Virus record (IMG/VR): IMGVR_UViG_3300045988_174840
Origin: a virus
Length of the DNA: 59,807 nucleotides
Strand: one strand, 5' to 3'
The first letter of the stretch is position 1, and each line of letters opens with the position of its first letter. Made by a program: the position numbers and the translations under genes. The notes beneath the pieces were generated by a model. The model saw only the letters and a list, made by a program, of their open reading frames with translations. It was not told the origin of the DNA and ran no database searches. Of this stretch, positions 1-59,807 are shown one piece after another.

Positions 1-55
1 AACTTGTTACAATGGTATTATATCGCACCTTAGCTTAAAAGTCAAGCATTTTCGT

Positions 56-235
56 TTATTTTTTAAAATCTTTTAACTGCTGGTTTGTAGACAACTCTTT
101 AATTTTATATTTATGTAATCTGTTGTTTAAACAATAAATGCATGAACCATGGTTTCTGCACTGCATTGATATTGCTTTTGCTTTGCGGTATTCTTTTCTA
201 TGCTCTTTACCACTTTTAATTGCTTTGTCCATCAT
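56..235 (-). CDS. small Cys-rich hypothetical protein (59 aa, MMDKAIKSGKEHRKEYRK...CRNHGSCIYC)
   Basis: Minus-strand ORF below the 60-aa cutoff of the track. The ATG is preceded by an AGGTGG ribosome-binding site. Found by manual translation. Confidence 0.35.
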   Translation of the reverse strand: MMDKAIKSGKEHRKEYRKAKAISMQCRNHGSCIYCLNNRLHKYKIKELSTNQQLKDFKK

Positions 236-252
236 GTTTAACCACCTACTTT

Positions 253-726
253 CTATAAGAAATTTTTTAATACTTCCATGATATTGTTTACATCAAAACT
301 ATTTTTGCCCCACTCTTTTCTATTGCGTTCCTCGTCATCAAAAAGCCATCCCTTACAATCAACGACAGTACTTTTTGGTGTACCATAGTTTACAATTTTG
401 ATTTCATCCCATTCAATACTAGGCAAGTGTTTTTCAAGCCATGCAAGTTTTACACTTGTTACCGCCGTATTATAAGAAGCTGACCCGCTTTTACTTAACC
501 AGCTTACAATACCGATTCTATAGCCATTAGCTTGTAACTTGTGAAGCACTCTTGCGAAAGCTGAAAAATTGAAAAGCGGTTTTGCTACTTTGTATGGTGT
601 AGTATCTTCTTTTTCCAAATATGCTAACCAGTTTTCCACGCCGTAGAAATTAGCAAGTGTGCCGTCCATGTCAAAATAAATAGTTCCCTTTGTGTTCATC
701 ATTTCTTTAATTGTATTATTCATCAT
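253..726 (-). CDS. HAD-superfamily 5'(3')-deoxyribonucleotidase-like hydrolase
   Basis: Track ORF 253..738. HAD motif I FDMDGTLA (DxDxT) lies near the N-terminus. The track start is TTG; the first ATG (MMNNTIK) at 726 follows an AAGGGAAGGA ribosome-binding site. Confidence 0.6.
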   Translation of the reverse strand: MMNNTIKEMMNTKGTIYFDMDGTLANFYGVENWLAYLEKEDTTPYKVAKPLFNFSAFARVLHKLQANGYRIGIVSWLSKSGSASYNTAVTSVKLAWLEKHLPSIEWDEIKIVNYGTPKSTVVDCKGWLFDDEERNRKEWGKNSFDVNNIMEVLKNFL

Positions 727-844
727 AATATCTACCAATCCTTCCCTTTTTGATTATCGCAAGTGCTTTGCGATTGACCGACCAATGATTATGTGAACCT
801 TGCTTTGTTTCTGTTTTTTAAGTTTAATGTCCTTCGACAAGTAT

Positions 845-873
845 ATATTACTACATCTTAGCGAAAAAGTCAA
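845..873 (-). promoter_or_regulatory. sigma-A-type promoter (TTGACT-17-TAATAT) for the HAD hydrolase gene, followed by a leader with a 7-bp hairpin
   Basis: Reverse complement reads TTGACT, a 17-nt spacer, then TAATAT. The leader contains the hairpin ATCGCAA-AGCAC-TTGCGAT. Confidence 0.5.
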
Positions 874-1170
874 ATTTATTTTTTATTGTGCAAAGTGATG
901 AAAATTTTACATAAAAATCATAGTATTTTTGTTAAAATGTACAAATGTAGAAAAATAATGCGGATTTAGGCAGATTTTTGTGCATTTTGCTATCTTAAAT
1001 ATCACATATTGTGTTTCTGCGTGTCAAAAAAGGTATGATTTTTTATTAAAATTTCGTCACTTTGCACAAGGTGTAGAAAATCTTAGCATTATTTTATTAA
1101 ATTTTGTACATTTTGTACACCATGTCAAAAAATGGGATTTTTTTAATTTATTTTTTGTGCAAATTGCCTA

Positions 1171-1200
1171 TTGACAAAAAGGTGCTAGATGTGGTATAAT
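1171..1200 (+). promoter_or_regulatory. consensus promoter P1 (TTGACA-17-TGG-TATAAT, extended -10)
   Basis: Exact TTGACA and TATAAT hexamers with a 17-nt spacer and TGn. The promoter reads into the GC hairpin CGGGGTGCCCCG at 1208..1219. Confidence 0.7.
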
Positions 1201-1245
1201 AAAATTTCGGGGTGCCCCGACCCCGAACGGAATTCGTCTACTTCC

Positions 1246-1274
1246 ATTATAGCATACTCGAGCCACCTTGTCAA
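1246..1274 (-). promoter_or_regulatory. consensus promoter P2 on the minus strand (TTGACA-17-TATAAT), left arm of an inverted repeat
   Basis: Reverse complement of 1246..1274 reads TTGACA, a 17-nt spacer, then TATAAT. It is convergent with P1 across the 1208..1219 hairpin. Confidence 0.65.
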
Positions 1275-1332
1275 GAGAAAAAATGCACAAATTTTAGGAT
1301 AAAAATTTTGAAAAATTTGTGCATTTTTTCTC

Positions 1333-1361
1333 TTGACAAAATGTCTCAACTATGCTATAAT
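1333..1361 (+). promoter_or_regulatory. consensus promoter P3 (TTGACA-17-TATAAT), right arm of the inverted repeat
   Basis: Exact hexamers with a 17-nt spacer. The predicted transcript starts in the GC-rich hairpin 1366..1398, which contains the perfect palindrome GCTCGCGAGC. Confidence 0.7.
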
Positions 1362-1445
1362 GGAAGGCTCGGCTCGCATGGGCTGCTCGCGAGCCGGCTA
1401 TTATAACACATTTTCCGCGACTTGTCAACCCCTTTTAAAAAATTT

Positions 1446-1522
1446 TTTTATTTTCGTCATTTTGCATAAAAATAAAATTCAGCATTTTGCACAAATTTTA
1501 TTTTCGTCATTTTGCATAAAAA
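1446..1522. repeat. two copies of a 27-bp direct repeat TTTTATTTTCGTCATTTTGCATAAAAA, 50 bp apart
   Basis: Identical copies at 1446..1472 and 1496..1522. A related copy (TTTCGTCACTTTGCACAA) sits at ~1052..1073. Confidence 0.8.
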
Positions 1523-1549
1523 AACAAAAGCCTAAATTATATAGGCTTT
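1515..1549 (-). terminator. Rho-independent terminator for minus-strand gene 1568..1774; may also stop plus-strand transcripts from P1 and P3
   Basis: Hairpin AAAGCCTA-AATTATA-TAGGCTTT, followed on the minus strand by TGTTTTTTTATG. Confidence 0.65.
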
Positions 1550-1567
1550 ATCATTACTCTTATTAAG

Positions 1568-1774
1568 TTATTTAGTATTACATTTACATTTTGCTTCTGT
1601 AATAATTTCTGTCTGATTAATTTCTGTATTGCTATTGTTATTAAAAAAATGGTCTGAGCCTTTTGCTAAAAAAACTATTATAGTTGCTAGAATCATTCCG
1701 ATTATAAGAAAACCAATTAGACCATTCAAATCTCTTCTAAATTCTTCATCTGTTGGGGCTTTTTCTTCTCTCAT
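1568..1774 (-). CDS. small membrane protein (68 aa, one transmembrane helix)
   Basis: Track ORF with the hydrophobic segment LIGFLIIGMILATIIVFLA. Confidence 0.45.
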   Translation of the reverse strand: MREEKAPTDEEFRRDLNGLIGFLIIGMILATIIVFLAKGSDHFFNNNSNTEINQTEIITEAKCKCNTK

Positions 1775-1820
1775 TTATTTTTTCCTTTTTTTAGAGTTGT
1801 GAGTTGTGAATTTCATGGAC

Positions 1821-2000
1821 TTAATTATTATTAAGTCCATGAAACTTTTTATTTTCTCGTTTCATTATTGTTTCATAAGCAATCTCTACTATTTCTTTTG
1901 AAATATTTTGATTTTCTGCTATTTTACAGAACATAATCACTGTATCATTTTCAAACCCTTTTACTTTAATTACATTATCCATCATCTCTGTTCTTGTCAT
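1821..2000 (-). CDS. small early protein (59 aa, MTRTEMMDNVIKVKGFENDTVIMFCKIAE...)
   Basis: The first 7 codons of track ORF 1821..2021 lie inside the conserved promoter leader. The true ATG at 2000 follows an AAGAGAGG ribosome-binding site. Confidence 0.5.
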   Translation of the reverse strand: MTRTEMMDNVIKVKGFENDTVIMFCKIAENQNISKEIVEIAYETIMKRENKKFHGLNNN

Positions 2001-2032
2001 TATTGCTTTCCTCTCTTTCATTTGATAATGTT

Positions 2033-2061
2033 ATTATACTATAAAGTCGGCTACTTGTCAA
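2033..2061 (-). promoter_or_regulatory. early promoter-leader cassette copy (TTGACA-17-TATAAT plus leader AACATTATCAAATGAAAGAGAGG)
   Basis: Reverse complement shows the consensus hexamers. The leader is shared with cassette copies at 2956, 3438, 3784, 4170, 4921 and 5977. Confidence 0.7.
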
Positions 2062-2159
2062 CTACATTTTTTAAATGTTTAATTGCTTTTTCTCATTTTT
2101 ACTATCTTTTTCTTTTTTCTTTGTCGCATGAGTTTTTAAAACTCATGCGACTTTTACTA

Positions 2160-2285
2160 TTATTTTATTACTACTGCGTAAGCAAGTTCTACTGTTGTAT
2201 TTGAAACTTCACTTTCTGCTAATTTACAAAACCAGATTGTCAGTTCATCTTCAAAGCCTCTTGCTTTAATCACATTGTCCGTCAT
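2160..2285 (-). CDS. truncated paralog (41 aa, MTDNVIKARGFEDELTIWFCKLAESEV...) of the 1821..2000 protein
   Basis: Manual translation. It shares DNVIKxxGFExxxxIxFCKxAE with the neighbouring gene and has its own promoter at 2318..2346. Confidence 0.4.
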   Translation of the reverse strand: MTDNVIKARGFEDELTIWFCKLAESEVSNTTVELAYAVVIK

Positions 2286-2317
2286 TTCTTTTTTTACTGT
2301 TGTCTTTGACTGTTTTT

Positions 2318-2346
2318 ATATTATCACAAAAGCTTGATTTTGTCAA
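2318..2346 (-). promoter_or_regulatory. promoter (TTGACA-17-TAATAT) for the 41-aa paralog
   Basis: Hexamers found on the reverse complement. Confidence 0.5.
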
Positions 2347-2364
2347 GTTTTTGTGATATTTTTT

Positions 2365-2697
2365 TTACTTTTTTTGTTTAAAATTACTATGTAATTCAAT
2401 TACTTTACCGCAGTTGTCACAAGTCCAATAGTAAATTGTTCCGACATTTTTTATATAGTCTGCGTTTGCAAATCTCCATTTATTTCCGCACTCTACACAG
2501 TAGCCATTGTTCCAATTTACTTTATCGGATGATTGTTCAATTTTAATTAGCCATGTAAAAGTGCATCCTATTAAAAGAGCTAAGATAATGCCAATTACTG
2601 TTTTAATGATTCGATTTCCATTTTCATAAAAGATGTTTACCATAAATCCGCCAACGAATATTGTCATAAGAATCGTTACTAAAATTGTTCTAATCAT
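2365..2697 (-). CDS. membrane protein with two transmembrane helices and a C-terminal CxxC...CxxC zinc ribbon (110 aa)
   Basis: Hydrophobic N-terminal half, then CVECGN...CDNCGK. A promoter TTGACA-17-TATTAT lies upstream at ~2730-2760. Confidence 0.5.
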   Translation of the reverse strand: MIRTILVTILMTIFVGGFMVNIFYENGNRIIKTVIGIILALLIGCTFTWLIKIEQSSDKVNWNNGYCVECGNKWRFANADYIKNVGTIYYWTCDNCGKVIELHSNFKQKK

Positions 2698-2720
2698 TTT
2701 TTAATTCCTTCTTTCTTTAT

Positions 2721-2921
2721 TTATTTATTATTACTATCTCTCTTAACTATATTTATAATATCACATTTTTCGGTTTTTGTCAAGCCTTTTTCCTCTTTTA
2801 AAATTCTATTGATTTGGTTTTTAATATCCTTCAAATCTTCAAGACTGCAATAAACTTTATCACCCCAACCGCCTTTAATTGTATAAGGATAACTCTTATC
2901 ATCACTTTTTTCTACTGTCAT
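2721..2921 (-). CDS. small early protein (66 aa, MTVEKSDDKSYPYTIKGGWGDKVYC...)
   Basis: The first 21 codons of track ORF 2721..2984 are the translated promoter cassette. The true ATG at 2921 follows the conserved leader and an AGAGAGAGG ribosome-binding site. Confidence 0.5.
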   Translation of the reverse strand: MTVEKSDDKSYPYTIKGGWGDKVYCSLEDLKDIKNQINRILKEEKGLTKTEKCDIINIVKRDSNNK

Positions 2922-2955
2922 TTTTATCAACCTCTCTCTTTCATTTGATAATGTT

Positions 2956-2984
2956 ATTATACTATAGGTCTTAACAAAAGTCAA
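2956..2984 (-). promoter_or_regulatory. early promoter-leader cassette copy (TTGACT-17-TATAAT). The -35 sits inside hairpin GGTCTTAAC-AAAA-GTCAAGACC, followed on the plus strand by TATTTTATTTTTT
   Basis: Seen on the reverse complement. The hairpin plus T-run reads as a terminator on the plus strand. Confidence 0.65.
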
Positions 2985-3002
2985 GACCTATTTTATTTTT
3001 TC

Positions 3003-3404
3003 TCAAATTTTTGTTATTCCTCTGTCTTTCAAATATTCACAAAAACTATCAGAGTCAAGCATTTTCGCAATGTCTTTCATTGAAACGTTCATTTTGTTAT
3101 ACACACAACGTACTTCAATAGGTTTAAATTTTTTTTCTGTAATAGCTGTTGATAAAGAATCTTCTACATTGCTTAATCGAACAACTCTTTTTTTAAAGAA
3201 ATTTTTTGAAATTTCAGCATTTATAAATAAACCTTTTTCAACTAAATTAATCAGTTCGTCAAAAGTGTTGATTGTAAAGTTCCTTGTCTTTGCTTCTGCT
3301 TCTTCTGGGGTAAGGTATCTTACGTGTTCCCAGATACTTGTATCAACAAAGTTTTTTCGACCCTCTATTCTGTACTTGAATCTATAATCATAAACTTCTT
3401 TCAT
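3003..3404 (-). CDS. hypothetical early protein (133 aa)
   Basis: Track ORF 3003..3413 starts at TTG. The ATG (MKEVYDYRF) at 3404 follows the leader AAGAAAGAGGTTGATAAAA. Confidence 0.5.
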   Translation of the reverse strand: MKEVYDYRFKYRIEGRKNFVDTSIWEHVRYLTPEEAEAKTRNFTINTFDELINLVEKGLFINAEISKNFFKKRVVRLSNVEDSLSTAITEKKFKPIEVRCVYNKMNVSMKDIAKMLDSDSFCEYLKDRGITKI

Positions 3405-3437
3405 TTTTATCAACCTCTTTCTTTATTTTCTATATTT

Positions 3438-3466
3438 ATTATACAGTATCTATTGACTTTTGTCAA
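3438..3466 (-). promoter_or_regulatory. early promoter-leader cassette copy (TTGACA-17-TATAAT)
   Basis: Reverse complement. The same downstream element TCAAGACCTATTTTATTTTTT occurs as at 2984. Confidence 0.65.
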
Positions 3467-3481
3467 GACCTATTTTATTTT

Positions 3482-3742
3482 TTATTTTGGAAGGATAACC
3501 TCAGCTTCGACAGGTACTACTTTCTCAGATGCCATAAAAGCTTTCATATATCCCGTAGCAAGATTAACCGCAATGAATCTACCTTTTTGTCTTTCCAAGA
3601 AAAAACCGCTATTCCTATCAATAATCATGTACAACCCGATTTCATCAATACCACCTCTTTGACTAATACTGAAAAAAGTTTTTCCTATTGTCAAGTCATT
3701 GATGCAAATTTCTGTTGCTTTTTTATCATAGTTGATTTTCAT
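3482..3742 (-). CDS. hypothetical early protein (86 aa, MKINYDKKATEICIND...)
   Basis: Track ORF with the cassette promoter 3784..3812 upstream. Confidence 0.5.
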   Translation of the reverse strand: MKINYDKKATEICINDLTIGKTFFSISQRGGIDEIGLYMIIDRNSGFFLERQKGRFIAVNLATGYMKAFMASEKVVPVEAEVILPK

Positions 3743-3783
3743 TTTTGTTTTCCTCTCTTTTTCTTTCTTTTATTTCTGTATTT

Positions 3784-3812
3784 ATTATATCATGTAGGGG
3801 CTGAAATGTCAA
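3784..3812 (-). promoter_or_regulatory. early promoter cassette copy (TTGACA-17-TATAAT). The -35 is embedded in hairpin AGGGGCTGAAATGTCAACCCCT (3796..3817)
   Basis: Reverse complement. The plus strand shows the hairpin followed by ATTTATTTTTTAAT. Confidence 0.65.
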
Positions 3813-3826
3813 CCCCTATTTATTTT

Positions 3827-4135
3827 TTAATGATTAAACCGCAGATAATTTTTAATCCAGTTTTTACCAAACTCTTTTTCTAACTGTTTTTCCTCTTCTG
3901 GGTTCGTTTCCATGATTGAGATTTTCATAATTGAATCCCAGTCCATAGTTGTAAACCACGTTCCCTCTTTCATGCCTTTACTAAAGTGAAAAGTGTCAAG
4001 AATAAAATCCATTGTTTCCTGTCGTTTAATTGTTTTCATACATTCTTCTAAAGAAAGAACCCGATTGTCAAAAACTGGTTTAGTTTCAAAACCTGTTACT
4101 TTCCATCCGCTAATTTTACTTTTAATTTTTAACAT
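3827..4135 (-). CDS. hypothetical early protein (102 aa)
   Basis: Track ORF 3827..4144 starts at TTG. The ATG (MLKIKSKISGW) follows the leader AAAAAGAGAGGTTGATAAAA. Confidence 0.5.
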   Translation of the reverse strand: MLKIKSKISGWKVTGFETKPVFDNRVLSLEECMKTIKRQETMDFILDTFHFSKGMKEGTWFTTMDWDSIMKISIMETNPEEEKQLEKEFGKNWIKNYLRFNH

Positions 4136-4169
4136 TTTTATCAACCTCTCTTTTTCATTTGATAATATT

Positions 4170-4198
4170 ATTATACACTACTTTTGAAAATCTGTCAA
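4170..4198 (-). promoter_or_regulatory. early promoter-leader cassette copy (TTGACA-17-TATAAT)
   Basis: Reverse complement of TCATTTGATAATATTATTATACACTAC...TGTCAAGAC. Confidence 0.65.
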
Positions 4199-4300
4199 GA
4201 CTTTTTTATTTTTTTCTTAACTATTTTTTTTACTTTCAACCATGTTTTTTGTTGTTGCTTTTTTATCATAATTAATTTTCATTTTAATTACCTCTCTTTC

Positions 4301-4483
4301 TTATTTAATTTCTTTAAAGATACTTTCATCTGTGGCATTACATAACTTATTATTTACGTTATACTTAGCATAAAGCCACTTTTTACAATCCCATTTTAGC
4401 GGACAATGATAACAAGTTGTAGTAAAAGCCGTGGTTTCCATCGGAATTGCAAGAAATATCTTTTTAAGTTTTTTAGTTATCAT
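4301..4483 (-). CDS. hypothetical early protein (60 aa, Cys-containing)
   Basis: Track ORF with a strong AAGGAAGGAG ribosome-binding site. Promoter 4517..4545 lies upstream. Confidence 0.5.
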   Translation of the reverse strand: MITKKLKKIFLAIPMETTAFTTTCYHCPLKWDCKKWLYAKYNVNNKLCNATDESIFKEIK

Positions 4484-4516
4484 ATTATTTTTTTCTCCTT
4501 CCTTTTAACTATCTTT

Positions 4517-4545
4517 ATAATACCATATTAAAATTATTTTGTCAA
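4517..4545 (-). promoter_or_regulatory. promoter (TTGACA-17-TATTAT)
   Basis: Hexamers on the reverse complement. Confidence 0.5.
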
Positions 4546-4624
4546 TCCCCTTTTATAAAAAATTATAAAAAAGGAAGATTTTTTATCTTCCTTTTACTTT
4601 TGTTTTATTCTTGTTTTTTTATTT

Positions 4625-4786
4625 TTATCTTAATAATCTTAATAAATAGTTATTTTCATGCTCTTTCAAAAAAGCGTTAATTTCTTCTATTGTTTCAGCG
4701 TAAATCTCGCCTGTCTCAGTGTCTACAAGCATCAATTTTTTACTTCCTAAAAATAATCCTAAATCTAACATATTTAAGCCCTCCAT
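4625..4786 (-). CDS. small hypothetical protein (53 aa, MEGLNMLDLGLFLGSKKLMLVDTETGEIYAETIEE...)
   Basis: Manual translation of an ORF below the track cutoff. Its start overlaps the stop of the upstream 39-aa ORF (TAATG). Confidence 0.3.
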   Translation of the reverse strand: MEGLNMLDLGLFLGSKKLMLVDTETGEIYAETIEEINAFLKEHENNYLLRLLR

Positions 4787-4905
4787 TAAGAAATTTTTAC
4801 CAGATAACCGTTTGTATTTTTTTCTACTGAAAAAATGTATTGATTATCTTTTAAGTATTTTTTTACAGTTTCAAATGCTTTTCGAGTTGTCAGTAACATT
4901 GTCAT
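4786..4905 (-). CDS. small hypothetical protein (39 aa, MTMLLTTRKAFETVKKYLKDNQYIFSVEKN...)
   Basis: Manual translation. It follows cassette leader ...AAAGAGAGGTAAAGGGAT and a promoter near 4921..4970. Confidence 0.3.
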   Translation of the reverse strand: MTMLLTTRKAFETVKKYLKDNQYIFSVEKNTNGYLVKIS

Positions 4906-5083
4906 ATCCCTTTACCTCTCTTTCATTTGATAATACTATGATACTATATTTCTTTGCTTTTGTCAAGCATTTTAGGAAAATTTTCTAAAGATTTTTTTAT
5001 GCGGATTTCCGCTGGAAAAACCTGAACTTAAAGAGATTATAGGCGAACCGACTCCAGAACTATCAAGTTCGGGAGTCCCTTTT

Positions 5084-5254
5084 TTATTTAAGGAATGATT
5101 CTAAAGCCTTGTAGCATAAATCAGCGTTTTCTTTATCTTTTATGCTAGTACCTTTAGAAAAGTCATTCATAGCGGCTGTCAGTAGTTCTGGTACTGAAAT
5201 AAATTCAAATACCAACTGTAAAGCCGCCAATTCATTAAGATTGACTTTTTTCAT
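5084..5254 (-). CDS. small hypothetical protein (56 aa, MKKVNLNELAALQLVFEFISVPELL...)
   Basis: Manual translation. An AAAGGAGATAAG ribosome-binding site and a TATAAT -10 lie upstream. Confidence 0.35.
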   Translation of the reverse strand: MKKVNLNELAALQLVFEFISVPELLTAAMNDFSKGTSIKDKENADLCYKALESFLK

Positions 5255-5400
5255 CGGTTCTTTCTTATCTCCTTTTTAAATATTTTATTTTCTTTACATT
5301 ATTATTATATCAAATTTTTTAATAAAAATCAAAAAAGATACTTTATCTAAACAAGCAAAGAAAAGGGCTGAACTTATTCCGCCCTTTTCCCGCTTCCCCG

Positions 5401-5667
5401 CTATCCTATTATCTCTGCATTTGTAATAATATCATCTGTCACGTTGTCAGTCCCTAAAGAATCCATGTATAATTTAACTCTATCTTTTGCTTTAAAACCG
5501 TCTCCATAGAAACTCCAAACATGTCCGTAGCTATCCATAACCACCACCTCATCATTAAAAGAGCTAATCACTTTAGCTTCTCTTGTATACTTAGTAAAGC
5601 TACCAAAACCGCAAATACTACTTAAAACTGCACTTACTGCTAATCCTAAAATCACCTTTTTCATCAT
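5401..5667 (-). CDS. secreted or lipoprotein-like small protein (signal peptide MMKKVILGLAVSAVLSSIC)
   Basis: Track ORF 5401..5679 starts at TTG. The first ATG at 5667 is followed by a hydrophobic signal sequence. Confidence 0.45.
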   Translation of the reverse strand: MMKKVILGLAVSAVLSSICGFGSFTKYTREAKVISSFNDEVVVMDSYGHVWSFYGDGFKAKDRVKLYMDSLGTDNVTDDIITNAEIIG

Positions 5668-5669
5668 AT

Positions 5670-5948
5670 CTAACTCCAACCTCTTTCTTTCTTAATCTTT
5701 TCGTATCTTTCTTTTGCTTCTTTTTCAATCTTCTTTTTGTCATACATTCTAATTTTCATTCTAGTATATCCGTCTCTTTTTAAACACCAACGTTCTGTTT
5801 TACGTTGTACTACTATTTTATCAATAGCTCTTTGCTGTACCTCTTGCTTATGAGTGTTGTAATATTTGATACTCTCAATTTCTAATAAAGTACTTATTGG
5901 TCTGTACTTATTGGTTACACTAAACAAAGTGCATTGAATTGTTATCAT
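5670..5948 (-). CDS. hypothetical basic protein (92 aa, K/E/R-rich C-terminus)
   Basis: Track ORF. Cassette promoter 5977..6005 and leader AAAAGAGAGGTGATAAGAAG lie upstream. Confidence 0.5.
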   Translation of the reverse strand: MITIQCTLFSVTNKYRPISTLLEIESIKYYNTHKQEVQQRAIDKIVVQRKTERWCLKRDGYTRMKIRMYDKKKIEKEAKERYEKIKKERGWS

Positions 5949-5976
5949 CTTCTTATCACCTCTCTTTTCAAGTATT

Positions 5977-6005
5977 ATTATACTACCTTATTATACCATT
6001 GTCAA
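5977..6005 (-). promoter_or_regulatory. early promoter-leader cassette copy (TTGACA-17-TATAAT)
   Basis: Reverse complement reads CTTGACAATGGTATAATAAGGTAGTATAATAATACTTGAAAAGAGAGG. Confidence 0.65.
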
Positions 6006-6412
6006 GCGTTTATTTATAGTATTTTTATTCGTCTTAATGCATATTTATTTATGTATATTTATTCACATTGCTAGTTAGCTTTACATATTTTATATTTATA
6101 TCCTTTTATAAATTTTATAAATTAAATTATAAAATAAAATATAATATATCAGTTATTGCATTGTTTTACTTAATATTTATTTAAGCATATCTTTCTTATT
6201 ATACTATTATGTTATTCTATTATAACTATTATAAGACAAGAGTCTTACGTTGAATACACTATTATTATTATTGTAACACTTCTATAAAAGTAATTACATA
6301 ATATAAAATATTATTATACTTATACTTTGTATGTATTGTTATAGTATAATATTATTATACTGTTATTATTATTATTATTATTATCTTTCCTTTATCTTAA
6401 GCTTAATCTCTC

Positions 6413-6441
6413 ATTATAACACCTTTAGCTCATTCTGTCAA
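6413..6441 (-). promoter_or_regulatory. consensus promoter (TTGACA-17-TATAAT) reading leftward into the 6000-6400 AT-rich non-coding block
   Basis: Reverse complement reads TGTCTATTGACAGAATGAGCTAAAGGTGTTATAATGAGAG. The -35 lies within a TGTC-N4-GACA palindrome. Confidence 0.65.
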
Positions 6442-6720
6442 TAGACATTTTACACAATTTTTTCTTTTGATTTTCGTGCAGATTGACCATTGACATTTCT
6501 TGTCTATTGACATTTTGTACAAAAATCAAATTATATTTTTGTATACTTTTACCATTGACAGGACTTGTCAATAGACATAATGCACAAAATTTTCCTTGCA
6601 TTTTTGTGCAATTTTACCTATTGACAAACTCATTTTAGGAAAATATCTTTGTGCATTTTTTACAAAAATTTAGCCAAAAATTTGTGCATTTTGTCTATTG
6701 ACAGGCTTCTCGGAGCGTTG
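6420..6720. repeat. cluster of 7 YTATTGACA sites in both orientations, including two TGTC-N4-GACA palindromes, interleaved with TTTGTGCA motifs
   Basis: CTGTCAATAGACA at ~6436 and ~6566. CTATTGACA at ~6503, ~6618 and ~6695. CCATTGACA at ~6487 and ~6553. Confidence 0.75.
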
Positions 6721-7261
6721 CGAAAGTATACGCTCCGATGGTAGATGGCAAGCTACCAATAGCCAATAAAATTCTAATCTTCTTGCTTTATTTTAATTAT
6801 TTAAAGAATTTATTTTATTAGTTTAACTCTTTCTCCTCTTTATTTAAAATAATGTGTTCAAAATCCTTCTGAACAAAAAACATATCCTCTTTGGAAAATG
6901 ATTTGAAAAATTATTTGTTAGGCGGTGTTTTGTTGCTTCTTACTCAAAAGAAAAGACCAATCTACAGACCATACCCAAACATAATACCCGGGCTATATTA
7001 AAGGATTAAAATTTTTTACTTTTATAAAAAGATAGTGTTCTCCACAATTCTCTCTCCAAAAAAATTTTTAAATCTAAAAATTGAAGAAAATGAAGAAGAA
7101 AAAATTGAAATAATTCTCCTTCCAAAAATTTTAGAATCTAAGAATCTAAAATAAAAACTTTAAGGATTCTAAATATTAAAAAATTTTCTTCTTCTTCTTC
7201 TTTAAAAAATGCGTGAGTGTCAAGTTAATCTCCGAAATACGTTTAAAAGCTTAGTAATCAT

Positions 7262-7486
7262 CTAAAACATCGCGTTTGCCTGTTCATAATATTTTAATTC
7301 TTGAATCCAAGCGATTGGAATTACCATTTCCGCTTTAGCGTATCTTTCTATAGCATCCATGATTTCATGTCTCCTAGTATTGATTATTTCTAATCTAAAA
7401 GTTTCACGCGGAACCAATCCTGCAACTGCAACTGCAACTGTTTTCTTTGCTTTCCCTGTTTCGTTATTCATAGTCATATTACTCAT
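7262..7486 (-). CDS. hypothetical protein (74 aa)
   Basis: Track ORF. Confidence 0.4.
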   Translation of the reverse strand: MSNMTMNNETGKAKKTVAVAVAGLVPRETFRLEIINTRRHEIMDAIERYAKAEMVIPIAWIQELKYYEQANAMF

Positions 7487-7498
7487 ATTATTTTCCTC

Positions 7499-7843
7499 CT
7501 ATTTTACTATTTTAATTACTTTACCATGTTTTCCGCTCATTTTCATTTTCATAATAATCTTTCTAATTATTGCGTCTTTTCCATCATAAAAAAGTATAGC
7601 AAAATCAATATTATCTACCATTTTCTGAATTAATTTATCTATATTGCGATCAAATATATATTCAATAGGAGCACCATTATTTTCTGCCCATATTTTTCCA
7701 ATAGACTCCGAGAGCTTCTTCTCCGTATTCCCGCAAACAACAGTAAACAAGTAACACTGCGTTTCACAGATAAAATCTTCCATAGCTGCGGAGACTAGGC
7801 GATTATCCGCGAAACCGCGACTTCCAAGAATACTAATTCTCAT
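7499..7843 (-). CDS. SLOG/YpsA-like (DUF1273-type) Rossmann-fold protein
   Basis: The pattern ILGSRGF...GN...FAILFYDG...KIIM resembles the B. subtilis YpsA layout (LTGYKAHELGIF...GGAMGVD...ALLAIYDEE). AAGAGGAAAAAGAG ribosome-binding site. Confidence 0.4.
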   Translation of the reverse strand: MRISILGSRGFADNRLVSAAMEDFICETQCYLFTVVCGNTEKKLSESIGKIWAENNGAPIEYIFDRNIDKLIQKMVDNIDFAILFYDGKDAIIRKIIMKMKMSGKHGKVIKIVK

Positions 7844-7924
7844 CTCTTTTTCCTCTTGTTTTATTTATAAAATAATTATAACAAAAATTTTTTAAAAAAT
7901 CCAATTAAAGTGCTTTAATCAAAT

Positions 7925-7953
7925 TTGACAAAAAAATTTTTTTGTGGTATAAT
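7925..7953 (+). promoter_or_regulatory. consensus promoter (TTGACA-17-TGG-TATAAT) for the morphogenesis operon
   Basis: Exact hexamers with an extended -10, almost identical to P1 at 1171. AAAGGAGA ribosome-binding site and ATG at 7981. Confidence 0.65.
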
Positions 7954-7980
7954 ATAATTGTAAATTAGAAAGGAGAAATT

Positions 7981-9138
7981 ATGACACCAATAATAATAGA
8001 AGATGAAGCTTTTGAGGAGAATATTTTAGAAGAAGAAAAAACAACAGAAAAACAAATCAAAGAAGAAAATATACAAACTACTATTAAATTAGATTATTCT
8101 TTAGAGACTCCTGAAGAGCGGAATGAATTAGTTAAAAAAATTATAAATAATACTCCTTCTGAGCAATTAACACCTAGATATTTAGAAATATTGTCAGATT
8201 ACATTATTTTTGCTATGGATAAACAAGAGCGGAAACAAAAGCAAATATTAACTGATAATCACATGGTCACAGTTAACAAAAGAGAAACTTCTTTTGAAGG
8301 ATTAGTTGGTCGCTTAGAGAATGGCGAAGATGGCATTTATAATATGATTGCTAATGATAAGAATATTATCTTTACACCTAAATTTCAAATAACTCAACAA
8401 GATATTGCGGAAATCCCCGAGTTAAAGCAACTTGTAGACGCGATTGCGGAAGTTGAAAAAGCTGAGAAAAAAGCAGTTGGTAAAAAGAAATTTTTATTAA
8501 AAAAGCAACTTATTGCTATGAGACAAGATCAATATGTAATTAGAAGTGCATATAAGCCGCCAATTTATTGTATGAACGCAATTAAAAGTTTTAGCAAAAT
8601 TGATTTTGATGAAAATGTTTCTATTAGCGGAGATGATGAAATTGAAGATAATAGCTTAGTTTCTTTTTTTAATCCTAAGCACGTATCTGCGTTATTATGT
8701 AACTATTCCCGCCTAAAAGAAGATGCATGGGGAAAATTCTATAGTGATTCATACTTTTTAATGGAAGATTTAGATACATTAATAGAAAAGACTTTAAGAG
8801 ACAGCTATCCAATGTATTATGACCTCTTGATTTATAAAATAGATGGAAAACAAAATCTTGAAATTCAAAGCCTATTGAATCAAAAGCATAATGTAAAACA
8901 TTCAGTGGAATATATATCATCTTTGTGGCGGAATAAGATACCTAAGCTATTGTCAGAGCAAGCTCAGGAAGACTACTTAATTTGGTATTATACGACTCAG
9001 AAGAAGGGAAAATGGAAAAAATGTTCCCGCTGTGGGGAAATCAAATTAGCTCATAATAAATTTTTTTCAAAGAATAAGACAAGCAAAGATCATTTTTACA
9101 GTATATGTAAATGTTGTCGAAATAAGAAAAATAAGTAA
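7981..9138 (+). CDS. hypothetical protein with a C-terminal Cys4 zinc ribbon (385 aa)
   Basis: CSRCGEIK...CKCCRNKKNK at the C-terminus. First gene of the late operon. Confidence 0.55.
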   Translation: MTPIIIEDEAFEENILEEEKTTEKQIKEENIQTTIKLDYSLETPEERNELVKKIINNTPSEQLTPRYLEILSDYIIFAMDKQERKQKQILTDNHMVTVNKRETSFEGLVGRLENGEDGIYNMIANDKNIIFTPKFQITQQDIAEIPELKQLVDAIAEVEKAEKKAVGKKKFLLKKQLIAMRQDQYVIRSAYKPPIYCMNAIKSFSKIDFDENVSISGDDEIEDNSLVSFFNPKHVSALLCNYSRLKEDAWGKFYSDSYFLMEDLDTLIEKTLRDSYPMYYDLLIYKIDGKQNLEIQSLLNQKHNVKHSVEYISSLWRNKIPKLLSEQAQEDYLIWYYTTQKKGKWKKCSRCGEIKLAHNKFFSKNKTSKDHFYSICKCCRNKKNK

Positions 9139-9150
9139 AGGAGGCTAATA

Positions 9151-10350
9151 ATGAATTATACTTGCAACAAATGCGGAAAATCAATGGATGAAATAAATTT
9201 TTATACATATAAAAATGGTAAAAAAACAGAATTATGTAAAAAATGTTTAACTATGCATATAAATAATTTTGAACCTAATACTTTCCTATGGGCATTAGAA
9301 AAGATGGATGTTCCATATGTTCCAGAAGAATGGAATATTTTAAGGGATAAAGCCTATGCAAAAGATCCTTATAAAATGAATGGGATGTCAGTATTTGGAA
9401 AATATCTTTCTAAAATGCGGCTAAAACAGTGGAAAAATTATAGTTGGGCAGATACAGAAAAGATTGCTCAAGAAAAAGAAAAAAAGACTCAAGAGGATCT
9501 CGAACAACAGAAAAAATTTGAAGAGAGTATGAAGCAACAGCTTGAAAAAGGGGAAATTTCTGAAGCTGAATACAAAACAATGGTTTCTACCCCTACTCAG
9601 AACGCGGAATTGGCGGTAAAAGCTCCTAAGAATGAGATTGGAACTGACAATTTTTATGATGAAAATAATTTTATAAGCGAGGATGAATTAATTGATCCCG
9701 CCGCGGAATTAACTCAAGAAGATAAGATTTACTTAGCTATGAAATGGGGACGTTTATACAAACCAAATGAGTGGGTTGAATTAGAGAAAAAATATGAAGA
9801 GATGACTAGTTCTTTTGATATTCAAGATTCAGATACTACAGGAACTTTAATTCTTATTTGTAAAACCTATTTAAAGATGAATCAGGCGATCGATTGCGGT
9901 GACATGGATGGATACCAGAAATTATCTAGAGTATACGATTCATTGCGTAAATCCGCAAAATTTACAGCCGCACAAAATAAAGAAGTAAAAAGTGATTTTG
10001 TAGACTGTATTGGAGAGATGGTTGCCTATTGTGAAAAAAATGGCGGTCAGATTCCAAGAATGAAGATAGAGGCTCCAAATGATATAGTAGATAAGGTTAT
10101 CATGGATTTAAAAGAGTATACGAGATCATTGATTTATGATGATAAATCCCTTGCTCAACAGATAGAAAATTATATTAAGCAGAGAGAAAATGCGGATGCG
10201 ATGAAGAAAGATAGAGAAGAAGCTAAAGAAAAAGGCTATAATCAAATAGAATTAAAAGATAGAGATTATCAAACTTATTTTGACAATATTGCAAAAGAAA
10301 AAGAAAATGATGAAAAAATTTATATAGGAGAGGATGAAGACTTTATATGA
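9151..10350 (+). CDS. hypothetical protein with an N-terminal zinc ribbon and a charged coiled-coil; terminase small subunit cannot be excluded
   Basis: CNKCGKS...CKKC in the first 35 aa. It lies immediately upstream of, and overlaps, the large terminase gene. Confidence 0.45.
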   Translation: MNYTCNKCGKSMDEINFYTYKNGKKTELCKKCLTMHINNFEPNTFLWALEKMDVPYVPEEWNILRDKAYAKDPYKMNGMSVFGKYLSKMRLKQWKNYSWADTEKIAQEKEKKTQEDLEQQKKFEESMKQQLEKGEISEAEYKTMVSTPTQNAELAVKAPKNEIGTDNFYDENNFISEDELIDPAAELTQEDKIYLAMKWGRLYKPNEWVELEKKYEEMTSSFDIQDSDTTGTLILICKTYLKMNQAIDCGDMDGYQKLSRVYDSLRKSAKFTAAQNKEVKSDFVDCIGEMVAYCEKNGGQIPRMKIEAPNDIVDKVIMDLKEYTRSLIYDDKSLAQQIENYIKQRENADAMKKDREEAKEKGYNQIELKDRDYQTYFDNIAKEKENDEKIYIGEDEDFI

Positions 10351-12089
10351 GTTTAAAAGGTTTATTAGATTTATCTGAATCTAGAACCCTTAAGAAGCAG
10401 GGCATGTCAGAAGAAAGACTGAAAGCTCAACTTCCTCATTTAAGAAAACTAATCGCTTATTATAGAGAATATCCAGATCTTTTAGTAGACTTTATGAAAG
10501 GTCCTGAGAGTACTTTTAAATTCTTTTTTTACCAGAGAATATTCTTAAGAATTACAATGCGGCATAGATATGTGTATGCCACTTTTCCACGTGCGTATAG
10601 TAAATCATTCTTATCTATGATGATTCTTATGTTAAGATGTATTCTCTATCCTAACTCACATTTATTTGTTACTACTGGCGGTAAAGAACAAGCTGCTAGT
10701 ATTACCATAGCAAAGATTGAAGAAATATGTAAGCTCATTCCCGCACTTAATAATGAATTAGATTGGTCAAGAGGAGCTTCTAAGAAATCAAAAGACGATG
10801 TTAATTATATCTTTAAAAATGATTCTTCTATTAATATATTAGCTGCGAAACAATCTTCTAGAGGCCAGCGTAGGACAGGTGGTTTAATGGAAGAATGTGT
10901 TCTTATAGACGGAGATATATTAAATGAAATAATAATTCCTACGACAAATGTTGATAGATTATTACCAGATGGAACTAGACATAAAGAAGAAATAATTAAT
11001 AAAAGTCAAATATATATTACAACAGCTGGGTGGAAGAATTCATTTGCATATGATAAACTGATGGAGCTTTTGGTTCAGTCAATGATTGAACCTGATAAAG
11101 TTATGATTATGGGTGGAACTTATGAAACACCTGTTGCAGAAGGTCTTTTGGATGAAGACTTTGTAGAGCAACTCAAATTACAAGGTACATTTAAAGAAGA
11201 TTCTTTTGATAGGGAATATCGTTCTAAATGGAGCGGAGATGCAGAAAATGCATTTTATTCTTCTGAAAAGTTTGATAGGTATAGAGTGTTATCCCAACCA
11301 GAATACGAATATAGCGGAAGAAGTAGTAAATCAGCTTATTATGTTATAGGGGTGGACGTCGGACGTATAGGCTGTACAACTGAAGCTTGTATATTCAAAG
11401 TTACCCCTCAACCGCAAGGAGCAGCTTTAAAGAGTTTGGTTAATATCTATACTTATGAAGCAGAGCATTTTGAAACTCAGGCAATCAATTTAAAGAAATT
11501 ATATTATAAGTACAAAGCTAAAATTATTTCGATTGATGCAAATGGCTTGGGTATTGGACTCATCGACTTCATGACAAGGGCACAGATTGACCCTGAAACA
11601 GGGGATACCCTTCCGCCGTTTGGAGTTGAAGGAGGAACATCAGAGGATGCTATTGCTCCTTATAGAAAAATTAAGGGCGGAGATGTGGAAGATAATGCTT
11701 TATATTTAATTAAAGCAAATGCACCAATTAATACTGAAGCTTATTCATATACTCAGACTCAAATGTCTAGCGGAAAAATTAAATTTTTGAAAGATGAGTC
11801 TGAAGCTAAAGCTAAGCTAATGTCATCAAAAGTTGGTCAGAATATGGATGCAGATAAAAGAAATGAATATTTAAAACCTTTTGTTTTAACAACGATTTTA
11901 AGAGAACAAATGCTAAATCTAGTTGAAGAAAATGAAGGAGTTAATATTATTTTAAAACAATCTTCAAGAGGTATAAAAAAGGATAAGTTTTCTGCTTTTA
12001 TATATGGACTGTACTATATAAAACAGGAAGAAGACCATAAGAAAAAGAGACGAAGTAGAAATATATCAGATTTTATGTTCTTTAGCTAA
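10347..12089 (+). CDS. terminase large subunit
   Basis: Deviant Walker A ATFPRAYSKSF near the N-terminus. RNase-H-like nuclease motifs VIGVDVGRIG and IISIDANGLGIGLIDF in the C-terminal half. Positioned before the portal gene. Confidence 0.7.
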   Translation: MSLKGLLDLSESRTLKKQGMSEERLKAQLPHLRKLIAYYREYPDLLVDFMKGPESTFKFFFYQRIFLRITMRHRYVYATFPRAYSKSFLSMMILMLRCILYPNSHLFVTTGGKEQAASITIAKIEEICKLIPALNNELDWSRGASKKSKDDVNYIFKNDSSINILAAKQSSRGQRRTGGLMEECVLIDGDILNEIIIPTTNVDRLLPDGTRHKEEIINKSQIYITTAGWKNSFAYDKLMELLVQSMIEPDKVMIMGGTYETPVAEGLLDEDFVEQLKLQGTFKEDSFDREYRSKWSGDAENAFYSSEKFDRYRVLSQPEYEYSGRSSKSAYYVIGVDVGRIGCTTEACIFKVTPQPQGAALKSLVNIYTYEAEHFETQAINLKKLYYKYKAKIISIDANGLGIGLIDFMTRAQIDPETGDTLPPFGVEGGTSEDAIAPYRKIKGGDVEDNALYLIKANAPINTEAYSYTQTQMSSGKIKFLKDESEAKAKLMSSKVGQNMDADKRNEYLKPFVLTTILREQMLNLVEENEGVNIILKQSSRGIKKDKFSAFIYGLYYIKQEEDHKKKRRSRNISDFMFFS

Positions 12090-12162
12090 AACAAAATGGA
12101 CAAATGTTTATAAAAAAGAGGAAGTATTTTTAAAGTATTATGAAAAAGAAGGGAGAAATGCT

Positions 12163-12519
12163 ATGCGAGCAAGTAGAGGTGAAATAAAAATTGAAGAAAT
12201 TCTTCAAGAATCAGGTTTGAATTTTAAAGAAGAGTATATTTTTTCTGACCTTGTAAGTTCTAGCGGTCGACCCCTCAGATTTGATTTTGCGATTTTAGAT
12301 GATAATAATGAATTAGATTTTTTAATAGAGTTCCAGGGTATTCAACATTATGAACCAAAGAGCAAATTTGGTGGAATCTCTGGATTGCGGAAGCAACAAT
12401 ATAATGATATGAAGAAGAGAGAATATTGTGCTAAGCACAATATTCCTCTTGTAATCATTCCTTATTGGGATGAAGGTAGACTTGATTATGATTATATTAT
12501 GACTGCCGCAGGATATTAA
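12163..12519 (+). CDS. DUF559/Vsr-like PD-(D/E)xK endonuclease, candidate free-standing homing-type nuclease
   Basis: RFDFAILDD...LDFLIEFQGIQHY matches the PDFA...IEVDGxQH pattern of Vsr/DUF559 nucleases. It is inserted between terminase and portal. Confidence 0.45.
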   Translation: MRASRGEIKIEEILQESGLNFKEEYIFSDLVSSSGRPLRFDFAILDDNNELDFLIEFQGIQHYEPKSKFGGISGLRKQQYNDMKKREYCAKHNIPLVIIPYWDEGRLDYDYIMTAAGY

Positions 12520-12635
12520 AATTTTTATTTTAATAAATTAGATAAAATTGTATTTTATGTTATACTATACTTAGAAAGGTTAAGGTGTATATCTTGATAA
12601 ATAGAGTAGCAGAAATAAAGAAGAAGGGGTTCCAA

Positions 12636-14177
12636 ATGAGTATTAATGACTCCACAGAAGATATATATGCTCAATCTTTTAATGCAGTAGACTTTTCTAA
12701 AATCAAGGTCGGGATAAAAACTTTAGATGACGCTATTGTAAACTTAGGAGAACTAAAAAAAATCAATCCTAGGTTAGCTGATAAAAAAGAAGTTTTACGA
12801 GCTATTAATAATGGAGACTATGAAACAATGAGAGATATATCTAATTTCTTTTATAAAACTAGTGGTATTTATAATAGACTTTGTAGATATATGGCATATT
12901 TATATAGATATGATTGGTTAATTACTCCTTATATTAATTCAGATAATTTAAAGCCAGAAAAAGTATTAGATGGATTTAATAAAGCTTTAATGTATTTAGA
13001 TAACTTTGAGGCTAAACGTTTTTTTGGGGAAGTTGCATTAAAAGTTATTAAGAATGGCTGTTATTATGGATATTTGATCCCCCAAAAAGATCGAATGGTA
13101 ATACAAGAATTGCCGCCTAAATATTGCCGTTCAAGATTTAGTGTTAATGGACGTCCTGCGGTAGAGTTTAATATGAGATTTTTTGATGAAGCATTTAGAG
13201 ATACAACTCAAAAGATGAAAATGCTAAATCTGTTTCCCGCGGAATTTAAGAAAGCTTATATTCTTTACAAAGAAGGAAAATTAAAAGCTGATTTTGCTGG
13301 AGATACATCTGGGTGGTATCTATTAAACATTGATAACGTAATAAAATTTAACTTGAATGGAGATGACTTTCCGGCTTTTATTTCAGTCATTCCCGCAATT
13401 ATAGATCTAGATGCTGCACAAGAGCTAGATAGAAAGAAAATGCAACAAAAACTATTAAAAATTATCATTCAGAAAATGCCTGTTGATAAAAATGGAGATT
13501 TGATTTTTGATGTAGAAGAAGCTCAACAGTTACATAATAACGCTGTGAAAATGTTAGGAAAAGCGATTGGGATAGATGTTTTAACTACTTTTGCTGATGT
13601 TGAAGTTGCGGATATGGCTGATAAGAGTTCCACCACTACTGTTGATGAATTGGAAAAGGTTGAGCGTGCAGTTTATAATGAAGCTGGAGTTTCTCAGATG
13701 CAATTTAACACAGATGGAAATATTGCCTTAGAAAAATCTATTTTGAATGACGAAGCTTCCATGTATAATTTATTAATTCAATTTGAAGGGTTTTTAAATA
13801 CATTATTAAAACCTTTTAATAAGAATCCAAAAAAAGTATACTATAAAGCACAGATTTTAACTACAACAATTTATAATTATAAAGAGATGGCTAAATTGTA
13901 TAAAGAACAGACTCAATTAGGTTATTCTAAGATGTTACCGCAAATAGCTCTAGGTCAATCTCAAAGTTCAATTTTAGCTAATGCTTATTTTGAAAATGAC
14001 GTTTTAGATTTAGTAAATCTATTTATTCCGCCTTTAATGTCTAGCACTATGAACGTGGAAGCATTAAGCCAAGCAAAAACTGCGGAAGATGGAGAAGAAA
14101 AGAAAGCGGGCAGAAAAGAAAAAGCTGATGATGAGAAAAGTGAAAAAACTATGAAAAATATAGAATCTCAAGGTTGA
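12636..14177 (+). CDS. portal protein (candidate)
   Basis: ~510 aa, directly downstream of terminase, with an acidic C-terminus. Track ORF starts at GTG 12585; the ATG at 12636 has a better AAGAAGGGG ribosome-binding site. Confidence 0.55.
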   Translation: MSINDSTEDIYAQSFNAVDFSKIKVGIKTLDDAIVNLGELKKINPRLADKKEVLRAINNGDYETMRDISNFFYKTSGIYNRLCRYMAYLYRYDWLITPYINSDNLKPEKVLDGFNKALMYLDNFEAKRFFGEVALKVIKNGCYYGYLIPQKDRMVIQELPPKYCRSRFSVNGRPAVEFNMRFFDEAFRDTTQKMKMLNLFPAEFKKAYILYKEGKLKADFAGDTSGWYLLNIDNVIKFNLNGDDFPAFISVIPAIIDLDAAQELDRKKMQQKLLKIIIQKMPVDKNGDLIFDVEEAQQLHNNAVKMLGKAIGIDVLTTFADVEVADMADKSSTTTVDELEKVERAVYNEAGVSQMQFNTDGNIALEKSILNDEASMYNLLIQFEGFLNTLLKPFNKNPKKVYYKAQILTTTIYNYKEMAKLYKEQTQLGYSKMLPQIALGQSQSSILANAYFENDVLDLVNLFIPPLMSSTMNVEALSQAKTAEDGEEKKAGRKEKADDEKSEKTMKNIESQG

Positions 14178-14196
14178 TTAAATTGGAGGTAGCTAA

Positions 14197-15606
14197 ATGT
14201 CAAGAATGAGTATAGCTACGATAGATAGTCCAGAATTTATAAACGTTTCTCCATATAATCCTTTAATTTCAGAATGTGAAATTAAAGTTTTGTATTTGGG
14301 AGAAAATAGAAATCATAGCTATATAAGTAAAGAAGTAGCTACAGAGATGGCTAATTCGTTACCTGGATGTCCTATTGTAGGTTATTTTAAACAAGATGTA
14401 AAAGATTTTGGCGATCATGGGGATCAAGTAGTAATTGATGAAAATGGAATACATTTTAATTGTCTTACAAAACCTTATGGATTTGTAGCTCCTAATGCTA
14501 AAATTTGGTTTCAAAAATTTGAGGATACAGACGATTTTGGAAATTCTATTATTAGAGAATATTTAATGACTACTGGGTTTTTGTGGACAGGGCAGTTTGA
14601 AGAGGCTCAAGCTGTTGTTGAGCAGGGAAAACCACATTCTATGGAATTAGATGAAGATTCCTTAGAAGGAGAATGGTCAAAAAATTATAAAACAGGTATA
14701 GAGTTTTTTATTATAAATGACGCAATATTTTCAAAATTATGTATTTTAGGAGATAATGTTGAACCTTGTTTTGAAGGTTCAAGTGTAACAGCTCCATGTA
14801 TAAGTACATCGTTTACTAAAGTAGATGATAATTTTAAAAAGACTTTATATACTATGATGCATGAATTAAAAGATGCATTAGAAGGAGGACAAATGGCTTT
14901 AGAAAAAGATAATAAAAAAGTTTCTGATGAAAAGGACAAAAAAGAACAAAACTTTTCCGCAGAAAATCAAAATTCTACAGAGGGATTAAATCAAACTGAT
15001 TTTGTAGCTTCTGATAAAGATAAAGATAAAAAAGAAGAAGAAGTTAAAGAAGATCAGCCTAAAAATGATGAAACCACAAAGACAGAAAAAGATGATGAAG
15101 ATAAAAAGAAAAACTTTGTAAAAAAAGAAGAAGATGAGACTGTTAAAGAAGAGTCTACTTCAAATGAAGATAAAAAAGATGATAATAAAGCACCTTCTGA
15201 TAAAGAGGAAGAAAAAGAGAAGAAAGATAAATACGCTTTATTAGAAACTCAATATCAAGATTTACAAAGTAAATACTCTGCATTAAAAGAGGATTTTCAA
15301 TCATTAGTAGCTTTTAAAAATCAAATTGAAAACGAGAAAAAAGATGCTTTAATCAATAGCTTTTATATGCTTTCAGATGAAGATAAGAAAGATGTAATTG
15401 CAAATAAAGCTAAATACTCTTTAGATGATATTGAAGCAAAGTTATCTGTAATTTGTGTTAGAAAGAAAGTTAATTTTGATTTAGAGGATACCTCAAAAAA
15501 TGAAAAAGATAATCCTGTTGCAACTTTTAATTTAGAAGAACAGGATAGCTCTATCCCAGCGTGGATAAATGCTTTAAAAAATACTCGAAACAGTAGAAAT
15601 GATTAA
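14197..15606 (+). CDS. scaffold-like protein with a long K/D/E-rich coiled-coil tail, possibly a protease-scaffold fusion
   Basis: An N-terminal ~220-aa globular part is followed by a low-complexity KDKDKKEEE...KKDDNK region. Lies between portal and capsid. Confidence 0.45.
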   Translation: MSRMSIATIDSPEFINVSPYNPLISECEIKVLYLGENRNHSYISKEVATEMANSLPGCPIVGYFKQDVKDFGDHGDQVVIDENGIHFNCLTKPYGFVAPNAKIWFQKFEDTDDFGNSIIREYLMTTGFLWTGQFEEAQAVVEQGKPHSMELDEDSLEGEWSKNYKTGIEFFIINDAIFSKLCILGDNVEPCFEGSSVTAPCISTSFTKVDDNFKKTLYTMMHELKDALEGGQMALEKDNKKVSDEKDKKEQNFSAENQNSTEGLNQTDFVASDKDKDKKEEEVKEDQPKNDETTKTEKDDEDKKKNFVKKEEDETVKEESTSNEDKKDDNKAPSDKEEEKEKKDKYALLETQYQDLQSKYSALKEDFQSLVAFKNQIENEKKDALINSFYMLSDEDKKDVIANKAKYSLDDIEAKLSVICVRKKVNFDLEDTSKNEKDNPVATFNLEEQDSSIPAWINALKNTRNSRND

Positions 15607-15619
15607 GGAGGATATATAG

Positions 15620-16204
15620 ATGGCTGCTACAACAATTAAAAGAGTTGGTTTTGGTCAAGTTGAACCTAATCATTTGTCAGCTCAAAGAACTTCTCAGATT
15701 TATGCACAGTTACCAGCAAAATCTGATATTAGTATTCTTGAAAATGGTCAGTATGTAAAATATGACTATGCTAATGGAGAAGTTAATTTTACTGGCAAAG
15801 GCGAATGGATGATGGTGTTCAACGAAGTAAAATTATACGATGATAAGTGGAGAGAGTCTTATAAAGACTTTGCTATGATTAAAGATAATTATACAGCGGG
15901 AAGCGATGATATTACTCATGGTGGCTTAGGTCCACTTAAAGGTCAGATGGTTCCGCGTGTAATTAAAACAAATGTTGGAGATATTTATACTACTAATGCT
16001 GTTGGTGCTGCGAATACAAGCGGAAAAGCAGAATATGCTGGTATTGCTCTTGAAGTAGGAGACTTTTTAAAAGTTGACACAACAGGCTTCTTAGTAAAAG
16101 ATGAAACAGCAGAAGCTTCAACAGAAAGTATGTTATGGCAAGTAGTAAAAATTTATACTATGGCAGATGGACAACCAGCTGTTAAGGTAATGAGAGTTAA
16201 ATAA
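15620..16204 (+). CDS. head protein, hypothetical (194 aa)
   Basis: Track ORF between scaffold and capsid genes, with a GGAGG ribosome-binding site. Confidence 0.4.
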   Translation: MAATTIKRVGFGQVEPNHLSAQRTSQIYAQLPAKSDISILENGQYVKYDYANGEVNFTGKGEWMMVFNEVKLYDDKWRESYKDFAMIKDNYTAGSDDITHGGLGPLKGQMVPRVIKTNVGDIYTTNAVGAANTSGKAEYAGIALEVGDFLKVDTTGFLVKDETAEASTESMLWQVVKIYTMADGQPAVKVMRVK

Positions 16205-16219
16205 GGAGGATTATAAGAG

Positions 16220-17248
16220 ATGGCTTTAAGTAGAAAAGATTTATTTACATTAGCTAAAACCGTAGCAAAAGCTAATCCTTCTTCTCAGGTTGCTTATTCT
16301 TTCGGTAATGAAAAATTTAGCTATTCAGATTTAAACGATACATTGAGAAACGAATTAAGAGAAATCGCGGGAACATACGCACTTTATCGCGAAAATAAGA
16401 ATACAATTTTTGCTCTTATGGAAGAGACTATTGACGATATTCTTCCAAAAAAAGTATTAGAGCAGTATGGTCAATTTGCTGAAATTAAGACATTTAGCCA
16501 GGGAGACAAACCTGTATTCACTCAGAGAATTACGGTTGCTTCAAAGAGACGTGCAAAACAATTTATTACAAAAGTTGGATTAGCAGGTATTTATGAAGTA
16601 TTCAAACTGGATGGTAAATCTTATGAAGTTCCTACAAGTGCTTTTGGTGGAGCTGCTCAGATTGGATTTGAAGAGTTCTTAGATGGACGTATAGATTTCG
16701 CAGATGTTCTTGACATTGTTATGGAAGGATTAGACGAAAGCGTTTATCTTGAAATTGAAAGAGCTTTGAAAGGTGCTGTAACTAATTTACAAGCTAATAA
16801 TAAAACCACCCAAGGTTCTTTTATAGAAGCTGAAATGGATAAATTGTTAGCTGTAGCAGATTCTTATGGACAAGCTACTATTTATTGTACGTATGAATTC
16901 GCAGCTACCATGGTACCTGCTGAAGGTTGGGTTTCAGACGCTATGAAAGACCAGAAATGGAATAATGGTTATTTAGCAAATTATAAAGGACATAGAGTAA
17001 TTGTTTTACCTCAGTCTTATGAAGATGAAACTAATAGTAAAAAAGTTATCGACCCATCTTATGCATGGATTATTCCTACTGGCGGAAATGATAAACCTGT
17101 AAAAATTGCTCTTGAAGGACAGACTATCGTTAGAGAAATTGAAAATGCTGATATGTCAAGAGAAATTCAGGTTTACAAGAAAATGGGTGTTGCTGCAATT
17201 ATTACTAATAATATTTGCGTATATAGAAACACTGGTTTGACTCAATAA
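16220..17248 (+). CDS. major capsid protein (candidate)
   Basis: 342 aa with a strong AAGGAGGA ribosome-binding site. A strong terminator follows immediately, as is typical for a high-copy structural gene. Confidence 0.55.
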   Translation: MALSRKDLFTLAKTVAKANPSSQVAYSFGNEKFSYSDLNDTLRNELREIAGTYALYRENKNTIFALMEETIDDILPKKVLEQYGQFAEIKTFSQGDKPVFTQRITVASKRRAKQFITKVGLAGIYEVFKLDGKSYEVPTSAFGGAAQIGFEEFLDGRIDFADVLDIVMEGLDESVYLEIERALKGAVTNLQANNKTTQGSFIEAEMDKLLAVADSYGQATIYCTYEFAATMVPAEGWVSDAMKDQKWNNGYLANYKGHRVIVLPQSYEDETNSKKVIDPSYAWIIPTGGNDKPVKIALEGQTIVREIENADMSREIQVYKKMGVAAIITNNICVYRNTGLTQ

Positions 17249-17255
17249 TTTAATA

Positions 17256-17290
17256 TGGGGAAGATATTATCTTCCCCAATATTTTTATAT
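17256..17290 (+). terminator. Rho-independent terminator after the capsid gene
   Basis: Hairpin TGGGGAAGATATTATCTTCCCCA followed by ATATTTTTATAT. Confidence 0.7.
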
Positions 17291-17315
17291 ATATTTAGAG
17301 ATAAAAGGAGAAAAT

Positions 17316-17885
17316 ATGTTAGAGAAAGATACTTTAATCAAAGTTATAAATAGAGATAATGGAACTGTTGGTTATACAATTCCTGACTTAGGAAATTTAC
17401 ATCGTAATTTTCAGCCAAGAGAAGAAAAAGAAGTTACTATGGACGAGTTGAGAAAGCTATCTTATTTACCAGGCGGAATAGTTATTTTAAAAGACTGTTT
17501 AATCATTAAAAACAAAGAGGCTTTAGAAGAATTACTTCCAGAAGTCGAGCCAGAATATTTTTATTCAGAAGAAGATATTAAAAAATTACTTTTAACAGGT
17601 TCATTAGATCAGCTTATGGATTGCTTAGACTTTGCTCCTATTGGTGTTATTGATTTAGTCAAAGAGTTAGCAGTTAAATTAAAAATTAATGACATTAGTA
17701 AGAGAGAAGCTATTTTTGAGAAGACTGGTTTTAATGTAAGCAAGGCTATTGAAATCAATAAAGAGACAGACGAAAATGAAATTCCTAAAGAAAAAATTAG
17801 AAGAGCTACTCCAGTTTCTTCAACATCAACTTCGACAGGAAGAAGAACAGCTCCGCCAAAATACAAAGTAACAGTTACAAAATAA
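17316..17885 (+). CDS. hypothetical head-tail connector-region protein (189 aa)
   Basis: Track ORF, placed by gene order. Confidence 0.4.
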   Translation: MLEKDTLIKVINRDNGTVGYTIPDLGNLHRNFQPREEKEVTMDELRKLSYLPGGIVILKDCLIIKNKEALEELLPEVEPEYFYSEEDIKKLLLTGSLDQLMDCLDFAPIGVIDLVKELAVKLKINDISKREAIFEKTGFNVSKAIEINKETDENEIPKEKIRRATPVSSTSTSTGRRTAPPKYKVTVTK

Positions 17886-17904
17886 AACATAAAGGGAGGC
17901 AATT

Positions 17905-18474
17905 ATGAATAATATTAATAAAACTCCTTTTTCTAAAGTTTATGATTGTTTTTTATCAACTAAGGTAACAGACGATATGTACTTAGAATTAACTGAATTA
18001 GAGACGTTTCGTATGTTGCAAGACCTCTTGCTTTCCGCAATGCATAAGTTTGAATTTCCGCGAGTTAATCTTTACGATTATGAAGAAGATTCTTTTGTAG
18101 ACGAATCTATTTATAAAGGAGTTGAAAGTAATAATATAGAAGTTAAAGCTTTTATTTATTCGGGTGGTTTTTTTAATAGTTTTTTAACTCAAGAGGAAAT
18201 CAATATTCTCGCGGTTTACATGGTTGTAGAGTGGATAGGATATCAGTTAGCTTCGATTGAGAATACTAGACTTAAATATAGCGGTTCAGATTTTAAATTT
18301 ACTTCTCAGGCAAATCATATGCATAAATTATTAGCAATTAAGAAAGATTATGAAAGAGAAGGATTTCATTTACAGAGATTGTATAAAAGAAGAAAAGCTG
18401 ATAAAAAAGGTATTGTGCGTTCAACCTTCAATATTATTATGGAACCAATAGAGGAGGAGCGTTATGATACTTAA
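17905..18474 (+). CDS. hypothetical head-tail connector-region protein (189 aa)
   Basis: Track ORF with a GGGAGG ribosome-binding site. Confidence 0.4.
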   Translation: MNNINKTPFSKVYDCFLSTKVTDDMYLELTELETFRMLQDLLLSAMHKFEFPRVNLYDYEEDSFVDESIYKGVESNNIEVKAFIYSGGFFNSFLTQEEINILAVYMVVEWIGYQLASIENTRLKYSGSDFKFTSQANHMHKLLAIKKDYEREGFHLQRLYKRRKADKKGIVRSTFNIIMEPIEEERYDT

Positions 18475-18769
18475 ATATGGTGCGGAAATAGATAAATCCG
18501 CTATTGATAAAAACTTAAATAGAATTACAAATCAAATCTATAAGTTATTGCCAAGTAGAGAAGAAAAAACAGATTGGCAAAAGCCATTAACTACTATTAT
18601 TGAAGAGCTTGCGGGAATGGATAGACTGTTATTTGACCAGCATGAAGTTCTGTTTCCGCTCTTGTGTAAATTAGAAGGATTATTCCTGCTATCAGAAGAT
18701 AAAGATTTTTTTCTTTATAGAAGGACTATCTTCGAATGTTTAGGATTGATAAATAATATAAAGATATGA
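18464..18769 (+). CDS. hypothetical small structural protein (101 aa)
   Basis: Track ORF overlapping its neighbours (translational coupling). Confidence 0.4.
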   Translation: MILKYGAEIDKSAIDKNLNRITNQIYKLLPSREEKTDWQKPLTTIIEELAGMDRLLFDQHEVLFPLLCKLEGLFLLSEDKDFFLYRRTIFECLGLINNIKI

Positions 18770-19725
18770 GTGGATTAGATAATTTAAAAACTAGACTTAA
18801 TTATTATGGCGGAAGTAAGGAACGAAGGCTTATTAATGATAAACTTAGATCATTAAAAAAAGCTATGTATTCTTATCAAGGTCAAACCGCGATTCTTGAA
18901 GACGGACGAGAGTTTAAATGCTTAATTAACCCAAATAAGTTAAATCCAGATTACGATAATAAAATACTTTCTATACCTTATAAAGATGTATGTTTAAATA
19001 AAGACAGATTAGGAAAAACTTCTGAAGCAGAAGAGGAGTTGGGGATAAAGTCTGGAGACATTATCTCTTGGAAAGAGACTAATACTAAATGGATTATTTA
19101 TTTACCTTTTTTAGAAGAAGTTGCTTATTTTAGAGCGGAGATTAGAAAGTGCGAGGCTCAAGCTGAATTAAACGGGAAGAAATATTGGATTTATATTAGA
19201 GGTCCGGTAGAAACTACTATTCAATGGAATAAAAAGAATAATACAGTTTGGAATGACTTAAATAACACCTTAGTTTTTTATATTACTAAGAATGAGGAAA
19301 CTTTAGATTTTTTTCATAGATTTAAGTTATTGAAAATAGAAGGACAAACTTGGGAAGTCCAAGACACGAATATCTTTTATGGGGAAGGTATTATTAAAGT
19401 TACTGTAAAAGAATATTATGAGAATCCGCTTCAAGATTATTATGAAGAAAGAGAAAAAGAAAAAAAAGAAGATTCAACAACAGAATCTGATATAGTAGGA
19501 GATGTTGAAGTATATCCATATGATATAAAAGAATATTCTTTAAAAGGAGATTTTAAAGAAGGTACTTGGAGCATAAATAATAATAAAGCGAAAATTATAG
19601 AAATAAAAAATAATTCTGCTATTGTAGAGGTAGTAACTGGAAAAAGTGGAGAATTTATTTTAACTTACAGTGAAAAAGATCAAGGAAAGGTTTTAACTTT
19701 AAAAGTAAAAATCAATTCTTTGTAA
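18766..19725 (+). CDS. hypothetical structural protein (319 aa)
   Basis: Track ORF. Confidence 0.4.
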   Translation: MSGLDNLKTRLNYYGGSKERRLINDKLRSLKKAMYSYQGQTAILEDGREFKCLINPNKLNPDYDNKILSIPYKDVCLNKDRLGKTSEAEEELGIKSGDIISWKETNTKWIIYLPFLEEVAYFRAEIRKCEAQAELNGKKYWIYIRGPVETTIQWNKKNNTVWNDLNNTLVFYITKNEETLDFFHRFKLLKIEGQTWEVQDTNIFYGEGIIKVTVKEYYENPLQDYYEEREKEKKEDSTTESDIVGDVEVYPYDIKEYSLKGDFKEGTWSINNNKAKIIEIKNNSAIVEVVTGKSGEFILTYSEKDQGKVLTLKVKINSL

Positions 19726-19752
19726 GATGTGAATAGAGATAAAAGGAGTAAT

Positions 19753-20337
19753 ATGAAAAGAAATTTAGCCGTAACGAATATTCAATCATCTTTTCTCTCT
19801 TGTGAAAAAGATACTGAAAGAATATTAAAAAAACTTTTTGTTGAAAGTAAACCTTATAGTGACGATCTAAAAAGACTTTTGGTAATAAATACTAAAGACT
19901 GTTTAGATAATAAAGAAGATGAACAGTATAAAAAAAAATTAACTGAAATGACTCTTGGAAAAATGATTGAGCAGGGTTATGTTAAATTAAAACCTAAGCT
20001 TAGACTTCCTGAACATGAAGAAATTAAATCTTATATAATTGTTTCTTATGATAATTTTACACCCAATAGAACAAATCCAGAATTTAGAGATTGTACGATT
20101 AATTTTGACGTATTATGTCATACTGATTATTGGGATATAGGAAACTATAGAGTGAGACCGCTTAAAATTTGTGGTTATATAGATGGGCTTTTGAATAATA
20201 CAAAATTAACAGGAATTGGAGAATTGCAGTTGGCAAGATGTAATGAATTACTTTTAGATGAAGACTTAAGCGGATATAGTTTAACTTATAAAGCAATTCA
20301 TGGCAGTGATGATAAGATTCCTTCTGAGGAAGAATAA
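19753..20337 (+). CDS. hypothetical structural protein (~194 aa)
   Basis: The first ATG of track ORF 19729..20337 lies inside the AAAAGGAG ribosome-binding site. The likely start is MKRNLAV at 19753. Confidence 0.4.
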   Translation: MKRNLAVTNIQSSFLSCEKDTERILKKLFVESKPYSDDLKRLLVINTKDCLDNKEDEQYKKKLTEMTLGKMIEQGYVKLKPKLRLPEHEEIKSYIIVSYDNFTPNRTNPEFRDCTINFDVLCHTDYWDIGNYRVRPLKICGYIDGLLNNTKLTGIGELQLARCNELLLDEDLSGYSLTYKAIHGSDDKIPSEEE

Positions 20338-21080
20338 TGAATAATGATTTACTTTTATTGTCTGGTAATGATATTGCTTTTACAGAAGCTCAACTCACTG
20401 TACATCAACCTATTATTAAAGAAATTGCTTATATTGGAGAAGAAACTTTTTTTATGGGATGCGAATTTCTAAATTTTTCAAAAGATAATTTAAGTAAAGA
20501 GGACAAAGTTAATTTAAGAAATAAAACTAATTTTGAAATATTAATGTCAATAATGAAAAGCAAAAATGTTATTGCCCAACAGAATAAAAACTGTGCTTTA
20601 TTAGTGCTAATGTTATTATTCCCAGAATATAGTTTATCATTAGATATGTTTATGGAACAAATTGTTCTAAAAAAAGATGGGAAAGAATATTTTATCAATA
20701 ATAAAAATTATGAAGCATTTAAAAGTATTCTAATTTCTGTCTTTTGTTTAGATAAAAACAAAGATGATGTATCTTCATATAATCCTGGTAATGATTCAGC
20801 TAGAAAAATCGCGGAAAAGCTGAAAAAAGGTCGAGCTAAAGTTGCATCTTTAAAAGGTGATTCTCAAAAAATTTCTATTTTAGAAAGATATATTTCTATC
20901 TTAGCTGTTGGAGAAAATAAAGATATAAATTCTTTAATGCAATATACTGTTTATCAATTATTTGACGAGTTTCAGCGGTTTGAATTAAAACAAAGCTATG
21001 ATATATATTTTAAAGCTAAATTAGCTGGAGCTAAAGATTTGGATGAAGTAGAAAATTGGATGAAAAATATCCATCCATAA
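20337..21080 (+). CDS. hypothetical structural protein (247 aa)
   Basis: Track ORF. Confidence 0.4.
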   Translation: MNNDLLLLSGNDIAFTEAQLTVHQPIIKEIAYIGEETFFMGCEFLNFSKDNLSKEDKVNLRNKTNFEILMSIMKSKNVIAQQNKNCALLVLMLLFPEYSLSLDMFMEQIVLKKDGKEYFINNKNYEAFKSILISVFCLDKNKDDVSSYNPGNDSARKIAEKLKKGRAKVASLKGDSQKISILERYISILAVGENKDINSLMQYTVYQLFDEFQRFELKQSYDIYFKAKLAGAKDLDEVENWMKNIHP

Positions 21081-21163
21081 TATTACTTTATGTATAAAGA
21101 TAACTTAAAAAAGTTATTTTTAAAAGATAAATTAAGAATTTTATATAAGGAGGATAATGCGTT

Positions 21164-22108
21164 ATGAAGTTTGGCGTTAGAGAGATTTGTGATGTAGTGT
21201 TTAAAGCGAAAGCAAATGTCACTATTGGTAATACTAAATTCGTCAAAGGTCAGCCTGTACTTTATATAGATACAGCAAAAACTTCTACCTTAGAAGGTGC
21301 TGCAACCACAGTCTATGCACAGGGTGGAAAAGGAAACACTAGACTGATCGCATGGGAAGGTGAAAAGACTTTAACTTTTACAGTTGAAGATGCTCTATTA
21401 TCACCTATTGGTTTTGCTGTACTTTCTGGAGCAGGCTTAGTTAAAGCTGATAGTAAGAATTTAGTCCATGTTCATATGACAACTGATGTAATCGCGGGAG
21501 CAGAAGGTGTTTGTGAAATCACTTATGAAGCTTTTGATGATGAAACAACAACAATCTGTAATACAACAGATGTTCCTGTATTTGGTACTGTTTTAGATGG
21601 TTCTGGCTCAGGCATTAAATTCTTAGGAGCAGGTACATTTGAAGCAGCAACCGCAACGGTAAATGTAAAATCTACTACTATAGAAAATGCTATTGAAGTA
21701 TCAAACGGAAAAACTTGTCAGATTAAATTTACAGGTGCGGTTGAAGGTCAGGTAGTAAGAATTGATTATTACATCATTAAATCTGCAGGTGCTCAGACCA
21801 TTACTATTGATGCTGAAAACTTTGCTGGTTACTACTATGTAGAAGCTAGTACATTATTTAGACGTCAGGATACTGGAGTAGATATGCCTGCTGAATTAGT
21901 TATTCCGAATGTAAAAATTCAGTCTAACTTTACATTCACTATGGCTGCTACCGGAGATCCATCTACATTTACTTTTACGATGGATGCCTTCCCAGGATAT
22001 ACAATGTTTGATAGAACAAAGAAAGTCCTTTGTGCAATTCAAATTATTGGCACTGACGCAGTAGATGGTGTTGAAGATACAGGTCATACAAACCATCAAA
22101 AAGGTTGA
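21164..22108 (+). CDS. major tail (tube) protein (candidate)
   Basis: 314 aa, T/G/A/V-rich with a beta-rich composition. AAGGAGG ribosome-binding site. A strong terminator follows and it lies upstream of the tape-measure region. Confidence 0.5.
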   Translation: MKFGVREICDVVFKAKANVTIGNTKFVKGQPVLYIDTAKTSTLEGAATTVYAQGGKGNTRLIAWEGEKTLTFTVEDALLSPIGFAVLSGAGLVKADSKNLVHVHMTTDVIAGAEGVCEITYEAFDDETTTICNTTDVPVFGTVLDGSGSGIKFLGAGTFEAATATVNVKSTTIENAIEVSNGKTCQIKFTGAVEGQVVRIDYYIIKSAGAQTITIDAENFAGYYYVEASTLFRRQDTGVDMPAELVIPNVKIQSNFTFTMAATGDPSTFTFTMDAFPGYTMFDRTKKVLCAIQIIGTDAVDGVEDTGHTNHQKG

Positions 22109-22114
22109 TAATTA

Positions 22115-22150
22115 AATAGGAGAGTTTAATAACTCTCCTATTTTTTTTAT
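22115..22150 (+). terminator. Rho-independent terminator after the major tail gene
   Basis: Hairpin AATAGGAGAGTTTAATAACTCTCCTATT followed by TTTTTTTATTT. Confidence 0.7.
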
Positions 22151-22168
22151 TTATGGAGGAAGTGTAAT

Positions 22169-23356
22169 ATGGCAAAAACTAAAATGGATGTTAATGAGAA
22201 AGATATTGATAAAATGGAAGATACTGTTTTAGATGCTATGGACGAACCTGTTAAAGAAGTTGTTAAAGGCAATTTAAAAAAAATGAGAGAGGAAGCTCTA
22301 GCCTATTTAAATAAATTAAAAGAACTAAAAAAAGATATTGAAGATATAGAAGATAGGATTAAAAAGTTAAAAGAATTTAGACATCAATATTCTAATAAAG
22401 TAAAAGTTCCAGGTAGAAAAAAAGCAGTGTCAGAATATGAATTAATGGATGAGTATGTGCATGCAAGAGCGGAAAAGAATAGACTTTTAGCTGGAGATAT
22501 TCCTAAACAACTTTATGAAAGTAGTTTTAAGTTTCAAAAAGCTTTGAATGAATTTTTAGGTCAAAAAGTAACAATGGTTTATGTATATAGATATAAAAAT
22601 CAAGCACCTGTTTTATATGAAATACTGAATGAAGATATATTAAAATTTGGAGATGCTTCAAAGTCTGGATTTACAGCTAGATATAAGGCAACTCAAAAAC
22701 AAATAGAAAATATGTTAGAAAGTAAGGCTATTCAGCAGTTAGAAACAGGGAATGATTTTAATTTCAATCTTAATAACTTAAATCAAACATATGATGAAGT
22801 TATGTTTAGATTTAGAAAAAGTAAAAAAGTAACAGGTGGTCATTATATTATACTATGGCAAAATCCATTAAAGACTTGGCATCAGGCTTTTATATCTTCA
22901 GAAGGTGATATTAATGAAGCTTATGCTTCTATTGTTTTGGCGAATAGACAAGAGCCTAGCTTTGAAATAACCGAAAGCAATATTCTGTTACAATTAGAAC
23001 TTTTTGTAAAGGACTTTATTGACGAAGTTTTAAAAGTAGATAGTTTACCTGGGGCATTAGAAGGAGATTTAGAGATGGGAGAAATTGAATATGGAATTAA
23101 ATCTGCTGGTGCTTCAGCATTAGGGTTGCAACAATTAGCAGATTTAGCCAAAAGTATTGTAGAAGATGAAAATTATAGTGAAGAAGAATTATTAAAGAAG
23201 AAAAAAGAATTTAAAGAGAACAAACAGACAAGAAATAAACTTTTAGAATCATTAGAAGATCAAGTTGATAAGAGTATAAAAGAAGCAATAATAGATGCGT
23301 ACCAGATGGGCGGAAAAAGAGCTTTAAACAGAGCAAAAAAATTAACTAAAAATTAA
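22169..23356 (+). CDS. coiled-coil K/E-rich hypothetical protein (395 aa)
   Basis: Track ORF with a GGAGG ribosome-binding site. Confidence 0.4.
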   Translation: MAKTKMDVNEKDIDKMEDTVLDAMDEPVKEVVKGNLKKMREEALAYLNKLKELKKDIEDIEDRIKKLKEFRHQYSNKVKVPGRKKAVSEYELMDEYVHARAEKNRLLAGDIPKQLYESSFKFQKALNEFLGQKVTMVYVYRYKNQAPVLYEILNEDILKFGDASKSGFTARYKATQKQIENMLESKAIQQLETGNDFNFNLNNLNQTYDEVMFRFRKSKKVTGGHYIILWQNPLKTWHQAFISSEGDINEAYASIVLANRQEPSFEITESNILLQLELFVKDFIDEVLKVDSLPGALEGDLEMGEIEYGIKSAGASALGLQQLADLAKSIVEDENYSEEELLKKKKEFKENKQTRNKLLESLEDQVDKSIKEAIIDAYQMGGKRALNRAKKLTKN

Positions 23357-23357
23357 C

Positions 23358-23386
23358 TTGACAAAAGAAAAATTTTATAGTATAAT
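23358..23386 (+). promoter_or_regulatory. internal consensus promoter (TTGACA-17-TATAAT) ahead of the chaperone-like and tape-measure genes
   Basis: CTTGACAAAAGAAAAATTTTATAGTATAAT. Confidence 0.55.
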
Positions 23387-23423
23387 ATTCTTATAAGATG
23401 AGACAAAAGGAGAAATAAATAAA

Positions 23424-23957
23424 ATGAAAGTAAGTTATGCAAATTTAAAATTAAAAACTAAAGATGAAATTAAAACTTTTAATTTTAATAATACAGAAAT
23501 AGAAGTTAAACAATATTTACCTATTGAAGATAAATATGATTTAGTTATGATTACTTTACAAAAAGCAGAAGAAAATGGTATTTATAATGCTTTAAAATTA
23601 GATATGTATTTTCATCTACATTTAGTTTATATGTATACCAATTTAAGTTTTACAGAGAAACAAAAAGAAAATGAAATGAAAATTTATGATACTTTAGAGA
23701 GTAATGGTTTTATTGATAAAATGATTGAAATTATTCCTGAAGAAGAATATAATGCTTTATTTACTTTTATGGATGAAATAATGCTTAATACTTTAAATTA
23801 TACCAATACTGCGGGAGCTGTTATTCAAAGTATTATAAATGATTTACCTAAAAACGCAAAGATTGCTAAAGATATAGTTGATTCTTTTGATAAAGAAAAA
23901 TATCAAGAGGTAATTGAATTTGCGAAAGCGGCTAATGGAAATCGTCCGATTGGGTAG
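23424..23957 (+). CDS. tail assembly chaperone-like protein (177 aa, directly upstream of the tape-measure gene)
   Basis: Position and size only. No overlapping -1 frameshift ORF was seen. An attenuator-like hairpin plus T-run lies at ~23975-24010. Confidence 0.35.
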   Translation: MKVSYANLKLKTKDEIKTFNFNNTEIEVKQYLPIEDKYDLVMITLQKAEENGIYNALKLDMYFHLHLVYMYTNLSFTEKQKENEMKIYDTLESNGFIDKMIEIIPEEEYNALFTFMDEIMLNTLNYTNTAGAVIQSIINDLPKNAKIAKDIVDSFDKEKYQEVIEFAKAANGNRPIG

Positions 23958-24040
23958 AATAAATTAATAAAAATGCCTTTATTATCATATTATGGTAGTA
24001 AAGGTATTTTTTTATGCGTAATTTTAGGAGGTAAAAGGAT

Positions 24041-27000
24041 ATGGCGGCTACAAATCGTATTGATTTTACAGTTGGCTTTAATACAGATCAAAGCGGTTTA
24101 TCAAGTATTAAGAAGGCATTAGAAGAAATTCAAAAAATGACTTCTGGTGATTTGATGAGCTTAAATAAAGGAATGGATTTAAGTGAAGCCAATAGCAGAT
24201 TATCTCAAATAAAAGAATCTGCTAGCCAAGTTCAAAAAGCGTTAGAAAAAGCTTTTAACGCGGATTTAGGAACATTAAATGTATCTAAATTTAACAATGA
24301 ATTAAAAAATTTAGATATAAATAAAATTTACAATGATTTTAATAGTGCGGGTTCGGCAGGACAAACCGCTTTTAAAAATATGACAACTCAGATTTTAACT
24401 ACTAATATGCAGTTAAAACAAACTCATAGCTTCTTAGAGAATATGGCTACAACTCTATCCAATACTATTAAATGGAATATTGCATCTGGAGCCATGAATG
24501 CATTAACTAATAACGTTCAACAAGCAGTTAATTATGTTGAAAAATTAGATACTTCATTAAATAATATTAGAATTGTAACTGGCAAATCTGCGGAAGAAAT
24601 GCGTGATTTCGCGGAATCTGCGAGTCAAACCGCTCAAGAGCTATCCGCGAGTACAAGAGATATAACTGAAGGAGCTTTAATTTATTATCAACAGGGTGAT
24701 ACAGATGAAGATGCTCTTGCTAAAGCTGAGATTACTCAGAAAACCGCGAATGTATCTCAGATTAGCTCAGAACAGGCTGCGGAATATTTAACTGCGGTTT
24801 GGAATGGTTATAAAGTAGCTAATGAAGCTGCGGCTGAAGGAATGGACGTTTATGAAAAATATGTAGACAAGTTAGCGGCTGTAGCAGCTACAACTGCGTC
24901 AGACTTAGCTGAATCTTCTATGGCTATTTCTAAAGTAGCTTCCGCAGCAAGTTCTATGGGCGTTGATTTTGACCAATTAAATGCTCAGATTGCGACTATT
25001 ATTTCTGTTACCCGCCAAGCACCAGAATCAGTAGGTACAGCCCTAAAGACAATTTATGCTCGTATGGGTGATCTAGCTGTTGATGGTGTTGATGAATTTG
25101 GAGTTTCTCTTGGTGAAGTTTCTGGAAAGATGAAAACAATGGGCATTGACATCTTAGATGAGAATGGTCATCTAAAAGAGATGGGAAATGTTATTGAAGA
25201 AGTAGCAGGTAAGTGGAGTACTTGGACAGACGAACAAAGACAAGCGGCAGCAGTTGCAATCGCAGGTAAGAGACAGTATAATAACTTAATTGCTTTATTT
25301 GATAACTGGGATATGTATACTGATGCTTTAGATACTTCTAAAAATGCATTGGGAACTCTTGAAGAACAACAGGACATCTATTCTGAAAGAACAGAAGCTC
25401 ATATCCAAAGAATGAGAACTACTTTCGAGGATTTATATGATTCTTTATTAAAGCCAGAAGCCATTAATAAAGTTGTCGACGGAATTACTTTTGTTGTAGA
25501 TAAAATTGCAACATTAGTTGACAATATCGGCGGTGGCAAGACTGTTCTTGCTGAGCTAGGATCTTTAGGTGTAAGAGTATTTAGTAAACAAATCGCTGGT
25601 GGTATTTCTACAACTATAGCTAATTTTAAAAATGTAAAATCTAATGCTGAACAACTTAATGCTCAATTAGAGATTTTACAACAGTATAAAGGATTATCTG
25701 CGTTAGATGAAGATACTAAAGAATTAGTAAATATGAAGCAAGAGATTGTGGATTTAGGATCTGTTGCTACTACTGAACAACAGAACATTGCTAACGGTTT
25801 TATTGAACAAATAAATGCTTTGCAAAATCAAAAGAAACAGTTAGAAGAGAATGAGGAAGCTGCAAAAAATCTTTATAAGGCTTTAACTAATGAAGAATTA
25901 GACTTAGATAGCCTTAGAGGAAAGGGCGAAGAAGCAGAAAAAACAGATACATATAAAGAAGTTCAGAAGCAAGTAGCTGAGACTCAGAAGCAGTATAAAA
26001 GTTTGAATAAAGAAGCTTCTAATTATGCTGGGGCTTTGACTTTAGCTACTTTTAATCAAAGACAAGCTTCTAAAGATAGTTCAAAGCAAGAAGAGGCAAT
26101 TAAATCTTATGAAGCTTTAACTATCGCTGTAAAAAAATATAATGATGAAGTAAAAAAAATAGTTTCTTCAAGTCCAGAAGTCGCAAGTGCTTATGAAAAT
26201 TTTAATAAGAAATTAAAAGAGTATAGTGAACTCACAGGAAATGCTGAAAAATCGGTAGGAGAATTAATTGCGACTTACCCAGAATTAAGCAAAGCTTTCA
26301 AAGAGGTAACAGAAGTAAGTAAAGATTATGCTAGCCAAGCGGCAAGTGATGCACAGAAGGTCATGAAAACTGCACAAGATGTCGCTGCAGGGATAGGGGA
26401 AAAAGTAAAAGAAAAATTAGATGAGTCTCGCTCTGCATGGAAAAGCTTTATAGATGATGTAAGAAATACTGCGGTTATTCAATCAGCCCTAGACATTGCG
26501 GGTTCTATTGGAGAAATAGGTTCTTCTATAGTTAGTTTAAAAGGAATATGGGATGTTTTTTCAGATGATTCTTTATCTATAACAGAAAAATTAGGACAAT
26601 CATTTACTGTTTTGCTTTCTACTTTACCACTTCTCATAGATGGGATTCAAGGACTTCGAGCAGGTCTTATAACTTTGGCTCAAAATGCAATTCCAGCTTT
26701 AGCTGGCTCTTCTTTGACTGCGTGGGAAGCGATTGGAGCATTATTTTCAGCCTCTTGGATTGGTTGGGCTGCGGCGGCAGTAGGTGCGATTGCACTAGTA
26801 GTATTCGCTATAGATCATTTTACGGTAAGTGCAAAAGAGGCAAAAGAAGCTTTAGAGAGTCAATTTGAAGAGTATGAAAAAGCTCAACAGGAAGTAGATG
26901 AATTAAATTCTAAGTTAGAAACAACACAAGAAAGATTAAAAGAATTATATCAAATTTCTCCAGATGAGCTTACTCTTGCACAAAAAGAGGAACTAAAAAC

Positions 27001-30000
27001 CTTAGAAGCCCAAAATGCGGCGTTGACAACACAGCTTGAGCTAAGAAAGAAAGTTGCAAAAGCTGAGGAAAAGAAAACAGTAGAAGCCGCAGAACAAGCC
27101 GCAAAAAAAGACGCATATGGTAAAGAACTTGAGACAGCATCGGTAGACGCGTCAGTAGATAGGAGCCAATTAGCAGAAGTATCTGGAATAAATATTGGAA
27201 ATGGAAGGAAAGTTCAAGATATACTTCTTGATGATTCTGTTGCTAAGTTTCAACTAGGCGATGAGAAAGCTTATGAGGAATATAAAGCTCAAGCAGAATA
27301 TTCTATTTCCGAAATTAGAGATCTATTAGCGAAAGAGAATACTGGAATTAATTATGACCAGAGAGAAGCTTTAAAGGCTTATGTAAGTAATTTAGAATTC
27401 ACTCTGTCTTCAGTAAATAAAAAATGGGAAAATTCTTCTGGTGAAGTTTCTAAAAGTTTAACAGACGCGTATAATAACGCTTTAAAACAGATTCCTCTGT
27501 TAGAAGAAGCTGGTTCAAAATATGTTGACTACTATTATAATATTGTTGAACAATATTATAGAAAAACAGATACATTAGGTTTTGCTACTAAGCAAGCTTT
27601 CGGTGAAGCTTTAAGTGAAAATAAAGAAGCTTTTGATAAAATGAAAGCAGAGATAGAAAAAGAAGGCGGAATTGATGTATTATTAGCGGATGATGGTAAA
27701 AAGCTACGAAATGTTATAGGTAGTAATGCTTTTGAATCTTTAAAAGAATACTCTACTCAAACAGGACTTTCTTTAGAAATTTTATTAAAGAGTCTTGATG
27801 AGATTGATGCTAAATATGATGATATTAAAGATGGGGCATCTATTGCGGCTAATACAGAGAAAAAAGAAATTGAAGAATTAACAAAAAAACAAGAACAGTA
27901 TCAAGAGGAATTAGATAAAAAATCTGTAATTAGTGAAATTTCTACTCAATTAGCTAGCGAAGGTAGCTTAGATAAATTAAGTAAAAGTAAAGAAGGAAAG
28001 GCTACTTTAGAGACTTTTAATCAGATGCTAGAGGAAACCGCAGGCATTTATAATAAAAATGTAAGTGCGGCTCAAGAGTTTGAAGAAGCTGCTGCTAGAG
28101 GCGTTCTTGGACAAATAGAATATTTAGAAGATTTAAGAGAAGCAGATTCTAATTATTATACTGAAGTTATCGAGTTAGAAAAACAAAAATTAGAAGCGGA
28201 ATTAGATTCTAATAAAAAAATATTAGAAGGATATGCACAGAGAAAAACTGAATTAACTATGCATATCAATCAGCTAGAGGATATAAGAGAGAAAGAAGGT
28301 TCTCTTAGCAAAGAACAACTAGATGAACTTAGTAATGCTCAAGTTGAATTGGAGGCAGTTACAGAAAAATATAATGAATATCAAAACGCTGTTTCAGATA
28401 CAAAGAAAGAGATAGAGGATACCGATTGGGAATTAAAAATTGATTTAGCTGGTGCGGAAGAAATTTTAAGTATCGGTGATTCTATTTTAAGTGAATCTGA
28501 TAAGATTAGAGAAGCAGCAATGATGATTGGTGAAGGATATGTTGTTGCGTCTGAGGATGCTAAACAGTTAGCAGAAGTTTTTCCAGAAATTATGGAAAAT
28601 GCGGAAGTGTTAGCAGATGGACAAATTCAATTAAATCAAGGTGTAGTTGAAGAAACTTTAACTGGACAGCAATCTATTCTTCATGGAGATGTAACAACCG
28701 CTTTGTCTAGAATAGATAGTCAGGTTAAAATTTTAACTGCACAAAAAGAAGCGGCTGAGGCAGAGTTAGAATTATGGCAATCTGTATATCAAGGAAAAGT
28801 AGATATGGACTCTCAGGCTTTGGAAGCTATGGCGGGAGGACAGAAATCTTTTACTGAGTATTTGGTTGATTTAGGTGTTAAAGAATCTGATGCAGATAAA
28901 GCAGTTAAAGAAGCTATGGCGGGAAACTACGATGAGTTAGCTCGAATAGCAAAAGATGCTTCTATCAATATGGATCAAAACCTTAGTCAGGGTATTCAAG
29001 ATGCAGCCAATAACTCAAAGACTAATTTAGGTGCTATCGTTACTAACTTTATGGCTGTTATGAGAGCTGCTCAAGAAGCGGGAAAAGCTGCATCCGCGTC
29101 TATGAATGGAAAGGTAGCAGGAGAATACATTTCTCCAGATAGTCTCTCTGGCGGAGGTTGGTCACAGAATTTTACCGGAAAAACTCTGGACGCAAAGTTT
29201 AAAGGTGCTGAAAACAATATAACCACAACAACAAAAGAGTTTGCGGCAGATAAAATTAATGAAGCTAAAATAAGAATAAATAAGTATACAAAAGCAATAT
29301 CTGAAATGGAGGCTTTAGCGTCAAGACTTCGTGAGAATGAAGCTAATTCTAATTTAGCTCTTGAAAGTGCAAAAGCAGGGACTGGTGGTTCAACGCCTTT
29401 TGAGAAAGATAAGAGCAGTAAAGGCGGAAAAGGTAGCGGAGGAAAAGGTGGTTCTTCATCAGATGCACAAGCTGACAAAATAGATTTATTGCAAGATGAA
29501 TCTGAAGTATATCACGACATAGATCTTGAAATTAAAAATATCACAAGAGATTTAGATGCTTTACAGAAAAAACAAGAAAAGCTTACAGGTAAAGAATTAA
29601 TTAAAAATCTTCAAGAGCAGTTAGACTTATTGGAAAAACAAAAGAAAGCTTATGGTGAAAAGATAGAAGTAGCCGAAATTCAGTCAGGAGCATATAAATC
29701 TGCATTAAAACAAGAAGGGGTTACTTTTGATGCAGATGGAAATATAACCAATTATTTTAATATTATGAAAACCAAGCTGGATAATGTCAATAAAATGATT
29801 ACTAAATATAATGGCATGTCCAAAGCAGAGCAAAAGAAATATAAGCAAACGGTTGAAGATGCTAAAAAGGATTATGAGAATTTTAAAAAGATTCTTAGCA
29901 AATATGAAGACTTAAAAGCAGATGAAAAAGAAATAAAAAAGCAACAGCAAGAGGCAGAAGATAAGGCTACAGAAGTAAGGATTAAGAAGTTTACCTTAAA

Positions 30001-32572
30001 AGTTGACTTAGCTCTTGATACGGCTCAAGCAGAGAGAGATTTTAATGCTTTTAAAAAGAAAGTTATTGATGGTATAAAAGATGACGATTTTTCGGGTCAA
30101 GTTAATGCTTTACTATCTAATTTTAGTTCATATGTAAAGCCAGATGGTACAGGTGAGATTCAAGCTTTAACAGATCAGCTTAATAAAACTAAGAGTGAAA
30201 TTGAAATTATGAAAGCTGGTGGAAAATCAACTATTTATGGAGATAATCTTGCTAAAGCTTATGAAGACTTAGAGAAATATGAAAAAAATGCGGAGACCGC
30301 GTTAGAAAACTATGCACAAATATCAAAGGATATTGAAGAGACTTACCTAAGTGCAATAGATAAAGCTCAAGAAAAACTAGATGAGCAATCAGAGCAATAT
30401 GAATTTATATCTGATTTGATTGACCATGATAAAGATGTAATTGGTTTAATCTATGGCGATAAAGCTTATTCTCAATTAGCTAAATATTATGAGATGCAAA
30501 GAAAAAATAATAATGACAATTTAGACTTTGCAAGAAAACAAGTAGAATTCTGGAAACAGAGAATGGATAACGAAGAAAAAGATTCCAAAGCTTGGAAAGA
30601 ATATAAAGCTAATTATGAAAAAGCGGTTACTGATTTAAACTCAAAAGTTAAGAGTTCTATTGAAGAAGTTATTGAAGAATATAAAAATACTATAAATAAA
30701 ATCTTTGAAGACATTAACAAGAGATTAACTAACGGAAGCGGATTAGATTATGTTAAAGATCAATGGGATTTAATTAACAAAAATGCAGATATGTATTTGG
30801 ATAGTATTAATTCTTCTTTTGAAATTCAAAAACTTCAAAATAAGTATTTAGATTCTATTGATAATACAAGTAGCTTATCTGCTCAAAAGAAATTAAATAA
30901 CTTGATGAATGAGCAGATTGAAATGCTTAAAGCTAAAGAAAAGTTAACTCAATATGATGTAGATCGTGCTAATGCGTTATATGAAATAGCCTTAAAAGAA
31001 ATTGCTTTACAAGATGCTCAAAAAAATAAGTCAAAAATGAGATTGAGACGTGATTCTCAAGGAAATTATAGTTATCAATATGTTTCTGATGAAGATAGTA
31101 TAGCTCAAGCACAGCAAGAGCTATTAGAAGCTCAAAATTCTCTCTATAATTTGGATAAAGACAAGTATAAGAGTAATTTAGATGAAATCTATAGCACTTA
31201 TTCTGAGTTCCAACAGAAATTATTAGAACTGTATTCAGATACCACTCTTGCAGATGAAGAAAGAGAAGAAAAGAAAAAGTTATTAGCAGAACAATATGGC
31301 GAAATAATAAATAACTTAGTTGAACAAAATGAGCAAGTTAAGCAGAATCTCCAGGATACAACTTTCCAAGAATTGGCTAAAAAATATAATACCGATGTAG
31401 CTAACTTCCAAGGAATGTCAGATGAGGAAAAGAGAATCTTAATGGAGAGTATGATTCCGCAATGGAATTCAGGCGTTCAGCAAATGGCTGATAAATTTGC
31501 GGGAGAAGGCGGTTTTATTCCAACTTGTGAAAATGCCTTTAAACAGCTAGATGAAGCTTTACTTACTTATAGAAATAACTTGAGTGAGACAAGCGAGCGT
31601 TCAGGGGTAGATTTTAACAAGATTGCTGAAGGATATGATATGAATATCCAAAAAGCTAAAGAACTTCTTGAGGAAAATGATAAGTTACTTGAAAAATACA
31701 AGGCTCAATTAGAAGCTGTTCAAGATGTACTTCAAGAAGTGAAACAGCTAGAAGAAGCTTATAGAGGTGTTGCGGCAGCTGCTATTTCTGCGGTTACAGA
31801 AGCTAATAAATTAAAGCAACAGAAGGATAAGGAAGCGAGAGAAGAAGCAGATAAAGATGCTGCTGGAAATGGCAAAAGCGGAGATAATAAAAAGAATAAC
31901 AAAAGTAATAAAGGTGGAGGAAAGAATACAATCGTTGATGTCAAAGCGGATCCTTCTGATACTCCAGCAAGTGCAGTTGACATGGACGAAGGTAGTAAGA
32001 AATTTAAAGTTGGAGATAAGGTTAAATTACTAAAAGGAAAAAGATATTATTATACGTCTGAAGGAGCTGAACCTTCAGGAAATAGAGGAGCTGGACAGAA
32101 TAAACCTGGTACGATTACTCAGATTGAAAAGGGAGCTAAAAAACCTATTCATGTTCAGAGTAACGATGGTCCGTTTGGATGGCTTACAAAAGATGATATC
32201 AAGAAATTTGATACTGGTGGATATACTGGAGCATGGAGTGGAAATGAAGGAAAAGTTGGTATTCTTCATCAGAAAGAGTTAGTCTTAAATAAAGAAGATA
32301 CTAAAAATTTCTTATCTGCTATGAATGTTGTTAGAAGTTTAGATAGTGTTTTAGATACAATTAATGCATCTATGATGAATAGATTAGTTGGATTGTTAAC
32401 TAAGACTACTACTTCTTTGAGCGGAATTTCCGCGTCTCAGGATTTAACTGTTGACCAGAAAGTTCAAATAGAAGCTTCTTTCCCAAATGTTCAAAACTCT
32501 GGAGAAATTGAAGAGGCATTTAAAAATTTAGTAAATTATGCAAGTCAACATGCATATGACACTAAACGTTAG
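24041..32572 (+). CDS. tail tape measure protein (2843 aa)
   Basis: Very long helical A/E/K/Q-rich protein. The C-terminal motif FDTGGYTGAWSGNEGKVGILHQKELVLNKEDT is typical of tape-measure C-termini. AGGAGG ribosome-binding site. Confidence 0.85.
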   Translation: MAATNRIDFTVGFNTDQSGLSSIKKALEEIQKMTSGDLMSLNKGMDLSEANSRLSQIKESASQVQKALEKAFNADLGTLNVSKFNNELKNLDINKIYNDFNSAGSAGQTAFKNMTTQILTTNMQLKQTHSFLENMATTLSNTIKWNIASGAMNALTNNVQQAVNYVEKLDTSLNNIRIVTGKSAEEMRDFAESASQTAQELSASTRDITEGALIYYQQGDTDEDALAKAEITQKTANVSQISSEQAAEYLTAVWNGYKVANEAAAEGMDVYEKYVDKLAAVAATTASDLAESSMAISKVASAASSMGVDFDQLNAQIATIISVTRQAPESVGTALKTIYARMGDLAVDGVDEFGVSLGEVSGKMKTMGIDILDENGHLKEMGNVIEEVAGKWSTWTDEQRQAAAVAIAGKRQYNNLIALFDNWDMYTDALDTSKNALGTLEEQQDIYSERTEAHIQRMRTTFEDLYDSLLKPEAINKVVDGITFVVDKIATLVDNIGGGKTVLAELGSLGVRVFSKQIAGGISTTIANFKNVKSNAEQLNAQLEILQQYKGLSALDEDTKELVNMKQEIVDLGSVATTEQQNIANGFIEQINALQNQKKQLEENEEAAKNLYKALTNEELDLDSLRGKGEEAEKTDTYKEVQKQVAETQKQYKSLNKEASNYAGALTLATFNQRQASKDSSKQEEAIKSYEALTIAVKKYNDEVKKIVSSSPEVASAYENFNKKLKEYSELTGNAEKSVGELIATYPELSKAFKEVTEVSKDYASQAASDAQKVMKTAQDVAAGIGEKVKEKLDESRSAWKSFIDDVRNTAVIQSALDIAGSIGEIGSSIVSLKGIWDVFSDDSLSITEKLGQSFTVLLSTLPLLIDGIQGLRAGLITLAQNAIPALAGSSLTAWEAIGALFSASWIGWAAAAVGAIALVVFAIDHFTVSAKEAKEALESQFEEYEKAQQEVDELNSKLETTQERLKELYQISPDELTLAQKEELKTLEAQNAALTTQLELRKKVAKAEEKKTVEAAEQAAKKDAYGKELETASVDASVDRSQLAEVSGINIGNGRKVQDILLDDSVAKFQLGDEKAYEEYKAQAEYSISEIRDLLAKENTGINYDQREALKAYVSNLEFTLSSVNKKWENSSGEVSKSLTDAYNNALKQIPLLEEAGSKYVDYYYNIVEQYYRKTDTLGFATKQAFGEALSENKEAFDKMKAEIEKEGGIDVLLADDGKKLRNVIGSNAFESLKEYSTQTGLSLEILLKSLDEIDAKYDDIKDGASIAANTEKKEIEELTKKQEQYQEELDKKSVISEISTQLASEGSLDKLSKSKEGKATLETFNQMLEETAGIYNKNVSAAQEFEEAAARGVLGQIEYLEDLREADSNYYTEVIELEKQKLEAELDSNKKILEGYAQRKTELTMHINQLEDIREKEGSLSKEQLDELSNAQVELEAVTEKYNEYQNAVSDTKKEIEDTDWELKIDLAGAEEILSIGDSILSESDKIREAAMMIGEGYVVASEDAKQLAEVFPEIMENAEVLADGQIQLNQGVVEETLTGQQSILHGDVTTALSRIDSQVKILTAQKEAAEAELELWQSVYQGKVDMDSQALEAMAGGQKSFTEYLVDLGVKESDADKAVKEAMAGNYDELARIAKDASINMDQNLSQGIQDAANNSKTNLGAIVTNFMAVMRAAQEAGKAASASMNGKVAGEYISPDSLSGGGWSQNFTGKTLDAKFKGAENNITTTTKEFAADKINEAKIRINKYTKAISEMEALASRLRENEANSNLALESAKAGTGGSTPFEKDKSSKGGKGSGGKGGSSSDAQADKIDLLQDESEVYHDIDLEIKNITRDLDALQKKQEKLTGKELIKNLQEQLDLLEKQKKAYGEKIEVAEIQSGAYKSALKQEGVTFDADGNITNYFNIMKTKLDNVNKMITKYNGMSKAEQKKYKQTVEDAKKDYENFKKILSKYEDLKADEKEIKKQQQEAEDKATEVRIKKFTLKVDLALDTAQAERDFNAFKKKVIDGIKDDDFSGQVNALLSNFSSYVKPDGTGEIQALTDQLNKTKSEIEIMKAGGKSTIYGDNLAKAYEDLEKYEKNAETALENYAQISKDIEETYLSAIDKAQEKLDEQSEQYEFISDLIDHDKDVIGLIYGDKAYSQLAKYYEMQRKNNNDNLDFARKQVEFWKQRMDNEEKDSKAWKEYKANYEKAVTDLNSKVKSSIEEVIEEYKNTINKIFEDINKRLTNGSGLDYVKDQWDLINKNADMYLDSINSSFEIQKLQNKYLDSIDNTSSLSAQKKLNNLMNEQIEMLKAKEKLTQYDVDRANALYEIALKEIALQDAQKNKSKMRLRRDSQGNYSYQYVSDEDSIAQAQQELLEAQNSLYNLDKDKYKSNLDEIYSTYSEFQQKLLELYSDTTLADEEREEKKKLLAEQYGEIINNLVEQNEQVKQNLQDTTFQELAKKYNTDVANFQGMSDEEKRILMESMIPQWNSGVQQMADKFAGEGGFIPTCENAFKQLDEALLTYRNNLSETSERSGVDFNKIAEGYDMNIQKAKELLEENDKLLEKYKAQLEAVQDVLQEVKQLEEAYRGVAAAAISAVTEANKLKQQKDKEAREEADKDAAGNGKSGDNKKNNKSNKGGGKNTIVDVKADPSDTPASAVDMDEGSKKFKVGDKVKLLKGKRYYYTSEGAEPSGNRGAGQNKPGTITQIEKGAKKPIHVQSNDGPFGWLTKDDIKKFDTGGYTGAWSGNEGKVGILHQKELVLNKEDTKNFLSAMNVVRSLDSVLDTINASMMNRLVGLLTKTTTSLSGISASQDLTVDQKVQIEASFPNVQNSGEIEEAFKNLVNYASQHAYDTKR

Positions 32573-32573
32573 A

Positions 32574-32605
32574 TAAGAGAGGTTTATACCTCTCTTATTT
32601 TTTTG
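32574..32605 (+). terminator. Rho-independent terminator after the tape-measure gene
   Basis: Hairpin TAAGAGAGGTTTATACCTCTCTTA followed by TTTTTTT. Confidence 0.7.
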
Positions 32606-32665
32606 GACATTTTTATTTAAAAATCTTTAATAAAAAATTATATTTTATATAAAGAGAGAAAAGGA

Positions 32666-35600
32666 GTGTATAAGTTGAGTAATAACATAGAAAGCAATAT
32701 TTGCAAAGCTATTGATATTATTGTAAAGAAAGCGGTAAATCAAGCTAGCTATGATAAAACAATTCAAGCAACAATTCTTTCATGTGTAGATGCTACTATT
32801 GGTAAATACAAAGTAAAGTATCAAGATAGCACTTTTTATGCGTACTCAGGAAACTCTGATACCACTTATACAGATGGTTCTAATGTCTATATACTAATTC
32901 CTGGTAACGATATGAAAAAAGATAAGACTATTTTAGGTACAACGAAAAAACTAGGTATTAACTATATAGCTACTTCAGAAGGAGAAGAGAGTTATGAACC
33001 TATTGGAAATAACTGTATTTCTTCATCTATTACTTTTGGATTAAGTTCATATTCAAAAGTTGGACAAGAGAAAATCTTATATAGCAGAGATTTTCCAAAT
33101 AAGAATTTAATAAAAGTAGACAGTGCATCTGCGGAAGAGTATATAAAACAATCTGCAAATTTAATTTGTAGCATGAAAGTAAGAACATCTTTACCGCCAG
33201 AGCAACAAAGTAGGGGTAATTATGGTATTATTTTTGCATTAGATTTTTTAGATAATGCTACTAATAAAACTATAACAAGAAATTATGTTATAGATGTGGA
33301 TAAAATGACAGGTAACCCTTATAAACTAGTTTATTCAACTAAACAATATGGTATTTTTGATATAGATGGAATAAATTTCAAATCTATAAAAGAAATTAAA
33401 TTATTCTGTTATAATTTCCCGAATAGCAAGGAAAATTATATTGATGATATTTTTATAGAAGATTTGCAATTTTATGGAGTTGCAAAACTTAGCGAGGAGG
33501 ATATTAATGGTTGTAGTTTAAGTATCATAACTCCGCAAGGTAATTTTTTCAATAAAAATGCGAATAAAAATGATTATAAAAAGTTACAGGCTCAAGTTAG
33601 AGTCAAAGGAAAAGTTATAGATAATAATTCTCAAAAACTTCCTTTCTATTGGTTTGTAGAAGATATTAATATTACATCGAAAAGTTTAGGTTATCATAAG
33701 TATGGCGGTCAGGGCTGGAGATGTTTAAATAAGTATAATATTATTCAAGACGCGAATGAAGAAAATGGAGAAGCCGCAATAGTAGAATATGTAGCTCTTG
33801 ATTCTGAGTACAAGGTCTATTTTGAAGATGTAATTGCGAAAGAGACTAAATATAAATGCGTTGTTATTTATGATGAGAGTGCTTTAGAAAAACAGATTGT
33901 GATTAAAAATTATAATTCTAATTATCAATTTTCATTAGTATCTGATTTAGGAGAGCAGTTTTATTATGATGTTGGTTATCCTACTTTAACTTGTTTAATG
34001 AATGGAGAACAAATAAAAGATACGGGTAATTATGAATTCTCTTGGATTACTGTTGATAGCATAGGCGGTTTTAGTAATCTTGAAGAGACGACCGCGGAAA
34101 ATGAAGAATATAATAAGGCAGTTAAGAATAAAAAAAATTTAGAAAAAGCTATTAGTGATGGTACAAAGTATTACGAAGTTGTAAAGGATGAATTAGACAG
34201 ATATAATGCTGTTATAGAGAAATATAATACAATAACAAGAGTAGAAAAAGATAAGATTATTCATATAGATGTACGCTCTATTACACGAAATAAAACTTAT
34301 AAATGTGCGGTATATTATATTAGAAATGGAAATAAAACCTTCTTAGGTTCAGCATCAATCACTTTAACTAACTCCTTAGGCACAGAAGGTTCATATACTT
34401 TAGTTATTAACAATGGTATACAAACTTTTAAATATAATGAAAATGGAATTAGCCCAGCTTCTAAGTCATTGGAAAAGCCTATCATTTTACAAGCTTTAAC
34501 TTTTACTATTTATAATAATTTAGGTCAGCCTATTGATGATGAAGTGGCTAAGCACTGTAAAATTAAATGGATTGTTCCTTCTAAAAATACTATGTTAAAG
34601 ATTTCATCAGATTATAATAATGTTAAAAAAGATGAAGATTTAATCAATAATACAACAACATATAATAATATTACAACTTTGACATATGGTATTGAAGATA
34701 AGTATTCTGTTAATAAAGTTAGAAATAATATTCAATTAGCAGTAGAATATAAAGAGATGAATTTAATTGCGGAAACTAACTTTACTTTTGTTAAAGAAGG
34801 AGAGTCTGGAACAAATGGGACTGACATTGTATGTAAAATAGTTCCAAATGTTGAAGATGGAAAACCTATTCCAGTATATCCAATTCTTACTAAAAGTGGT
34901 GCTACTTATAGTTTTAATTTTGAGAAGAAAAAAAATGCAGAATCAAATTTTAAAATTGAAATATGGAAAGATGGAGAAATAGTTTTTAGCGGAAGTACTA
35001 CGTCAGGTAATACGACAGTAGTTTGGAGCGTATTAAAAAATAAATATGGACTTGATTATGGGAATTCTAGCGGTACAGATTATTCTTTTATACAAATTAA
35101 TGCTCAAAATGGAAATGTTACTGAAGCGGTTACTGGAAAAGAGCCAAAAGAGCCTTTGGCTTGGGGTCGCCTAGGAGTTGCTAATATTATAAAAGCTACA
35201 GTAAAATATGATGGAGTAACTTATTATGTTACTATGCCAATCATAGTTGCGGAAATTTATGATTACAACTATAAAGTTAATTTAAAGGATTATACTGGTT
35301 TTAGGTATGTTATTTATAATGCGGATGGAAGGAAACCTAAATATGATAATGCTACTCCTTTTACTTTAGAAGTTAAGAAACGTATGCAAGAAGCTAATGG
35401 CTATGTGGATATTAGCACCAATTCAAAAACTAATTATACATGGGATAGAAAAGGAAGCATTTTAGAATATCACCAGAGTTCTGGAACTAATGATTCAACT
35501 TGTTGGGAAGAAAAATCTTCTCTACATTTAATAGATATTAGTCCAGAAAACATTTCAATAAATCAGCATAGTTATAAACCTATTGATAATTATGATGGAC

Positions 35601-37279
35601 AATGTGTAAATAATGGTATAGTGTGTACCATAAAAGATGAAAATAATAACAATAAAAAAGTTGCAGATATCTATATACCAGTACATTTATATTTGAATAG
35701 ATTTAATAATGCGGCTATAAATGATTGGGATGGTAATAGTGTTAATGTAAATAGCAATGGCGGATTTATCCTATCCCCGCAAGTTGGAGCAGGAATAAAA
35801 GATAATAGTAATGCTTTTACAGGTATTGTTATGGGAAAAGTACAAGAAGCTAATCAGAATAATATTGAGGTAGGATTATTCGGATATAATAAAGGTCAAA
35901 GAAATATATTCTTAGACGCGGAAACGGGTAAAGCTATTTTTGGTGTTAATAATGGCGGACAAATTATTTTAGATCCTTCTGATGGAAAAGCTGAAATAAA
36001 GTCTGGAAATTATAAAGATGGAGTAGGTGGCATGTTAATTGATTTAACTACGCCAGAAATTAAATTTGGGACAGGCTATTTTAGTGTTAATAGTAGTGGC
36101 TATTTAACAGCAAAAGGTGGAGGAAGTATTGCTGGATGGAATATTGGTGAAAATACTCTATCTAAAGGTAGTGTAATTTTAAGTTCAGACAATTCTGAAC
36201 AAACTAACAAAGCTTTTAAAGTGGGAAATGTTTTTAGTGTAGATTATAATGGATTTTTAGTAGCTCAACAAGCAACCATAGGTAGTGGAACAGCCAAAAT
36301 TACTGTGGGTATGAATCAAACAAAAGCATACAGTGCTATTTATAGTGGGGATAAAAATGGATTACAAGTAAAGGAAAAAGGCTTTTACTTAGGAACAAAT
36401 GGAATTGGGCTTGGAACGACCGAAAAAGTAAAAAGTAAAATAGTAAGCAAATTTCAAGTAGATGATGAAGGAAATTTTTATGCCGCTTCAGGATGTATTG
36501 GTTTTGGAAAGGATCCTTTAGAAATAACAAGTAATGGTTTGTGTAAAGGTAAAACAACCTATAATGATAATAACGAAGGAGTTTATTTAGGGTCGAATGG
36601 AATTGGATTAGGTGCGAAGAATTTTACAGTTAATGCTGCTGGATATTTAACTGCAAAGAGCGGAAAAATTGGAGGCTGGGAAATTAGTGACTCTAGTTTA
36701 GTAGGAACAGAGAAGAAAAAAGATAAGGAAGAAAAGAAAATAACTTTAAATCCAGCAACAGGCATAAATTTTAATGATCTTTTTACAGTTAATCAAAATG
36801 GATACTTAACTGCAAAAAGCGGAGAGATTGGAGGCTGTACTATAACAGGTAGTGGCATCTCTGGCTCTACTAAAGGAGGAGCATCTTGGAGCATACAAGG
36901 AGATGGCACAGCTAGCTTTACTAATGTATTAATAAATGGAAAGTCAATTATATCAGCAGGTACTCAAATTGGCACGGAATATGATAGTAATGGAAATGTT
37001 TCAAAACAATCAGATTTGCCTAAGTATATAGGAAGTCAATCTGGGGGAGCTTTGTCATCTAATTTAGGTAATAATGATTATGTAAAAAATAGAGCTTCAG
37101 AATCAGATCAATATGAGGTAGGTTGGTTTTTAGGAATTGTACAAATAGACAAAATATCTCTTGATGTAAAAAATAAAACTGCATCATTATGGTATAAACG
37201 GATGCCTTTTTTAAGTAAAGGATCAGTGTCAAGCAGTGATGCCCATGGATTAGCTTTTGATTATATAGGAGAAAAATAA
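32666..37279 (+). CDS. large distal tail/baseplate protein (1537 aa) with a thrice-repeated C-terminal module
   Basis: Follows the tape-measure gene. Three ~30-aa modules F(S/T)VNxxGYLTAK(G/S)GxIGG(W/C)xI recur at ~36085, ~36610 and ~36790. The start is probably TTG at 32675 after AAAAGGAG. Confidence 0.5.
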   Translation: MYKLSNNIESNICKAIDIIVKKAVNQASYDKTIQATILSCVDATIGKYKVKYQDSTFYAYSGNSDTTYTDGSNVYILIPGNDMKKDKTILGTTKKLGINYIATSEGEESYEPIGNNCISSSITFGLSSYSKVGQEKILYSRDFPNKNLIKVDSASAEEYIKQSANLICSMKVRTSLPPEQQSRGNYGIIFALDFLDNATNKTITRNYVIDVDKMTGNPYKLVYSTKQYGIFDIDGINFKSIKEIKLFCYNFPNSKENYIDDIFIEDLQFYGVAKLSEEDINGCSLSIITPQGNFFNKNANKNDYKKLQAQVRVKGKVIDNNSQKLPFYWFVEDINITSKSLGYHKYGGQGWRCLNKYNIIQDANEENGEAAIVEYVALDSEYKVYFEDVIAKETKYKCVVIYDESALEKQIVIKNYNSNYQFSLVSDLGEQFYYDVGYPTLTCLMNGEQIKDTGNYEFSWITVDSIGGFSNLEETTAENEEYNKAVKNKKNLEKAISDGTKYYEVVKDELDRYNAVIEKYNTITRVEKDKIIHIDVRSITRNKTYKCAVYYIRNGNKTFLGSASITLTNSLGTEGSYTLVINNGIQTFKYNENGISPASKSLEKPIILQALTFTIYNNLGQPIDDEVAKHCKIKWIVPSKNTMLKISSDYNNVKKDEDLINNTTTYNNITTLTYGIEDKYSVNKVRNNIQLAVEYKEMNLIAETNFTFVKEGESGTNGTDIVCKIVPNVEDGKPIPVYPILTKSGATYSFNFEKKKNAESNFKIEIWKDGEIVFSGSTTSGNTTVVWSVLKNKYGLDYGNSSGTDYSFIQINAQNGNVTEAVTGKEPKEPLAWGRLGVANIIKATVKYDGVTYYVTMPIIVAEIYDYNYKVNLKDYTGFRYVIYNADGRKPKYDNATPFTLEVKKRMQEANGYVDISTNSKTNYTWDRKGSILEYHQSSGTNDSTCWEEKSSLHLIDISPENISINQHSYKPIDNYDGQCVNNGIVCTIKDENNNNKKVADIYIPVHLYLNRFNNAAINDWDGNSVNVNSNGGFILSPQVGAGIKDNSNAFTGIVMGKVQEANQNNIEVGLFGYNKGQRNIFLDAETGKAIFGVNNGGQIILDPSDGKAEIKSGNYKDGVGGMLIDLTTPEIKFGTGYFSVNSSGYLTAKGGGSIAGWNIGENTLSKGSVILSSDNSEQTNKAFKVGNVFSVDYNGFLVAQQATIGSGTAKITVGMNQTKAYSAIYSGDKNGLQVKEKGFYLGTNGIGLGTTEKVKSKIVSKFQVDDEGNFYAASGCIGFGKDPLEITSNGLCKGKTTYNDNNEGVYLGSNGIGLGAKNFTVNAAGYLTAKSGKIGGWEISDSSLVGTEKKKDKEEKKITLNPATGINFNDLFTVNQNGYLTAKSGEIGGCTITGSGISGSTKGGASWSIQGDGTASFTNVLINGKSIISAGTQIGTEYDSNGNVSKQSDLPKYIGSQSGGALSSNLGNNDYVKNRASESDQYEVGWFLGIVQIDKISLDVKNKTASLWYKRMPFLSKGSVSSSDAHGLAFDYIGEK

Positions 37280-37546
37280 ATGAGTAATAATAACAATAAT
37301 ATAGATCTAAATATTCAATGTTATAAATTTTCACAAGATTTAATAACATTAATAAGCAATAGCGGTTTGCCTATTACCGTAGCTTATTTAATTTTAAAAG
37401 ATACTTGTCAACAAGTTGAAAAAACAAAAAATAATTATTTATCAATGCTATCTTCAGAATCTATAGAAAAAGTTTCTGTGCCTTTAAGTATTAATGAAGA
37501 AGATAATCAAGATAATAAAGAAGATTTAGAAGAAAAGGAGAATTAA
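37280..37546 (+). CDS. hypothetical acidic small protein (88 aa)
   Basis: Track ORF with a TAAATG stop-start overlap with the upstream gene. Confidence 0.4.
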   Translation: MSNNNNNIDLNIQCYKFSQDLITLISNSGLPITVAYLILKDTCQQVEKTKNNYLSMLSSESIEKVSVPLSINEEDNQDNKEDLEEKEN

Positions 37547-37547
37547 T

Positions 37548-37931
37548 ATGGTAGATGTATTAATGGTATTTTTAAAATTAGTTATTATGGTTGTTGTTCC
37601 AGTAGCAACATCAGTTTTAACATTCTTATTAAAAACTTATCTTGAAGAACTAATTAACAAAAATGTTCAAAATGAAACTGCGGATGCTCTAAAGAAAGGA
37701 CTAAATATTATTTTAGATTCAGTTAATTATGTTCAACAGACATACGTAGATAATTTAAAAAAAGAAGATAAGTTTACCGCGGAAGCTCAGTCTAAAGCTC
37801 TTCAAAGTGCGAAACAACGTGCTATTGAATTAATGAATACTGATGTCCAATCCGCGATTGAAGCTAGTTACGGTAACTTAGATACTTATGTTACTACAGT
37901 AATAGAAAGTTTAATAAAGAAAAATAAATAA
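37548..37931 (+). CDS. small membrane-anchored protein (127 aa, one N-terminal transmembrane helix)
   Basis: Hydrophobic stretch VLMVFLKLVIMVVVPVATSVLTFLL followed by a charged helical region. Confidence 0.4.
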   Translation: MVDVLMVFLKLVIMVVVPVATSVLTFLLKTYLEELINKNVQNETADALKKGLNIILDSVNYVQQTYVDNLKKEDKFTAEAQSKALQSAKQRAIELMNTDVQSAIEASYGNLDTYVTTVIESLIKKNK

Positions 37932-37942
37932 GAAAGGAGAGA

Positions 37943-37966
37943 GGCGGGTTCATCCCGCCTATTTTT
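37943..37966 (+). terminator. GC hairpin GGCGGGTTCATCCCGCC plus TATTTTT, located between a ribosome-binding site (AAAGGAGAGAGG) and the ATG at 37970
   Basis: Acts as a terminator or attenuator. The downstream gene has no other ribosome-binding site. Confidence 0.5.
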
Positions 37967-37969
37967 AGT

Positions 37970-39370
37970 ATGGATAAAATTAAATCAGCAAAAATATCTT
38001 TAGATGATGGTGCTAGTTATAGTGAAGAAATTCCTATTGGGGCAGAAGCTTCTAATGTAGACCTACCAGATGGAACTAACTTAGGTGAATATTTAGAAGA
38101 TATGAAAATTGCAAATGAACTTAAAGCAAGTTTAAAATCCGCCAGATTACGTAATTATCAAGGAGAAGTTCCTGTTGGAGCGAGAAGCTTGACCATTGGA
38201 TTAAACAATAGGGCAGTTGGAGAAGATTCTTTTGCAGAAGGAAAAGCAACTTATGCAGTAGGTAATTTTTGTCATGCTGAAGGTAATGGTACTACTGCGG
38301 GTTTCAAAAATACTGCTACTGGTAAAACAACTTATGCAGCACATGCTGAAGGCGGTAATACTCAAGCTTTAGGTATGTACTCTCATGCACAGGGATATAA
38401 TACAATAGCTAGAGCGGATATGTCTCATTGTGAAGGATTCTGTGGAGAAGCAAAAGGTACCGCCTCTCATGTAGAAGGGCTTGGAACTATTTCTCACGCT
38501 TCATATCAACATGTACAAGGAAAGTATAATATAGAAGATGTTGAAAATAAATATGCCCATATTGTAGGTGGTGGTACAGGTAGCTCTGAAAATCAAAGAA
38601 AAAATATTTATACTCTTGATTGGCAAGGTAATGCAGTATATTCAGGAGATGTAATCATAACTGTTGGAAATGAACAAATATTTCTCTCTTCTATAATGAA
38701 TTTTCTTCAACCTGGAGCCGCAGCTCATAATTCTATATACAGAGGAAAATTTTTAGGAGATACTATTACTTCAGAACAAGCTTCTGCAATTAGTGATGGA
38801 ACTTTTAGAGATTTATATTTAGGCGATTATTGGACTGTTAATGGAGTTAATTATAGGATAGCAGATTTTGATTATTGGATAAACAAAGGCTTTCCAGAAG
38901 TTGATAAAACAAAAGTTCATCATCTTGTTATTGTTCCAGACAGTTATTTAGCTACTGGGCAGATGAATTCTTCCCTTACTACCAATGGTGGATATATAGG
39001 TTCTGGAATGAAAACGAATATATTAAATACCGTTACATCAAATTTACCAGATACTTTTAAATCAAGAATACTATCTCGTAGAATTATGGCTGAAGGGACT
39101 TGGACTGTCGCTACATTAGATTTGATGAATGAAGTGATGGCATACGGTTGCTATATTTATACCCATAACAATAATAAACAAACCTCTGACAATAGGCAAT
39201 TAAATTTATTTCGTTTCAATTCAGGTTTACTAAATATCAATAGCGATTATTGGTTGAGAGATGTATCAAGCGAAACTAGGTTTTGTTTAATTTCTCAATA
39301 TGGAGATGCGAGTAGAGATGATGCTACTAGCACTTATGGCGTTAGACCTGTTTTTGCGATAGGTGGTTAA
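37970..39370 (+). CDS. tail fibre protein with YadA/Hep_Hag-like short beta-helix repeats
   Basis: Reiterated xHAEG, SHAQG, SHCEG, SHVEG and QHVQG heptad-like repeats (FAEGKATYAVGNFCHAEGNGTTAG...). Confidence 0.5.
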   Translation: MDKIKSAKISLDDGASYSEEIPIGAEASNVDLPDGTNLGEYLEDMKIANELKASLKSARLRNYQGEVPVGARSLTIGLNNRAVGEDSFAEGKATYAVGNFCHAEGNGTTAGFKNTATGKTTYAAHAEGGNTQALGMYSHAQGYNTIARADMSHCEGFCGEAKGTASHVEGLGTISHASYQHVQGKYNIEDVENKYAHIVGGGTGSSENQRKNIYTLDWQGNAVYSGDVIITVGNEQIFLSSIMNFLQPGAAAHNSIYRGKFLGDTITSEQASAISDGTFRDLYLGDYWTVNGVNYRIADFDYWINKGFPEVDKTKVHHLVIVPDSYLATGQMNSSLTTNGGYIGSGMKTNILNTVTSNLPDTFKSRILSRRIMAEGTWTVATLDLMNEVMAYGCYIYTHNNNKQTSDNRQLNLFRFNSGLLNINSDYWLRDVSSETRFCLISQYGDASRDDATSTYGVRPVFAIGG

Positions 39371-39468
39371 TATAGGTTTTTAGTAGCTCTATATGGGTAA
39401 AACTATTTAATTACTTTTTTCTTTTTTTAAAATATTGTGAAGAAAGATAAAATAGGAGGGTAAGTTTT

Positions 39469-39951
39469 GTGATAGAGCTATTAGCAAAATATTCTTTATC
39501 AGAAATTGTTGCTTTTTTAGTTACTTTTGCTTTGGCTATAAAAGGAGTTATTTCTTTTTATGATTGGGCAACTGAACGATTAAAAAAAGCTTTTAGTAAA
39601 GAAACTCAAAGAGATAAAGAAAAAGAGGTATTAGAAGAAAGATTAGTTTATGGAGCTGATAAAATGCGGGCTTTAGATAAACAACAGAAACAAACTAATG
39701 AACAATTAAAGGCAATTCATAAACAACTAGAAATGTTAATTTCTTCTGATAAAGATGATATAAAAGCTGATTTAACTAAAGATCATCATTATTTTTGTTA
39801 TAAAAAAAAGTGGATAGATGATTATAGTTTAGATTGTATGCAAAGAAGATTTGAAAGATATGTAGAAGAAGGCGGCAATTCTTTTATTGAAAAATTGATG
39901 GATGAAGTTAAAGATTTACCAAACCAGCCGCCTTCTGGTTTAGATAGTTGA
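39469..39951 (+). CDS. membrane-anchored coiled-coil protein (160 aa, GTG start)
   Basis: N-terminal transmembrane segment IVAFLVTFALAIKGVISF followed by a coiled coil. AGGAGGG ribosome-binding site. Confidence 0.4.
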   Translation: MIELLAKYSLSEIVAFLVTFALAIKGVISFYDWATERLKKAFSKETQRDKEKEVLEERLVYGADKMRALDKQQKQTNEQLKAIHKQLEMLISSDKDDIKADLTKDHHYFCYKKKWIDDYSLDCMQRRFERYVEEGGNSFIEKLMDEVKDLPNQPPSGLDS

Positions 39952-39983
39952 ATTGAATTAAAGAGAAAAAAGGAGAAAATAAT

Positions 39984-42704
39984 ATGGCAAGCATAGGAAA
40001 TAATTTATATCCCCCAATTATAGATACATTTATGCCAGCCTTTGTACGAACTCAAACTTGTAGAGTTTATTTTTCATTGTCAAGATATAATGATATAAAA
40101 GAAATAATGAACGCACAGATTATCGTAAGTAATCAAAGTACTAACGCATCTGTACTAGATTCCGTCGCTTACCCCGTGGGCATAAAAGTATCTAATATTT
40201 TGATTGATTCAGAAAGAATTACTGATGATAAATATTATGTAGAAATAAATCCCTCAGATTTAGCAGGAAATAGGGGGTTTGGAGTTAATCAATTTTATAA
40301 AGTTCAAATTCGTTTTACTAGTACAAATGCTACTAGTTTTCCAAGCGATACCAATAAAATAGCTAGTTGGTTATCAAGTAATGAAAGTTATTTTTCTGAA
40401 TGGTCTACGGTTTGTGTTATTAAAGGCATAGAGAAGCCACAATTATCTATTGTAGGATTCGAGAATGGACTAGACCAAGAAATTATTTTTACAAATCAAG
40501 TTACATCAATAGTAGGTTCAATGTATTATTCTGCTAATTCTACTCTTGAAAAAGAATTTTTAAAAACCTATCAGATTCAAATTTATAATAGTGAGACAGA
40601 GGAAGCAAAGCCTGTTATAGATAGTGGGATTTTATATTCTAATCCATATAGTCCTAATGAAATTAATTATACTTTAAATTATCAATTAGAAGAAGGAACT
40701 CAGTATAGAGTAGATATTACCTATACTACAAATAATTATTATACTTCTACACAATCGTATAATTTCATTATTATTAGTTATGGAATAGATAGGTTAAATG
40801 CCACTATAACCGCATTAGATGATCTTGATGAAGGGCGAGTTAAAATTCATATATTAAGTACAAAAGATGAAACTTTTTTTGGAAACGTTACAATCAGAAG
40901 AACCTCCAGTAACAGTAATTTTCAAGTTTGGGAAGATATATATACAATTAGTATTGTTGCGAGTGAAAAACTGGATTTGACTTGGTACGACTATACCGTT
41001 GAGAGCGGCGTTTGGTATAAGTATTGTGCCCAGAAAACAAATGAGCGTGGAGACCGAGGTCCGATAATTCAAATTGATAGTCCAATCATGCTAAATCTTG
41101 AAGATAGTTATTTAAGTGCGAATGGAAAACACTTAAAATTAAAATTTGATAATCAGATTTCTTCTTTCCAACATACTATTTCAGAAACTAAGACGGACAC
41201 CATAGGCTCTCAATTTCCATATATTAGAAGAAATGGCAATATGAATTATCGTCAGTTTCCTATCACTGGATTGATAACTAGCTTTTGCGATGAACAAGAA
41301 TTATTTACTAGCAAAGATGAGATTTATGGTGAAAGTAAAAATCTTTATAAAGAATATAACAGTGAACAGAATATTTCTGATTATAGAGATTTTATATATG
41401 AGAAGAAGTTTCGAGATAAGGTATTGGATTTTTTATATGAAGATTCTGTTAAACTTTTTAGGTCAACAACAGAAGGAAATATATTAGTTAAGTTAATGGA
41501 TATTACTTTAACCCCTAATCAAACGTTAGGTAGAATGTTATATTCATTTTCCGCGAACGCATATGAAATAGATGAAAGTAATTTGGTCAATTATAATAAA
41601 TATAATATTCAATTAAGTGGAGAAACAGTATCATATATAGAAGGTACTTTTTCTAAAATTGGTCAACTATATGGAGAATTTAGAAAGAATACCAATATTT
41701 TTTCTATAATTTCAGAAAAATATGTAGAATCTAGTAAAACAGGTGTAATAAATGTTCCTCAATATTTAAGCTATTTGAAAGTTGAATTTAATTCAAAGCC
41801 TTATTTAATTGTAGATGGAAGTAATCCCCGCCCTGCGTTACCAAATGAAAAATCAAATAACTTAGTTCAAGGATATATAATGACGATTAATGGAAAAAAT
41901 GTTATAGTAAAAGAACGCGGTTTTTATGAACTAAGAGATGAAGGTATTAACATAACTTTACTAGTTTTCCCTGTTGACTGTAATGTTACTATTGATTATG
42001 TTTATGTTTATACAAAAGAAGAAGATACTCGCAGAAAAGTTGATAGAGTTTATTATACTCAAAAGGTTGGTCAATTATTTGGTACTTTTGATATAAAAGA
42101 TCTTTTAATAAATAAAGTTTACTCAAAATATTTTGAAGATACTAAAACGTATTATCAAAAATTAGTTTCTATAAATGGAATTAATGTAGAAGCTAATCCA
42201 GGAGTTGTTATTTATGTACAAGATTCAGAAGATGAAAGTTTATTTAGACACGTAATTGGAGAAACTGGAGTTTTACAGCTATATAGTGATGACGCAGTTA
42301 TTCAAGGTTTTTATTTTGGCGGATTTCACCTAACTGAATTTACTGGAGAGAATTTAGAAGTTATGAACTTGGATAGTCAATATATAGAAACTGGCATTGA
42401 AGCGAATGATTTTAATAAGATAAAAAATCCTATTCCGAATGGAGTTTACAAAATAAGAGATTATAGTATACATAGTGATAGATATGAAAATCCGATGTTA
42501 TTTTTGTCATCAAATAAAGGAATAGTTAAAGATTCAGTAACTCAAAAGTATATATTGCTATTGAGACAGTTAATCAATAATAGATTCATTTATTTTAGAG
42601 ACAAATGGTATGTATTTAATGATAATGGAGATGTTCTTTGTCCAATAGATGCATTAATAGATTATTTTTGTGAAATAGAGAAAGGAGAGTATTCAGCAAC
42701 ATGA
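39984..42704 (+). CDS. large baseplate or tail-associated protein (906 aa)
   Basis: Track ORF within the tail module. AAAGGAGAAAA ribosome-binding site. Confidence 0.4.
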   Translation: MASIGNNLYPPIIDTFMPAFVRTQTCRVYFSLSRYNDIKEIMNAQIIVSNQSTNASVLDSVAYPVGIKVSNILIDSERITDDKYYVEINPSDLAGNRGFGVNQFYKVQIRFTSTNATSFPSDTNKIASWLSSNESYFSEWSTVCVIKGIEKPQLSIVGFENGLDQEIIFTNQVTSIVGSMYYSANSTLEKEFLKTYQIQIYNSETEEAKPVIDSGILYSNPYSPNEINYTLNYQLEEGTQYRVDITYTTNNYYTSTQSYNFIIISYGIDRLNATITALDDLDEGRVKIHILSTKDETFFGNVTIRRTSSNSNFQVWEDIYTISIVASEKLDLTWYDYTVESGVWYKYCAQKTNERGDRGPIIQIDSPIMLNLEDSYLSANGKHLKLKFDNQISSFQHTISETKTDTIGSQFPYIRRNGNMNYRQFPITGLITSFCDEQELFTSKDEIYGESKNLYKEYNSEQNISDYRDFIYEKKFRDKVLDFLYEDSVKLFRSTTEGNILVKLMDITLTPNQTLGRMLYSFSANAYEIDESNLVNYNKYNIQLSGETVSYIEGTFSKIGQLYGEFRKNTNIFSIISEKYVESSKTGVINVPQYLSYLKVEFNSKPYLIVDGSNPRPALPNEKSNNLVQGYIMTINGKNVIVKERGFYELRDEGINITLLVFPVDCNVTIDYVYVYTKEEDTRRKVDRVYYTQKVGQLFGTFDIKDLLINKVYSKYFEDTKTYYQKLVSINGINVEANPGVVIYVQDSEDESLFRHVIGETGVLQLYSDDAVIQGFYFGGFHLTEFTGENLEVMNLDSQYIETGIEANDFNKIKNPIPNGVYKIRDYSIHSDRYENPMLFLSSNKGIVKDSVTQKYILLLRQLINNRFIYFRDKWYVFNDNGDVLCPIDALIDYFCEIEKGEYSAT

Positions 42705-44728
42705 GATATCCTTATTTAAAAGACTCTTCTTTTTTAAAAGAAATTGATAAATTAAAAATAAAGGAGCAATTTGTAAAGATTATATTATTAGATTTTTATG
42801 AGAACCCAATAAGAGAAATACAGGGAAAAGCTATAAGTGGTAGCTTAAATTTAGAAGGGGAATCAAATATTAGAAGGACTTGCAATTTAACTATGGTTGC
42901 AAGTCCTTTTGAAAATGATCTAACTAATATAAATAATCTTATTTCTATAAATAAAAAGATTCAATTAGAAATAGGAATTTTAAATACTACAAAAAAATAT
43001 CAAGAGTATAAAATAATCTGGTTTCCGCAAGGTATTTTTGTTAATATTAACTCATCTATTTCACATTCTACTAGTGACGTAACTATATCATTACAGATGA
43101 AAGATAAAATGTGTTTACTTAATGGAGAGTGCGGAGGCATTATTCCTGCTTCTACAACTTTTCACGAATATGAGACAACTGATGAAAATGGTAATACAGT
43201 AATAAGTAATCCAACAATTTATCAGATTATTCAAGAGGTAGTTAATCATTTTGGCGGAGAACAGCTAAGTAAAATTATTATTAGTGATATTGATCTCCGC
43301 ATTAAGAAGGTTATGAAATGGACAGGAAGTTCTCCTTTCTACTTGATAAAAAAAATGAAAAATAATACTATTCAATATTTGCCTACTACTAACGCAGATG
43401 AACTTACAAAAGAAGATGTTCAAGAGTATAAAATATATGAATATGGAGAAGATATAGGATATGTATACACAGACTTCGTCTATCCAGGAGAATTAATTGG
43501 AGATGCTGGAAGCACTGTATGTGATATTTTAGACTCTATTAAAGACACTTTAGGGAATTATGAATATTTTTATGATGTAGAAGGAAATTTTATTTTTCAA
43601 GAAATTAAAAATTATTTAAACAATTCTCAAACAAAAGTTGAATTAAATAATATGACAAATGACAATTATTTAATTGATATGAGTAAAGGCAAGTCAGTTT
43701 ATACTTTTGATGATAGTTGTTTGGTTACTTCTTATTCAAATAGCCCGCAATATGGAATGATAAAAAATGATTTTATAGTATGGGGTATGAAAGAAAATGA
43801 GAATGGAAACACAATGCCTATTCGTTATCATTTAGCTATTGATTCTAAGCCTAAAGTTGGAAATACTTATAAATGTTTTTTCTATGAAGATCCAGATGAT
43901 AAAATTAAAAAGGCTAAATGCCCTATTACTTTTCCTACTTTTTCTGACTTTCCAAAGGAAGGTAAAGCAGATGTTTTTTACATGGCTAAAGATTCAGGTA
44001 TAATATATAAATGGGTTACTTCAGAAAATGGAGATGAAAAATATATTGCTATAGAGAATCAATTAACTTCCATTATTACTTCTGATTGGCGGACTGAGTT
44101 ATATCTATCTGGTGTTAACGGAGAGCCTTTAGGTTCAGATTCTAATTATTATTATACTGAGCTATTGAATGAGTGGCCCAAGCTCTATGATATTGAGAAC
44201 GGGAAATTTTATGATGAAAATTTAAAGACACCAAGTGATATAGATTATTTTTTAGATTTTATAGACTCTTCAGCGTCAATTTCTGAGCTTAGTATATCTA
44301 ATATAGGAAGAAGAACTAAAGTTATTAACGATGATAAGATAAACTGTATTTTTGAGCCAGAGATTCCAGACTTAGTATTGTTAAATTTAGCGGATAAGAA
44401 TGTCGAAGAGCTAAGGACAGAATGTGATAACAAAGGACAAGATTATGTACAACTGGAAGATAGAATTTTTAATATGATTGTTGCAGGAGGAAAATCTAAT
44501 TCCGCGTATAATATGGTTCGAGAACTTCTATATCAATATACTAGTTATAATGAAAGTATTACAATAGATGCATTACCAATTTATTATTTAGAGCCTAATG
44601 TTAGAATTACAGTAAGAGATAGTCTAAGTGGAATCTACGGAGACTATATGATAAAAAGTATTTCTCTTCCATTAGACATATCTAGTACAATGTCGATATC
44701 TTGTACAAGAGCTTTAGAAAGATTTTAA
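42701..44728 (+). CDS. baseplate protein, hypothetical (675 aa)
   Basis: Track ORF overlapping the upstream stop. Confidence 0.4.
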   Translation: MRYPYLKDSSFLKEIDKLKIKEQFVKIILLDFYENPIREIQGKAISGSLNLEGESNIRRTCNLTMVASPFENDLTNINNLISINKKIQLEIGILNTTKKYQEYKIIWFPQGIFVNINSSISHSTSDVTISLQMKDKMCLLNGECGGIIPASTTFHEYETTDENGNTVISNPTIYQIIQEVVNHFGGEQLSKIIISDIDLRIKKVMKWTGSSPFYLIKKMKNNTIQYLPTTNADELTKEDVQEYKIYEYGEDIGYVYTDFVYPGELIGDAGSTVCDILDSIKDTLGNYEYFYDVEGNFIFQEIKNYLNNSQTKVELNNMTNDNYLIDMSKGKSVYTFDDSCLVTSYSNSPQYGMIKNDFIVWGMKENENGNTMPIRYHLAIDSKPKVGNTYKCFFYEDPDDKIKKAKCPITFPTFSDFPKEGKADVFYMAKDSGIIYKWVTSENGDEKYIAIENQLTSIITSDWRTELYLSGVNGEPLGSDSNYYYTELLNEWPKLYDIENGKFYDENLKTPSDIDYFLDFIDSSASISELSISNIGRRTKVINDDKINCIFEPEIPDLVLLNLADKNVEELRTECDNKGQDYVQLEDRIFNMIVAGGKSNSAYNMVRELLYQYTSYNESITIDALPIYYLEPNVRITVRDSLSGIYGDYMIKSISLPLDISSTMSISCTRALERF

Positions 44729-44749
44729 TAATAAGAAAGGAGAAAACTT

Positions 44750-45490
44750 ATGTATCAAATAGGTCAATTTCGTAGAACTCAATTACCTATAGATAGATAT
44801 AAAATTACCAAACAAGGTGAAATTGTAAGCGTAAAAAGTACCTTCAAAAGCAGTAATGGTGAAGAAGATGACTCTTTTGTTTTTGAAAATAAAGGACTTT
44901 TATTAGAAGGTAGTAATGTTTTAGATAATCAAACTAGTTATTATTTAAAGTTTACTGTTTATAAGAAAACTTCTGGAGAACAAAGTTTTGACTTAATTTT
45001 AAAGAATAGTGATGTTTCAAACAAAGAAACTCAGACTATAGAGTCTTTTGTTGCGGCGAAGTTAGTAGAGGGAGAAAAAAATAATAAAGTAACTTTCGAA
45101 GTAATTATTTCTCCTAATTCAACATATAATCAAATTGTTTTCGATTTAGATAGAACTTCAATAGATTTAAAAGAAGCTAATCAAGAGAAAGAGGATGTAG
45201 TTGGAAGAGTTATGAATATTGAAGTTAATGATTTTTATGCTATTCATAACATAATTGAAGATTTATCTTCTAATCTTAATTATTCTGATTTAGAAGAGCT
45301 AGCTAAAATCGGCGTACAAGGACCGCCTGGATTGATTATGTGTATCAACAGGGAACAGATTAGAATAGGTAGAACTGGAATATATGAATTAAATAATGGG
45401 ATGAAGATTCAATCTATTGGTTTTGTTTTAAAAAAATCTGATTTTTATTTAGATGGAACTGATTATTTCATAATGGATTTCCAGTATTAA
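44750..45490 (+). CDS. hypothetical tail protein (246 aa)
   Basis: Track ORF. Confidence 0.4.
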   Translation: MYQIGQFRRTQLPIDRYKITKQGEIVSVKSTFKSSNGEEDDSFVFENKGLLLEGSNVLDNQTSYYLKFTVYKKTSGEQSFDLILKNSDVSNKETQTIESFVAAKLVEGEKNNKVTFEVIISPNSTYNQIVFDLDRTSIDLKEANQEKEDVVGRVMNIEVNDFYAIHNIIEDLSSNLNYSDLEELAKIGVQGPPGLIMCINREQIRIGRTGIYELNNGMKIQSIGFVLKKSDFYLDGTDYFIMDFQY

Positions 45491-45500
45491 GGAGGTTAAA

Positions 45501-47093
45501 ATGTTAGGAAGTTTTTATGGAGGTAAACCAGGAGTTTCTTTTATCATTGTAAAGAGTTATTTGTCTATCGAGGCAATGAAAAATGATTTTAGACAAGGTC
45601 CGCTTTTTAGTGAAGTTACTTTTGGGGAATATGTTTTAATTAACACTGAGAACAAAAATGATCCTGATAATGGAAAGATTTTTAGAAGAGGATTAAATTA
45701 TACTGATACGAAAACTGCGGGAGCTATTTATGTAGGTACTGTTGTTGGTCCCGCGGGAAGAGCTCCGATGCTAGAAGTTACTACTTTAGATATAATAAAA
45801 GATAAACAAAATGAAGAAGGTTTTGAATATAGAAAAGGTGAAGGCTCTTATGCCTTAAGCGGAAAAGATTTATTACCAGGTAAGGTAGATGGAGAAGACC
45901 AGTATAATGATGAAATTCAATGGGGATACTGCTCTGTTAGAAATGCAAATGGAGAAGATACTACTGCATATATTGGTTTTAAATTTCCTTATTTAGTAGT
46001 TGACTTTAAAGCTAATTCAGTTAGTCCATATTATAATAGAAGTAATGACACAGCTAATTTTACTAATAATAATTTAGTTGAAAGAGCTGATGATAAGTCT
46101 CATCCTTTTTATGAAGAATGGGATATTAAAATTCCAAAAGGAATAAAAGGAGACTCTTTAAAGAACTTAAGAGTAATGGTTGCTGATGATTCAGTTCAAT
46201 ATGAAAACTTAAGTAAAAAAGCAGATGATATTGCTAATAGTAGAAAAGTACTAGTATATGATTATTATAATTATGATGCTAATGCGAATGGTGAATTAAC
46301 TCCTATTTACTTAGGAGATTATAATATGATTGAAGATATCTATATAGATGGAGTAACAGGCAAGATTACTATTAATTATACACATGATGATGACTATGGT
46401 AAATTTTTACAATTTGTTAATGGAATTTCAATAGCGGAAAATGGAACTGTCACTCTTAGCTATACAGGCGGTGCTTCAGATGTAGTTTTATCTACTAAAT
46501 TAAAATGGATTTCTAATGTAACGGTAAACACTGGAACTCAAGAGGGGAATGGCACTCAGAAAATCGCTGTAACTTATAATGATGGAACTTCTAGTGAAAT
46601 TGGAAATCCATTAAATTATATTATGAGAATGGCGGTAAATGAAGAAAATTATCATTTGTTAATTCTTTATAGTGATCCCGCACGTAGACAAAGTTTAATT
46701 TCATCTGGACAAGCAGTTACTTATAATGGAATTCAAGGATGGTTAGATTTAGGTTCAGTAAAAGATAAGGGTGGATTATTAGTAGGTCCGCGTATAAAAA
46801 TCTCAGACTTAGGATTGACAAGTAGTGCAACTACACAACAGATTGCTGCGGCTTTAAAACGTTTATATCCAAATGGTTTTTCAGATGCAGATAAAGGAAA
46901 AGTTGCAGTTATAGAGTTTGATGAAACAATAAAAGACTATTATGGATTCGATTATGATAGTAATGAATGGTATTACATCGCAGGTTCTGCTTTAATTAAT
47001 ATTCCTATTGTAGTAGGTAAAGAGAATGATGCAGATATAGAATCAAAGATAAATGATTTACCTGAAGGCGGTATCTGGTTTGTAATAGACTAA
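45501..47093 (+). CDS. hypothetical tail/baseplate protein (530 aa)
   Basis: Track ORF. Confidence 0.4.
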   Translation: MLGSFYGGKPGVSFIIVKSYLSIEAMKNDFRQGPLFSEVTFGEYVLINTENKNDPDNGKIFRRGLNYTDTKTAGAIYVGTVVGPAGRAPMLEVTTLDIIKDKQNEEGFEYRKGEGSYALSGKDLLPGKVDGEDQYNDEIQWGYCSVRNANGEDTTAYIGFKFPYLVVDFKANSVSPYYNRSNDTANFTNNNLVERADDKSHPFYEEWDIKIPKGIKGDSLKNLRVMVADDSVQYENLSKKADDIANSRKVLVYDYYNYDANANGELTPIYLGDYNMIEDIYIDGVTGKITINYTHDDDYGKFLQFVNGISIAENGTVTLSYTGGASDVVLSTKLKWISNVTVNTGTQEGNGTQKIAVTYNDGTSSEIGNPLNYIMRMAVNEENYHLLILYSDPARRQSLISSGQAVTYNGIQGWLDLGSVKDKGGLLVGPRIKISDLGLTSSATTQQIAAALKRLYPNGFSDADKGKVAVIEFDETIKDYYGFDYDSNEWYYIAGSALINIPIVVGKENDADIESKINDLPEGGIWFVID

Positions 47094-47105
47094 AGGAGTT
47101 AAAAT

Positions 47106-47396
47106 ATGAGTGATACAAGTGTTAATAAATTCTTTGGTCAGATACGAGGACCTTTTACCAAAGACCAAGAAATTATAGAATTGATTAGAACTGTGACTAA
47201 CTATAGAAATTTAAGTTATTTAAAAAAAGTAGGTATTCAAACAGATGTAAGAAACGAGATAGAAATAAATGGTCATATCTTTGAAATAGGCAAAACTGGT
47301 ATTTTGGAGAGCGATTATGATAATAAAATTACTTCTTTAAAATTTAAGCAGGATGTTGATGAATATACTATTGTAGATTTTATTTGTAATAAATGA
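47106..47396 (+). CDS. hypothetical small tail protein (96 aa)
   Basis: Track ORF. Confidence 0.4.
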   Translation: MSDTSVNKFFGQIRGPFTKDQEIIELIRTVTNYRNLSYLKKVGIQTDVRNEIEINGHIFEIGKTGILESDYDNKITSLKFKQDVDEYTIVDFICNK

Positions 47397-47410
47397 AAGG
47401 AGTGTGTTAG

Positions 47411-47974
47411 ATGGCGGAAACAAGCAGTTCATTTAAAGTTAAACAAAAAGATGGCACTTTTAAAGATTTTAAATTTAAAGTAGATACAATAAATGTAAAG
47501 TTATCCGACCAGTATCAAGGTACTCAAGGATTGGATAATTTAGAAGATTTTTTAAAGGCTGAAAAAGAATGGACAAGTAGCGGAAATCTTAATTATGAGA
47601 TCTCAGATGGTACTGTCATTAGATTGACTATTACCCCAGCCGCGAAAAAATTAGCAAATTGTCTTTATATTTTTTCTGAGTATAATGGTCATCCTATGGA
47701 AGTAAAACAGATTCCTGTAAATATGGTAAATTATGAAAATAAGATAATTCAATTATCCTATACCATTGTAGATCCTATTACCCATGCTATGACTATTTTT
47801 CAATATAATCTAACTTGGGAAAATGATAAAAATACTTTAACAGTTTCTGATGTTCGTACAGCAGAATTAAAAGTAATTATAGAATCCGATGGTAGCAAAA
47901 ATTTAGATTTTCAAGTGGTAGAAGGAAAAAATAATAAAGCTTATAGATTAAGACAATTATGCCTTTCAAGATAG
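47411..47974 (+). CDS. hypothetical tail protein (187 aa), last gene before the operon terminator
   Basis: Track ORF. Confidence 0.4.
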   Translation: MAETSSSFKVKQKDGTFKDFKFKVDTINVKLSDQYQGTQGLDNLEDFLKAEKEWTSSGNLNYEISDGTVIRLTITPAAKKLANCLYIFSEYNGHPMEVKQIPVNMVNYENKIIQLSYTIVDPITHAMTIFQYNLTWENDKNTLTVSDVRTAELKVIIESDGSKNLDFQVVEGKNNKAYRLRQLCLSR

Positions 47975-47983
47975 TAAAATGCT

Positions 47984-48030
47984 AGCCAAGAATAATATTT
48001 ATTGTTATTCTTGGCTATTTTTTTGTTTTG
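47984..48030 (+). terminator. strong Rho-independent terminator ending the morphogenesis operon
   Basis: Hairpin AGCCAAGAATAATATTTATTGTTATTCTTGGCT followed by ATTTTTTTGTTTTG. Confidence 0.75.
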
Positions 48031-48181
48031 TACAGAATTTTAATATATGCTTTTTATTTTCTTACTTTAGGAGCCAAATTTACTTTTTAAATAAATTTTA
48101 ATGAAAATTTCGGGCAAAGTGTAAAATTTATTACCAGCTATTTTTCATATACCATTGCAAGGGAAAGGAGTGAAAAGTAAA

Positions 48182-48664
48182 ATGTATCAAAATTTACAAC
48201 AACTGCAAAACAGTCCTTATTACCAATACCCTTATAATCAACAATATCAACGCCTGGCACAATTAGAACAACAACAACAGATGAATACTCCATATAATAC
48301 TATGGTTTCTCAAAATCAAAGTTTTTTAAAAGGTAGACCAGTAGTATCCATGGAGGAAGCCCGTGCCGCACAGATTGATTTAGATGGTTCGTTGTTTATT
48401 TTTACTGACATAGGAAATAAGAAGATTTATACTAAACAGATAAATCTTGATGGAACTGCTACTTTGAACACTTACTCTCTTGTAGAAAATGTAGCACCAA
48501 TAGAAAGTTATGTCACTAAAACTGAATTTGAAAAAGCCATCTCATCAATTAGGGAAGAAATGGTTAAAAAGGAAACATTAGAAAGGAATGTAGATAATGA
48601 CTCAATTAAACAGCAACAATCTGGAACAACTAAAAAAGCAGTTTGCAAACCATCCTCTTTTTAA
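48182..48664 (+). CDS. protein with a Q/Y/N-rich prion-like N-terminus (~160 aa)
   Basis: Track ORF 48155.. starts at TTG; the ATG is at 48182. The N-terminal 50 aa read YQNLQQLQNSPYYQYPYNQQYQRLAQLEQQQQ. Confidence 0.45.
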   Translation: MYQNLQQLQNSPYYQYPYNQQYQRLAQLEQQQQMNTPYNTMVSQNQSFLKGRPVVSMEEARAAQIDLDGSLFIFTDIGNKKIYTKQINLDGTATLNTYSLVENVAPIESYVTKTEFEKAISSIREEMVKKETLERNVDNDSIKQQQSGTTKKAVCKPSSF

Positions 48665-48794
48665 TAGAGCAGAACAAATGGTATCTGGAAAAACGTCAGA
48701 AGAGATAGAACAAATTGCGAAAAATTTATGCCAGCAAAGAGGAATTAATTTTGATGAAGCATGGAAAATGTTTCAACAACAATTTAGATTTTAG
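48597..48794 (+). CDS. small hypothetical protein (65 aa) overlapping the upstream gene by 68 nt in another frame
   Basis: Track ORF with a GAAAGGAATG-type ribosome-binding site. It is unclear which overlapping frame is expressed. Confidence 0.35.
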   Translation: MTQLNSNNLEQLKKQFANHPLFNRAEQMVSGKTSEEIEQIAKNLCQQRGINFDEAWKMFQQQFRF

Positions 48795-48848
48795 CGTACA
48801 AGGCTTTTATGGAAAACAAATTATAAATTATAAAAAAGGAGATTTATT

Positions 48849-49598
48849 ATGGGAATGATGAATGATGGATTAAGTATCGCTGATGCTATGGCTTTAGCAA
48901 AAGATGGAGATTGCACTGGATTCGGCGGAAATGGTACTTGGATTTGGGTATTTTTCTTATTTTTCTTGTTAGCTTGGGGCGGAAATGGCTTCTTTGGTAA
49001 TAGAAGTGGAGTAGATAGTGCCGCAGTTCAAGGAGCTTTAACAAGAGCAGACTTATTTGAGGGATTTAACAACAGCGACGTTCAAAGACAATTACAAGGA
49101 TTATCTAATGGACTTTGTGATGGATTCTACGCTCAAAACACAACTATGTTAAATGGTTTTAATACTGTTGGTAGAGAACTTTGTCAAGGTTTTGGCGGAG
49201 TTAATAGTAATATGAGTTTAGGTTTTGCAGGAATTCAATCTGCAATTAATGATGCAAAATTTGCGGATCAGCAATGCTGCTGTGAAACGAATCGCAACAT
49301 AGACGCGGTTCGCTATGAAAACTCTCGTAATACTTGCGATATTGTAAATGCAATTCGTGAAGATGGAAATACTACAAGAGCGTTAATCAATGCTAATACA
49401 ATGCAGGATTTAAGAGATAAATTAGCGGATAGAGATAGAGATCTTATGACTGCAAATTTCCAACTAAGTCAACAGGCTCAAAGTGCTAATTTGATTGGAA
49501 CATTAAGACCTTATCCACAACCAGCTTATATTACTTGCTCTCCATATGAAGCTTCCTTATTAGGAAACAGAATTTATAATGGATGCGGCTGCAATTAA
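48849..49598 (+). CDS. Cys-rich protein with one transmembrane helix (249 aa); function unknown, possibly lysis- or membrane-related
   Basis: GFGGNGTWIWVFFLFFLLAWGGNGFFGN transmembrane/glycine-zipper segment. The C-terminus is CCCETN...GCGCN. Confidence 0.4.
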   Translation: MGMMNDGLSIADAMALAKDGDCTGFGGNGTWIWVFFLFFLLAWGGNGFFGNRSGVDSAAVQGALTRADLFEGFNNSDVQRQLQGLSNGLCDGFYAQNTTMLNGFNTVGRELCQGFGGVNSNMSLGFAGIQSAINDAKFADQQCCCETNRNIDAVRYENSRNTCDIVNAIREDGNTTRALINANTMQDLRDKLADRDRDLMTANFQLSQQAQSANLIGTLRPYPQPAYITCSPYEASLLGNRIYNGCGCN

Positions 49599-49650
49599 TC
49601 TTAATAGAATACGGGCGGAGATTCTCCGCCCAAGAAAGGAAATGTAAAAT

Positions 49651-50100
49651 ATGGGATATACAATAAACAAAGCATATCAAAAAAGCGTATTAAATGCTGT
49701 ATCTACTGCGACTGAAACCTTAACAACAGGACAACTTTTACCATTTACTAATATCAATATTTTAAATGGATGCTCTATCAATTATATTGCTGGTTCCTCT
49801 TCAATTCAACTAAAGAAACCAGGAGTCTATTTAATCAGTGTAGATGCTACCGCCGCAGAATCTGGAACCGCGGGAACTGTTACTATGCAATTACAGAAGA
49901 ATGGAGTTAATGTAGAAGGGGCAAAAAGTAGCTCTAATTCCGCGGCAGTAACAGACTTTAATGGAATGTCTTTTTCAACTGTTGTCAAAGTTTTACCTTC
50001 TTGTGCTTCTATTGATAATACTACTACTTTGACTGTATTAAATACTGGCGTAGGAGCTATTTATTCTAATACTAATATAACTGTAGTTAAATTATGCTAA
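49651..50100 (+). CDS. small T/S/N-rich beta-sandwich-like protein (149 aa), resembling BclA-C/C1q-like exosporium or fibre-tip domains
   Basis: Composition and C-terminal pattern ...TTTLTVLNTGVGAIYSNTNITVVKLC. Preceded by GC hairpin GGGCGGAGATTCTCCGCCC. Confidence 0.3.
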   Translation: MGYTINKAYQKSVLNAVSTATETLTTGQLLPFTNINILNGCSINYIAGSSSIQLKKPGVYLISVDATAAESGTAGTVTMQLQKNGVNVEGAKSSSNSAAVTDFNGMSFSTVVKVLPSCASIDNTTTLTVLNTGVGAIYSNTNITVVKLC

Positions 50101-50115
50101 TAAGGAGGCTATATT

Positions 50116-50661
50116 ATGGCAGAAATAGTATCTCCAAAAACAATAGTGGAAAATACGAGCGAAGATATAATGATTAAGATGATGGAGCAAAATTTAGAAG
50201 GAGTAATGTTTCATTTATTTGAAACAGACTTATATGATTTATTAAAATTACCTGGATTTAAGGCTTTACATCATCACCAATCACAAGAAGAGACTGAAAC
50301 TCTTGAACTTTTAAAACATAAATATATTGAGAAATATAAAAAATTTCCAATCTTAAAAACAAAAAGTATTGACCGTTGGGAAGAAAACGAGGATTTATAT
50401 AAAGATTTATCTGAAGAAAAAATTATTTCTTTAGTGAAAGAATCTATGAAACAATACGCTGATTGGGAAAGCGAAGTTTTAGAACATCTATTACAATGGA
50501 AAAGAAATGTAGAAGATAGAAAGATCGTGCATAAAATGATAGAAGATGTCATGCAAGAGATAAAGCATATAGAAACATTAATGGACATCTTAGAAGAACA
50601 TGATTATAATTATCAATGTATCTGTGAAATCTCTGATTACCTTAGTCGTAGATATAAATAA
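50116..50661 (+). CDS. hypothetical helical acidic protein (181 aa)
   Basis: Track ORF with an AAGGAGG ribosome-binding site. Confidence 0.4.
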   Translation: MAEIVSPKTIVENTSEDIMIKMMEQNLEGVMFHLFETDLYDLLKLPGFKALHHHQSQEETETLELLKHKYIEKYKKFPILKTKSIDRWEENEDLYKDLSEEKIISLVKESMKQYADWESEVLEHLLQWKRNVEDRKIVHKMIEDVMQEIKHIETLMDILEEHDYNYQCICEISDYLSRRYK

Positions 50662-50662
50662 T

Positions 50663-50692
50663 GGGAGCTATTTAGCTCCCATATTTTTTTAT
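50663..50692. terminator. bidirectional terminator between convergent gene blocks
   Basis: Hairpin GGGAGCTATTTAGCTCCC flanked by an A-rich and a T-rich tract (ATATTTTTTTATT). Confidence 0.7.
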
Positions 50693-51183
50693 TCCCAAAT
50701 AATTTTATTATTTAAAAGAATATATGCATAACCTATTCCTATAGCATCTGCTTCATCATCATTTACTTTAATATTAAATTTTTCTTCTACAAATCGAATA
50801 TCTTCAAGCTTTAATTCTTCTCTTTTGATTCCTTTTCCTGTGCGGATTCCACATGCAGAACGCCATTCACTTGGGTATAAATATTCAATTTTTATTTGTG
50901 GAAAATTATCATGTACAGTAAAAGCTATCGCTGCTTGAAGCCACATCAAAACACGATGAGTTTGAATATTTTGCAATCCATTTTCTGGTCTAACTTCCTC
51001 CAAAATAATTTTATCTATAGAATATTTCTTTAAAATTTCAATTAGTCCTTCTATCATTTTTTTTATTCTTGCGATAACATCTTTTGAAGAAGCCGTAATA
51101 CAAGTATGATAAGTTAGTTTATTATTTTCAAAAATAGCAAATCCGCTACTTTTAGAACTTGCATCTATTGATAATATGTTCAT
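50689..51183 (-). CDS. RuvC-like Holliday junction resolvase
   Basis: N-terminal ILSIDASSKSSGFAIFENN (catalytic Asp motif). ~164 aa, as expected for phage/A22-type resolvases. Confidence 0.65.
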   Translation of the reverse strand: MNILSIDASSKSSGFAIFENNKLTYHTCITASSKDVIARIKKMIEGLIEILKKYSIDKIILEEVRPENGLQNIQTHRVLMWLQAAIAFTVHDNFPQIKIEYLYPSEWRSACGIRTGKGIKREELKLEDIRFVEEKFNIKVNDDEADAIGIGYAYILLNNKIIWE

Positions 51184-51211
51184 ATTTAATCTCCTTTATT
51201 TTTCTATCTAA

Positions 51212-51240
51212 ATTATAACATATTATTCTAACTCTGTCAA
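51212..51240 (-). promoter_or_regulatory. consensus promoter (TTGACA-17-TATAAT) for the resolvase gene
   Basis: Reverse complement reads TTTGACAGAGTTAGAATAATATGTTATAATTTAG, followed by an AAAGGAGA ribosome-binding site. Confidence 0.6.
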
Positions 51241-51249
51241 ATTTTATTT

Positions 51250-51298
51250 AAATAAAAAAAATAGAGTATATAATAATATATATATTATTATATACTCT
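51250..51298 (-). terminator. Rho-independent terminator after the dUTPase gene (minus strand)
   Basis: A 16-bp AT-rich perfect stem AGAGTATATAATAATA...TATTATTATATACTCT, followed on the minus strand by ATTTTTTTTTA. Confidence 0.6.
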
Positions 51299-51307
51299 AC
51301 TTAATAT

Positions 51308-51751
51308 TTATTTGGAACCGGTAGAACCAAAGCCCCCTGCCCCTCTGTCGGTATCCGTGAGAGAGTCGGTCTCTTCAAAAGTAGCTGGAATAAAAGGCAT
51401 AATAATCAGTTGTGCTATTCTTTCTCCAGCCTCTACTACCATTGTTTTATCAGAATCATTATGAACGGCTACAATATACTCACCCCGGTAGTCTGGGTCA
51501 CAAGCACCTACACAGTTAGCTGGACGTAATCCTTTTTTCGTAGCCAGTCCGCTTCTCGCGAAAATGGCTCCAAAAGTATTTTCCTCTAATTCAATAGCAA
51601 GTCCCGTACCTATTTTTACAGTTTTGTGAGGAGGAATTTCTATATCATATGCGGTCGCCGCGTATAAATCATAGCCTGCGGCATACTCACTTCCGCGAGT
51701 AGGAATTTTCGCTAAATCATTTAAACGCTTTATTTTTATTTTATTTGCCAT
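51308..51751 (-). CDS. dut: dUTP diphosphatase (dUTPase)
   Basis: Conserved motifs AAGYDL, ARSG, GxxDPDYRGE, and a C-terminal RGAGGFGSTG. Confidence 0.85.
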   Translation of the reverse strand: MANKIKIKRLNDLAKIPTRGSEYAAGYDLYAATAYDIEIPPHKTVKIGTGLAIELEENTFGAIFARSGLATKKGLRPANCVGACDPDYRGEYIVAVHNDSDKTMVVEAGERIAQLIIMPFIPATFEETDSLTDTDRGAGGFGSTGSK

Positions 51752-52002
51752 TAAAAAGCTCCTTTTTTAGTATATTCAATGTCAATCTCACTATCTGGTT
51801 CTTGTTCATTATTAAAAAGTTTTACAACTTCAAAACGAATCCATTCATCGATGATTTCGCCTTTTGATTTTTTTTCTTTTTTGGTACTACTATATTTAGC
51901 TACCGTAAAATGCGGATCAGCTTTTAATTCTTTAAGAAAATCTTCTACTTCTCTTTCATTACTTAATCTATATGTTTCTACTACTTTTGTTAAATATCTC
52001 AT
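51751..52002 (-). CDS. hypothetical protein (83 aa)
   Basis: Track ORF. Confidence 0.4.
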   Translation of the reverse strand: MRYLTKVVETYRLSNEREVEDFLKELKADPHFTVAKYSSTKKEKKSKGEIIDEWIRFEVVKLFNNEQEPDSEIDIEYTKKGAF

Positions 52003-52013
52003 TATAATTCTCC

Positions 52014-52271
52014 CTAAATTAAATTAATTTGAATTGAGTTTTTATTATATTTAGAAAATTCTGCTTCTTTAATTTTTTTACTAATGCCTTTTGTATATTG
52101 CTTAGGTCCAGTCAAGTCTACCTGAGTAATATTATACTTTTCTACAAAAGTAAAGATGGTATCGTTTACTTCATCTATTGTAGGATAAGCCATATCAATT
52201 TTATTACCATTTTCATAAACGTAAAAGCTTTGTTCCAAATCAAAAGGTCTTAATATTCCAATTATTTTCAT
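52014..52271 (-). CDS. hypothetical protein (85 aa)
   Basis: Track ORF. Confidence 0.4.
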   Translation of the reverse strand: MKIIGILRPFDLEQSFYVYENGNKIDMAYPTIDEVNDTIFTFVEKYNITQVDLTGPKQYTKGISKKIKEAEFSKYNKNSIQINLI

Positions 52272-52272
52272 A

Positions 52273-52641
52273 TTACACCTCTATAATAGCTTCATCATAT
52301 GGAAATAAATAATAGCAGTATGCATCATTATTCGTTTTAATCCAAATTTCAAAAGCTTCTTGTATTTCGTCTACTTTACTAATGCCTAAAATTTCTCCTC
52401 TATTGAGTAAACATTCTTTTAATTCTTCTGTTGCCTTTTCCGCGGAAGCATGATTGTTTATTTTAAAAATAGTGTAATCCTTTGCTTCATTGCAAAGTAG
52501 CATAAAATACATTTTATTATTTTTAAAAAATTTAGTTACCTGTTTTAATTTATTAGTTAAAGCAGGATAAGAAAGTTTTTTTTCTTTTTTCATAAGATTT
52601 TTATTAATCTCATATAAAGTTCCTAAACTAATTTCTCCCAT
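52273..52641 (-). CDS. hypothetical protein (122 aa)
   Basis: Track ORF. Confidence 0.4.
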   Translation of the reverse strand: MGEISLGTLYEINKNLMKKEKKLSYPALTNKLKQVTKFFKNNKMYFMLLCNEAKDYTIFKINNHASAEKATEELKECLLNRGEILGISKVDEIQEAFEIWIKTNNDAYCYYLFPYDEAIIEV

Positions 52642-52676
52642 ATTTCTTACTCCTTTTAATTATAATATATTTTTAT

Positions 52677-53138
52677 TTAAAAGTCAATTCCTTTTTTTAA
52701 TATTCGTTGATTACGACTACCCCTCCAAGACAGCCCATATTCATATTCGTCCTGTTTAAATTGTCCATCTATTAGGATATCTACATATTCTAATATTGGC
52801 AAATTTTTAATATCTTCTAAGACAAAACCAGTCCAAAGCCATATTGTTTTATCTGGAAAATTTTTCTTAAAGTCAGCACATAATTTAGTAACAGTACTTA
52901 AATTATATTGACTTAAAGGCTCTCCGCCCAAAATTGATATTCCACTGATATGATCGTTAATAGAATTAAAAATTTCTTGTTCTTTTGTTTCAGTATACTC
53001 TTCTCCATAATTAGGATTCTGTAATTTATAATTAAAACATCCTTTACAATGAAAATCGCAGCCTGAAAAAAAGATAGCGGTTCTTAATCCTTCTCCATTT
53101 GATATGCAATATTTTTTAATCTTTGCTATATTAGCCAT
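52677..53138 (-). CDS. nrdG: anaerobic ribonucleotide reductase activating protein (radical SAM)
   Basis: CDFHCKGC (CxxxCxxC) near the N-terminus. Located directly downstream of nrdD. The likely start MANIAKIKKYC overlaps the nrdD stop (TAATATG). Confidence 0.75.
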   Translation of the reverse strand: MANIAKIKKYCISNGEGLRTAIFFSGCDFHCKGCFNYKLQNPNYGEEYTETKEQEIFNSINDHISGISILGGEPLSQYNLSTVTKLCADFKKNFPDKTIWLWTGFVLEDIKNLPILEYVDILIDGQFKQDEYEYGLSWRGSRNQRILKKGIDF

Positions 53139-53139
53139 A

Positions 53140-55263
53140 TTATTCTTCCTCTTCTGGATCAATGTGATAAACTCTTGCGGCTATATCTGCTGCTCTACCT
53201 TCGCTAAAAGGATTAGTACTTATATACCCACATATACGAACTGCAACATTCATTTTATCAAAGTCATCATTTCCGCAACAAGGACAAACGAATTTTAATT
53301 TATTTTTATCCATTTTAATATCTGTACTTCCGCAAACTTGACAGTAAGATGTAGTAGTATTAATTTCTGCATACATATTAGTTTCATAAATATGTTTAAT
53401 AATTTCCAATAGTGCAGGAATATTATTTTCCATATTTGGTGTTTCACAATATGTAATTTGACCTCCTTCGCTATATTTAGCGAAATCACTTTCAATAGTT
53501 AATTTCTCAAAAGCATCTATTGAAAATGCAGGATTTATATGATAAGAATTAGTAATATATAATTTATCATTAACACCTTTTATGATAGGATATTCTTTCA
53601 ACGCTTTTGCAAATTTAGTTGTAGTATTTTCAATAGGAGTCCCATATAAAGAAAAACCTATATTTGTTTTATTTTTCCATTCTTTACATTTTTCATTAAG
53701 GTGCTTCATAATAGACAGAGCCATTTCTTTTCCTTCTGAAGTAGTTAAGCTTTTATTTGTTAAAGCTAATACTGTTTCCCACAGTCCTGCATAGCCAAGA
53801 GAGATAGATGAATTTAATCCATATAATAAAGGATCAATTACTTCTCCAGGTTTTAATCTTGCACAAGCACCATGTTGCCATAATATCGGGGCTACATCAG
53901 ACTTTGTTCCTAGTAATCTATTATGCCTAATCATTAATGCTCTATAGCATAATTCTAGTCTTTCGTCTAGCACACTCCAGAAATCTTCCTTACTATTGAT
54001 AGCTTCTAATGCAGCTGCCGCCAGATTTATAGTGACTACGCCCTGATTAAATTTCCCCCAATATCTATGTTCGATTGGATCTCCTGCGAGAAAAGATCTA
54101 CATCCCATACATCCGTAGACGTCGCCTTTTAACTCTTTCATCTTCTTTGCAGAGATATAATCTGGAACTAATCTTTTTGCACTACACTCCGCGGCTAATT
54201 CTGTTAAATACCAATATTCGCTATCTTCTGTAATGTTATTTTTATCTAAAACATAAAGTAACTTTGGAAAAGCTACAGTTACGTAAACACCCTGTTCATT
54301 CTTAATTCCTTTAATTCTTTGTTTTAAAATTTCTTCTATTATTAGAGCTAAGTCTTTTTCCTCTTGTTTATTTTTAGCATCTTTTAAATAAAGAAATAAA
54401 CTTGCAAATGGAGACTGACCATTCGTACTAGACATTGTAATTAATTGATACTGAATTGTCTGAACGCCATCTGAGATTTCATCTCTTATTAACCTTTCAA
54501 TTTCAGGATCACTCAAAAAAGGAAATTTTCTTAAATACCTTTCTCTTGATTTTTGAACAAGAGGGGCTAAGTGAGCTATATTGATAGTTTGTCCTCCATA
54601 CTGAGAGCTTGCAACTTGAGCAGCAATTTGAGTTGCAACAGTACAACCTGTTCTAAAACTATTTGGAGGGTCTATCTTAGAGCCGCTTATAACAGTACCA
54701 TTCTGTAACATATCTTCAAGATTAACTAAACAACAATTAGTCATTGGCATAGCAGGACTATAATCCATATCGTGAAAATGAATCCATCCTTTGTTGTGAG
54801 CATCTAATATGTCTTTATCAATATGAAATTCCGCTAATTCCTTACAGGTAAATCCAGCAATATAATCTCTCATAGTTGGAATAATTCTAGTATCTTTATT
54901 AGAGTTTTCGGTTTTAGATTCTTTATCTGTCCCATCAATTAGATTAAGAATTTTTTCATTCTTAAATTTTAATGTTCCTTTCATTTCTCTAAGATGAGTT
55001 CTTTCATCTCTATACACAATAAAAGCTTTTGCAACATCTTTTCTCTTAGTAGACATTAGTCCTTTTTCAACTAAATCTTGAATTTCTTCTACTGTTAAGT
55101 CTTTTGTTTTTGCTATATCTGAAATATAATCTGCAATATTACCAGCTTTAATTAAAGCATAATCAGATATATCATTATCAATTTGCTTAAAAGCAGCAAG
55201 AACCGCGTCTACAATTTTCATCTTATCAAATTTTACTGTTCTATTATCTCTTTTAATTACCAT
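53140..55263 (-). CDS. nrdD: anaerobic ribonucleoside-triphosphate reductase (class III)
   Basis: N-terminal ATP-cone (VIKRDNRTVKFDKMKI). C-terminal Cys4 cluster CQVCG...CPCCG and glycyl-radical motif RICGY. Confidence 0.85.
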   Translation of the reverse strand: MVIKRDNRTVKFDKMKIVDAVLAAFKQIDNDISDYALIKAGNIADYISDIAKTKDLTVEEIQDLVEKGLMSTKRKDVAKAFIVYRDERTHLREMKGTLKFKNEKILNLIDGTDKESKTENSNKDTRIIPTMRDYIAGFTCKELAEFHIDKDILDAHNKGWIHFHDMDYSPAMPMTNCCLVNLEDMLQNGTVISGSKIDPPNSFRTGCTVATQIAAQVASSQYGGQTINIAHLAPLVQKSRERYLRKFPFLSDPEIERLIRDEISDGVQTIQYQLITMSSTNGQSPFASLFLYLKDAKNKQEEKDLALIIEEILKQRIKGIKNEQGVYVTVAFPKLLYVLDKNNITEDSEYWYLTELAAECSAKRLVPDYISAKKMKELKGDVYGCMGCRSFLAGDPIEHRYWGKFNQGVVTINLAAAALEAINSKEDFWSVLDERLELCYRALMIRHNRLLGTKSDVAPILWQHGACARLKPGEVIDPLLYGLNSSISLGYAGLWETVLALTNKSLTTSEGKEMALSIMKHLNEKCKEWKNKTNIGFSLYGTPIENTTTKFAKALKEYPIIKGVNDKLYITNSYHINPAFSIDAFEKLTIESDFAKYSEGGQITYCETPNMENNIPALLEIIKHIYETNMYAEINTTTSYCQVCGSTDIKMDKNKLKFVCPCCGNDDFDKMNVAVRICGYISTNPFSEGRAADIAARVYHIDPEEEE

Positions 55264-55343
55264 AATTAATATTATCCTCCTAATTATATTATTATTTTAA
55301 GGCTTATAATATATATTAAATTTTACTTATTGATTATTATTAG

Positions 55344-55904
55344 TTATTGTCCATGTATAAAATCTGCAATAGGTTCAAAAGAGTCAAACATACTAGGAGC
55401 ATAATCAGATTCATTATAAAAAGTTATATATTCAAAATTAATGTCTGAAAAATCTCTTTCGTCAGCAAGAAATCTTCGACAAATTTCTCTGCAATCTGGG
55501 TTATGTTCTCTTCTTAAAGCTCTTTTTAATCTTTCTTTTCCTGGTGCTTCTATTAAAACTGGTAGTACCTCTATTCTTTCATCTTTCAATAATTGCCTAA
55601 TCCCTGAGATACTAAAAACACCAATATTTATTTTATCTTTATCTAACTCTTGGATAGAAGTGCCATATAGCCATTTTTTAAAATAAACCGCATCTATTAT
55701 ATCTTTATTGCGAACCCGTCTTTCAAAATCATCACGATATAGAAAATAATAATCTATGCCATCTCTTTCGTATGCTCTTGGTGATCTAGTAGTACAACTA
55801 ATAATTTCTTTTATTTCTGAATGATTGTAACACATTCGTTTTTTTATAGTATCTTTTCCTGCACCGCTCTTTCCGAACAGTGCAAGAACTTTATATTTTG
55901 ACAT
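55344..55904 (-). CDS. gmk: guanylate kinase-like nucleoside monophosphate kinase
   Basis: P-loop LALFGKSGAGKDT followed by CTTRSPRAYERDGIDYYF, which parallels the Gmk motif TTRxPRxGExDGxDYxF. The start MSKYK uses a ribosome-binding site inside the end of dnaE. Confidence 0.6.
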   Translation of the reverse strand: MSKYKVLALFGKSGAGKDTIKKRMCYNHSEIKEIISCTTRSPRAYERDGIDYYFLYRDDFERRVRNKDIIDAVYFKKWLYGTSIQELDKDKINIGVFSISGIRQLLKDERIEVLPVLIEAPGKERLKRALRREHNPDCREICRRFLADERDFSDINFEYITFYNESDYAPSMFDSFEPIADFIHGQ

Positions 55905-55905
55905 T

Positions 55906-57322
55906 TTATTCTCCTTCCATACCATATCTAACATGCTCTAGTTTCATATCTGAACCATTGACGTCAATAATCTTGTAGAGCTGATGGGTAGGGGTATGTT
56001 TATACGATTTAGTCTGAAATGTATCTCCACGCCTAAACCCAGTACACATTACTTTTGTTCCTCTTTGAAACCAGCCTTTTTCCATAACTTTTTTAGTTCC
56101 ATCTTCTTGCTTTTCAGAAATTTGTCTCCCAAACATAGCAAAGTAATCTTTTGTAAATTTTACATTAACAACTCCAGAAGTTGTTAATAATGATATTGAA
56201 GAACGAGCATCATTTTTACTGATTACAGTGCCAATGATTTTATAAGTCTTATAAATAGGGATTTCTTTTCCATTTCTTTTGAAAAAATAATCTACAACAG
56301 GCTCTTCGGGTAATTTAGAAAAATCTGAAATTCCATACTTTAAAGTATCAATATTTATTAATTCATGTGGATGATAATAAAAACATAAGCTTTCCATTTC
56401 CCACGCGGAAATATTTCCTTTAGCATATTTATTCCAAGAGTCAAGAAATAAAGCCTCATTAAATTCTTTTAATACTGTCTGTTGATTCTCTTTAAGCCAA
56501 TCTCTAGCTCTATCCATGCCTTTTTGATACTTTTTATCCCATTTGTTTTGTAAAATACAAACGCATCCGTTTATCACTTCAAGGTCTTCCATATCGTATC
56601 TTTGATTGTAGAATTTTTCACAAGCATCATCAAAGACATAATATTTTCCAACTTTTTTCTCAGTTTTTAGATACTTATTAAAGAAAAATAATCTTTTCAT
56701 ACTATCTAAAGAAGGTGGAATTAAGTCTTTTTGAATTAAACCATTAAAGTTTTGTAGCGTTAATTTCTTTTTTGGTTCACTAACAACAGACAGATAATAT
56801 ATCATTACAAGCACTCTTGGTTCAACATTTAATTCTTTTGCCCATTCTAATTCCAGTTTATCAAAAGCTCCGCTCTTTATTAAGGAAATCATTGCAGATT
56901 TATTTAAAGGACATCTTATCATAAAGTCTTTAATGCTTTTATATGGTCTACCAGAAAAAATCTGCTCAATAATTGGTGCACCTACATTACTCAATGCTTT
57001 CATTCCAAAAAGAATTTCGTTGTTTTCAACATCTGGCTTAAAGCTATAGTCAGATTTATTTATATCAACTAAAGAAATTTTTATTCCTCTTGATAAAATA
57101 TCTCCAATAGCCTTAGCTATTTTACTATAATCCGTAGATTTTTCTTTCTTTTTACTTTCTTCTGTTTCTTCTTCATTTTCAATATTATCTTCTTCTAAGG
57201 CTCCACTATTTACAATTAAACACGCGGTATTCCAATAGATAGGATTCCATCTTGTGGCTATGTATATAGTTTGAAATCCTATGAAAGAGTAAGCCAGGGC
57301 ATGTATGCATAATTTAAAATTA
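55906..57322 (-). CDS. dnaE: DNA polymerase III alpha subunit (DnaE-type), C-terminal exon or segment
   Basis: The open frame extends upstream of track ORF 55906..57003 to the stop at 57334. It encodes ...FNFKLCIHALAYSFIGFQTIYIATRWNPIYWNTACL (cf. DnaE GYGFNKSHSAAYALVSYQT..HYPAEFMAA). The HhH region ALSNVGAPIIEQI...SLIKSGAFD and a C-terminal OB-fold follow. Confidence 0.7.
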
Positions 57323-58539
57323 CTGACTATTTTTTACAGACGTTGTAGTGAGATTTTGGCTTTTCTCTTGTCTGCACACTATTTCCCAAAACGTATCAAT
57401 AGTTTCAGTACTCCCCGTCTAACCAGGGATAGTCGATACAACATTTTTCTTTTAATAGATTTATTTATTATCTCTAAGAGGGTATTTATATTTTTCTTTT
57501 TTATGAGAACGTCCTGCGTTAATATTTTTAATTGTTGCATAGCTTTTATTCCATTTTTTTGCGATATCTTTTAAAGATAAATCTGTTTCTAAAATATCTT
57601 TTATAATACCTTGAATCCAGATTTCATTTTTAGCTTTATTACCACCTTTATCACAAAGAGGGTAGTTATCCTTATCACTATAAAAATATTTTCCTGTATT
57701 TATCATAGATAAAAATCCAGCTGATTTAATTCCAAAATCTTCTTGAATTGTTTTATATTTTTCTCCGCTTTTAATTCTATCTTTTATTTCTCTAATTTCT
57801 TTTTGAGAAAAGCGGCTTTTAGAATTTTTCTTTAAAGGATAATCAAACTCTTCATTAAAATAATTTGTTCCAGTATTTATATTAACTAAAAACGTTCTTT
57901 TTAACTTAGGAAAATAAATTTTTTCAATATCATCATATTCTTCATCATTCATTAGACGATTTTGGATATCAATAATTTCTTCTTTTTTAAAGAGTTTAGA
58001 TCGGTTTAATTTTTCTTCATACGTTAAAGGTTTTCTTTTATATCCTTGTCCGCCTAAAGTAATATTATATCCATTTTCATCTTTTAAAGAATGATAATAT
58101 TGAATAAAATAAATTTCTCTTTCGTCAATATATTCTTGAGATTCTCCATCAGCAATCTCTTCAAGAATATCAAAATTAAAATTATCCCAACCATATTTTC
58201 TTATGGCTGCGTGAAATGGCAAATTATAGCCAGAAGTTTTTTCATTAAAAGACTCACTTTTATGTCCATTTTTTCTTTTTTGAACATTATTAGTTTGTCC
58301 GATATAAATTTTACCATTTGTTTTATTTGTAAATTTATAAATATAGTACATAATATTCTCCTTATACATTGTTTTACTATTCTCATGTATAACTGAAAAA
58401 TACTATACCTCTATTAAAGAAATTTGTCACGAGATTTAACCCTCGTTAGCAATTAAAACCATATTTGCCAAATATGTAAATGTTTTAATTACCCCACTGA
58501 TAAGTGGTTAAGTGTGTAAGCACCATTCACACAATGCTA
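57323..58539 (-). other. ~1.2-kb intervening sequence interrupting dnaE; candidate group I intron carrying a homing endonuclease gene
   Basis: The upstream frame ends in-frame with ...GYSF then SIV-stop. The downstream frame has no nearby ATG or ribosome-binding site. The proposed junction, with the 5' exon ending in T and the intron ending in G, restores GYSFNFKLCIHALAY. Confidence 0.5.
57461..58351 (-). CDS. GIY-YIG homing endonuclease, free-standing inside the dnaE intervening sequence
   Basis: N-terminal YYIYKFTNKTNGKIYIGQT...KRKNGH (GIY-YIG motif). Perfect AAGGAG ribosome-binding site 6 nt before the second ATG at 58351; track ORF starts 6 codons earlier. Confidence 0.8.
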   Translation of the reverse strand: MYYIYKFTNKTNGKIYIGQTNNVQKRKNGHKSESFNEKTSGYNLPFHAAIRKYGWDNFNFDILEEIADGESQEYIDEREIYFIQYYHSLKDENGYNITLGGQGYKRKPLTYEEKLNRSKLFKKEEIIDIQNRLMNDEEYDDIEKIYFPKLKRTFLVNINTGTNYFNEEFDYPLKKNSKSRFSQKEIREIKDRIKSGEKYKTIQEDFGIKSAGFLSMINTGKYFYSDKDNYPLCDKGGNKAKNEIWIQGIIKDILETDLSLKDIAKKWNKSYATIKNINAGRSHKKEKYKYPLRDNK

Positions 58540-59807
58540 AAGCTATATCCCATCTGCGGACCTATGCCATATTTCCATACATAGTCTCCGAGTTCTTTTC
58601 TTTTAGCTTGTTCAATAACCTTCTTTTTCAATTCTGGAATTTTACTCATTTGTTTTTTACCAACAATTTTTCTCGCGGTGTTGGCTTCAGATAACTTAAA
58701 ACCGCAAATATCCTTATCCATTAACATACTCATTAATTGTTCTTGACTTGGCGGAACACCATAAGACTTTAAGAAATAAGGTTCTAATGTTTTCATCTCT
58801 TGAGGAGATAACCCCTCTCTTCTCATTTCTTGATACCAAAGATCAATATTTTTTTTATATCTTACATATTTTTCCATTGGCGTTTCTTGACCTTTTTCAC
58901 TAGTCATAAGTCTCATTAATCCATTAGCATCTGACATTTCAATTATTGAGGCTGGCTTAATTTTTTTTGCAGCCTGACTGCCTACATCGCTATCAAATTG
59001 AAAAATATTTAAAACTGAGTTGTTTTGCAGTGCTTTCCAACATTTTTTATCTTCGATAGGTAAAACACTTGGATGAAAATATTTTTCATACACTTCTTTT
59101 AAAGATAAATCTGATTCAATTTCATTATTAGCCTGTAGTAATTTAATTGTTTCTGCTAATTTATCCTGGACTTCAGTTACTAAGAAGTCATATTTTGTCA
59201 TACCTGCTGCTTCGCACATATGAAGATCCCATTGCGTAATAATTTCTCCTTTAGGAGTCCGCATAAAACATCCAAATTCATATGGGTCTTCATCAAAAAG
59301 GATTACTCCAGAAGCATGAGAACTCCTTTTGTTTACTAACCCTTCAATAGCAATCATAATATCTAATAAGCCAGGATATTTTTCTACCTCATTAGTAAAC
59401 ATCTTAATAGGCTTTCTATCTTTATCTGGGTTACCATTAATGGCATCTGATAAAGACCATAAAAAACCTCTTTCACTTGGAATTAAAGAAGATAAAAATT
59501 GAGCAGTGTCAACATCAATTCCGTCTGGATACTCTTCACTTCTATATCCGCGACAAGCAGTTAAAATAGTTGATCGAGTACCTTCAGTTCCAAAAGTGGC
59601 TATCAACGTACATCCTAAATTTTTTCGAGATAAAACATCAATATCTTTTTTAAAATTTTTTCCGCGTTCTTCCTTTATTTTCTTTAAAATTAAAGGTCTT
59701 TTACTTGGACTTAAATCTAAATCTATATCTCCAAGCTCTATACGCTCTTTATTTAAATATCTCCAGAAAGGAAGCTCCCATTCAATCGGATCTAGTTGAG
59801 TAATTCC
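58540..59807 (-). CDS. dnaE: DNA polymerase III alpha subunit (DnaE-type), upstream exon or segment, 5' partial (continues beyond the window)
   Basis: Track ORF 58527..59606 (IATFGTEGTRSTILTACRGY...) stays open in the same frame to the window edge at 59807. It ends at the conserved GYGF position. Confidence 0.7.

Follow-up and report, generated by a model that had tools for sequence, protein, structure and literature searches.

A very probable mobile group I intron with a GIY-YIG homing endonuclease gene in the dnaE gene of a phage

In the td intron of phage T4, the GIY-YIG open reading frame (ORF) is contained in a loop of helix P6a and has its own translation signals. The DNA-binding part of its product, I-TevI, consists of a zinc finger, a minor-groove helix, and a single helix-turn-helix. 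The presence of hairpins P7.1 and P7.2 between P7 and the 3′ strand of P3 is a hallmark of intron subgroup IA. Phages SPO1 and Pf-WMP3 have family A polymerases, and the SPO1 intron enzyme I-HmuI is an HNH endonuclease. The intron of cyanophage Pf-WMP3 is described as belonging to IA2, and its endonuclease as an HNH enzyme that nicks DNA (PMC3428280). In nrdF of the Bacillus cereus group, a group IA intron encodes a GIY-YIG endonuclease (PMC2248736).

The locus described here lies in a viral DNA stretch of 59,807 nt (IMG/VR record IMGVR_UViG_3300045988_174840), the whole of which we refer to as the window. Related sequences are designated by L numbers. The locus comprises the following features.

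58534..59807, minus strand: dnaE exon 1 (partial; runs off the window end), with Pfam DNA_pol3_alpha and DNA_pol3_finger
58533..57308, minus strand: probable group I intron, 1,226 nt, first base U 58533, last base G (omega-G) 57308
58363..58358, minus strand: AAGGAG, the Shine–Dalgarno sequence of the endonuclease gene, 6 nt upstream of its ATG
57461..58351, minus strand: ORF for the GIY-YIG homing endonuclease (296 aa and a stop codon), inside the P6a loop
55906..57307, minus strand: dnaE exon 2, with the HHH_6 domain; begins C AUA CAU GCC

The nuclease ORF starts with ATG at 58351..58349 and stops with TAA at 57463..57461 on the minus strand. An alternative upstream start, ATG 58369, gives a 302-aa reading. 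The start of the L144 homologue (MPYIYKY) matches window position 58351, and the 296-aa coordinates are therefore preferred. The place in L144 that is equivalent to the Shine–Dalgarno sequence carries AAAGGAGG. The hexamer AAGGAG occurs 18 times on the minus strand of the whole window, which gives no basis for ranking this copy as the cleanest of the region, as the initial annotation did. The ORF matches Pfam PF01541 with an E-value of 9.4e-11 (42.3 bits against a cut-off of 22.6; residues 7–99 of the 302-aa reading), and PHROG 7168, ‘homing endonuclease’, agrees with an E-value of 8.7e-41. The SegE_GIY-YIG profile gives a weak, sub-threshold match (19.7 bits against a cut-off of 25). The GIY-YIG nuclease gene proposed in the initial annotation is thus real, its ribosome-binding site is present, and the profile check suggested there bears out the family assignment.

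The catalytic domain of I-TevI can be aligned to the nuclease over its full length with 31% identity, and residues Y5, Y16, R26, H30, E79, and N96 correspond in this alignment to I-TevI Y6, Y17, R27, H31, E75, and N90. An AlphaFold model (pLDDT 89.8) shows the GIY-YIG domain, a low-confidence linker at residues 102–105, and then three 3-helix modules. In Foldseek comparisons, the catalytic domain matches 1MK0 and 1LN0 with an E-value of 2e-4, a target-normalised TM score of 0.85, and an rmsd of 2.2–2.3 Å. The C-terminal modules contain an internal repeat (E 5e-8), and a helix-turn-helix profile, HTH_38, reaches 18 bits on this part of the protein, below the cut-off of 27. Searched one by one against Pfam, the three modules gave sub-threshold helix-turn-helix matches in the third module only, and the Foldseek helix-turn-helix matches were weak (E > 0.1). 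The structure model and the sub-threshold profiles suggest that these modules are three helix-turn-helix-like units.

The nuclease ORF interrupts dnaE. Exon 1 ends with ...GGA UAU AGC UUU AGC AU at the putative 5′ splice site, and its reading frame reaches a stop two codons beyond the junction (..SFSIV-stop). The first start codon of exon 2 itself is the ATG at 57003, and over the ~100 exon 2 codons before it the protein is 100% identical to that of L004, although the DNA differs. L004 has no intron and is continuous across the site, with identities of 98.6% (exon 1 side) and 95.4% and a gap of 1,226 nt; intron-less sequences of this type read ...CCGCAGATGGGATATAGCTTTAGCATTATACATGCT... at the site. 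The flanking positions at which the two alleles differ include +9, +51, and +123 on one side of the junction and −148 and −183 on the other. Excision of the 1,226 nt from the window restores GYSFSIIHALAYS, and the spliced DnaE aligns without gaps to SPbeta YorL and other uninterrupted phage DnaE proteins. A G precedes the 3′ junction in all five dnaE-site introns compared (in the window, ...UUAUG followed by C).

The protein motif at the insertion site, GYSFS[IV]IHALAY, is nearly invariant among the 80 best uninterrupted relatives. In the alignment, the site corresponds to N814-K815-S816-H817 of Taq DnaE (YGFNKSH), with the Pfam finger domain on one side and HHH_6 on the other. Exon 1 contains the catalytic Asp motif ~400 residues upstream, in the form GDIDLD, which aligns with PDIDTD of Taq. 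The initial annotation had placed the insertion at the catalytic-core motif of DnaE; a strongly conserved motif is indeed the target, but it is the fingers-domain equivalent of YGFNKSH and not the catalytic part.

The non-coding parts of the intron, 164 nt before and 153 nt after the ORF, are occupied by RNA helices, which are given here in the order of the transcript.

58533..58538, minus strand: P1 5′ strand AGCAUU, pairing with GGUGCU; putative splice site after U 58534
58519..58524, minus strand: internal guide GGUGCU (P1 3′ strand), pairing with the 5′ exon end
58511..58516, minus strand: P3 5′ strand CACACU, 2 nt after P1, pairing with AGUGUG 57380..57375
58494..58507, minus strand: hairpin hp1, CCACU-UAUC-AGUGG, between P3 and P4; its stem covaries
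58449..58492, minus strand: hairpin hp2, a long variable stem ending immediately 5′ of the UAA junction and P4
58429..58448, minus strand: J3/4 (UAA) and P4 (ACGAG/CUCGU) with the 8-nt loop GGUUAAAU, resembling L101
58410..58428, minus strand: P6 (GAC) and P6a 5′ strand (UUUCUUUAAUAGA), pairing with 57459..57440 across the ORF
57440..57459, minus strand: P6a 3′ strand (UCUAUUAAAAGAAA, one bulged A) and P6 3′ strand (GUU)
57429..57434, minus strand: P7 5′ strand GACUAU, pairing with AUAGUC 57330..57325
57413..57428, minus strand: P7.1 hairpin CCCU-GGUUAGAC-GGGG, with compensatory changes in 3/4 pairs
57386..57408, minus strand: P7.2 hairpin CUGAAAC-UAUUGAUAC-GUUUUGG, with compensatory changes in 5/7 pairs
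57375..57380, minus strand: P3 3′ strand AGUGUG, directly adjoining P8
57337..57374, minus strand: P8 (CAGAC/GUCUG) and an inner stem GAGA/UCUC
57325..57330, minus strand: P7 3′ strand AUAGUC, pairing with GACUAU
57310..57322, minus strand: P9 hairpin UAAUU-UUA-AAUUA, followed by U and the terminal G 57308

In P1, the splice-site U 58534 pairs with a G (U·G). The exon sequence AGCGUU of L144 and L223 is accompanied by the guide GGCGCU, a compensatory change in which exon A is replaced by G and guide U by C. Judging from complementarity, a candidate P10 can form between AUG 58526..58524, consisting of the first G of the guide and the two bases upstream, and CAU, with which exon 2 opens. The segment of J3/4 and P4 resembles UAAACGGGG...AAUCCCGUG of L101, an Rfam-validated group I intron, and is nearly invariant in the five dnaE-site introns, with one U/A position in the loop. 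The P6a 3′ strand begins 1 nt past the nuclease stop codon; the sequences of P6 and P6a vary in L144, L225, and L227, and the pairing is kept. If the ~950-nt ORF-bearing P6a loop is left out, the ribozyme helices amount to ~276 nt. The motif GACUAUCCC..GGGGAGUA has 122 viral-contig matches, and in 104 of them AUAGUC follows no more than 170 nt later; in L101, the motif is part of the Rfam Intron_gpI match. P9 is UUAUU/AAUAA at the same place in L144.

These helices are backed by covariation. In the five homologous dnaE-site introns, 95.7% of the cells are paired, against ~40% when the partners are slid. Compensatory (double) changes affect 28 of the 82 pairs, a number matched by none of 500 shuffles, and are found in P1 (exon–guide), P3, hp1, hp2, P6a, P7.1, P7.2, and P8. 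They involve six of the 11 outer pairs of hp2 and, in P8, 3/5 outer and 2/3 contiguous inner pairs; the covariation of P3 comes mostly from the wider intron family. P4 and P7 are uninformative in this respect because they do not vary in the dnaE-site introns. An unconstrained fold finds hp1, hp2, P4, P6/P6a, P7.1, and P8 (z = −4.1). A P3-P4-P6-P7-P8 core with a P3/P7 pseudoknot is present and is backed by covariation.

The Rfam group I model (RF00028) found no match at E ≤ 1 over 55500..59807, where the only match was a chance one to a miRNA, and none at the gathering score in the whole window. The case for an intron therefore rests on comparative evidence. The 950-nt ORF loop in P6a and the non-canonical position of P3 can explain the miss, which is nevertheless a failed test. 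L101, which shares the core motif, has an Rfam group I match at 85 bits, and L154, an ORF-less member of the family with hp1, has one at 36 bits (E 6e-8).

A P5 helix is absent from the ribozyme: in each of the five dnaE-site introns, the 8-nt loop GGUWAAAU closes P4. P5 is present in other members of the wider family and is usually regarded as a core element of group I ribozymes (PMC3873408). Its absence means that efficient self-splicing in the absence of a helper is not assured. The position of P3 is also unusual. The strand following P1 pairs with the P3 3′ strand over a mean of 6.2 bp, compared with 3.4 bp for the strand directly 5′ of J3/4, and the canonical P3 placement is therefore rejected. 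Hairpins hp1 and hp2 sit between P3 and J3/4-P4, whereas P2 and P2.1 come before P3. The hp1 loop UAUC (58502..58499) is complementary to GAUA of the P7.2 loop (57397..57394), and the two loops covary in other introns of the family. A pairing of J6/7 GUAUC with GAUAC of the P7.2 loop is invariant in the dnaE clade, but J6/7 varies in the wider family (GUAAC, GUAGA) with no compensation, and the kissing interaction with the hp1 loop is preferred.

These features leave room for a tentative proposal, which we consider possible but rather doubtful, that the intron represents an undescribed structural subclass of IA2-like phage group I introns. The subclass may be marked by P3 straight after P1, two hairpins between P3 and P4, kissing hp1 and P7.2 loops, and, in the dnaE clade, loss of P5. 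Under this proposal, the intron family may be common in gut and rumen phage contigs and may occupy several host genes, and the Rfam model may under-detect it and misalign P3.

Taken as a whole, the sequence from 58533 to 57308 on the minus strand is very probably a mobile IA2-like group I intron in dnaE, with the nuclease ORF as its homing endonuclease. The distribution of the intron is patchy. None of the 80 best viral-contig relatives has an intron at this dnaE site, while a same-site dnaE intron is present in L144 and L223–L227, with endonuclease identities down to 55%. A pattern of this type would be expected of an active homing element. In a blastn search of 57200..58700 against 50,697 phage records, the matches were short and confined to the part of the nuclease gene that encodes the N terminus, with none for the ribozyme.

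Purifying selection acts on the nuclease ORF, with dN/dS values of 0.10–0.40. The six catalytic residues are unchanged across 24 homologues, and the length of ~293 aa is kept in more than 100 clusters. Together with the near-isogenic, intron-less L004 and the 80 intron-less relatives, these observations weigh against a reading in which the intron is real and its endonuclease no longer drives mobility, being a decaying remnant or a maturase-like helper or self-repressor. Such a loss of mobility is improbable, although a ribozyme lacking P5 might need a protein helper, and the dnaE gene of L226, with a second GIY-YIG gene decayed to 48 aa, shows that decay occurs in the system. Persistence at the same site across hosts could, moreover, mean vertical retention rather than repeated homing.

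On related contigs, gene callers predict three separate genes, one for the nuclease and one for each part of dnaE. This would agree with an arrangement in which a free-standing GIY-YIG gene, like seg and mob of T4, has split dnaE into two genes with separately translated, assembling products. The nuclease gene also has its own ribosome-binding site and, upstream, the promoter-like site GTGACA-17-TATAGT, of a kind that a promoter scan finds here no more often than in shuffles. We nevertheless regard this arrangement as very improbable, since the start-less ~100 codons of exon 2 are conserved and come into frame only after removal of the 1,226 nt. The 28 compensatory changes in group I pairs of the flanks, including those between exon 1 and the guide, are unexpected in intergenic spacers, and the break falls within the nearly invariant DnaE motif. 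The term ‘free-standing’ in the initial annotation does not hold: the ORF forms a loop of P6a within a group I intron, and dnaE regains its frame when the intron is taken out.

Fractured genes with split inteins have been described at metagenomic loci, and dnaE is discussed at length in that report (PMC2677866). The gene order dnaE-N, nuclease, dnaE-C looks similar here, but a fractured gene, in which the endonuclease gene splits dnaE and split-intein halves ligate the protein by trans-splicing, is scarcely credible, since the early stop past the junction and the short flanks filled with covarying helices leave no space for intein halves, the flanks of the nuclease contain no ORFs, and the joined exons add no residues compared with uninterrupted homologues.

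For a mobile intron in dnaE, we infer splicing, cleavage, and the position of the cut as follows. The intron RNA would fold, bind guanosine at P7, and be cut after U58534, held by the guide GGUGCU, as in established group I chemistry. Exon 1 would then be joined to C57307, after the terminal G57308, to give an mRNA reading ...AGC AUC AUA CAU... (Ser-Ile-Ile-His), with the predicted junction sequence GCTTTAGCATCATACATGCCCTGG, so that the polymerase would be made intact. Placed in the P6a loop and provided with its own ribosome-binding site, the ORF would leave the ribozyme core undisturbed. Its product is predicted to begin with an I-TevI-type GIY-YIG domain (residues 1 to ~100), which a flexible linker would join to three C-terminal helix-turn-helix-like modules. 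If I-TevI and I-BmoI are a guide, these modules may bind an uninterrupted dnaE around the site in mixed infections, and the catalytic domain tethered to them would cut close by, with CNNNG at −25..−21 in exon 1 as a candidate motif and a predicted cut near CCGCAG, 20–27 bp upstream of the junction. Repair off intron-carrying genomes would transfer the intron, along with flanking markers, to the allele that was cut. An allele that already carries the intron would itself be immune, its recognition site being split by the intron.

A second nuclease had been proposed at 12163..12519 as ‘DUF559-like’. This ORF has no Pfam match, DUF559 included, at E ≤ 0.01, so that the label is not confirmed; it does match a sub-domain of PHROG families annotated as HNH, homing, or intron-encoded nucleases (E 2e-29).

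The locus is very probably an ordinary but well-preserved mobile group I intron in phage dnaE. For annotation, this means that the replicative polymerase of the phage would be one spliced gene, where public calls on related contigs read two fragments and a stray nuclease. With the intron present in the window and missing from L004, the two are a near-isogenic pair of natural origin, suited to measuring homing and marker exclusion around dnaE. The combination of an I-TevI-type catalytic domain with a different region, predicted to contain three helix-turn-helix-like modules, is of some interest for GIY-YIG engineering. If splicing occurs, a ~276-nt ribozyme that lacks P5 and has an extra kissing-loop clamp would be a modest gain in the structural diversity of group I introns.

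Among known systems, the T4 td intron with I-TevI is alike in being an IA-type group I intron with P7.1 and P7.2 in a phage gene of nucleotide or DNA metabolism, and the window ORF is likewise located in P6a with its own translation signals. The window protein shares with I-TevI all catalytic residues and the fold of the catalytic domain, and its model suggests a similar order of catalytic domain, linker, and putative DNA-binding domain. In contrast, the host gene is dnaE instead of td, the protein has three tandem predicted helix-turn-helix-like modules and a catalytic domain of limited identity, and the ribozyme lacks P5 and contains two hairpins between P3 and P4.

As in SPO1 with I-HmuI and Pf-WMP3 with I-PfoP3I, a group I intron with a homing endonuclease is inserted in a conserved part of the gene for the replicative polymerase of a phage. 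Here, however, the interrupted gene encodes a family C polymerase (DnaE), and the endonuclease is of the GIY-YIG type. A literature search of incomplete coverage found no paper on a group I intron in phage dnaE. The intron in nrdF of the B. cereus group has a different host gene and, by its description, is similar in that a GIY-YIG enzyme is encoded in a group IA intron, in an essential DNA-precursor gene of low-GC Gram-positive hosts or their phages.

The T4 Seg proteins belong to the same nuclease superfamily and bring about marker exclusion or gene conversion between related phages, an effect that may be predicted by analogy for the window ORF. The seg genes are intergenic and outside introns, whereas the window ORF is located inside a covariation-supported intron.

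The open reading frame (ORF) on the − strand within dnaE encodes a homing endonuclease carried by a group I intron and located at a conserved dnaE motif. The initial annotation had placed a free-standing GIY-YIG homing endonuclease at 57461..58351. These coordinates are sound: a second in-frame ATG at 58369 would lengthen the protein by six residues, and the start at 58351 is correct because the homologue in L144 (L numbers denote viral-contig loci compared with the window) begins (MPYIYKY...) at the equivalent position. The family assignment also holds, as the product matches Pfam GIY-YIG (E 9.4e-11; 42.3 bits, cut-off 22.6) and PHROG 7168 'homing endonuclease' (E 8.7e-41). A fragment covering 53% of the query at 99% identity carries the JGI label 'group I intron endonuclease'.

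Endonuclease gene and translation signal
ATG 58351 to stop 57463..57461, −, endonuclease ORF, 296 aa
58363..58358, −, ribosome-binding site AAGGAG, 6 nt 5' of ATG 58351

Within 58351..58395 (−), a hairpin (UUAUACAU...AUGUAUAA) abuts the 5' side of the ribosome-binding site and contains the unused ATG 58369; it is kept in L223 and deleted in L144 and L225, and it may act in translational control. A promoter-like site, GTGACA-17-TATAGT (58402..58430, −), is found inside the intron, 5' of the endonuclease gene. In L223 the −10 element reads TATAAT; the −35 element overlaps conserved P4/P6 sequence. In a scan for this pattern, promoter-like sites were no commoner here than in shuffles.

The structure model of the endonuclease (mean pLDDT 89.8) contains the GIY-YIG domain and three 3-helix modules at residues 123-160, 183-219, and 237-279, with a low-confidence linker at residues 102-105 between domain and modules. 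The C-terminal modules form an internal repeat (E 5e-8) with the common pattern IN[TA]G...YPL. Sigma factors and small helix-turn-helix domains match this part of the model weakly, and all helix-turn-helix profile matches in the endonuclease are below cut-offs. The six catalytic residues are invariant across 24 homologues, public data hold more than 120 clusters of ~293 aa, and the gene is under selection, with dN/dS of 0.10-0.40 among the five endonuclease genes. An inactive or re-purposed endonuclease is an unlikely alternative, and this conservation speaks against it.

A piece of the DNA polymerase III alpha gene flanks the ORF on either side, both in the same orientation as the ORF. The 5' piece terminates with ...GPQMGYSFSIV and a stop codon, while the 3' piece, in the frame ...HALAYSFIGFQTIY..., has its first start codon only at ATG 57003. 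When AGCAU, whose last base is 58534, is joined in silico to C57307, the frame is restored and reads GYSFSIIHALAYS. The joined DnaE aligns gap-free with its uninterrupted counterparts in Enterococcus phage VRE9_3 (GYSFSILHTIGY), SPbeta (YorL, GYSFSLLHTLAY), and a Mammaliicoccus phage. The related contig L004 (IMGVR_UViG_3300045988_162193) shares 98.6% identity with the window on the upstream side of the site and 95.4% on the downstream side. It is uninterrupted across the site, reading ...AGCATT and then ATACATGCT..., and the window has 1,226 additional bases. The distribution of the intron is patchy. The best 80 relatives in the viral collection are all uninterrupted at the site (80/80), whereas the same intron, 76% identical, occupies the identical dnaE codon in L144. 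Further introns at this site occur in L223/L224, L225/L226, and L227, with endonucleases 87%, 75%, and 55% identical, respectively.

The junction aligns to residues N814-K815-S816-H817 of the Taq DnaE motif YGFNKSH and lies C-terminal of the Pfam finger domain and N-terminal of HHH_6. Location of the gene at a conserved dnaE motif is confirmed by GYSFS[IV]IHALAY, nearly unvaried among the best 80 relatives. The site had been called the catalytic-core motif, which is loose wording because GDIDLD, the catalytic aspartate motif, which aligns to PDIDTD, lies ~400 residues upstream, close to the beginning of the DnaE fragment that the window encodes. The accurate description is 'highly conserved polymerase motif'. 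Homing endonucleases usually prefer conserved targets (PMC3984707), a preference that this insertion motif fits.

A group I intron forms the interruption; its ribozyme elements were read on the − strand from 164 nt 5' and 153 nt 3' of the ORF.

Ribozyme elements (all −), 5' to 3'
P1: AGCAU/U (slash, splice site) with GGUGCU; U.G at the splice site
P10, possible: candidate 3 bp, exon 2 CAU with AUG just 5' of the guide
P3: CACACU with AGUGUG
hp1 and hp2: two hairpins between the P3 5' strand and J3/4-P4
J3/4 and P4: UAA; ACGAG with CUCGU
P6 and P6a: 13-bp P6a stem enclosing the ORF, stopping 1 nt past its stop codon
P7: GACUAU with AUAGUC
P7.1, P7.2, P8, P9, then the terminal G at 57308

Covariation was assessed in an alignment of five distinct dnaE-site introns in which the ORF-bearing P6a loop was swapped for GAAA. 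Standard pairs fill 95.7% of pair cells, versus ~40% with partners slid by 1-3 columns, and 28 of 82 pairs change on both sides, versus 13.6 ± 2.2 after shuffling; of 500 shuffles, none attains any of the five covariation measures. The P1 exon-guide pair shows a compensatory change from A-U to G-C, and others are found in hp2 outer pairs (6/11), P7.1 (3/4), P7.2 (5/7), and P8 (3/5). P4 and P7 are invariant and therefore uninformative. An unconstrained thermodynamic fold of the window sequence with the ORF deleted recovers hp1, hp2, P4, P6/P6a, P7.1, and P8 (z = −4.1).

Split inteins in a fractured gene would also place an endonuclease between two dnaE pieces, but the flanks are too short for intein ORFs. 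A free-standing gene splitting dnaE into two genes is contradicted by the missing start codon of the downstream piece, the conserved coding sequence upstream of its first ATG, and the RNA covariation in the flanks; the endonuclease is intron-encoded instead.

The ribozyme periphery is unusual. The P3 5' strand starts 2 nt after P1, and hp1 and hp2 separate it from J3/4-P4. Of 13 distinct introns collected via their hp1 sequence, 12 pair the strand after P1 with the P8-adjacent segment over a contiguous 6-7 bp; the exception is a locus whose extraction fused two different introns. Canonical placement of P3 was rejected: in a separate comparison that omitted this locus, the canonical-position strand pairs with this segment over a mean of 3.4 bp, whereas the strand following P1 reaches a mean of 6.2 bp. 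The P3 partners covary (for example CUCACU/GGUGAG, GUUUCC/GGAAAC, UAUAGC/GCUAUA, GGCAUU/GGUGCC). This arrangement, with P3 directly after P1 and both hairpins before J3/4-P4, is that of the intron family (window 58449..58516; L110, L206, L211, L212, L215-L217, L219, and L222), and the Rfam model puts P3 of L154 onto the hp2 3' strand. 'P3.1' is listed among optional group I pairings (PMC3873408), which gives a precedent for an element after P3. The hp1 loop UAUC (hp1, 58494..58507) can pair with GAUA of the P7.2 loop (P7.2, 57386..57408), and the two loops covary in independent introns (UACC/GGUA in L119, L136, and L154; AGCC/GGCA in L177; CGUC/GACA in L186), suggesting a kissing-loop contact. 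In all five dnaE-site introns, P4 is closed by the 8-nt loop GGUWAAAU without P5 (window 58429..58448), while in other family members P5 is present, normal or long.

The core string GACUAUCCC(loop)GGGGAGUA is present in more than 120 viral contigs, with AUAGUC at most 170 nt downstream in 104 of 122 matches. One such locus, L101 (6369..6595), matches Rfam Intron_gpI with 85 bits, and there the string covers the 5' strand of P7 and the P7.1/P7.2 insertion. The ORF-less L154 intron sharing hp1 scores 36 bits (E 6e-8). The window itself has no match to the Rfam group I model, a failure that we attribute to the 950-nt P6a loop and the unusual RNA features. L154, a 161-kb viral contig, has five Rfam group I matches in a 15-kb stretch (8638..14969, −), two above the gathering score, an unusually dense cluster; in L171, a 3-kb interval contains several endonuclease copies and intron-like cores.

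A second dnaE insertion, upstream and inside the finger domain, carries a 251-aa GIY-YIG gene in L225 (1108..1863); the counterpart gene call in L226 (1105..1251) is only 48 aa and looks like a decayed copy. A DUF559-like nuclease had also been proposed at 12163..12519. This ORF matches an internal domain of PHROG HNH, homing, and intron-encoded nuclease families (E 2e-29), so a second nuclease-related gene is plausible there; it has no Pfam match, and the DUF559 label is unconfirmed. The gene order 3' of the intron (52677..55934, −) is also found in L223, L225, and L227.

Other genes in the window
12163..12519, +, 118-aa ORF directly after the gene initially called terminase
55344..55934, −, guanylate-kinase-like gene downstream of dnaE; Pfam Guanylate_kin match on homologous loci, not the window ORF
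53140..55263, −, 707-aa ORF in the nrdD position; Pfam NRDD match on homologous loci, not the window ORF
52677..53162, −, 161-aa ORF, putative nrdD activating enzyme, read from sequence alone

By group I chemistry, guanosine-initiated splicing would restore the dnaE mRNA. By analogy with I-TevI and I-BmoI, the C-terminal modules would bind the uninterrupted dnaE site, and the endonuclease would cut near it, with repair copying the intron in. Of 60 distinct intron-less sites, 37 have CNNNG, the I-TevI cleavage motif, at −25..−21, and it is a candidate cleavage motif here, as a prediction rather than as evidence.

Elements of this kind are well known, and the peripheral architecture of the ribozyme is the somewhat more interesting part. 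The modelled GIY-YIG domain of the endonuclease shares its fold with the catalytic domain of I-TevI, the source of the only significant solved-structure matches of the model (target-normalised TM 0.85), and residues 4-98 align with that entire domain.
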